Shown: positions 1-34,831 of the stretch, piece by piece
How positions within the stretch are numbered: position 1 is the stretch's first letter
How the letters are laid out: each line of letters starts with the position of its first letter
From: Rotaria socialis
Taxonomy: Eukaryota
Assembly (NCBI GenBank): GCA_905331295.1
Contig: CAJNYD010000118.1
Coordinates: forward strand, 1-34,831
Reading direction: 5' to 3'
DNA length: 34,831 nt
Notes under the pieces: model-generated
Told to the model about the DNA's origin: nothing
The model's database searches: none
What the model saw: only the letters and a program-made list of their open reading frames with translations
Program-made: the position numbers and the translations under genes

Positions 1-42
1 CAGACGGAAAATTGATGTATGTAAGTGTTTTCAGTATCACAA
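1..42 (+). promoter_or_regulatory. 3' half of the SECIS element of an upstream array copy (gene lies outside the window)
   Basis: Positions 1-121 are identical to 8781-8901, which holds the 3' strand of the SECIS after the intact deiodinase-like copy. Confidence 0.75.
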
Positions 43-1397
43 TGATATAATTCATTATTTCCAGTGCAGTTTTTATTTTATGTTTTATGTTTTTAAATTG
101 AGATTAATAAAATTCACTTGAAATACATTTAAACATAGCGTTTTCCTTTTGTGGAATGGTTGTAAGTAGAGTTGCATTCATGTTGTGTTATCTGATTGAT
201 AAAAAATACTGATGCATCTCTGCGTTTATTTTAATAATTATTTTTTCATCAGTAACGGCAGTTACGAATTAATATACATATTCCAGAAACCTAGAAAATG
301 GACTTATTCCAATTAAAATTTATCTAGTAAACGTTGCTCCGATATTAAACCATATCCATGAATCGTTTTTCACAGATCTCGAATAAAACAAATTCGGGAT
401 CCTAATTTGGATGGAATTGAAATATGAAATACAGTTACACAATTACCATTTTTATCTTCTAGAGAGATTTTGTCAGTCTATCGTGTTCTGGAACATATTT
501 GTTGATTATTCTTGTTCAAATACTAGGACAAAAACGCTTGATATAGCATTGTGGTGTGTGACATGACCTTCATAAGTATCTGTCAGCTATCAATTAAATT
601 ATATTTTACAAAACATTGTTTTTTTCTTATTGAGATTCTATTCGAACATAGGAATACCTATCAGAAGAAATGCTATTTTTCATTTGTTTAGTGTTAACTA
701 TCAACAATGAACTCATCGATTTTATCATTCTACAATTGATTTAGCTGAGATTTTCAAGTTTTTTAAATTAAATTTATACGAAAACTAGATGAAAACAACC
801 TACTGTATTTTATGAACAGAACAAGAATTTCCCCCCGCTATGGCCACGTGAGACTAGCAGTGATAGGGCGTCAATATGCAGAACAATGTGGCTCTGCTAT
901 TTACGGGCAGAACTGGTGTAGCTTCCTTATAGCAAATATTTTGAAGCAAGTCGTTCGATTGTACTTTCGGTTTGTTCATCGTGATTGGTATTGATGTTTA
1001 CATTGAGATAGTCTTATTATGGGTACTAAAAAATTAAAGCAATGATGCCAAGTTTTATTCATCTGAGATGGCAGCATATCTCTTTTCAATGATGAATGCA
1101 AGTTGTTCCGTTTAATATTGAATGAGCCGCTTTATGTTGTCCTGTGTTAAACGACGCATAAGAGTTGGAAGAAAAACACTGCGGTATTTATTTAGTTTTT
1201 CTTCTGAAAAATAAAGATTCAAACAGAGATAGCTGTACGGCCAAAAGATGGCAATATCAGTCATATAATTGTGGTGGTAGTATAGAATCTAATTGGTGAT
1301 CGGGTCTATGAAAATCTAACATATAAGCCCAGGTCGAGCGTTACGACATTATTTCTCGTGTTACTTACCAGTTTCTACGTGTTCTTCACATCCGAAC

Positions 1398-1698
1398 TTT
1401 TTCCTTACAGAATTTAGTGGTAAATTCAAATCATATTTTAGAGAACGTTCTTAGGTTCATTAGCATTGAATTATTCTAACCTATGAGAAATTAACTTTGA
1501 TCGCTAATATTGTTTTTTTTTAATATTTTAATCGAACGCCTAATTCATTCAGCTAAACTTTGCGATAAAAAATTATCCAACGAAAAATATTTTCAATCGA
1601 AGTCAATTTCTCATAGATGAGAATAATTCAATAATAAGGAACCTAGAAAATCTCTCTAAAACATGATTCGAATTTACTACTAAACTCTGTGCGGAAAA
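1398..1698. mobile_element. Fold-back / MITE-like element (~300 bp, long imperfect inverted repeats)
   Basis: The left arm AATTTAGTGGTAAATTCAAATCATATTTTAGAGA...CTATGAGAAATTAACTTTGAT is the imperfect reverse complement of ATCGAAGTCAATTTCTCATAG...TCTCTAAAACATGATTCGAATTTACTACTAAACT. It is absent from the homologous spacer at ~10.2 kb. No clear TSD. Confidence 0.6.
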
Positions 1699-2837
1699 CA
1701 CATCTAAACAAAAAACTATATTTCAAGTTACTTAATTAACATTTGATTGTACTTAACGCTTTAGTGTTCTGAAATAGGAGTATTAGTAAAATCTTACAAA
1801 TTCATAGAAGTAGGTAACGAATTTATGACCGTATACAGTCATCGTTTACTACTACCGTTTCAATGATTCGTAAACAACAGTCGCTTAAGCTTGTATTTCA
1901 TTGAATACGTCGGTCGTTTCTGACTGCCGTTTTCCGTCGTATACGATCATACGTTTTCAATATGGGAGTGTTGAAAGTCTTGAGATAAAGTTCTTATAAT
2001 CTTTTCCCAACACTTCTGATTTTTGTAGATGACATCAATGAATCATTATGACGCATTTTATTATCAGTAAATGACAAGATCCAACTATTTTCCACTTAAA
2101 AAAAATACCGATGAAAAGTATATAAGAGTTGTTGTTGCTTATTTTCTTTCATTCGTGTGCGACTTCTGATAACAAGTGAGAACATTTTTTTCATAGGCAG
2201 AGAAAGAATCCGTTCGACAAATAACTTGTCAATTGCCCAGAGTTGTCACAAAATCTTTCTCAACAACTTTGAAGGTAATTATTGACCAATCTCATTTCCT
2301 ATTAGATTTTCGCCACTTGCTCTGCGTTTAACATGCTTTTGAGAATTTATACTTTCAATTCGTTATACAAGGTGAGCCATTTGTATTGACGAATTTTTGA
2401 CACTACTACTGTTATCATTAAGATAAAAAAAAGAGAAGTCACTTGAACTTCCAATGCGTCATCGCAAACTGCACCTGTAGTGTTTTTACCGTCAAAATTT
2501 TTCCACATTAACCTGAATATAAGACAGGTGGTTTCGAAAGCTCTTAAAAGTCTTCCGAATTGATGTAGAGCAACTCCGAGCGGGTTTGAAAGTGTGTAGA
2601 ACTGCTTTGGAATAAATTCTCTCATTCTAAAAAACTATGAAGCTTTCAAAAGAATAACATCTTAGCGATCCTGCATATTAAAAAAATCTGAGGTTTTAGA
2701 ATTTTTCTTGCGGAAAAAACCTGCTCATAATTCTACCTAGCAACAACAGCTCACAAAAATCTGTTGAAACCAATTTGAAAACGGAATTTATCTAGTGCAA
2801 ACTCACTGTTTACTTTCAGAAACTCTCTGGTCCAAAG

Positions 2838-4143
2838 ATGGGTAATTCCGTAGCTAATGCAACCAAACCAGAAACATCATCGGTTGTTAATAACACTGCA
2901 AAACTAACTTCCTTCGTTTATAAAGACCTAGTCTTGCATGTACAAGTCATTCAACAACAAACGATTGAAGTAGCGAAATATATTGATGATCAATGCAAAA
3001 CCGATGAAAAAATACGACAAAAATTGAAATCACGTTCATTCATATTTGTTGATCCTTATGGAAACCAAACAACGCATAAGTATTTAGATCATGAAATGAT
3101 GAATACAATATTTAGCAAGTACAAAAAAAATTATGTTCCGAAATATTTACAAAAATGGATAAAACTTGGAAAAATCAATGAAACCGGTATTTCACCATTG
3201 AATGAAAATGAACTGAAATCGTCAGTATCCGAACATGATGATGGTTATCGATTTGTTACATGTGGCGAAGTCAACATATCCATTATATATCGAGAAGACG
3301 TACGACCTCAAGCATTATTACTACCAGTTTTACTGACAGACAACTTAGCAAAGATTAAAAAACAAATCCAGGAACTTACAAAACTGAAAACTATGCAATT
3401 AAAATCGCTGCTTTTAAAAGAAAATTGTCCAATGATTACAGCATCCTGGAATGAAGGTAAAACACTCAACTCTAATGTCACTGTCTTGTCATCTAAATTG
3501 TATGAAAACAATTGTATCATTATGGTTAAACTATTGGAAGAGGTAAATTAATACTTTTGTTTAATTTCACATTTAGAAATCTGTTGCTATTTGATAGAGC
3601 GCGTCTACAGAATCCAGTTCCAATTTTGATATCTTTGCAAAAACTCTTACTGGAAAGACGATCACGATTGAAGTGAATTCTTCCATGGATATATCTACTG
3701 TCAAACAACTGATTCAAGATCAAGATGGTATTCCTCCAGATCAGCAACGTTTAATATTTGCTGGAAGTCAACTAGAAGACGAGCGAACTCTCTCACACTA
3801 TAAGATCCAAAAGGAAAGTACGCTTCACTTAGTATTACGTTTGCGCGGTGGTATGTTTCATTTTACAAGTGGGCGACATAATTTCGATGAATTACCATCC
3901 GCACAAGCTGAAGCAATAAGAAACGTTCTTGTATTCAAATTTGAGCATATTGATCATTTTGAAAATTTGGCACTGCCTGATCTACAAAATTCCGTTTTAC
4001 GATCACAAGCCTTACTCTTAGAATTACCCTCTGAAATTAAACACTATTCGGCGCCCCACGATGTTCCAAATTTTAAAAATATGATATTGCCAAATGTTTC
4101 TGATGATGAAGATGAAGATAGTTATGATTTTCTCGATGATTAA
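2838..4143 (+). CDS. Array copy A1: ubiquitin-domain protein, exons 2838-3542 and 3598-4143 (~416 aa), internal LRLRGG, ends TAA TGA
   Basis: A 55-nt GT-AG intron (3543-3597) joins the two ORFs in frame. Exon 2 encodes [14 protein letters not shown]...[42 protein letters not shown] (ubiquitin fold), then ~96 aa ending in an acidic tail. A probable 5'UTR intron runs 2275-2819; its donor GAAG|GTAATT is also present in copy A2. Confidence 0.85.
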
Positions 4144-4385
4144 TGACAATCCTCACTCCAACAACAACTACAAGTATTTCAATTCTTACAACATTATGTA
4201 CTCAAGCAATTACTTATTCAAGAAGAAAAAATGAGAGTTAGTCAACCAACACAACAATTATTAGCAAGCATTGAAGATCGAAAAGACATTGATTAGATGG
4301 ATATCATCGCTGATTTACAAACTGATTTAATCAAGACATTCCTAGGTGAAGATACGACACACCATGAAATTGAATATAGTTTAAG
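4144..4385 (+). pseudogene. Remnant post-stop extension (N-terminal helical part of the deiodinase-like moiety); the rest is deleted
   Basis: The frame stays open after TAA TGA ([33 protein letters not shown]...) until TGG>TAG at the conserved DWMD motif. It is homologous to 7730-7968 and ends at the same splice donor. Confidence 0.75.
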
Positions 4386-4386
4386 G

Positions 4387-4454
4387 TAGGGGTGGGCCAT
4401 TAACAGTAATTAATGTGATGCATTAAGTTCCGCTAAAAAAATGGTCCACCCCTA
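4387..4454. mobile_element. 68-bp hairpin with TAGGGG...CCCCTA termini (minimal TIR element) replacing the deiodinase exons
   Basis: TAGGGGTGGGCCATT...AATGGTCCACCCCTA. It sits between the exon donor and the 3' half of the SECIS. No TSD. Confidence 0.6.
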
Positions 4455-6417
4455 CTGCAGTCGGAAAATTGATGTATCTAATTCTTTTCGGTATCACAAT
4501 GATATAATTCATTGTTTCGAAAGAAGTTTCATTCAGGTTTTGTATTTTGAAAGCTGGATTAATTAGTTTTACTTTTTGCTTACAAAGTAGATCCGAAAAA
4601 ATTAATCACTTTGCCATAAGTTATTTTTTCGAATAATAAGGCCGAACGGTATTCGTGAGGCGTAGAAAGAAGGGATAATTTTAGATCAGATGCGATGTGA
4701 ATGAAATATTCGTACTCATATACACAATTACTTAAGCTGATTAGAGGATGATCCTTCGCTTCTGTCTTTTCGAGAAACAGGTTTATCTGTGTTCAATTTA
4801 CTCAATGGTACGTTAGTGCAATGAAGCAATGTTGAACCAAATAGAGCACGGAGTTATGAATGCTCTTAGGTTCTTGTATCGAACATGAAAGATATCTGCC
4901 CAAGTCTCTATTGATGAAAATTTGCTCATTTGGATCATGTTTTACAGAATAATCTGTTGTATTGCTAAAATATAATCGCAACATTCTCGTGCACCTGTGT
5001 TTTTGATAATGAAATTCAGGCAATTAAGCTGTTTAAAATCAATTCGACGCAGGCCTGAGAAATCGTTTAGTTGGGATTTTTGAATTGATTAAAATAAACT
5101 GAAGTTGCAAATCAGTGAAACAATATTTCTCGTCATGCAAATTTCAATATTTACTCTCTCAACTATTTCGTTACTGATTTTTCATGATTTCAATTACTTC
5201 ATTTGGCAATATATGCATTTTTTATTCAGTGATTTTGGAATCAAATCGATTTATAACTTTGTTAACACAAGTATTCCACGGAACTTGCCTTTTTGCGCCC
5301 TCAAAACATCATTGAAACTACAATGAATAATACATGTTTAATACAAAATCTTTTCCTGGTACTAAGAACAGGAAAGATATACTAGACGTTTTGTGTAACG
5401 AATCAGTTCGTGCTATAGTTTAGTCCTCGATGAAAAATAAAGGGCTTCTGCTTTTGCGTAGATCTGCTGCTGCCTGCCGTGTATATTTGCACATTTACTT
5501 GTAACGAAGTATTCATAGAGAAATCGACAAATTATTGTCGGTACAGCTTTGAGTGTAAGAGCAAGTTGAAAAGACCCCATATACGATAAAAGATAGCACG
5601 ACGGGAGAATTCTGGATGCGAAATATGGATTTTTCCAATGAAGATTCCTAATTAATGTATTTTATATGAAATCCATGAGTCACGTTGTTTAATTTACTAC
5701 ACACGCAACGATTGTAAAGAAATTGCGAAATTTTTTCTCATTTCTTTTCACATAGCGAATAGATAAATACGAAAACATTGCAACATCAATTGAAATTATG
5801 ACGACTCTATTTCTTACTTCTTTTAGAAATGGATGTACGTTGAGAATAAATATAGCACGTGGTAAAATAGTAGCACGGATTGTCGATATTCGCCCTGCAA
5901 AAGTATATAAGGCGTATTTTTCTATCACCCGGAGAAAAACACAATTTCTATTTTCTCTGTACGACTCTAATGATTCATTTATAGGCAAGAATTTATAAAA
6001 CGTTGCTTCACGCTGACTTTTTTTCATTTCTAAACGTTTCATAACAACGAATAGGTTGCGTCGATCAATGTAAGTATGTTTATCTCGCGAAAAAATAAAT
6101 CAATACGATAATCAACCAAAGCATTAAAAATTACTAATTTCAATTTTTTATGGCGCAACTTTCATGAGTCATGTAATATTTAGTGAGAATCAGCGTATTT
6201 TAGTTTTCTGATGACTTCACTAAAGACATTAGAGAACTTTGTTCCTTTACATTGCTCGTAATTTTACATCTACCTGGCAGAATAAAAGTTAGTAACACTC
6301 ACTAATTTCAACTATTGACTTCAATGAGAATAAAACAATTTTCTAAAAATAAAACAGTTTGGCATCGCAATTCATATGTTACTATCTGTGTAGTTTCAGA
6401 TAACAATTTGTTCTACC

Positions 6418-8683
6418 ATGAGTACATCAGGTCCTCCAGAGCCTAGTTCATCAGTCGCATTGACTGCAGTAACTCCTACAGTACCAACTTCATTCGTTTA
6501 TCAAGAGTTAGTACTTCATGTACAAACCATTCAACAAAAAATGATTACCATAGCCAAATTTATTGATGATCAATGCAAAACCGATGAAAAAATACGACAA
6601 AAATTGAAATCACGTTCATTCATATTTGTTGATCCTTATGGAAACCAAACAACAAATGAATATTTCGATCATGAAACCATTAGTACAATATTCAACAAGT
6701 ACAAGAAAGATTATGTTCCGAAATATTTACAAAAATGGACAAAACTTGGAAAAATCAATGAAACCGGTATTTCACCATTGAATGAAAATGAACTGAAATC
6801 GTCAGTATCCGAACATGATGATGGTTATCGATTTGTTACATGTGGCGAAGTCAACATATCCATTATATATCGAGAAGATGTAAGACCTCAATCATTATTA
6901 CTACCAGTTCTGCTGACGGACAACATAGAAAAGATTAAAAAACAAATCCAGCAACTTACAAAACTGAAAACTATAGAATTAAAATCGCTGCTTTTAAAAG
7001 AAAATTGTCCAATGATAACAGCGTCCTGGAATGAAGGTAAAACACTCAACTCTAATGACACTCTCTTGTCATCTAAATTGTATGAAAACAATTGTATCAT
7101 TATGGTTAAACTATTGGAAGAGGTAAATTAATACTTTTGTTTAATTTCACATTTAGAAATCTGTTGCTATTTGATAGAGTGCTTCTACAGAATCCAGTTC
7201 CAATTTTGAGATCTTGGTAAAAACTCTTACTGGAAAGACGATCACTATTAAAGTGAATTCTTCCATGAATATATCTACTGTCAAACAGCTGATTCAAGAT
7301 CTAGAAGGTATTCCTCCAGATCAGCAACGTATAGTATTCGCTGGAAAACAACTAGAAGACGAGCGAACTCTCTGTGATTACAACGTTCCAAAGGAGAGTA
7401 CGATGCACATAGTGTTACGTTTACGCGGTGGTATGTTTCATTTTACAAGTGGTCGACACAATTTCGATGAATTGCCATCCGCACAAGCCGCAGCAATAAG
7501 AAATGTCCTTGTTTTTGAATTTGAGCAAACTGATAATCTCGACAACTTGCCTCCGGCTGACCTACAAAATTCCGTTTTACAAGGGCACGCTTTACTAATG
7601 GAACTGCTGTCTGAAATTAAAAACTATTCGGTGCCTCACGATGTTCCACATTTGAAAAACATTATACTATCAGAGGCTGTTGATGACGAAGATGAAGACG
7701 GTGATGAGGAAACTTCTAATGATCAGTGACAATTACCAATCCAAAAACAACTACGAGTATTTCAATTATTTGAACATGATGTACTCAAACAATTACTTAT
7801 TCAAGAAGAACAAATGAGACTCAGTCAACAAACACAACAATTATTAGCAAGCATTGAAGATCGAAAAGACATTGATTGGATGGATATCATCGCTGATTTA
7901 CAAACTGATGTAATCAAGACATTTCTCGGAGAAGATGCAACACATGATGAAATTCAATATGGTCTAAGGTAACTATTCGACTTCATTGTAATTCTAAATC
8001 TTTGTTTTTGTTTCGTTGTAGTATATTACGAAGTGCTCATCAGATATATGCAGATGACAAGGAATTTCATAATTTATCTCTTTATGTTCGACATAATCGT
8101 GCAAAAAGAGGAAATCTTCGTGTTGGTGATCCAGCTATTGACATCGACTTACTAAATATGAATGGTGAATCTGTTTCATTATTGTCTCATTGTAATCCCA
8201 ATCGACCATTATTGATTCTTGCTGGTTCATATACTTGACCACCATTTCGTGGTCTTGTACCACAACTCAATCAGCTGATGGATTCCTATCGAGATCGTGT
8301 TGATATGATCACTGTTTACATCGAAGAAGCTCATGCAGTTGATGAATGGTAAATTATTTTAGGAAGTTTACTTTTTCTATATCTGTATAATGTTTTGTAG
8401 GCCAATCGGTAGTCGAATATGTTATGTTCAACCCAAATGTGATGTTGATCGAATTCAGATTGCAAATGATTTCATTAAAGCAACTGAATATCGTATTCCA
8501 CTATTGATTGATCCAGTATCAAAAACTAATCCATTCAGTGAAGTTTATTGTCCATGGCCGATTCGATTTTATGTGATTGATCATATGAAAAAGTTGAGTC
8601 ATATAGCTGAACCAATTGAAGGCTCCTTTCCATTGGAATTGATTCGAAATGCATTAGGTGATGCCATTCAACAATGTCAATAA
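6418..8683 (+). CDS. Array copy B1 (intact): ubiquitin-domain / deiodinase-like selenoprotein fusion. Exons 6418-7122, 7178-7968, 8022-8348, 8401-8683; in-frame TGA at 7727-7729 and 8236-8238 (Sec). 418 aa if stopped at the first TGA, 701 aa fully recoded
   Basis: Three GT-AG introns (55, 53, 52 nt) keep one frame. The ubiquitin domain ends LRLRGG (7427-7432). Deiodinase-family motifs are [14 protein letters not shown] and [12 protein letters not shown] (vertebrate DIO: RPLVLNFGSCTUPPF, YIEEAHxSDGW), plus [13 protein letters not shown] downstream. Probable 5'UTR intron 6070-6399. Confidence 0.8.
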
Positions 8684-8725
8684 AGTGTTTTTGTTGTTCT
8701 CAGAAATAATGATGATAAAATATTT

Positions 8726-8822
8726 TTGTGATATTGAAAATTTTAAAATGATATTTTTTGTTGAAAGCGTTTTAATGATGCAGACGGAAAATTGATGTAT
8801 GTAAGTGTTTTCAGTATCACAA
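8726..8822 (+). promoter_or_regulatory. Eukaryotic type II SECIS element
   Basis: Folded by hand. Helix I: TTGTGATATTGAAAA (8726-8740) / TTTTCAGTATCACAA (8808-8822). Core: ATGAT (8748-8752) / TGAT (8793-8796). Helix II: ATTTTTTGTT / GACGGAAAAT. Unpaired AAA at 8764-8766. Apical mini-helix GCGTT / GATGC. Confidence 0.85.
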
Positions 8823-11016
8823 TGATATAATTCATTATTTCCAGTGCAGTTTTTATTTTATGTTTTATGTTTTTAAATTGAGATTAATAAAATTCACTTG
8901 ATATATATATTCAAGGGTAATATTTACCTTCTGTTGAATTTCTTTTTATGATATCTGACAGGTTAAAAATTGTTGTACCTCGGCTTTTATTGTAATAATT
9001 TCTTTTTCAACAGCAAGGGCAGTGAAGAATAAGAACTTAAATGAATATTTTGGCAACATAGAAATGGACTTTTTCCAATTAAAATTTATCTGGTAAACGT
9101 CTCTCTAACATTGAACCATATCCATGAAACCTTTCTTTTAGAGATCTCTTGAATAAAACAAGTTCGGTATCCGAACCTGGATAGAATTAAAATATGAAAG
9201 ACAGTTACGCATTGACGATGTTTATCTTCTAGTGAGACCGTGACATTGTATATTTTTGTGGGACATACTAGCTTATTGTTCTTGTACTTATTTCTGGTCA
9301 ATTAGTATGACGAAAGCTCTCGATATAGCATTGTGGTATGTATCCTGATATCCATAAGTATCTATCAGCTAGCACTTAGATCGCGCCTTGGAAAATATAT
9401 TGTTTCTCTTATTGAAATTCTGTTCGAACTCCTTTTAACTATTGTTGTATTTGTTATGATTTGTAAAAGCGTTTTTTGTGAATTAGTTCGTTGATTATTG
9501 ATAATTATGTTAGAGTAAAACCATTTTGTAATGTTTTCGATATAATGACTGAATCGAGTTGTTATTGAAATTTAAACCAGACATTATCGGGACTACAACA
9601 AATAATATAGATTCAATAAGAAAAATTCCTGATGCTAAAATATCACCTGACATGTGCCAACTAAGAAAAAGAAACATTATAATCAAGAATAGTTTCATAA
9701 AACTACGGATATTATTCAGTTTCTCTTTTTGATAACATACAGACCATTTGCCTGAAACCATGCTACTCTTAGATGAAAACTCAGCTTACTATGTTTCAAT
9801 GAAAAAAATAAAAGCTTTTTGTCTCTATGACCACGCGAGAGTAGCAACAATAGGGTGTCCATACGTGAAACGATACGATTCTCCTCTTCGCACCCACACT
9901 TGGTATCGCTTCCTTATAGCAAATATTTTGAAGCAAGTCGTTTGAGTTTACTTTCCATATGTTCATCGTGGTTGATTTTCGTCCTTACATCGAAATACTC
10001 TTAGTATGGGTGCCCACTTATTGAAGCCATAGTTCAATTTTTATTCGTCTTATATGGTAAAAAATCTCTTTTTAATGATGAGTGGAAGCTGTTCCGTTTA
10101 CTACTAAATGAGTGTGCCATGTTGTTCGTTTTTAAATGGCACACAAGAGTTATAAGAAAAATACTACGATATTTATTCATTTTCTCTTCTGAAAAATAAA
10201 GGCTCCAAAATATAATTCTAGTAGCAGTATAGAATTTCATGTGTGAATTGGTTTCTGAAAAACTAAGATGCGAGTGGTGAAAATGTAAGTATACAGTTTT
10301 TACAATCAGTTTTCGAGAGTCCCCATTTTTGGAGATCACGTCATTTAATCTTTATGACGCATTGTCTTATCGGTAAAAGAAAAAATCCAACCTTGTCTCC
10401 ACTTAAAAAAATCCTTATGCAAAGTATATGAGAGCTGTTGTTACTTATTTTCTTTCATTCGTGCGCGACTCATAGTAACAAGTGAGAACATATTTTCCAT
10501 AGATAGAGAAAGAATGCGTTCGACAAATAGCTTGTGAATTGCCCACCATTATCACGAACTCATTCCCAACAACTTTGAAGGTAATTATTGACTAGTTTAG
10601 TCTTCAATTAGATTTTTACCAATAACAATGCGTTTAGCATGCTTTTGAGACCTAATCATTGCAATTCGTTATAAAAGGTGATTCATTCGTATTGACGAGT
10701 TTATGACACTACTTCTACTATCATTAAGATAAAAAGGAATATGTTTGTCCATAAAAGAAAATGCAGTTTGAATTTTCAATGGGTCATTGGAATAAATTTT
10801 CTCATTTTAAAAACTGAAATTTTTTGAAAAAACAACATCTTACTGTCCCTATAGATGAAACAAACCTCAAGTTTCCGAATTTATTTTGGAGAAAAAGATG
10901 ACGGTTAATAATCTTATGTAGCGACAATAACTCATAACATGTGTTAAAAGACTTTAAAAACAAAATTCATCTAGTTCAAATTCTATATTTACTTTCAGAT
11001 ACCCACTGGTTCAAAG

Positions 11017-12561
11017 ATGGACAATTCTGTCAGTGATGCAACCACATCAAAAGCAACATCGACGGCTGTTATTTCTAAATTGTCAACTGCCTTTGTTTAT
11101 GAAGATTTAGTCTTTCATGCACACGCCATTCGACAACAAAATATTGAAATTGCGACACTTATTGATAATAAATATAAAAATGACAAGAAAAAACGTAAAG
11201 AATTGAAATCTCGTTCATTAACATTTGTCGATCCCTATGGAAATCCAACAGCTAATGCATATTTCGATCATGAAACCATCAATACAATACATAGCAAGTA
11301 TAAGAAAGATTATGTTCCGAAATATTTACAAAAATGGATAAAACTTGGAAAAATGAATCAAAACGGTATTTCACCATTTAATGAAAATGAACTCAAATCG
11401 TCTGTATCCGAACATACTGATGGTTTTCGATTTATTACCTACGGCGAAGTCAACATATCGATTATATATTCTGAAAATAGACGACCTCATTCATTTATAC
11501 TGCCAGTTCTTCTGACTGAGAATATAGAAACCTTACAAGACAAATACAAAAACTTCAAAAATTAAACAATATCAAATTGAAATCACTAATTTTAAATGCA
11601 GATACTCAAATAAGTACAGCATGTTGGAATGAAGGTCAAAGACTCAAATCAGATGGCACTATCTTCTCATATAAATTATATGAAGACACTTGTATCATCA
11701 TGGTAAAAGCATTGGAAGAGGTAAATTAATAATTTCGTCTACTATTTCAGTAAAAAATAACTTTTATTTTTATAGAGCGCTTTCGGAGAAGCCTTGTTGA
11801 ATTATCAACTTTTTGTGAAAAATCTCACTGGAAAGACAATCATTATTGAAGTGAATCCTTCCATGGATATATCTACTGCCAAACAACTGATTCAAGATAT
11901 GGAAGGTATTCCTTCAGATCAACAACGTTTAATATTTGCGAGTAAAAAATTAGAAGACGAGCGAACTCTCTCCGATTACAACATCCAAAACGGGAGTATG
12001 TTTCACATAGTATTATGTTTACGCGGTGGTATGTATCATTTTACAAGTGGTCGACACGATTTTGATAAAATACCAAGCGAATCAGCCGAAGCAATAAGAA
12101 ATGTTCTTGTATTCGAATTTGAGCATACTGATCATCTTGAACATTTGGCACCGGTTGATGTACAAAATTCTGTTTTACGATCACAAGCCTTACTCTCAGA
12201 ACTACTCTCTAAAATTAAAAACTATTCCGTGTCAAGCGATGTTCCGAATTTGAAAAATATTATATTGCCAAATCTTATTGATAATGAAGATAAAGATAGT
12301 GATGATTTGTTCGATGATAAATGACAATCCTCGCTCCAAAAACAACTACGAGTATTTCAACTATTACAACATGATGTACTCAAACAATTACTTATTCAAG
12401 AAGAAGAAATGAGACAGTCAAGAAACACAACATTTATTAGCTACTATTGAAGATCGAAAAGACATTGATTGAATGGATATCATAGCTGATATACAAACTG
12501 ACTTAATCAAGACATTCCTAGGTGAAGATGCAACACACGATGAAATTCAATATGGTTTAAA
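11017..12561 (+). pseudogene. Array copy A2: frameshifted ubiquitin-domain gene, truncated before the deiodinase core
   Basis: Exon 1 (11017-11720) is 704 nt versus 705 nt in the other copies, from a 1-nt deletion near 11537; the homologous sequence resumes in another frame. Intron 11721-11775. Ubl ends LCLRGG. TGA CAA TCC at 12322. A 2-nt deletion lies near 12415. Homology stops at the donor at 12562. Confidence 0.75.
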
Positions 12562-12564
12562 GTA

Positions 12565-12896
12565 ATGATCAACTCGATTGGGGTAGCTTGTGCCACTCTC
12601 GGCAAAGATGTTTATTAGGCTACTTCAAGCATACAGAGTGTAACGACAAAACTAGAGACTGTCGCCTATGTCCGTCGACATGATGGCGTATTGTGTCATC
12701 TGACATCTCTAGTTGTCTCTCAACTTCATACATAACACACGTATATATAGGAGAGAGATAAAAGAGAGACAAGAAAGAGCTATATAAGAACAATGGAAAG
12801 AGAACAGAAAGAGAAGGAAGGAGAATCATCGGAGCGCGCCATCAATATCGGCACACCCTCCCACTCAGATCAGACGCTCTCCTGAGCGTCTTTACA
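12565..12896 (-). mobile_element. Possible LTR fragment
   Basis: On the minus strand it starts TGTAAAGAC, contains TATATA and a CT-rich tract, and has AATAAA (12611-12616). An inverted TGTAACGAC lies at 12639. No TSD found. Confidence 0.3.
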
Positions 12897-13648
12897 ATAA
12901 AAAAAAACACTCCAATGAAACAATATCGTAAGAGAATATAGAAAAAATTGATAATTTTGAACATTATCACACAATAAAAAGTCGGATACACATGACATCA
13001 ATCATTGACACTATTACAATAGCTTGAATTATTTTTATAATGCTGAAAAGAGTTCCTTTTTTCATTCCATATTCAGAGTATCTTAGCACGCCACATAAAA
13101 ACAAATTATTAATAACAAATAGCTGAACATCACAGCGATAATCGAAGAACACATTAAAGAGTTATATAAATCTATATAATATCACAAAATTCAATTTTCT
13201 AGACATTCTTCACAAAAAAAACTTTTCACATCTCTTATTTAGCTTAATCCATTGTAGCGCGTCAACTAGGTACGACAGAATAGAAAAATTAATGCACCCT
13301 CTGGGTAATGAATTAAAAAAAGAAACTTTTTCACACGTTCCATCACTTTGTCAGTTAAAAGATAATATTTTCTTTTACCGTTTGTTTTTGCTTATCTATA
13401 AATATCTGACATTCATGCGTCGTTGGGTATATAAGATAATGGATAATCAGATGAATGATGCGCAGATGATGTATTGATGATAAATGAAATGATATTGCTT
13501 GCGGCAATTGTGTGATTAAAATTCAGTGTCATCTATCCCACTTTGTTTTCTTCTTTTACGTTGTTGTCGAGGCGAATAATGTTCATTTTCAATTGCACTC
13601 CAGATGTTGTTAACGATTGCTACTTCACACGCTTCACAGCAGTTGATA

Positions 13649-15999
13649 CCCAAGACACTCGATCCTGCCTCCGGATCCTGCCGGAACCCATCGGAACCAG
13701 CACCGGATCACTCCAGAAGCCGGCACCTTTCCCACTCAAATCTGGCAGGATCCGACAGGGATTTCGCCGGAATCTCTGCTCCCGGAATCCGGGCCGGAAA
13801 TCAAAGGAAAATGATCCGGTCGTTTCCTGCCGGATAACACAGCCGAACATTGTCGAAACCGATCGACGCCGACTACCGGATGATGCCGGGTTCACAAGGG
13901 TTTCACCACATATTTCGCCGGATTCCATCAGATTCCCGTGACAAGGACCACATAAAGAATCTCTCATAAAAGCGTTCTTCAATCACAAGATGGATCAACT
14001 GTACTCTTCAAGAAAACGCACAGCACCCCCCACAGCGAACACTATGAGAAAACTTGTAACCCAGAACGAACAACATCTGACTCACCTATATACACCCTTT
14101 GAATGATCCAGAACCATCCTACAATACATCGTATTCATTAAACTAATTATAAACTCGTTTACTGCGTCATCTTCTTGCATTTCCGTTTTTGGAAACATCG
14201 CTCCTAACATCATTTTGAACCGATCGAAATAATTAACAATTCCTGGAAAATCCTTCTAAATATCATTCCGGAACGTCACCACCATTTTTTTCATCAATAA
14301 ATATCATTCTAAACACATTTAAAGAGTCGTCCTTTCGCACACTAATTCAGCGAAAATCGCTCCAAACATCATTTTGCACCCATCGAAATCGTTGATAATT
14401 CACGGAAATTGGATCTGAATGAAACTCCAGGCCGCTCATCACTAACTTTTTCATGCAGTATTAACATTTTAAAAGTAAAAAACCAGGGATCTTATTCATC
14501 AAAACTTTTAAAAAAATTACACCACGCATCATTTTCCATCAACCCAAATATGGCATCAGTCGTAATGAATCGTTCAGATAATCATTCTCGATGGTTCCAA
14601 CTTACCTTTTCTTCATTAAACACGATTCTAAGCATCTTTCATTACAGAACTAACCGCACTTTCCTTCGACGAAAATCACTCCACAGCTTAACCTCGACTT
14701 ATCGAAAAATTCACTAAGATACGGAGATTCAGTCAGACAACGATTCTAGGTGTTTCGAACTTATCTTTTCTTCATGAAACAGAATTCTAAGCATCTTTCA
14801 TTACGGTTGCAGCCATAGTTTCGTTCGACGAAAATCACTCCACAGCTGAACGTGGACTTATCGAAAAATTCACTAGGATATTGAGAATCGTTCAGATAAT
14901 CATTCTCGATGGTTCCAACTTACCTTTTCTTCATTAAGCACGATTCTAAGCATCTTTCATTACGGAACTAACCGCACTTTCCTTCGACGAAAATCACTCC
15001 ACAGCTTAACCTGAACTTGTCGAAAAATTGACTAAGACATTGAGAATCGTTGAGATGAGCATTCTCGATGGTCCGAGCATAGCCTTTTTGCATGGAACAG
15101 GATTTTGAGCGACGCTCGAAAGCGGTTTGATGGGATGGTGAATTTTAATATTATGTGTAAGCAACATTGGAGCGTCCGCAAAAGCGTTTGTTGGTGATTT
15201 GAAATGATGCTTTTGGCGTTGTCAGACGGAGGAAGCACGTGTGTAACATGTTTTAAATTTTATCGAATTGCATAGAGGAAGAAGAGTCTGTGTACATGGG
15301 AAGCTTTGCTTGCCCGGAGTAGTCATTAATGGTTGTGGATTTGGGATTTGACGAGGAGTGGGGCGTAGAATTAAGTTATACTGACTGGAGTTATGATAAA
15401 CGAGTTGAGTGATATTCGTTCGGGTGGATAACTTCGTGTAGGATTAGTAAATACTTATTCATGTTGCTCATGTAGACTGATGGTTTGTATGTAAGCTATT
15501 GGATGAACGATAATTTTTGATTCGTGCTTTTCATCGGTTTTGTGAGCTGTTAACTACGGGTCGGAATGGATTATAGGATCTTCTTTTAGCATCTGGTAAT
15601 TAGTTGTAGATATTGTCTGTCAGATCTGTGCTTTTGTAAGTTGCATAACCCGGTGAGTAGAACCGTTCGGTTCTGATATGATCCGATTGGTTCCGGTGAG
15701 ACTGATTAAGCTGCATCTACCATGAAATCTAGCGTCATGCGCCACGGCGGCTTCCGGTAAAGTTTCGTCACCGGATATTGTGGGATCACGTCGTATACGG
15801 CCAAATCGTATTATATGACCTGATATTTTCCGGCAATGTAAATCTGGCCGGTTCTCGGAGAATCTGGCCACCAGATTTCATAAGAAAACAAAGAAAATCG
15901 TCGGAATTCACCAGAAATTAGCCAAACGAATCCGGTCACCATGTGACATCGGAATTATAACCCGTCCGACAAGAACCGACTGATCGATAATGACCTGGG
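13649..15999. mobile_element. Non-autonomous DNA transposon with CCC...GGG termini (CMC/EnSpm-like, tentative)
   Basis: Imperfect TIRs CCCAAGACACTCGATC / GATCGATAATGACCTGGG, flanked by ATA on both sides. Both ends have GC- and CCGG-rich subterminal regions. No transposase ORF. Confidence 0.6.
14568..15085. repeat. 159-bp tandem repeat, ~3.3 copies, inside the transposon
   Basis: Units start at ~14568, 14727, 14886 and 15045. They share ATTCTAAGCATCTTTCATTAC and TTCGACGAAAATCACTCCACAGCT. Units 1 and 3 are nearly identical. Confidence 0.85.
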
Positions 16000-16277
16000 A
16001 TACTACAAATACTTGATGAAAGTTTTACACATTAAATATCATTCTAACAAAAAATATATAGAAAGCTTCCATAAATTGACTGTCATTGAGCGCCCTCTTT
16101 TCATTTATTCTCTACGAAAAAGGTTGAAGTATTCTATATAGTAAACAATTCAGAATTTTCTATATTTTTTTAATTAAAAAAACAATTTCTTTATTATGAT
16201 GTTTTAAAAGCATAATGTCATCTTATCTTATTTATCTCGTAATAATCATTATTATGATTCTATATGGTAATTACATA

Positions 16278-16512
16278 GGGGTCAAACAGACCAAAAAAAT
16301 AAAACAGAATTAAGCAACATGATTGGTTAATTCACGCTTGAGTCATCTTTTTGAGACGATTTGGTGGTTAATTCTGTTTTATTTTTTCGGTCTGTTTGGG
16401 GCCTTAATAATTTATTAACCAATAATTCATCTTAAAAGCGCGATGAATTAAAACTGAATTAATCAATCATGTTGCTTAATTCAGTATTATTTTTTCTAGT
16501 CTGTTTGACCCC
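16278..16512. mobile_element. MITE (Tourist/Harbinger-like, tentative) with an extra internal TIR copy
   Basis: TIRs GGGGTCAAACAGAC / GTCTGTTTGACCCC extend imperfectly to ~55 bp and are flanked by ATA on both sides. A third TIR-like copy lies at ~16365-16403. Confidence 0.7.
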
Positions 16513-19500
16513 ATAGCGATTATCCTCGATCTCGATCACAATCGGATAATCTCGTTGATAATAAGAATATTGAAAGAATGTCTAAAGGTCTACAAAAGTT
16601 GTTGTTGATGATGATTCAAAATATTCTCACTTATTTTATTAAAATTTCTTCGTATTTAACGTATTCAAGAATTCTGAAGTCTATCTTGAAAAACCTGTTA
16701 GTAGAAAGGTAATTAAAGTATTTTTGATTTCTGTTCAAAGTTATAATGAGTCTTTCTTTCTTCAATATTATTCAGATTTTTATAAAAATTAGCTTAATCA
16801 GTATTTAATGTACTGTTCGAATAATTAAAAACACATGTTCTTTGTATCATCTTTTATTTTTTTTTACAGATTCAGCGAAACTATTTTATCTGAACTCGTT
16901 CGTTACATGAAATTAATTCAATATCTAATGCTCAATGAATGCTAACGAAATTAGAATAAAACCAGTGCTTTACTTGTATATATATATTGTTTTTTGTTTA
17001 AGATTTGCTGAATGGTTATTTGAATCTTAAAATGAAATGTAGAAAAATATGATGTTCAAAGACAATTACTTGTCGATGCATTTCGTTATAATATTCAAAA
17101 TGAACATGAAATGTTATGTTTAACTAATCATATTCAACACAATGTAAATGAACAAATAAAAGCCGTCTTCAATCAGTGGTTTATCTGCAGTATGAATAGT
17201 TCTTATTATTACACATACGATTATTAATCTTTCGAATATTTATCCTCAGATATTTCGAGAGATTTTTATTACATATATTTTAAAAGAAAAATATTTTTAT
17301 AAATCTTTTTCTGTTGAAAGACATTGTTGATATTCTTATCGGTTAATATAATTGAATCATTACCTACTAATTGTATTCTTGAATATACAACTCAAGTATT
17401 ACATAAACTGCGTCCATTTTGGATGAAACAAATTGCTATTAGAAAATTTTATTGAAAATGTTGATAATCATCGAATGATGAATAAATGAAAATTTCGTCT
17501 TGTTGTTGATAGAAGTTGACCATTTCTTTCTGTTTTTTCAGCACTTTGAACATCAAAAATAAAGTAATGATGATAATTTTGTTTCGTTTTTAGAGACAAA
17601 ATTCTTGTTTTATATAAGTAAATATTCAGAAAGGAAGACTATATACTCTATTGTTTTATTACATATTGCTATGTCATAGAAAAATAAAAACGGTCTTTTA
17701 TTCAAAAATATTCGACATAATTTCTATGAGGCTAACATGAAAAAAGGAATCGGAGATACTTCGATAGTCATTAGCATAACTATTGATCTCCTAGAAGAGG
17801 CGAAAAGTCTTCAAAATTGTTAACTAAGTATATCATCGTTTGTGGTAATCTTTTAATCATGGTTTATAGAGAAAAAGGTTGCCATATATTTTCTAAATTA
17901 TTCACACAAATACTTCGTTTCATATCGATGGCATGGCTATTAATCCTCAACAATTAATAGAGATGATGTGAGATATGATGCATGTCTCACTCGACAAAAA
18001 ACAAGATTGTCTTCCGCATTCTTCTTCTTCTTCATTTTTCAATGTAATTCTGTCTTCCTAAATATGCTCATTTTTTGTTGTTAATACAAAGAAAAAAAAG
18101 CATCGATATAATGATTCAATGATTATGATTTTTACCTATTTCTTAATTCAGTTCTTTTTTTTCAGAACTTTTACTATTATCTTTCATGTACTTTTCGACG
18201 ATTTTGCTTCAACATCAATTTTATTTCTAATTAAATATGCGGATGATTTCTTACAAAAACATTTACATACAACAACCATAATCAAATAAGATAAATTATT
18301 TGATGTTTAGTTAAACATGTTAAACACAGCTACTTGTATTATATTTTCACCATGTCATAAAAAACTTCAAAAATATATATTTGATTTTATTATTTAACAA
18401 ACTATCCTTCATATACACAATTGGCTATATGAAGCAGATGTTAATTTACTTTGTTTAATTATGAAAGTTATTCAATTAGTTTATCATGATTCGTGCGAAA
18501 CATTAGCTAATTTAATGTGAGGAAAATTCATGTATACATAACTTTATCGATTTTTATATTCAAATTTAGTAAAATAGTGATTAATTTTTTGTTCTATTTA
18601 CGTTTTTTCAGCTTATTCAAAATATTTTACAATTCTTTAATTGTTGTCTTTTTAAAATACAAAAACTTTTCAGTTGTTCAAAAAATTTATCAAGCTGTTT
18701 TAGCTGATACAACATAAAATCTTCATGTATTTTAAAATTTTCTACAATGAAACTCACCTATCATCGATAATGAAATATTATTATCTCTAATAATTAGTAA
18801 TTTCAATGAAGATGATGCAGAAGCAATACTTATTTTTAATTGTAGTACTTTATATCAAATTGAAAATATAAAAGAAAACTTCATTAGGATGCGTTGTTAG
18901 AATGATTTTATTATTAAATTATAAATTATTAAATATAGATATATGCACTTTCACCATCACTTTTTAATTATTAAACATCTTCAATTAATAAATTAGACAT
19001 TAGCTCAGCAATACCCCGCTATTTATTATGATATGTTTAAAACTTTTTATTTTGATTGTGCAGCGTTAGCCATTAATTTAAAATGATATTATTTTTATAA
19101 ATAATTATTTTGGATATTAACATTTTATTTACAATTCAGATTTAAAAAACAAATACAAATAGTGTAATGAGCTTAATAAATTTAACAAAAGATAATTTTG
19201 AAGATTTACTTAAATTTCATCATCTTCTTATTGTTAAAAGTCATTTTAGTTGTCATGATACACAAAGTTAGAGAATTCTTTAAAAATGTAATGAATATTT
19301 TTTTTATGTTATTTAGAAAATTAATATTGAGTTGATTTGCGAAAATTATTAATCCATTATCATAAGAAGATAATAGATTATTTACGTTACTTTTTCTACG
19401 TAAATTATTTCATGCTACTATTGATGTAAGTAAAAAGAGGATATTAGTGTCAGACTATATAAAACGAATAGACGATAGATTAATAATTTCTAAGACTTGA

Positions 19501-19989
19501 TAGAAATTCATAGTGGCTTTGAACATTATGCATTAGCGTTAAGTTCAAATTGTCAATTAAGGTTTTGGGACTATATGCAACTTCTCTGGTGTCTTGGAAT
19601 TGACTAGTTAAGCTTTGGTAATAGTGAAAATTGGCCATAATGCACTGGTTGTTAGAGAAAAAAAGTCATTTTTTCTCGATACATCGACGATTTAAACATT
19701 CTAAAATAGTCTATATAGTTGTGATGATACTGTTTCTTTTATCTTGTATCAGAGATATCCATCGCAACTGAAAACTTGCTATGATACACATATCTACCTT
19801 GTGTATTTCTAAAAGTTTCGAGATATTATGATTGTTTTTTAATGCTCATCATGAAACAAAACTACTTACTTCAATTTTGTTTTAACAAGTTAACACTAAC
19901 CTTCATCGAGGAAGTATAAAAACATCAATTGAAAAAAATTTGGAAGAACTTTTCGAATATTTCCTCAGAATACATAAAAGGAATAATAG

Positions 19990-20770
19990 CAGATGTCTCA
20001 AGATGTTTGCACACTTATTATTTTGCATGTATCTCAGCATGGATCTCAGCATGGATAAATGATAGAATCTTGATTTTTTTTTCAAAAGATGTGTTATGAA
20101 AAGCTCTACAAAAAATGCCCGAGCAAGTCCCTATTAACGTGTTCTGATGATTTTTCCTTATACTCAAAATGAAACACACATTTTAGTGCTACTTTCTACT
20201 ATCTTTAGCATAAAAAAGGTCTTCCAACCTTTTTTTATATTGAAATAAGAATTTGTGCAGACAACTTTTGTAGAGCTTTCAACGTCGCATATTTTGAAAA
20301 AAAAACAAGGTGATATCATTTTTTGAAGACAAGATACACGCAAAATAAAAAAAAGTTTTTCAAATATGTTTATCATATTAAATACGGTGAAAAGTAGCAT
20401 TACCATGTAACATTTTCTATTTCGAGTATGGAAAAACTATCAGAATAAGTCAATGAGGATTTGTTTTTATAGTTTTTGTAGAGCTTTTCATCGAGCATCT
20501 TTGGAAAAGAAAACCAAGATTTTATCATTTGTCTATGCAGAGATATTCGCAAAACAAACTATGTTGTACACATTTTGGAACATCTGGTAGCAATGTCATG
20601 AGAGACCATCACTTTTAATCATCTAGAAAAACCATCAGAGCAAGTCGATATAGATTTGTTCGTACAGCTTTTGTAGAACTTTCGACCGTACATCTTTTGA
20701 AAAAAAATCAAGATTTTATCATTTATTCATGTTCAGATATATACAAAATAAAATGTGCAAGCACTTTGGG
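19990..20770. repeat. Cluster of diverged ~190-bp repeats in inverted and direct orientation
   Basis: TTTTGTAGAGCTTT-type cores lie at ~20266, 20475 and 20669, with ...CAAGATTTTATCATTT after the last two. The reverse complement (ATGATAGAATCTTG...AAAGCTCTACAAAA) lies at ~20058-20114. Confidence 0.65.
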
Positions 20771-21812
20771 ATTCCTGGTATATCTTCAAAGAAGACTAAC
20801 TATCTGGAGATCAACATCGTTTATTAAGTTATAAATGATTACTAAATTTTGAACATAATGTATTGATTTGGTATATTAAAAATTTATATACAAAAATACC
20901 TGTTTTTAATTAAATTCTAGATCTATTTTTAGACTATATGGAAATGTGTCTAATTTTGTGTAATGAATGAATTAAAACTGTCATTTCGAAAATCACGCGA
21001 AACATTCTGTAGCACTCGAAGGTAAAATACAAAACTTCTTTTATATTTTTCAGAAGAGTCGAACGTTTTATCAACAATAGCTTGTTGTAGAGAAACTTTA
21101 GTTTTTCTCTTAGTCCATTGATAACAATATCAAAAAAAAGTAGAAACATCTGCATCAGAAAAAATGAATCATTCTTCAATGCCATCATCCATAACAAACT
21201 TTTTCGTAACATCATCATTATCATCAAGTGATATACTTCTTTCAACGGTTAAAAATAAGTGATGACCGTCTTTTATTAGAATTAACGGAAGTGCTTGAAA
21301 AATATATGTATAATGCATATGAACAAGTAGCACTGCCACTTTCGCTAATTACCTTAAGTAATTGTTAACTTTTATCTTTTAATTTAATAAACTTATTTTC
21401 ATCACACTGTTAAATTCGTTTTTATTATAAATAAATCTTCATGTTTTCAATGGCCTAATCGTTTCATATTTTAATTATCTTAAACGCTATATGAAGTAAT
21501 CGATATAAATCATCAATACGAACTTTTCCTTTAGATGATTAATTTAACCAAACCCATCAAGAAATTATTTGAAGGGTATGATCTATCAATGGATGGTAAA
21601 TTACATAAAATTCAAAATATAATAAAAACGAAATAAGAGCCATTTATCACCATTTTTGCAAGAAATATACTTGATTTTGAGTGACAATTAGCATTAATTC
21701 TAGTATTTATCCAACATAAGAAACATCAGATATGCGTATTCGAATGAAAAGATCGATCAACTTCTACTTCAGACATGTATCATTAACAATTAATAAAATT
21801 GTAGTTTTTTTA

Positions 21813-22514
21813 GTACATGGTCAATTCATATGCAATCAATGTACTGTTTTTAATACGGCAGAAAGAGATGATTGGTTGAAGCATGTACGAAAATATCATT
21901 ACTCAGCATTCGTCCGTTTAGTCCGGGAGAGAGAAGGTTGTCCAACGGCTCTTAATGATCAACCACTTGCCAATATATCAGACAATGAAGTAATATGAAT
22001 GCTTAAAACATTTTAATAAAAAAAGTGCTTGGATATTTTTTGTATCGTTTAGGATGATGATGATGATGATGATGAAACGGCTAATATTGGTACACCACGT
22101 TTTGAATTTGATGCTTTAACAGCTAGCACAGATTCACATCGTCTTCCTTCTCAACGACGATTTCAACCAAGTCGTCCAGCATCGGGTGCAATTCCACGTG
22201 ATTTTATTCCTCAACGTCAGTTTCAACCAAATTGTCCACCACCTAATATAAATCAATATTGTTTTATTCCTCAACAACAATTTCAACCAAATCATGCGAC
22301 AACAGGTACAATTCCACGTGATTTTATTTCTCAACAATTGGAACAAAATCATCATGCAACAGCAAGCACATATCCAGGTGATTTTATTTCTCAACAACAA
22401 TTGCAGTTTGGTAATACAACAGCTGATCCACTTCAACAATCTCAAGTTCGTGATAAGACTATCAAGAAAGTTGGGAAATGTTTTCTCCCTGCGTTTATGA
22501 GACTTTCTGAATAA
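21813..22514 (+). pseudogene. Gene fragment: C2H2-type zinc-finger exon plus acidic / Q-P-rich repeat exon
   Basis: HGQFICNQCTVFNTAERDDWLKHVRKYH (C-x2-C-x13-H-x4-H). A GT-AG intron (21990-22052) joins it in frame to DDDDDDDE...(DFIPQxQFQPN)n. The 5' structure is unclear. Confidence 0.5.
22140..22420 (+). repeat. 60-bp (20-codon) coding tandem repeat, ~4.5 copies
   Basis: TTTTATT(C/T)CTCAAC recurs at about 22202, 22262, 22322 and 22382. The frame stays open throughout. Confidence 0.8.
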
Positions 22515-22695
22515 AACCTAGCGAAAGTTATGCTTTTTTTGAACTGAACGAGTTCAACTACATAGTTTTTTTTAGAAAAGAAAAATTTCGTTATCTAAAT
22601 GTTTTCTCCTCGTCATTAGGCAATGCACGATAGAAAAGAAAATTGTTAATAAAAATATGATCATCATTGACCTGTCGTGTCATTATACATATTGA

Positions 22696-22813
22696 CTGAA
22701 ACAGACTAGACGAATTAAAAGTGAATTAACAAAGGTGATTAGTGTTGTTATTACGTAGAAACACGAATCACATCTCTTAATTCACATTGTTGAATTCGTC
22801 TAGTCTGTTTCGG
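22696..22813. mobile_element. Small hairpin MITE related to the 16278 element
   Basis: GAAACAGACTAGACGAATT...AATTCGTCTAGTCTGTTTC; the inner arms also pair. Confidence 0.55.
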
Positions 22814-23556
22814 ATAATATTCTATTCTATAAATGTCACCGTCTTCTTTTGACATTTCTCATTGTTATCGTGAAGCATTTATATATATAACTATACAGTC
22901 TAGGAAATAAGTCGAATATGTCAGAAAAAGAGGTAGTTATTGATCAAGCAATAGGTTTTATATTTGCCATCTTAACTACTTATATATATATTTCTTTTTA
23001 TAGGTTTCACAAACTGAACGGAAAGCACAAATGATGAAACTTGTGAATGATTTACTAGCAAACATCATTACGAACGAAGAATATATGAATGCTATGGCCC
23101 AACTTGTGTTTAAATGACAATAAAAACATAAACTGATAAATTTTTGTCTATGTTGAATGGCGTTGTCAAAACTTGAAATTTTTCTTTCTTTGACTCATTC
23201 AGGCTCATTCTCAGATATATATTTTTTTCTTTCGTTATGCGTAAATAAAACTTTTTGTATTCATCATCGTGTAAACTTTTATTTATCTTTGGTTATTATA
23301 AAAGACTTTTCATCTTATTTCCGATGTCTTCTATTATTACTCATCCATGAATAGTCGTGATCGATTCATCTATCTCATTTGCATATGGTGAAAAATCTTC
23401 ATCACCTATTACCATTAATGATTCATATTCTTGACTTGAAAATTCTGATTCTCAAGTAACAACTCAATTTGTTTCAGATCAAAATGTAATTAGTCAACTT
23501 TATTTAAATAAAACTTTATATCGAACAACATTTTTTGGATGGATGGGCGTGCCTAT

Positions 23557-24378
23557 CAGAGCTCCGCGTGGGATGGGATGGGACACAAAAAATCATCGAA
23601 TGGACAAATTATTGAAATCAGTCCCATGGGATGGGATAAGTAAAAAAAAGTTGTACCACCATGGGATGGGATGGGACGAAACATTTTCCGTCCCATCCCA
23701 TCCCATGGAACGTCTGAAATGTCAAATTTTTCTGTAAGATGTCACATTTCATGATTTTATTAAAATGAAGCTGAGAGTTTGAATTTCTGTTCTTTTTGCA
23801 TATTACAATAATGCCATCATCCTGGTTATAAATACAGTATTTTTAAAAGTAGAGAAAAGAAGTAGTAAATGAGAAAGGAAAATATTTCATTGAATACAAA
23901 AACAACTGGAAATAAATAAATAAAAGTATAAAGTTTCAGTGTCAAATCGTTGTACAAGTTTCATATTTTCTATGGAACGAACTATTCTAAGACATTTCAC
24001 CAGCTATAAGCCACAATAACTAAATCAATTGTTACTGTTACAATAGATGAAATTGCATTTTTTCTCTATGCGTAGGTTCATTATTTTTTTGTTGTACATT
24101 GAATCGAAATGGCTGCACTACTTGATCACGTATAATTTGTATTTTTAACTATTTTTCTCACACAGTTGGATGCGACATCTATATTGAAAAGACTATACAG
24201 TTTTTACTAAAAAGAATAGATTCATATAATATTTCTTCGTCCCATGAGACGTGGGTTGCGACGACTCAATAAAATTTTCGCCCCATCTCATCCCATGAAA
24301 TAAAAATAAAAAGTTTCCATCCAATGGGACGAATGGGATCGGATGGGATGGGATTCTCCCATCCCACGCGGAGCTCTG
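23557..24378. mobile_element. Non-autonomous hAT-type transposon (822 bp)
   Basis: Perfect TIR CAGAGCTCCGCGTGGGATGGGA / TCCCATCCCACGCGGAGCTCTG, 8-bp TSD GTGCCTAT (23549-23556, 24379-24386), and TGGGA subterminal repeats. Confidence 0.9.
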
Positions 24379-26289
24379 GTGCCTATCCTCTATTGACACC
24401 CACGCCCTCAAGGTTAATTCCATTGCGCATATCATACTTAACTTTATTTTCCTCATATGAGCATTTTCCTCGAAAGAATTTCTTGTTCCTCATTCAAGTT
24501 TTTCATTACACAAAAAGGTTAAAGTTTATGATGTATTACAATATAACACAATAACTCCCAGTCTCTCCACGACTATTGCAAATACCTCTTCAACCTTTGG
24601 GTATGGGTGTGACAAGAAGAACTATATCCATACCCACACCCACACCCTATCTGCCTTTACAATCGATATTAAGATGCAGCATTAATAAGTTGTAATGAAT
24701 CTGAACCACAATTTTTATGTTTCGTTTGAGATACAACAATACCAGTTTCATTTAGACACTTGGAATGTGACTTAAAAAAAACTACTATTTCTTTTTGTCG
24801 ATTTTACACCCTAGTCATGATATTTTTCAAACGAGTGTTAAGAAAGATGATACTATTTGGATTGATGATATTTTCCAACTTAGCAAATTTAACATTGACA
24901 TGTGTTCACTTACGGCACACATAATGAAAGATTCAAAAAGAAATTAATATCGAGAATAGGACATGTAGGTGGTGGTTCATCTTTTACATCTTGATAGAAG
25001 AAAGTAGCGATGAACTATTTCAAATATCAATATATCACATACTCGATATTCTCTATTCTTAGTCAATGATGTGCTTATTTGTAAACATTCATCTTTTTAT
25101 TCTACTAGCAAACTATGTTGCATTTTATGTCTTGTTCTTATCTAACTTTTAATACTTTAATAAGCTAGTAATTCAATAATAGATTATTTAATCCAACTGA
25201 GATAATTTTAGTTTCTGTTCGAGAGAGAAAATATTAAAATCTAAAACAAAATTCTATGATCAAAATCTTGATGCAAAGTTATAGTGCTCTGTCAAATAAT
25301 CGAGACTAAAATCTGGTAATATTGTTTTATAAATATGATTATGATCCACTTAAATTTAATTATGATTTTCAAACATTATTGATTGAATGATAACTGGGAG
25401 GAGGCATTCTGCTGGATGAAATGGAATTGTTTAAGGTGAAATCATTTTTTCATTCGATAGAATCTATCGAGACCAAAGATAGTCTACAATCGTATTATAT
25501 TGTTGAATTTTTTCTTTTCTAGTTATACTCATTATGTCGGCTTTGTTTTTATATGAAGATTCATCTTTAAAATAATCGAATGGCTAAGTTTCAGCTAAAA
25601 CCTTTTGTACTCAAACATTTTTTCACTTTGCTAAAAGTCACAGGATATCAGCATCGGTGTGCGACAGAGATGTGACTGATTCAGTTAAAAAAACACGAAC
25701 CAATTTCATCATTGTTGTGTAGATACTCATAAAAGGTTCACACCCACAACGGAACAAAAATAAAAAGCATTTTATTGACTACAGATACAAAGCAATATGT
25801 GAATCTAGTTACATTTATTAATTTTCCATTTATTTCTTTTTTAGTATGCTGCGGTAAACGTTCACTTGCAAATGGCAAGGCTTCAATATCACCATGCGAC
25901 GTTTCTGATCTTCGTTGCCGTGATTGGCTTCTTTTACAGTCAGCTTGTGAAAAATCTATTTCTGTTCTTCATTAAGTTTTATTAAAAACTATTGGTAAGA
26001 TTTTTCTATTTAGTAAATAATTTTATATATTGCATTTTTGGAATTATCTGAATCAATTAATATTCATAATACTTGCGGTAATGAATTAAAATTAATTGAA
26101 AGTAAGACAGTCATCGAAGCGGCTGAAATATTATTTCATGCTATTATTATCGACAAAAACATTAATTAATATAATCTATAAATTTTTATCATATTTATGA
26201 TATTCAAAAAAACAAACAAACAAAGACGGATGCATTTTCATAACGAAATCATATTTTAAAGATCTCATGTTGTTTTGTTCATATTTTAG

Positions 26290-26787
26290 CTGTTTCAGAG
26301 ACGCATTCTTTGTGGTATACAACCATCAAGTGTTCCACATATAGGAAATTATTTAGGTAATTTTAATAAACAAAACAATTCACTCATCATTGTATATTCT
26401 ATTCATAGGTGCGATTAAAAAATGGATCGATCTACAAAATAGTGGAGATAATTTGGTTGTTATGTTAGCTGATTTACATGGTGTGACAGTACCATGTGAA
26501 CCTGATGCGTTGAGGTAGAAAAATTAATAGAATAAAAGAAAAGATTTTCTTTTAATAATTTTTTTTTAGAAAATCAGTCTTATAAACAGCTGCATCGTTA
26601 ATCACTTCTGGTATAGATCCAAAACGAAGTATTATCTATCGACAATCTGATGTCAGAATTTTAACTCTATTTTTTTGCGAATGATTAAAAAGTCATTTCT
26701 TAAAGTTTTATCATCATACTCAATTATCTTGGTTACTAAGTACATTAACTACAGTTCAAAAAGTTGGTCATATTCCAACATATAAAG
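26290..26787 (+). pseudogene. WARS2: Mitochondrial/bacterial-type tryptophanyl-tRNA synthetase N-terminal fragment (4 exons)
   Basis: Spliced translation RILCGIQPSSVPHIGNYLG|AIKKWIDLQ...LADLHGVT...|...SGIDPKRSIIYRQSD|...HTQLSWLLSTLT (HIGH-like HIGN motif). In-frame TAA at 26583-26585. No C-terminal half. Confidence 0.8.
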
Positions 26788-26951
26788 TATTTTAAAAGCT
26801 CTCTACTATGTCCGACTTAAGATGTCTCACGGCTACTTTCTATACACATTTTTAGAGCATTGAATGACGAATATTTTGATGAAAAAGAGTTAACTAAAAA
26901 CTAAAAGTTTTACTAGAACGCACGAAATTTTACTTAATTAATATTATTTAG

Positions 26952-27504
26952 CTATCGATACTGATGGTTTAGCTTGTCAAAGTCAAGATCAGCGAATATG
27001 GAATGGTGCTCGTTCAACTAAAGGAGTAAAAGGCAAAGGTAAATTGTTATTATTTACTTTGGTTTTCATATTTATTGTGTTATATGTTAGGTAGATATTA
27101 TTTTGAAATAACTCAAACTGATCCCAATGGTATTGCACGTGTTGGTTGGTCAGTACCAATAGCAATAATCGATCTTGGAACTGATAATCAAGGTTTTGTT
27201 TATGGTGGTACAGGAAAAAAGTCATTTGCAAAACAATTTGATGGTTATGATGAAACATTTGGTGTTAATGACACTATCGGAAGTTTCATTGATCTTGACC
27301 GAATGAAAATTCGATTTTTTAAAAATGCTTCGTTTAAATATCATCTTTTCATATAGAAATAATCTTCGATGTTTAGGCAAAGATCTTGGCCATGCATTTG
27401 ATCTTCCTCGTCCATTACAAAAGCATACATTTTTTGCACATGTTTGTTTGAAATCTACAGATGTTCGAGTATATTTAGGTGCAGAACCATTTAAAGGAAC
27501 ACCA
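26952..27504 (+). pseudogene. DDX1: DEAD-box helicase DDX1 SPRY-domain fragment (3 exons)
   Basis: AIDTDGLACQSQDQRIWNGARSTKGVKGK|GRYYFE...RVGWS...DLGTDNQGFVYGGTGKKSFAKQFDGYDETF...FFKN|GKDLGHAF matches the DDX1 SPRY insertion. The donor at ~27328 is CT instead of GT. No helicase core. Confidence 0.8.
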
Positions 27505-27714
27505 GTGTGTTTTTACTTGGAGCATTTGATGGACGTTATCGTGCTGTTGCATTAGTAGCAATACGTTTGACTTGAGATTGAACTAAACATGCTTTTGGTG
27601 CAATATCAATTGGCACAGCACCACGATAAACACATACAAATATATTGTTTATATTTAATAGATTATGAAACAATAAAATAAAAACATACTGGTGTTCCTT
27701 TAAATGGTTCTGCA

Positions 27715-30625
27715 TAGGGGTGTACAGTTCACGCTCATGAGCGCTCATTTGAGCGTGAGCGAGAGTGCTTGTATGCCATCGAAATACATGATCGATTCTG
27801 ATCATTTGTATCTAGTCTATTCTTCGAAAAGCTGCATTCATAATTTTTGTGCCTTTGGTACCCCTCAGGTATCGTGAATACTATTTTTTTTATTAATGAG
27901 CCAGAATCATATATATTTGAAGGTTTACTGGTGGCGATGACGAATATTATCATCAGGCCTCTAAAAAGACATTCATTCTTGAAATATCTCTAATCACTCT
28001 TTGAACTCATTCCTCATTATTTTGGCTCTCCCAGCATTATTATTCACTAAAATTCAACGGAAAGCATATTTTCTAATTCATAATTTTGCGCTCTATATGA
28101 ATCTGAACTTATTACAACCCTACGCTGTAGTATTTGGAAACAGAATAGTGAGTTCAAGCAAAAGTTCATTTTTTCTTTAAGAAATAGAATCTAGTCCCTA
28201 TGATGGTTTATGAAGTCACTGGCACTGCAACTAAAAATTCGGACTATACGTGTAATTTTTCCAGCTCTATCGATTGGTAACTTAAAAAAAGAATTAAAAT
28301 GATGTGAAACAAGTCGAGGACTCGGACGTCAAGTGAAAGAAGGCCTTTTTTACTAGATTTATCTCTATATGTTTGATTTTTAGCGTGAAATTAGTCTTTA
28401 TGGGACCTAAAACTGGGGGCATATATTTCGCTCTTCAAGCGCTATTGATTGATAGTCGCGAAAAGATAAAATCAGGTATAACAGAGGAAAATTTCGAAAA
28501 TACTGGAATATTCAGGTTAATTCAAGGCATTCTGTGAGTTTTTCTATAATTGATTGAATGATGATGGGCTTTTCAGAAAGAAAGCCTTAGGTTTTGAGCG
28601 ACCTTGCTATGTCTCTATTAGTTGATGATGGTGAGTTTTACACAAATCAGAGCGAATATGGAAGGAAGTGGATGAGATTCTCAATTGTTATCACGTCTGA
28701 TATAAGTTATACGGTGAGTTAGTGGTAAATTGCTCCTAGAGAACAAATAAGTGCAAAAAACAGTATTTGGGCTCGCTTGTATAATGGATTTGAAAAAGAA
28801 AAGATTATATTACCAACTGAATAAATTTGAGAATTCCAAGAAGTCATCTGTAACTGTTGTCTGATTGCGAGCAAGAGGTGAAGAAAAGGTGTAATTGTAC
28901 ATGATGAAGAAAAGCATGGAGATATCATAAGAGGCTCCGTTCAATTTCATCAAATCATATTCGGTATTGGGTTATATCTTTTTCCCCAACCATTAAAAAG
29001 ATAGTTTGAATTAAAAGAAATACATAATATGTTCACCAAAATTAATAATATCTGGACGCGAATGTTTTATATTGATATGAATAGTAAATCTGTCTCGTTT
29101 TGATACAGTTACATAGCTACTTCAAAAGGCATAGATAAAATATATCATTATGCTCATGGTTTTCCCCCATTATCCTCTGCTCTTAAGGGTAATGATCCTA
29201 ATAATTTTCGATGTATGCTAGATTAAGAGTAAGTTTAGTTCTACTTTCCGATAAAAATTACTGTTTAATGTGTAAAATGCTAGTGATGTTCCAGTGATCA
29301 GTTGATTGCGAGTGAATTTTCAAGACATTAGTCATATATGAGATCCAAGAAAGACAAACAAAAAAATAACAGTAATGATGACTATCACATATGATCATAG
29401 TTTGAAGTGCTAATCAATTGGAGTTAACGAAGAAGTTACCTTAGTTTTTATCAGGTATATAATCATATGATGTTATATCCTAATATAATTCATGCAGTCC
29501 TACGTTGCGTGAATGAGGCTACATGCTGACAGGAAATTACAAAGGAATCATTACTTTGGTCAATTCGAAATCCTGGCATGTTCCTGGGCACCTTCAAACT
29601 CACAAAAACCTAGATAAATATAGTACAAACTGAAAATAATCTCACAGGTTTCAACATTTGACGTAGTGGTACCCTGTTTCTTTTTCTCTCGAGTTTTCGA
29701 TCAAGAGAGGATAGAAAATAGAACATTTCGTGCGCAAATTGTGTTTTCAAAACACTAATTTGACGCAGAAAACTATGCCAGTATAGCCAAACTCAACAGA
29801 GATACGTCTGAGTTAAGTGTATTCCATTGAGTGTGCTCTTCCACGATGTTCACATCATTTAGATAAAGATCATCGAACCAAAGCTTATCAAACAGCTAAT
29901 TTACAAGAGATTCGGATGTTTATATTGATGCTCTCTAATTCAATAATATTTATTTTAGGTGATCTTTTTTTCGGCCATATTTGTTTCGACGAAGACAAAC
30001 GCTTTCTATATTTTTTTACTTCTCACCTTGTTATATCTGCTCTTCTACATTTTTGTAACTACCAATAGAAAGATGTCGAAAAATTACATTGATGGCTCGA
30101 ATCTTATGTTGTAATAGGACTGACTTCACAAACGTTCATTGGTACAAAATTCGATATGTTAAAGAAAATGCTAATTTCTGCTGTGGAATCACTAGTTCCT
30201 TTGCAAATCTTACAGTTTGTGATTGTAAAAAGTTTATATTCGCATAGAACCCAAAATTCTGAGATAGAAATGGTGTTTTTCGCTGAATTTTAGTTAATAA
30301 TTATGCTAGGAGGGTCAAATAATCAGGAAAGCGGGGCAACTAGTGATTAGAGCTATTTCACAGATCAAAGCTTTTTGAGAGTTCTTACGATGATATTCGT
30401 CATCAGCACTCCTAAATTTTCAAACTCCTACTATTTTGGCTCGTCAACAAAAAAACAATTGTATTCACGATACCTGAGGGGGACCCACCTACAAAAAGTT
30501 CGAATATTTTTGTTCCAGGAATAGGCTAGATAAAAATGACCAGAAGCGATCGCGTACTCTATCCCAAAGAAACGCTCACGCTCATGAGCGCTCATATGAG
30601 CGTGAGCGTGAGTTGTACATCCCTA
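27715..30625. mobile_element. Non-autonomous hAT-type transposon (2.9 kb) inserted in the right palindrome arm
   Basis: Termini TAGGGGTGTACAGTTCACGCTCA / TGAGCGTGAGTTGTACATCCCTA, 8-bp TSD GTTCTGCA (27707-27714, 30626-30633), GCTCA/TGAGC subterminal repeats, and ~400 bp of imperfect inverted homology. No recognisable transposase. Confidence 0.9.
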
Positions 30626-32082
30626 GTTCTGCACCTAAATTGACACGAACATCTGTAGATTTCAAACAAACATGTGCAAAAAATGTATGCTTTTGTAATG
30701 GACGAGGAAGATCAAATGCATGGCCAAGATCTTTGCCTAAACATCGAAGATTATTTCTATATGAAAAGATGATATTTAAACGAAGCATTTTTAAAAAATC
30801 GAATTTTCANTTGTTTGTTTTTTTGAATATCATAAATATGATAAAAATTTATAGATTATATTAATTAATGTTTTTGTCGATAATAATAGCATGAAATAAT
30901 ATTTCAGCCGCTTCGATGACTGTCTTACTTTCAATTAATTTTAATTCATTACCGCAAGTATTATGAATATTAATTGATTCAGATAATTCCAAAAATGCAA
31001 TATATAAAATTATTTACTAAATAGAAAAATCTTACCAATAGTTTTTAATAAAACTTAATGAAGAACAGAAATAGATTTTTCACAAGCTGACTGTAAAAGA
31101 AGCCAATCACGGCAACGAAGATCAGAAACGTCGCATGGTGATATTGAAGCCTTGCCATTTGCAAGTGAACGTTTACCGCAGCATACTAAAAAAGAAATAA
31201 ATGGAAAATTAATAAATGTAACTAGATTCACATATTGCTTTGTATCTGTAGTCAATAAAATGCTTTTTATTTTTGTTCCGTTGTGGGTGTGAACCTTTTA
31301 TGAGTATCTACACAACAATGATGAAATTGGTTCGTGTTTTTTTAACTGAATCAGTCACATCTCTGTCGCACACCGATGCTGATATCCTGTGACTTTTAGC
31401 AAAGTGAAAAAATGTTTGAGTACAAAAGGTTTTAGCTGAAACTTAGCCATTCGATTATTTTAAAGATGAATCTTCATATAAAAACAAAGCCGACATAATG
31501 AGTATAACTAGAAAAGAAAAAATTCAACAATATAATACGATTGTAGACTATCTTTGGTCTCGATAGATTCTATCGAATGAAAAAATGATTTCACCTTAAA
31601 CAATTCCATTTCATCCAGCAGAATGCCTCCTCCCAGTTATCATTCAATCAATAATGTTTGAAAATCATAATTAAATTTAAGTGGATCATAATCATATTTA
31701 TAAAACAATATTACCAGATTTTAGTCTCGATTATTTGACAGAGCACTATAACTTTGCATCAAGATTTTGATCATAGAATTTTGTTTTAGATTTTAATATT
31801 TTGTCTCTCGAACAGAAACTAAAATTATCTCAGTTGGATTAAATAATCTATTATTGAATTACTAACTTATTAAAGTATTAAAAGTTAGATAAGAACAAGA
31901 CATAAAATGCAACATAGTTTGCTAGTAGAATAAAAAGATGAATGTTTACAAATAAACACATCATTGACTAAGAATAGAGAATATCGACTATGTGATATAT
32001 TGATATTCGAAATAGTTCATCGCTACTTTCTTCTATCAAGATGTAAAAGATGAACCACCACCTACATGTCCTATTCTCGATA

Positions 32083-32568
32083 CACAGGAACAGAACTGCT
32101 ACAAAATATACTTAGATTTCGATTTCAAAATACAAAACATCTTGAACGTTTTCCCATGATTCAGTTACAAAATGCTATTTCAGAAGGGCATGCTTTGTTC
32201 TCTCAATTATTTTCCGAAGCTCAAAACTATAGAGTATCAAGCGATGTTACAAATTTAAAAAATATTATATTGCCAAATGTTACAGATGATCAAGATGAAG
32301 ATAGTGATGATTTTTCCGATGATGAATGACAATTACCAATCCAAAAACGACTACGAGTATTTCAATTATTACAACATGATATACTCAAACAATTACTTAT
32401 TCAAGAAGAACAAATGAGACTCAGTCAAGAAACACAACATTTATTAGCAAGCATTGAAGATCGAAAAGACATTGATTGGATGGATATCATCGGTGATTTA
32501 CAAACTGATTTAATCAAGACATTTCTCGGAGAAGATGCAGCACATGACGAAATTCAATATGGTTTAAG
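32083..32568 (+). pseudogene. 5'- and 3'-truncated array copy (post-ubiquitin linker, TGA CAA TTA, helical extension)
   Basis: ELLQNILRFRFQNTKHLERF...DDFSDDE* is homologous to the post-GG domain. The frame stays open after TGA (32327-32329) to the donor at 32569. The 5' end abuts the palindrome end. Confidence 0.8.
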
Positions 32569-32569
32569 G

Positions 32570-32636
32570 TAGGGGTGGGTCGTTAACATTAACTAATGTC
32601 ATTAATTAAGTTGGGTTAAAAAGTGGCCCACCCCTA
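32570..32636. mobile_element. Second copy of the TAGGGG...CCCCTA hairpin at the same deletion junction
   Basis: TAGGGGTGGGTCGTT...AGTGGCCCACCCCTA, followed by the SECIS 3' half remnant as at 4455. Confidence 0.6.
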
Positions 32637-34625
32637 ATGCAGTCGGAAAACTGATGCATGCAATTCATTTCAGTATCACAATGATATAATTCATTATATT
32701 TCGAAAAAAGTTGCATTCAGGTTTTGTATTTTGAAAGCTGGATTAATTAGTTTTACTTTTTGCTTACAAACTAGATCCGAAATAATTAATCACTTTGCCA
32801 AAAGTTATTTTTTCGAATAATAAGGCCGAACGGTACTCGTGAAGCTTAGAAAGAAGCGATAATTTTAGCTCATTTGGATCGTGTTGTACAGAATAATCTG
32901 TTGTGTTGCTGAAATATAATCGCAACACCCCCGTGCACCTGTGTTTTTGATAATGAAATTCAGACAATTAAGCTGTTTAAAATTAATTCGATGCAGGCCC
33001 GAGAAATCGTTGAGTTGAGATTTTTGAATTGATTAAAATAAAATGCAGTTGCAAATCAGTGAAACAATATTCCTCGTCATGCAACTTTCAATACTTACTC
33101 TCTCAATTATTTCGTTACTGATTTTTCATGATTTTAATTAATTGATTGTTGCTCGCAGCGATTTTGAAGTAAAATCGATTCATAACTTCGTCAACACAAG
33201 CATTCCACGGAAAATGCCTTTCTGCGCAGTCAAAACATTATTGGGACTACGATGAATAATACATGTTTAATACAGAATATTTTCCTGGTATTACTAAGAA
33301 CAGGAAAGATATACTAGACGTTTGGTTTAACGTTAATAATAAGACAATGAACACAATATTGAGAACATGATTGTTTGTGATTAGAAGTAATCGTTTTTCG
33401 GTGTGACATTCTTCTTTACACTGTACGTATCATCCTTATTTTGTATCGAAAAGAAAGTGTTCTTTGATCTGTTTGGTGCTTTTATTAATTCTTACTTAAA
33501 CGGGTCAGCTCGAGCTATAATTTAATGCTTTTGTGTAGGTCTACAGCTGCCTGCTGTGTATATTTGCACATTTACTTGCGACGAAGTATTCATAGAAAAA
33601 TCGACAAATTATTGTCGGTACAGCTTTGAATGTAAGAGCAAGTTGAAAAGATCCCAAATACGATAAAAGATAGCATGAGGGCAAAATTCTGGATACGAAA
33701 TATGGATATTTTCAACAATTGTGAATGTTCTTGAATTCTCTACTTGCTTTAAAAAAAGAGCTGAAAATTCTTCGACAATGCTATCGTTTAGATAAAATCC
33801 TAATGATGAAATTACAAAAGTATAGTATAAAAAATATTTTCCAATGAAGATTCCTAATTAATGTATTTTATATGAAATCCATGAGTCACGTTGTTTACTT
33901 TACTACACACGCAACGATTGTAAAGAAATTGCGAAATTTTTTCTCATTTCTTTTCACATAGCGAATAGATAAATACGAAAACATTCCAACATCAATTGAA
34001 ATTATGACGACTCTGTTTCTTACTTATTTTAGAAATGTATATAGGCTGAGAATAAATATAGCACGTGGTAAAATAGAAGCACGGGTTGTCAATATTCTTC
34101 CTGCAAAAGTATGTAAGGCGCATTTTTCTATCACTCGGAGAAAAACGCAATTTCTATTTTCTCTGTACGACTCTAATGATTCATCTATAGACACTAATTT
34201 ATAAAACATTGCTTCATGCTGACTGTTTTTCATTTCTAAACGTTTCATAACAACGAATAGGTTGCGTCGATCAATGTAAGTATGTTTATCTCGCGAAAAA
34301 ATAAATCAATACGGTAATCAACCAAAGCATTAAAAATTACTAATTTCAATTTTTTATGGCGCAACTTTCCTGAGTCATGTAATATTTAGTGAGAATCAGC
34401 GTATTTTAGTTTTCTGATGACTTCACTAAAGACATTAGAGAACTTTGTTCTTTTACATTGCTCGTAATTTTACATCTACCTGGCAGAATAAAAGTTAGTA
34501 ACACTAAATAATTTCACCTATTGACTTGAATTAGAGCAAAACAATTTTCTAAAAAAAAAAATTTGGCATTGCAATTCACTTATATGTTACTATCTGTGTA
34601 GTTTTAGATAACAATTTGTTTTACC

Positions 34626-34831
34626 ATGAGTACATCAGGTCCTCCAGGGGATAGTTCATCAGTGGCATTGACTGCCGTAACTCCTACGATGCCAACTTCA
34701 TTCGTCTATAAAGAGTTAGTACTTCATGTACAAACCATTCAACAAAAAATGATTACCATAGCCAAATTTATTGATGATCAATGCAAAACCGATGAAAAAA
34801 TACGACAAAAATTGAAATCACGTTCATTCAT
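34626..34831 (+). CDS. Array copy B2, 5' part (runs off the window)
   Basis: ATG AGT ACA TCA GGT CCT CCA... is highly similar to 6418 onward. The upstream 32637-34625 matches 4455-6417. Confidence 0.8.
   Translation, partial: MSTSGPPGDSSSVALTAVTPTMPTSFVYKELVLHVQTIQQKMITIAKFIDDQCKTDEKIRQKLKSRSF

Follow-up and report, generated by a model that had tools for sequence, protein, structure and literature searches.

Introduction

Readthrough of the tobacco mosaic virus (TMV) type occurs at UAG followed by CARYYA (CARNBA in yeast), and in a mammalian reporter CARYYA gave readthrough of about 15%, with UGA about as permissive as UAG and UAA much less so (PMC4132726). The gene described below, from the bdelloid rotifer Rotaria socialis, resembles this type, together with its relatives, in having a stop plus CARYYA, in using UAG and UGA and not UAA, in showing no conserved structure 3' of the stop and in carrying a long in-frame extension, here an enzyme; it differs in being a spliced animal host gene, the extension of which would need a second and different recoding event, the insertion of selenocysteine (Sec). 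Deiodinase (DI)-like selenoproteins are reported from invertebrates, protists, fungi and bacteria in bioRxiv 10.1101/314781, and the rotifer enzyme is like them in its GSxT-U-PPF and YIEEAH motifs, its PF00837 score above the cut-off and its candidate SECIS in the 3' UTR, a likeness that does not imply identity with the subfamily of that preprint. Unlike them, it has upstream of it a helical domain for which the PDB offers no match, a putatively leaky stop and three ubiquitin-like domains (Ubl), and the second residue ahead of its Sec is Tyr. The passing of two in-frame stops on a single mRNA is also a feature of the Anopheles and Drosophila double readthrough genes, from which selenoproteins were left out in PMC5100048, whereas the two rotifer events are likely of different mechanisms. 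Hymenopteran SPS1-UGA likewise shows conserved non-Sec readthrough, a viral-type hexamer and sense replacement in some lineages, but its UGA is an old Sec site whose SECIS is lost (PMC4561486), whereas the putatively leaky stop of the rotifer gene is separate from, and upstream of, a likely Sec codon that is kept.

The upstream part of the gene is like ISG15, FAT10 and ubiquitin-fusion precursors in its predicted tandem ubiquitin folds, followed by LRLRGG and then an extension; it differs in having three folds, the first two 11–17% identical to their structural matches, and the likeness is one of sequence and predicted fold. In Euplotes, the code of which is reassigned, UGA in mRNAs is read as Cys or Sec depending on its position, and the rotifer gene would likewise hold two meanings of UGA within one message; in the rotifer, however, TGA also terminates genes (L005), and the junction stop can be TAG. 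A literature search on rotifer readthrough, on bdelloid and Adineta selenoproteins and on readthrough–selenoprotein fusions, with subscription journals and supplements outside its scope, found no description of the gene or of the recoding series, which within these bounds agrees with an earlier reading of the sequence alone (the sequence-only reading) that had proposed an undescribed system. Every part has precedent.

Results

Structure of the Gene and Its Upstream Protein

The window, meaning the whole stretch of 34,831 nucleotides analysed here (assembly GCA_905331295.1, contig CAJNYD010000118.1, forward strand), is AT-rich eukaryotic DNA with introns of 50–60 nt. Copy 2 of the gene (6418–8683, + strand) has four exons, 6418–7122, 7178–7968, 8022–8348 and 8401–8683, the joined frame of which meets stops at codons 419, 571 and 702, so that the products by frame are 418 aa, up to the first TGA, and 701 aa, with both TGAs passed (Table 1). 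As the sequence-only reading had it, CAA TTA comes directly after the TGA at 7727–7729, the reading frame past this TGA is open for 80 codons within the same exon, no ATG is met in frame before codon 29 past it, and the Ubl frame is spliced in frame to the deiodinase-like exons, all three introns being GT..AG joints in transcript contigs. Public Rotaria socialis proteins match copy 2, P0007 at 100% over the tail and P0147 letter for letter over the C-terminal part of the enzyme.

Table 1. Positions of the features of copy 2 and of the other gene copies in the window.
Feature	Position	Strand	Evidence
Likely spliced-leader acceptor AG	6392..6393	+	17-nt non-genomic 5' end joined here (X1 loose end)
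Exon 1 CDS: long helix and two degenerate ubiquitin-like folds (predicted)	6418..7122	+	AlphaFold, Foldseek
Intron 1	7123..7177	+	GT..AG joint in X1, X3, X4
Ubiquitin domain, LRLRGG end at residue 320	7211..7432	+	PF00240 E 8e-24; alignment to ubiquitin through di-glycine
98-aa helical tail, acidic tract at end; end of short form	7433..7726	+	
Junction stop TGA (codon 419) and CAATTA hexamer	7727..7735	+	
Selenoenzyme helical N-terminal domain, without conserved start codon	7730..7968	+	dN/dS, distant homologues, P0008 model
Intron 2	7969..8021	+	Joint in X1, X2, X3
Exon 3, deiodinase-like thioredoxin fold, GSYT-TGA-PPF, putative Sec codon 571 at 8236–8238	8022..8348	+	PF00837
Intron 3	8349..8400	+	Joint in X1, X2
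Exon 4 CDS, terminal TAA	8401..8683	+	
SECIS-like element: AUGA, 10-pair helix, AAA, apical stem, UGAU	8748..8796	+	Rfam SECIS_1, own pattern
Poly(A) addition site	8921..8926	+	A-tail loose end in X1
Copy 1: TAA before TGA, TAG in extension, without enzyme exons	2838..4385	+	
Copy 3: frameshifts in exon 1 and extension, further TGA, without enzyme exons	11017..12562	+	
Copy 4: 5'-truncated, TGA CAA TTA, extension open, without enzyme exons	32054..32568	+	

Two degenerate ubiquitin folds are predicted within exon 1: the best of five AlphaFold models had a mean pLDDT of 76.8, its best Foldseek matches were di-ubiquitin, ISG15 and the OASL di-Ubl (E 2e-7 to 1e-6, identity 11–17%), and Pfam gave no match above cut-off for this exon. 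The third Ubl is a canonical ubiquitin domain, and its closing GG is kept in 60 of 70 pattern rows, a count in which four rows were mis-located by the pattern. Tandem ubiquitin folds and a terminal di-glycine are features matching ISG15/FAT10-like modifiers. From ubiquitin biology, cleavage after LRLRGG is expected, and the protein is probably cut after residue 320.

Transcripts Spanning the Junction

X1–X4 were taken as cDNA on the grounds of their GT..AG joints and, for X1, a poly(A) tail, no run being recorded as RNA; the transcript evidence consists of assembled contigs and not of single reads, and contigs may join paralogues or lose rare forms or edits. The X1 contig of 1585 nt spans 7232–8921, has introns 2 and 3 spliced out and carries its poly(A) tail at 8926, and since 79 of its 735 exon 2 letters differ from copy 2 it represents a relative or paralogue of that copy. 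The X4 contig covers 7685–7941 without any difference from the window among those listed. X1 and X6, which carry different organism codes and come from different studies, each span 7620–7900 unbroken with 16 and 19 differences, none of them in 7718–7748, and neither shows a joint or a loose end at 7729–7814, from the stop to the first Met, where a separate start would have spoken against the sequence-only reading. A transcript with the TGA unspliced, the check proposed in that reading, was found in X1, where it is spliced at other sites, polyadenylated and unedited at the TGA, and the stop is likewise present in the X4 and X6 contigs. The 17-nt non-genomic 5' end in X1 is presumably the bdelloid spliced leader, and the AG to which it is joined a likely acceptor. 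A 10-A loose end at 6946 was rejected as a poly(A) site, the position being an A-rich genomic spot within exon 1. The junction stop lies 239 nt 5' of an exon junction (7729–7968); a stop so far upstream usually invites nonsense-mediated decay, and transcripts were nevertheless assembled.

As the sequence-only reading had anticipated for standard annotation, in public bdelloid models the gene is broken up or its junction gapped, and the selenoprotein is missed. In all ten public models chosen for the tree (Rotaria, Adineta and others) an intron-like gap, as seen at the protein level, takes away some 20 codons around the junction, and we read these gaps, from the sequences, as the work of predictors meeting a stop. 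Taken at face value they would imply a minor splice that excises the stop, for which an AG at +43 with a frame-keeping GT upstream is available in six of the seven related loci introduced below; but this AG is absent from window copies 2 and 4 and from X1 and X6, L006 and copy 4 offer no frame-keeping candidate, and the donor positions are not conserved. The codons that would be skipped (7–14) have a dN/dS of 0.25 and do not vary in length, unlike intron 2, which measures 47 to 125 nt, and no joint skipping the first TGA occurred among the transcript contigs of the five runs compared, which makes such splicing exceedingly unlikely.

The Junction Stop and Its Context in Related Loci

A metagenome scan gave 376 pattern stretches, seven of which encode the extension; all seven were used (L001–L007), and copy 2 of the window is counted as the eighth locus. 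All seven related loci have an in-register stop at the junction (TAG in three, TGA in four, TAA in none), with exon 3 behind it and the frames open on both sides. The contexts are TAG CAA TTA in L001 and L005; TAG CAA CTA in L007; TGA CAA TCA in L002–L004; and TGA CAA TCT in L006, so that, counting the window, CAA-Y is present in 8/8 loci and CARYYA in 7/8, the CAATCT of L006 being the exception. Codon +2 swaps between Leu and Ser with the Y-Y-A shape kept (TTA in three, CTA in one, TCA in three and TCT in one of the eight loci), codons 3–6 past the stop drift almost neutrally (dN/dS 0.86), and L001 and L007 have CAA also 5' of their TAG.

As controls, CARYYA follows the stop in none of three stand-alone paralogues without the enzyme in L005 (TAG GAA, TAA AAC, TGA AAT), and CAA follows the terminal stop in none of four fused genes. 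As a gauge of chance, CARYYA stands at 0.29% of the + strand positions of the window, where it follows three of 870 TGA triplets (two of them being copies 2 and 4) and none of 426 TAG triplets. The distribution over the loci, TAG or TGA and not TAA, is the stop preference described for CARYYA in PMC4132726. The extension is 74–93% identical among the eight loci and L002–L004 are close kin, so the independent cases are fewer than eight; the tree requires two TGA/TAG changes, of which well-supported branches force only one. CAA is moreover the usual Gln codon (67/71) and Gln at +1 is retained in four of the five sense versions described below, so the hexamer may owe part of its conservation to constraint on the protein or to shared ancestry.

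A search for conserved structure in the first 120 nt 3' of the stop found none (consensus −0.97 kcal/mol, five pairs, none compensatory), a result that also bears on A-to-I editing of UGA or UAG to UGG (Trp) in part of the transcripts. Both stops are one A-to-G step from UGG, TAA, which is two steps away, occurs in 0/8 loci and one homologue has Trp, all as such editing would have it; the absence of a conserved local duplex speaks against it, as do the X1, X6 and X2 contigs, none of which has A>G at 7729 (contigs can hide rare edits), and readthrough already accounts for the hexamer, so editing is scarcely credible.

The sequence-only reading had left the decoding of codon 419 between readthrough and Sec, and suggested that the junction might be selenium-dependent. 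Its readthrough alternative stands; Sec as the general mechanism does not, because the junction is TAG in 3/7 loci and the residue in sense versions is Ser, Arg or Trp and never Cys (0/5), and selenium dependence as a general design falls with the same TAG loci. A second Sec, inserted through the same SECIS, would find its TGA in the window and in 4/7 loci and a SECIS-like element 913 nt downstream of codon 419 in the spliced mRNA, but that codon follows an acidic tract, outside the catalytic motif, and we consider this explanation very unlikely, although Sec may add to the decoding of codon 419 in TGA alleles.

Sense Versions, Coding Constraint and the First Methionine

Five protein models hold an amino acid in register at the junction: Ser in P0001, P0132 and P0092; Arg in P0018; and Trp in P0054. 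In P0132, a model of 579 aa from Didymodactylos carnosus, an unbroken N-terminus continues through Ser at the junction to GSYT, an open fusion. P0054 and P0092 may be decayed copies. The sense versions do not form one clade (p-AU 0.009), which suggests that exchange between stop and sense at the junction occurred repeatedly. Relatives follow one or the other of the courses that the sequence-only reading had allowed for, either keeping the stop and CARYYA (7/8 loci with the window) or having an amino acid there (Ser, Arg and Trp proteins).

The extension has neither stops nor indels in 8/8 loci, and the other two frames hold 4–10 stops per locus. Selection past the stop (7730–7813), which the earlier reading had foreseen, is borne out by a pooled dN/dS of 0.30 over codons 1–28, with pN<pS in 28/28 pairs; codons 29–79 give 0.20, and subsets of codons 7–28, upstream of Met29, give 0.25 (codons 7–14) and 0.16. 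Distant homologues without ubiquitin (29–42% identity) align upstream of Met29, most of them terminating at GSx[ST], where the Sec position lies, and in the model of the homologue P0008 the residues upstream of Met29 are predicted as a confident helix (pLDDT 79–90). Because these upstream codons are constrained, aligned in distant homologues and helical, and Met29 is variable, the enzyme depends on codons for which there is no conserved start.

This evidence bears on the reading that the stop is a true one and the message dicistronic, the enzyme arising by reinitiation or from an internal or trans-spliced start at Met29. Met29 is ATG in 8/8 DNA loci, many public models begin there and bdelloids trans-splice a 23-nt leader (PMC1925144). 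Yet among 26 proteins the position is Met in nine, Ile in nine and Leu in eight, purifying selection acts on the codons before it, which can be aligned in distant homologues, X1 and X6 show no loose end at 7729–7814, and a start at Met29 leaves the continuity of the frame and the open fusions unexplained; it is accordingly very improbable.

The Deiodinase-Like Enzyme Part

With its TGA read as C, exon 3 scores 59.4 bits against PF00837 (cut-off 27), and the TGA of codon 571 aligns with the Cys of T-C-PPF in the DIO2 and DIO3 structures 9h48 and 4tr3; TGA is kept at this position in 5/5 loci that reach it. From PF00837 and its motifs the enzyme is classed as deiodinase-like, and on the same comparative grounds Sec is likely inserted at codon 571. 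The domain upstream of the enzyme is charged and helical by inspection, with no PDB match by Foldseek; vertebrate DIO carry an N-terminal membrane anchor.

The SECIS-like element is the sole match in the window, on both strands, of our own pattern, which was composed after the elements had been seen and which matched 1, 4 and 0 of 500 shuffles. It recurs in L005 and L006 (3/3 loci reaching it) with two compensatory pairs, A-U/G-C and U-A/C-G. In Rfam it scored 18.4 bits with SECIS_1, under the gathering score of 35, and since L001–L007 gave no Rfam SECIS match at E up to 10, the element in the other loci rests on alignment and the own pattern; plain folding z-scores were −0.04, −2.47 and −0.98, that of the window being −0.04.

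Eight distant homologues (P0095, P0098–P0101, P0112, P0114 and P0116) share the helical domain, lack ubiquitin and all end at the Sec position; to judge by their sequences they apparently belong to a DI-like selenoprotein subfamily that is widespread and whose N-terminal domain has no counterpart in the PDB. Scans of viral and prokaryotic contigs gave relatives in 0/55 and 0/96 pattern stretches. The Rotaria models P0121, P0123, P0150, P0152 and P0160, and also P0008 and P0011, have Trp or Arg at the Sec position and are perhaps inactive or non-Sec paralogues, and the Trp of JGI proteins may merely reflect the code used.

Such paralogues, and the broken or truncated state of three of the four window copies, are what one would expect if the stop were a nonsense mutation and the enzyme part dead or accidentally translated. 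Conservation largely refutes this: selection past the stop is purifying, the Sec TGA is retained in every locus that extends to it and the SECIS-like element covaries wherever it is reached, and, judged from these comparisons, the chance of decay is next to negligible.

Other Copies and Surroundings of the Window

TGA-CAA does occur in all four copies, at 4144, 7727, 12322 and 32327 (TTA in two, TCC in two), as the sequence-only reading had reported, but its use as an argument from conservation is weak, three copies being truncated and two of these also broken; the four are tandem copies 80–89% identical and therefore not independent support, and copies 1, 3 and 4 show no selection on the stop signal. 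Copies 1 and 4 share a breakpoint at the intron 2 donor (4386–4688, 32569–32872) and resume in sequence like that from 8779 onward, so that just the 3' half of the SECIS region is retained. Window positions 1–647 resemble the 3' flank of copy 2 and 34626–34831 hold the first codons of another copy, so the array extends past both window edges. In L005 (1285–8224) a tandem array has at least five paralogues, one of which alone has the enzyme and a CARYYA stop, three ending in other stop contexts.

An inverted duplication of 1272 nt (24948–26219 against 30811–32082, 99.6% identity) adjoins the single N of the window at 30810 and may be a mobile element or an assembly join. Exon fragments at 27030–27487 and 30050–30809, partly duplicated in inverted order, seem to resemble the SPRY region of the RNA helicase DDX1. 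Tandem repeats of about 159 nt lie at 14194–15110, and 60-nt repeats within a Gln/Pro-rich open frame at 22150–22405.

Discussion

The series proposed by the sequence-only reading, one mRNA with forms of 418 and 701 aa and two recoding events, is backed by transcript contigs, outside loci and naturally open fusions. We consider it quite probable that TMV-type readthrough at codon 419, followed by Sec at codon 571, on one spliced mRNA gives both products. Most ribosomes would end at codon 419 and release the 418-aa ubiquitin-like protein; a minority would pass TGA-CAATTA using an ordinary near-cognate tRNA, at a rate that would hold the amount of enzyme to a small, constant share of that of the Ubl protein, and these ribosomes would insert Sec at codon 571 with the help of the 3' SECIS and so complete the 701-aa fusion to a deiodinase-like selenoenzyme. 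Deubiquitinases would then cut after LRLRGG, leaving a 320-aa three-Ubl protein and either the 98-aa tail or a 381-aa tail-selenoenzyme. Much more tentative, and to our minds rather doubtful, is a wider reading in which the gene would be a virus-style polyprotein in a host genome, with leaky stop, Sec and LRLRGG cleavage in series setting how much of an ISG15-like three-Ubl modifier is made relative to a selenoenzyme, and in which the leaky stop would have been a capture route for a once stand-alone, possibly horizontally acquired enzyme gene placed behind the Ubl gene without promoter or start of its own.

If the probable reading is true, readthrough at codon 419 and Sec at codon 571, this is an animal gene using the plant-virus CARYYA signal under selection, and its mRNA would require non-Sec readthrough ahead of Sec insertion, TGA alleles carrying two meanings of UGA. 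The natural TGA, TAG and sense alleles and the stand-alone paralogues would make the rules that separate a leaky UGA from a Sec UGA testable. In bdelloids, where public models split the gene or gap its junction and the selenoprotein was overlooked, a blind spot of annotation is exposed, and the gene would illustrate a route to gene fusion by way of a retained leaky stop.

What the first reader, a model, noticed from the sequence alone, without database searches (positions are those of the whole stretch)
8180..8822. Hidden selenoprotein: GSYT-U-PPF deiodinase active site plus a canonical type II SECIS
Seen: the ORF track stops at TGA 8236-8238, but the frame continues [37 protein letters not shown]. 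About 45 nt after the TAA there is a hairpin with an AUGA/GA core, a 10-bp helix II, unpaired AAA, an apical mini-helix and a 15-bp helix I. Known: this TGA aligns with the catalytic Sec of iodothyronine deiodinases (SCTUPPF). Inference: a Sec-dependent dehalogenase or redox enzyme with unknown substrate. A single SECIS could also act on the upstream UGA.
Basis: partly seen in the sequence, partly recalled or inferred. Interest (0 to 1): 0.75.

Follow-up and report, generated by a model that had tools for sequence, protein, structure and literature searches.

The report
Rotifer selenoprotein behind a leaky stop
A bdelloid rotifer gene carries two in-frame stop codons on one spliced messenger RNA: the first is likely a leaky, virus-style stop after a ubiquitin-like protein and the second likely encodes selenocysteine in a deiodinase-like enzyme domain, so the enzyme would be made only when the ribosome reads through both.

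Summary
TGA 8236-8238 sits at the catalytic position of a deiodinase-like (DI-like) domain (Pfam E 5e-15; Cys in fungal homologues). A type II SECIS follows, with matching hairpins in two related loci. The window is a bdelloid rotifer, near Rotaria socialis. The larger result lies upstream. The Sec domain is the tail of a 4-exon, 701-codon frame that starts with three ubiquitin-like domains and is interrupted at codon 419 by a second stop (TGA 7727). That stop is kept at the same place in 8 of 8 DNA copies examined, is TAG in one intact copy, and is always followed by CAA-TY (the tobacco-mosaic-virus CARYYA readthrough signal in 5 of 8). It is Ser in Didymodactylos and in one unnamed homologue. 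The 50 codons after it are under purifying selection, and spliced RNA contigs of relatives cross it uncut. Glomeromycete fungi encode the ubiquitin-DI fusion without a break. Most likely one mRNA gives a short poly-ubiquitin-like protein and, by readthrough plus Sec insertion, a long selenoenzyme. Sec machinery, readthrough itself and the substrate are untested. This scan's notes held nothing on it.

The parts
6418..7122 (+). Exon 1 CDS (codons 1-235): long helix plus two predicted ubiquitin-like (beta-grasp) domains
   Evidence: model of homologue P0031 and its match to linear tri/tetra-ubiquitin
7123..7177 (+). Intron 1 (55 nt, GT-AG)
   Evidence: skipped in contigs of X1, X3, X6
7178..7968 (+). 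Exon 2: ubiquitin domain, LRLRGG, helical segment, acidic linker, stop 1, then 79 further codons of the DI-like N-terminal helical region
7211..7432 (+). Canonical ubiquitin domain ending in LRLRGG (codons 315-320), a predicted deubiquitinase cleavage site
   Evidence: Pfam PF00240 E 8e-24; GG in 31 of 33 homologues
7727..7735 (+). Stop 1 (TGA, codon 419) followed by CAA TTA: CARYYA-type readthrough context
   Evidence: motif from PMC4132726 and PMC5397192
7969..8021 (+). Intron 2 (53 nt)
   Evidence: skipped in contigs of all 4 runs laid
8022..8348 (+). Exon 3: DI-like thioredoxin-fold domain, first half ([19 protein letters not shown])
   Evidence: Pfam PF00837 E 5.4e-15; Dio3 4TR3 E 1.3e-9 for the 92%-identical homologue P0001
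8236..8238 (+). Stop 2 (TGA, codon 571): predicted selenocysteine
   Evidence: TGA in 5 of 5 related loci; Cys in fungal homologues; unchanged in a spliced contig of X2
8349..8400 (+). Intron 3 (52 nt)
   Evidence: skipped in contigs of X1, X2, X6
8401..8683 (+). Exon 4 CDS: second half of the DI-like domain, TAA at 8681-8683
8726..8822 (+). Type II SECIS: helix I, AUGA(8748)/UGAU(8793) core, 10-bp helix II, AAA 8764-8766, mini-helix
8886..8926 (+). AATAAA signal (8886) and poly(A) addition region, downstream of the SECIS
   Evidence: poly(A) loose ends at 8926 (X1) and 8893 (X6)

Best explanation
One spliced mRNA carries two in-frame stops and likely yields two proteins: most ribosomes would stop at TGA 7727 and release a 418-residue protein with three ubiquitin-like domains, while a minority would read through that stop, helped by the CAA-TTA signal behind it, and would then insert selenocysteine at TGA 8236 under the 3'-UTR SECIS to finish a 701-residue ubiquitin-DI-like fusion. 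The residue put in at stop 1 is probably unimportant (disordered linker; Ser in homologues without the stop). Deubiquitinases would likely cut after LRLRGG and free a 381-residue soluble selenoenzyme, or a 98-residue stub from the short form. The enzyme most likely uses its Sec as the nucleophile of a thioredoxin-fold reductive reaction (dehalogenation of a haloaromatic, or peroxide/thiol reduction), not thyroid-hormone deiodination. Shown: gene structure, both stops on spliced contigs, conservation, the hairpin, the Ser and Cys homologues. Inferred: readthrough, Sec insertion, cleavage, chemistry.
For: (1) Stop 1 is at the same place and frame in 8 of 8 DNA copies that cover it (4 window copies, L001, L002, L003, L005), with no indel in the next 28 codons in any copy. 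(2) It is TGA in 7 and TAG in 1 (L003, which has an intact DI domain and SECIS). All 8 continue CAA-TY and 5 of 8 are exact CARYYA, against 14 of 6297 stop triplets in the same DNA. L003 equals the TMV context and L002 the plant eRF1-1 context quoted in PMC5397192. PMC4132726 reports similar readthrough with UGA or UAG before CARYYA, about 15% in its reporter. (3) Didymodactylos carnosus P0217/P0220 and unnamed P0216 have Ser at this position in one frame; P0220 runs on to GSYT. (4) Codons 1-50 after stop 1 have pN/pS 0.34, like the 0.35 further downstream; the two shifted frames give 0.95 and 1.81 and hold 11 and 13 stops (4 sequences, uncorrected proportions). (5) Glomeromycete fungi and unnamed P0046 encode ubiquitin...GGM..TSG..DI-like as one frame, the fungi with Cys at the Sec site. 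(6) Single spliced contigs in X1 (7232-8921) and X6 (7276-8800) cross both stops and reach the SECIS, with no change at 7727-7735 and no joint there. (7) In the model of P0220 the Ser lies in a low-confidence linker (408-437) and the segment after it forms confident helices (position). (8) A DI-less paralogue in L003 ends TAG GAA, and 2 of the 4 copies with a dead DI part (window 4141, L005) have a second stop just before stop 1.
Against: No protein or ribosome data: readthrough and Sec insertion are unobserved. No genome was held, so tRNA-Sec, eEFSec and SBP2 are unchecked, and no paper seen places them in bdelloids. L001, an intact copy, has CAA TCT, one letter off the motif. The Ser-bearing homologues also continue Q-S, so part of the motif may be inherited protein sequence. 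Only 4 intact-looking copies had DNA. All 15 NCBI gene models with this segment listed bridge stop 1 with a predicted intron. Rfam SECIS_1 stays below threshold. Among 30 bdelloid-like proteins fetched, 16 end at the Sec site, 8 show Trp (5 of them NCBI Rotaria records) and 2 Arg, so Sec-less copies exist. The RNA contigs come from relatives, are only guessed to be RNA, and drop rare isoforms. No conserved stem-loop after either stop (z between -0.7 and +1.5).
Confidence: 0.7

Rival explanations
1. Both UGAs are decoded as selenocysteine by the single SECIS, giving a two-Sec protein whose passage through stop 1 depends on selenium.
For: Stop 1 is UGA in 7 of 8 copies. A eukaryotic 3'-UTR SECIS can serve more than one upstream UGA (established knowledge, selenoprotein P). 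It could act on top of leaky readthrough in UGA copies.
Against: TAG in L003, whose DI domain and SECIS are intact. Ser, not Cys, in homologues. Disordered position. CAA-TY kept behind the stop.
Confidence: 0.1
2. A minor alternative splice removes stop 1, as the NCBI gene models assume, so only the Sec recoding is needed.
For: 15 NCBI models join the linker to the HDVLK-type segment. L001-L003 have an AG before that segment. The window has a possible 57-nt GT-AG pair 7701-7757.
Against: The models join at many different points. L001 has no frame-keeping donor within 70 nt, and that AG is missing in the window copies. X1 and X6 lose the GT at 7701 and show no joint. The supposedly intronic 15 codons are stop-free, constrained (pN/pS 0.62) and coding in P0216/P0217/P0220.
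Confidence: 0.08
3. Two separate proteins: the DI-like enzyme is made by re-initiation, internal initiation or trans-splicing at Met 7814 or Met 7880.
For: In-frame ATGs exist at 7814 and 7880. Stand-alone DI-like proteins of about 250 residues occur in other eukaryotes.
Against: The 7814 position is Leu or Ile in 14 of 15 NCBI homologues. Starting at 7880 would drop 50 constrained codons that form confident helices. No loose leader sequence near 7730. Zero spacer between the frames.
Confidence: 0.07
4. Stop 1 is a tight stop and the DI part is a decaying, untranslated relic of an ancestral fusion.
For: The other tandem copies seen in the window lack the DI exons, L004 and L005 carry stops in the domain, and Trp/Arg variants of the Sec codon exist.
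Against: Intact domain, Sec codon and SECIS in the window, L001 and L003 at 75-80% protein identity; purifying selection; spliced, polyadenylated contigs.
Confidence: 0.05

Closest known systems
DI-like (deiodinase-like) selenoproteins of Dictyostelium, fungi, protists and bacteria (PMC2375036; bioRxiv 10.1101/314781; passages read)
   Same: PF00837 domain, Sec at the deiodinase catalytic position, type II SECIS in the 3' UTR, no known thyroid-hormone context.
   Different: Here the domain is the C-terminal part of a poly-ubiquitin-like fusion and lies behind an additional, non-Sec stop.
Iodothyronine deiodinases Dio1-3 (PDB 4TR3, 9H48; PMC7506546, passages read)
   Same: S-x-T-U-P-P, Tyr and Glu-His of YIEEAH, the AHxxDxW loop, and an Arg aligned with that of ERLY.
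   Different: Tyr for the Cys of SCTU, no His in the QHR motif (His219), no membrane anchor, about 30% identity (read from the alignment).
TMV replicase UAG-CARYYA readthrough and plant eRF1-1 UGA-CAA-UCA readthrough (PMC4132726, PMC5397192, PMC7026636; passages read)
   Same: Stop followed by CAA-TYA, UGA and UAG interchangeable, short and long products from one mRNA; as in eRF1-1, introns lie downstream of the leaky stop.
   Different: An animal chromosomal gene whose extension is a whole enzyme that itself needs a second recoding event (Sec).
Glomeromycete ubiquitin-ZZ-deiodinase fusion proteins (Rhizophagus CAB4476445, Ambispora CAG8580994, Cetraspora CAG8555950)
   Same: Same order: ubiquitin repeats, LRLRGG-M, helical segment, DI-like domain.
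   Different: One open frame, Cys instead of Sec, often a ZZ zinc finger; only database annotation was found, no characterisation.
Insect SPS1-UGA (PMC4561486, passages read)
   Same: Non-Sec readthrough of a conserved UGA, with a viral-type hexanucleotide, in a selenoprotein family.
   Different: There the read-through UGA is the former Sec codon and the SECIS is gone; here readthrough and SECIS-dependent Sec are at two different codons of one mRNA.

Membership tests
Eukaryotic SECIS-dependent selenoprotein | In-frame UGA conserved in homologues and aligned with Cys or Sec | tested here: met
   TGA in 5 of 5 loci; Cys in fungal homologues; aligns with the Dio3 catalytic position
Eukaryotic SECIS-dependent selenoprotein | SECIS with UGAN/KGAW core, apical adenines, helices I-III (definition in PMC3753652) | tested here: met
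   UGAU/UGAU core, AAA, three helices; same core in L001 and GGAU in L003
Eukaryotic SECIS-dependent selenoprotein | Passes a curated covariance model | tested here: inconclusive
   Rfam SECIS_1 in register but 18.4 bits against gathering 35; SECISearch3 not available
Eukaryotic SECIS-dependent selenoprotein | SECIS lies within the mature mRNA | tested here: met
   X1 contig runs to 8921 with poly(A) at 8926; the X6 contig matches to 8800 and then diverges; relatives, not this individual
Eukaryotic SECIS-dependent selenoprotein | Genome encodes tRNA-Sec, eEFSec, SBP2, SPS2 | not testable with these tools
   no genome held; loci not searchable as records
Iodothyronine deiodinase (Dio1-3) | PF00837 domain with Ser/Thr/Sec/Tyr/Glu/His/Trp core | tested here: met
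Iodothyronine deiodinase (Dio1-3) | His219-equivalent (substrate binding) | tested here: not met
   gap against QH in the Dio3 alignment (run with homologue P0001; the window has the same YVQPKCD)
Iodothyronine deiodinase (Dio1-3) | N-terminal membrane anchor | tested here: not met
   highest 19-residue hydropathy 0.93 over the whole frame
Iodothyronine deiodinase (Dio1-3) | Deiodinates T4 or T3 | not testable with these tools
   needs an assay
CARYYA (TMV-type) stop-codon readthrough | Stop followed by CARYYA | tested here: met
   window TGA CAA TTA; exact in 5 of 8 copies, CAA-TY in 8 of 8
CARYYA (TMV-type) stop-codon readthrough | Conserved coding frame beyond the stop, residue identity unimportant | tested here: met
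   pN/pS 0.34; TGA, TAG or Ser at the site; disordered linker
CARYYA (TMV-type) stop-codon readthrough | Measured readthrough that depends on the six bases | not testable with these tools
   needs a reporter assay
Ubiquitin-fusion precursor | Ubiquitin fold ending in LRGG followed by a fused polypeptide | tested here: met
Ubiquitin-fusion precursor | Cleavage after GG | not testable with these tools
   inferred from the motif only

The most novel reading that the evidence does not exclude
Bdelloid rotifers use a chromosomal mRNA with two different recoding events in series: TMV-type stop readthrough gates access to a selenocysteine codon. This sets the ratio of a conjugatable tri-ubiquitin-like modifier to a selenium-dependent dehalogenase/reductase, and would tie mRNA survival (NMD) to both termination fidelity and selenium supply. 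The locus, possibly acquired from a fungal or protist donor, toggles in evolution between Ser and leaky stop.
Probability: 0.6. Interest if true: 0.82.

Novelty: new variant of a known kind. Interest (0 to 1): 0.72.

Why it matters
Verified readthrough in animal chromosomal genes is uncommon, and the CARYYA class is known mainly from plant viruses and plant eRF1-1 (papers). A gene in which readthrough must precede Sec insertion gives a natural test of how termination, near-cognate decoding, Sec decoding and NMD compete on one mRNA, with UGA, UAG and Ser alleles already available. It also suggests that bdelloids make selenoproteins, which the papers seen here do not report. It shows that public bdelloid gene models mis-annotate this family at both stops. 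The ubiquitin-DI fusion shared with mycorrhizal fungi gives a soluble handle on what DI-like enzymes do outside thyroid biology.

Tried and rejected
No whole genome held and the loci are not searchable as records, so Sec machinery was not tested; ARAGORN on the 5 short loci found no tRNA (uninformative). Viral contigs: 3 scans found no relative; genome contigs: none. The ESM Atlas was busy twice and gave no answer. No holder of the stretch is on record as RNA; the runs laid are guessed RNA and were judged by their spliced joints and poly(A) ends. A stem-loop after either stop was looked for and not found. A 19-row tree groups the 15 bdelloid rows (99/96) apart from the fungal rows but leaves 9 of 16 inner branches open. 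The two Ser rows fall among stop-bearing rows, so I make no claim on whether Ser or stop came first. Horizontal transfer was not tested: no animal deiodinases were in the tree. My own 3-sequence covariance model recovers its training sequences by construction and adds only the half-SECIS remnants. A first hand-set exon model was one base off and was corrected. Literature searches: bdelloid + stop codon readthrough, 0 papers; bdelloid + selenoprotein + deiodinase, 1 paper, unrelated on reading its passages; UAG readthrough + selenocysteine + SECIS + same mRNA, 1 review whose passages describe no such case; searches listed nothing on this gene family. Subscription papers are not searched and no supplements were opened; species tables in the supplements of PMC5330540 or PMC4561486 may list rotifer Sec machinery. 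The scan's own notes held only unrelated findings.

Full report
Setting. The window is AT-rich eukaryotic DNA with 52-55-nt GT-AG introns. All named close homologues are bdelloid rotifers. A Rotaria socialis protein is 99% identical to codons 1-418 over 354 aligned residues, so the window is R. socialis or very near it. No genome was held.

Observation. The TGA at 8236-8238, the frame behind it and the hairpin are as described. Exon 3 matches Pfam T4_deiodinase at E 5.4e-15. The hairpin has the UGAN/KGAW core, apical adenines and third helix that PMC3753652 gives for type II SECIS elements (passages). It folds at z -5.2. Rfam SECIS_1 aligns in register but below threshold (18.4 against 35 bits). 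Two of the 5 metagenome loci include an intact 3' end (L001, L003) and both carry the same element. 41 of 42 cells pair and 3 of 14 pairs change on both sides, which beats all slid controls but not the column shuffle at this sample size. The Sec codon is TGA in 5 of 5 loci. Among the 150 best representatives, a pattern for the site was found in 54: 27 end there, 17 show W (in metagenomic gene calls probably TGA read as Trp, an inference), 9 Cys and 1 Ser.

Gene model. Exons 6418-7122, 7178-7968, 8022-8348 and 8401-8683 give 701 codons with stops at 419 and 571. Contigs from four runs guessed to be RNA skip these introns. One 1585-nt contig in X1 covers 7232-8921 with poly(A) at 8926, and one 1553-nt contig in X6 covers 7276-8800. 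Both cross 7727-7735 unchanged and with no joint. They are from relatives, and contigs cannot show rare isoforms or levels.

What precedes the selenoenzyme. Codons 1-418 hold a ubiquitin domain ending LRLRGG. A model of a homologue (pLDDT 74.5) shows three beta-grasp units and best matches linear tri- and tetra-ubiquitin chains. Of 19 homologues that lack the downstream segment, 18 end in an acidic tail of the SN-D/E-Q type at this stop. Many paralogues have no DI domain, so the short product is likely functional by itself.

Stop 1. Eight DNA copies cover it: window 7727 TGA CAA TTA; window 32327 TGA CAA TTA; window 4144 (TAA) TGA CAA TCC; window 12322 TGA CAA TCC; L001 TGA CAA TCT; L002 TGA CAA TCA; L003 TAG CAA TTA; L005 (TAG) TGA CAA TTA. 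PMC5397192 quotes TAGCAATTA for TMV and TGACAATCA for plant eRF1-1 (passages and abstract). PMC4132726 reports that CARYYA works about equally with UGA and UAG (passages). Only 14 of 6297 stop triplets in the DNA held are followed by CARYYA, these sites included; the copies are related, so this is no independent-trial statistic. Among the four intact-looking copies the first four bases after the stop are invariant and the next twelve are not. The 50 codons up to the first generally conserved Met have pN/pS 0.34, against 0.35 downstream; the first 15 codons alone give 0.62. The strongest evidence is that Didymodactylos carnosus (P0217, P0220) and an unnamed Logan protein (P0216) have Ser at this position in one open frame, and P0220 continues to GSYT, the Sec site. 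Further out, Rhizophagus, Ambispora, Cetraspora and Acaulospora encode ubiquitin repeats, LRLRGG-M and the DI-like domain in one frame with Cys. In the model of P0220 the Ser (residue 429) lies in a disordered linker, and the segment after it starts a run of confident helices.

Rivals. Sec at stop 1 fails for L003 (TAG) and the homologous residue is Ser, though Sec may be inserted at times in UGA copies. Splicing across the stop is what 15 NCBI models assume, but they join at varied points, no donor is shared (none in L001), the window lacks their acceptor, and the contigs show no joint. Internal initiation at 7814 is unlikely because that residue is Leu or Ile in 14 of 15 models. A dead relic is unlikely given selection and the kept SECIS, although dead and Sec-less copies exist.

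Mechanism. Inferred: most ribosomes terminate at 419. A fraction insert a near-cognate residue and go on to 571, where the SECIS, 457 nt downstream in the spliced mRNA, directs Sec. Cleavage after LRLRGG would free a 320-residue tri-ubiquitin-like piece with a C-terminal GG and either a 98- or a 381-residue product. Two introns lie downstream of stop 1, the arrangement in which readthrough partly protects plant eRF1-1 mRNA from NMD; whether rotifer NMD works that way is unknown. The enzyme keeps the Ser, Thr, Sec, Tyr, Glu, His and Trp of the Dio3 core but lacks the SCTU Cys, the His219 equivalent and a membrane anchor (residue roles from PMC7506546, passages). It works like a deiodinase chemically but should be filed as DI-like, the group reported from Dictyostelium (PMC2375036, passages) and from fungi, invertebrates, protists and bacteria (bioRxiv 314781, passages).

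Novelty. Each part is known: DI-like selenoproteins, SECIS, CARYYA readthrough, ubiquitin fusions. Their combination on one animal mRNA was not found in ten literature searches, which cover open-access text only. The nearest published case read is insect SPS1-UGA (PMC4561486, passages), where non-Sec readthrough replaces Sec at one codon. PMC5330540, PMC4561486 and PMC3499245 (term searches) do not mention rotifer Sec use in their main text. From memory, not checked here: Euplotes mRNAs that read UGA as both Cys and Sec are another case of two recodings in one message.

Verdict. The Sec codon and SECIS are very likely real (about 0.9). A full-length product across stop 1 is likely (about 0.85). 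CARYYA-type readthrough is the best mechanism (0.7 for the whole statement). New variant of a known kind; interest 0.72.

Noticed in passing
window 1-647, 2838-4560, 11017-12565, 32242-32872, 33837-34831: At least five further whole or partial copies of the gene unit (77-95% identical). Only the copy at 6418-8926 has the DI exons inside the window. Position 1-51 is the 3' half of another SECIS cut by the window edge.
   Followed up: partly
window 4387-4454 and 32570-32636: In two copies a 67-68-nt element with short GC-rich terminal inverted repeats and TA ends (MITE-like) stands where intron 2, exons 3-4 and the 5' half of the SECIS should be: a shared insertion-associated deletion.
   Followed up: partly
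window 4141-4146 and L005 282-287: Two copies with a dead DI part have a second stop directly before the leaky stop, as if readthrough into the dead extension had been shut off; two other dead copies have not.
   Followed up: partly
   Followed up: no
L002 1343-1710: This relative lacks intron 3: the DEW-PIGSR junction is continuous in the contig although introns 1 and 2 are present.
   Followed up: no
L003 1-6318: Tandem array of four ubiquitin-like paralogues; only one of the three seen to their end has the leaky stop and DI domain.
   Followed up: partly
window 24948-26219 and 30811-32082: 1272-nt inverted repeat at 99.6% identity enclosing nested inverted repeats (27304-27487/30626-30809 and others), probably a foldback-type element or recent inverted duplication. 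A short SPRY-like frame (my reading, not searched) lies at 27075-27356.
   Followed up: no
window 14567-15072 and 22150-22402: Tandem arrays of 159 nt (3.2 copies) and 60 nt (4.2 copies).
   Followed up: no
proteins P0048, P0054, P0055, P0056, P0058, P0099, P0075, P0046: A ubiquitin-(ZZ)-DI-like fusion family in glomeromycete fungi, Chlamydomonas sp. UWO 241 and an unnamed organism, with no description found in the searches run.
   Followed up: partly

Follow-up and report, generated by a model that had tools for sequence, protein, structure and literature searches.

The locus examined here raises the question of what is made from a gene in which a ubiquitin domain ending in LRLRGG lies in the interior of the reading frame, followed by an in-frame stop and, beyond it, a deiodinase-like sequence. 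An earlier note on this DNA had proposed that cleavage behind the internal LRLRGG would free a tandem ubiquitin-like modifier resembling ISG15 or FAT10, the tag of a lineage-specific conjugation system co-produced with a redox enzyme. We analysed the same 34,831 nt of contig CAJNYD010000118.1 from Rotaria socialis (hereafter the window), which is AT-rich eukaryotic sequence with short GT..AG introns, together with homologues of the gene. The reading that we prefer, and to which we give an even chance, is that the gene encodes a ubiquitin-fusion precursor of a selenoenzyme, gated by readthrough of a first stop, completed by selenocysteine (Sec) at a second UGA and cut after Gly320.

The gene family and its intact copy

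The window contains three long copies of the gene, 80-89% identical in DNA, together with a 3' remnant of a fourth and the beginning of a fifth, all on the forward strand. Only copy 2 (6418-8683) is intact throughout. Copy 1 (2838..4388) is intact as far as a TAA-TGA pair (4141-4146), and its downstream part, in which an in-frame stop is present, is truncated after its first exon. Copy 3 (11017..12565), whose ubiquitin domain ends in LCLRGG, is frameshifted both in exon 1 and within its deiodinase-like part. Copy 4 (32099..32570) is the 3' remnant, with the junction GAA TGA CAA TTA, and the window end cuts off all but the start of copy 5 (34626..34831). Sequences at 1-647 and 4456-4563 resemble copy 2 in its 3' UTR (from 8779-8888 onward), which points to a further copy upstream of the window and to a deletion in copy 1 that would have taken away most of the enzyme together with the 5' half of the selenocysteine insertion (SECIS) element. 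A 1,272-nt inverted repeat, 99.6% identical between its arms (24948-26219 and 30811-32082) and with inner inverted arms at 27304-27487 and 30626-30809, ends on its right side just before the copy 4 remnant, as if a fold-back or TIR element had broken that copy, an assembly artefact being the alternative. Tandem repeats occupy 14567-15110 (159-nt period) and 22120-22395 (60-nt period).

Searches with exon 1 returned 27 and 62 matches, of which all named ones are proteins of bdelloid rotifers (Rotaria, Adineta, and Didymodactylos), among them UniRef B3G4H1_ADIVA, labelled 'Ubiquitin-like protein'. The family forms tandem arrays (L021, L023, L024, and L031), with at least five paralogues in one 96-kb contig, where the parts covered hold a single paralogue with the enzyme, behind TAG CAA TTA. 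Several Rotaria paralogues (P0024, P0025, P0028, P0029, and P0120) carry an extra internal duplicate of the ubiquitin domain; in the four that were aligned, the first ubiquitin copy is without GG and most of the motif behind it, and the last retains both.

Copy 2 consists of four exons; once it is spliced, codons 419, 571, and 702 of the frame are stops. Exon 1 (6418..7122, 235 aa) encodes a disordered N-terminus, a long helix (residues 26-62), and two predicted ubiquitin-like domains, Ubl1 (65-141) and Ubl2 (142-235). Intron 1 (7123..7177; 55 nt, GT..AG) joins 7122 to 7178, and this joint is present in contigs of three of four runs (X9, X11, and X12). The ubiquitin domain that follows (7205..7432; Pfam ubiquitin, E 8e-24) ends in LRLRGG and shares 54 of 76 residues (71%, counted by eye in an alignment) with ubiquitin; the corresponding figures for copies 1 and 3 are 59 and 52. 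Behind GG stands the motif MFHFTSGR (7433..7456), the prospective N-terminus if the protein is cut, which opens a 98-aa tail (7433..7726) of two predicted helices followed by an acidic linker. The GG ends at residue 320 and the tail measures 98 aa, or 381 aa with readthrough, so that the approximate sizes given earlier prove exact in the spliced frame.

AlphaFold2, run on alignments of 73 and 48 sequences (mean pLDDT 78.9 and 82.4), models the long helix at residues 26-62, a pair of alpha/beta domains, the ubiquitin domain and, in the tail, two helices, with the junction linker (318-326) below a pLDDT of 50 and predicted to be flexible. Degenerate beta-grasp domains had been suspected ahead of the ubiquitin domain, and the models favour this most clearly for Ubl2, a predicted beta-grasp (VIA Z 11.6, rmsd 1.5 A, 73 residues aligned). 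For Ubl1, the suggestion comes from the order of elements in the model and from a two-domain match that places residues 66-235 on di-ubiquitin 1-150 (132 aligned, rmsd 8.8). A Foldseek search, of the kind suggested along with structure prediction, of the N-terminal region (residues 1-235) gave linear di-ubiquitin and ISG15 as best matches (E 2.5e-8 to 1e-7; approximately 180 columns, TM by query approximately 0.27). Because Ubl2 matches plain ubiquitin and ISG15 equally (Z 11.6 for both), the rank of the ISG15 fold says nothing on kinship. Neither Ubl1 nor Ubl2 had a ubiquitin match in Pfam, a single-sequence search of the PDB found nothing for them, a profile search gave only weak matches at positions 142-171, and profile-profile comparison with ubiquitin returned probabilities below 1%, which is no significant sequence link. 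The N-terminal region is predicted on these models to be a tandem beta-grasp architecture, with Ubl1 and Ubl2 ahead of the ubiquitin domain, and since neither of the two ends in GG, the protein has one candidate cut site.

Two in-frame stops and a deiodinase-like extension

The tail of copy 2 ends at CAG TGA CAA TTA (7724..7735, TGA at 7727-7729), a leaky stop context of the form CAR-YYA, behind which the frame continues (7730..7968) through the helical N-terminal part of a deiodinase-like protein, with its first in-frame Met at codon 29. The thioredoxin-fold, deiodinase-like core lies in the next exon (8022..8348), in which a TGA at the catalytic position (8236-8238, GSYT*PPF) is predicted to encode Sec, and the last exon (8401..8683), seen in spliced contigs, ends in the final TAA. 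The two later introns (7969-8021 and 8349-8400) are likewise spliced in contigs, so that joints exist for all three introns of copy 2 in runs presumed to be RNA. In the 3' UTR, a poly(A) loose end falls near 8926. One contig (X9 record 17, 7232-8921) spans the first stop without any joint there; both later introns are spliced in it and it has a poly(A) loose end, all read here with the proviso that the runs are only presumed to be RNA and that an assembled contig cannot prove a single transcript. The first TGA is unspliced and unchanged in contigs of all four runs that bear on it (X9, X15, X19, and X14).

The 42 homologous loci and the window together provide 15 unique junctions with a deiodinase-like ORF directly behind the tail, and in all 15 that ORF is in frame with the stop. 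The first stop is TGA in 12 junctions, TAG in two and TAA in one; base +4 is C in every case, CAA follows in 14 of the 15, and the second codon after the stop alternates between Leu and Ser yet opens with two pyrimidines throughout. CAR-YYA is the type I readthrough signal known from TMV (UAG-CAR-YYA), which also works on UGA and UAA (PMC3542737, in part). Its strict form occurs at 10 of 15 junctions and at none of 13 family tails without a downstream ORF, a comparison between homologous junctions that is no independent-sample test, that leaves aside a frameshifted copy, a duplicate, and three tails cut off by the end of a contig, and in which two of the 13 control tails have less than 80 nt left on the contig; of 2,239 stop triplets taken as background, 5 have it. 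The five junctions that depart from the strict form, one UGA-CUA among them, include two damaged window copies. Two adenines directly upstream of the stop (PMC4615788, in part) are present at 14 of 15 junctions but also in 7 of 13 controls, and count here as a weak indication.

Most of the sequence behind the stop also behaves as coding sequence. Codons 8-29 have a pN/pS of 0.26 (10 sequences), compared with 0.31 after the Met, and contain no in-frame stops as against 27 and 12 in the other two frames. Against this, codons 1-7 stand at a pN/pS of 0.99 (10 junctions long enough). A profile search of 1.84 billion representatives gave 52 matches, and some records have a sense residue at the position of the stop: Arg in P0197 (a cluster of 3), Ser in P0199, and Trp in P0244, all known from protein records alone, with the Trp possibly reflecting the code used by the gene caller. 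In a tree with most other branches unresolved, P0197 falls within a clade of 100/100 support alongside five TGA loci. A search for conserved RNA structure behind the first stop found none (-0.62 kcal/mol, 0 two-sided changes). Since relatives carry TGA, TAG or TAA there, the first stop is not a selenocysteine site, and Sec insertion at this position was rejected as a general mechanism. The coding extension is conserved in frame behind the stop, its place on the same mRNA resting on assembled contigs, and we consider it very probable that ribosomes read through the first stop part of the time.

The second TGA stands in GSYT*PPF at all three loci that reach it. Read with Sec, the exon matches Pfam T4_deiodinase at 55.8 bits (cut-off 27) and the DIO3 structure 4tr3 at E 2.6e-9, with the TGA aligned to the catalytic residue of DIO3 and DIO2. 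A type II SECIS-like element in the 3' UTR (8748..8796) is built of AUGA, a stem of 10 bp, AAA, a mini-stem of 5 bp, and GA. The window, L025 and L021 retain every one of the 15 pairs, six of them with two-sided change, in a structure derived from the same three sequences in which the pairs were counted; slid controls pair at 44-58%. Rfam SECIS_1 matches the window at 18.4 bits and L025 at 25.3 bits (E 0.0066), and the search of L021 did not list SECIS, so that all three candidates score below the gathering score of 35. Insertion of Sec at the second UGA is highly probable in our estimate, and the readthrough product and selenoenzyme that the earlier note had expected beyond the stop are supported by the leaky context, the in-frame ORF, the deiodinase match, and the SECIS-like element. 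The enzyme is deiodinase-like by sequence likeness, and an iodothyronine activity would be assigned by likeness only.

Conservation at the Gly-Gly junction and the fate of the product

LRLRGG or LCLRGG followed by M(F/Y)HFTSGRH is found in copies 1, 2, and 3 (near 3841, 7421, and 12019), as first described, although retention across three copies of such high DNA identity, two of them damaged, is weak evidence. A broader set of homologues, found by the N-terminal query only (protein matches plus the 42 loci), was reduced from 71 rows to 56 by clustering at 90% after four internal duplicate Ubl copies had been dropped; median identity of the ubiquitin domain within it is 55%. GG, whose conservation across orthologues had been put forward as a test, is retained in 51 of the 56, RGG in 47, RLRGG in 37, and LRLRGG in 29; the motif M[YF]Hx[TS]SG[RK] follows in 52. 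Several positions at which ubiquitin contacts E1 or deubiquitinases are kept less often (R72 43/56, I44 42/56, and L8 41/54), as are ubiquitin lysines (K48 30/56, K63 23/56, and K29 2/56), compared with 51-54/56 for core positions of the domain. R74 (49/56) and R42 (50/56) come nearer to the core values, and the E1-contact surface and tail give a mixed picture. Because the counts at GG and the eight residues behind it exceed those of LRLRGG and the contact positions, the strongest selection appears to lie there. This pattern is easier to reconcile with a docking motif, or with a cut whose importance lies in the N-terminus that it creates, than with a dedicated modifier. Cleavage is not universal in the family, since five homologues are without GG and a whole clade that keeps the post-GG motif has lost LRLR; GG is absent as well from both clear sense-codon fusions (P0197 and P0199).

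The motif extends beyond rotifers. It stands behind Ubl domains in eight distinct ORFs of viral contigs, some labelled GVMAG, which have unrelated tails and of which three carry LRLRGG; the motif itself served to select these ORFs, and of the 23 loci in that search most did not encode it. The viral loci (L043-L071) and L158 combine a Ubl with GGMxHxTSGR and unrelated short or Cys-rich tails, and in two contigs several such proteins occur per contig. Prokaryote genomes encode a Ubl with the motif at 1 of 120 loci among the matches listed. The distant record P0236 has ubiquitin, GGMFH, a tail, and a deiodinase-like part in one open frame ([18 protein letters not shown], followed by the helical tail and the enzyme part), although the tail profile found no homology between its tail and that of the rotifers and another comparison was only weakly suggestive. 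The junction motif is, by its sequence distribution, not lineage-specific, contrary to what had been supposed of the system as a whole. A text search judged by title found, among the papers listed, none on the motif, which we flag here for its conservation.

Under the preferred reading, most ribosomes would end at the first stop and yield a 418-aa protein, and a minority would read through it, insert Sec at the second UGA, and yield a 701-aa protein. Host deubiquitinases would then cut either product once, after Gly320, giving the 98-aa tail or a 381-aa tail-plus-selenoenzyme with the N-terminus M-F/Y-H-x-T-S-G-R. Ubiquitin fusions are generally cut, and normally quickly, unless Pro follows GG (PMC9703124, in part); in copy 2, the residue in frame behind LRLRGG is Met. 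Given this, together with the 71% identity to ubiquitin, the flexible junction, and the frequency of GG, cleavage after GG is likely by analogy with such fusions. The 320-aa half with its three Ubl domains would most likely serve as a carrier or scaffold, which the ordinary ubiquitin E1 could incidentally charge, and a role other than that of a modifier seems to us likely.

That the first stop is the real end of the protein, with the selenoenzyme arising independently, either by reinitiation at the downstream Met or through a splice that removes the stop, is very unlikely. Six gene models (P0018, P0021, P0022, P0026, P0143, and P0185) do bypass the stop by means of a predicted intron whose end lies before HDVLK, the enzyme is missing behind 13 family tails, and distant relatives of the enzyme occur without ubiquitin. 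However, the annotated models use differing donors and the window copies are without the AG in question; an intron from the possible GT at 7701 was rejected, since this GT is changed in 4/4 runs and none has the joint. Moreover, the downstream Met is not conserved (12 of 21 records, some of them redundant, have Ile or Leu instead), coding constraint acts on most of the 28 codons that precede it, and paralogues with a sense codon at the stop exist. It is also improbable, if less so, that no cut takes place in vivo, in which case the readthrough product would persist as a 701-aa Ubl-selenoenzyme with an integral Ubl and with GG-M-Y-H-x-T-S-G-R as a docking motif covered by a partner. Conservation on both sides of GG, the decay of LRLR in the clade that retains the motif, and the constitutive fusions without GG all suit this, as does the near absence of K29, a lysine needed for degradation of uncut ubiquitin fusions (PMC9703124, in part). 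Against it, copy 2 retains LRLRGG-Met in a linker predicted to be flexible, GG is general in the family, and such fusions are normally cut quickly.

The possibility that the released helix-Ubl-Ubl-Ub-GG half is a true modifier, activated by E1 and conjugated like ISG15 or FAT10, is similarly doubtful. Three tandem beta-grasp domains are predicted, the GG would be free after the cut, RLRGG and R42 are common, and the family combines fast divergence with tandem expansion, traits that are common in defence genes. The contact residues R72, L8, and I44 and the lysine K48 are nevertheless kept less than the core, and less than the post-GG motif, which E1 never meets; ISG15 only ties plain ubiquitin in the fold search; and paralogues without GG persist. 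The lineage-specific conjugation system of the original proposal fares poorly on these counts. More doubtful still is its fullest version, in which triple decoding yields a conjugated 36-kDa triple-Ubl modifier together with a rationed selenoenzyme whose functional N-terminal motif is shared with Ubls of large viruses. An ISG15-like modifier would, if real, be a new invertebrate conjugation tag, and it is the least supported part of the proposal.

If the preferred reading of a readthrough-gated fusion precursor is correct, a virus-style leaky stop in a cellular gene sets the dose of a selenoprotein, which would also account for rotifer gene models that end early or invent introns. The double recoding is directly testable, since the family holds its own natural controls: three stop codons, sense-codon revertants, and paralogues without GG or without the enzyme.

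Comparison with known systems

Each element of this gene is known singly, and the combination was not found in our literature searches; we found no literature joining rotifers and stop codon readthrough, and selenoproteome tables of rotifers could hold the gene. In UBA52/eL40, RPS27A, FUBI-eS30, and fusions in algae (PMC6332867), a ubiquitin that ends in GG is likewise fused in frame to an unrelated C-terminal protein, and a cut after GG is expected in both cases. In the rotifer gene, in contrast, the ubiquitin domain lies inside the protein, after a helix and two predicted Ubls, its partner is gated by a stop, and the domain is 71% identical to ubiquitin and variable within the family. A term search of PMC6332867 found no mention of deiodinase, seleno- or rotifer.

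ISG15 and FAT10 (and bird OASL) share with the rotifer protein tandem beta-grasp domains and a C-terminal GG, and ISG15 is likewise made as a precursor; both modifiers are defined by their own E1 use and conjugation (PMC11354881, in part). The rotifer protein differs in having three Ubls, a helix, and an extension of 98 or 381 aa, and in that its conservation peaks behind GG. No sequence evidence for orthology with ISG15 or FAT10 emerged.

With type I (TMV) readthrough, the locus has in common the hexanucleotide context and a lack of conserved downstream RNA structure in our search, whereas here the gene is a cellular one of an animal, the family uses all three stop codons, and the extension needs a second recoding event for Sec. 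A deiodinase-like selenoprotein is known from Dictyostelium (PMC2375036, in part), and this protein and the iodothyronine deiodinases share with the rotifer enzyme the GS.T-U-PPF core, the Y.EEAH motif, and a type II SECIS. Unlike the deiodinases, the rotifer enzyme has a helical N-terminal domain common to a wide, unnamed eukaryotic family. In deiodinases, an N-terminal membrane anchor stands in place of such a helical domain. Records of the wider family (P0212-P0246) have an EExxRLS helical N-domain behind varied leaders, SAM-like in P0235 and ubiquitin in P0236, and many of them stop at GS(Y)T/S, the point after which Sec would come.
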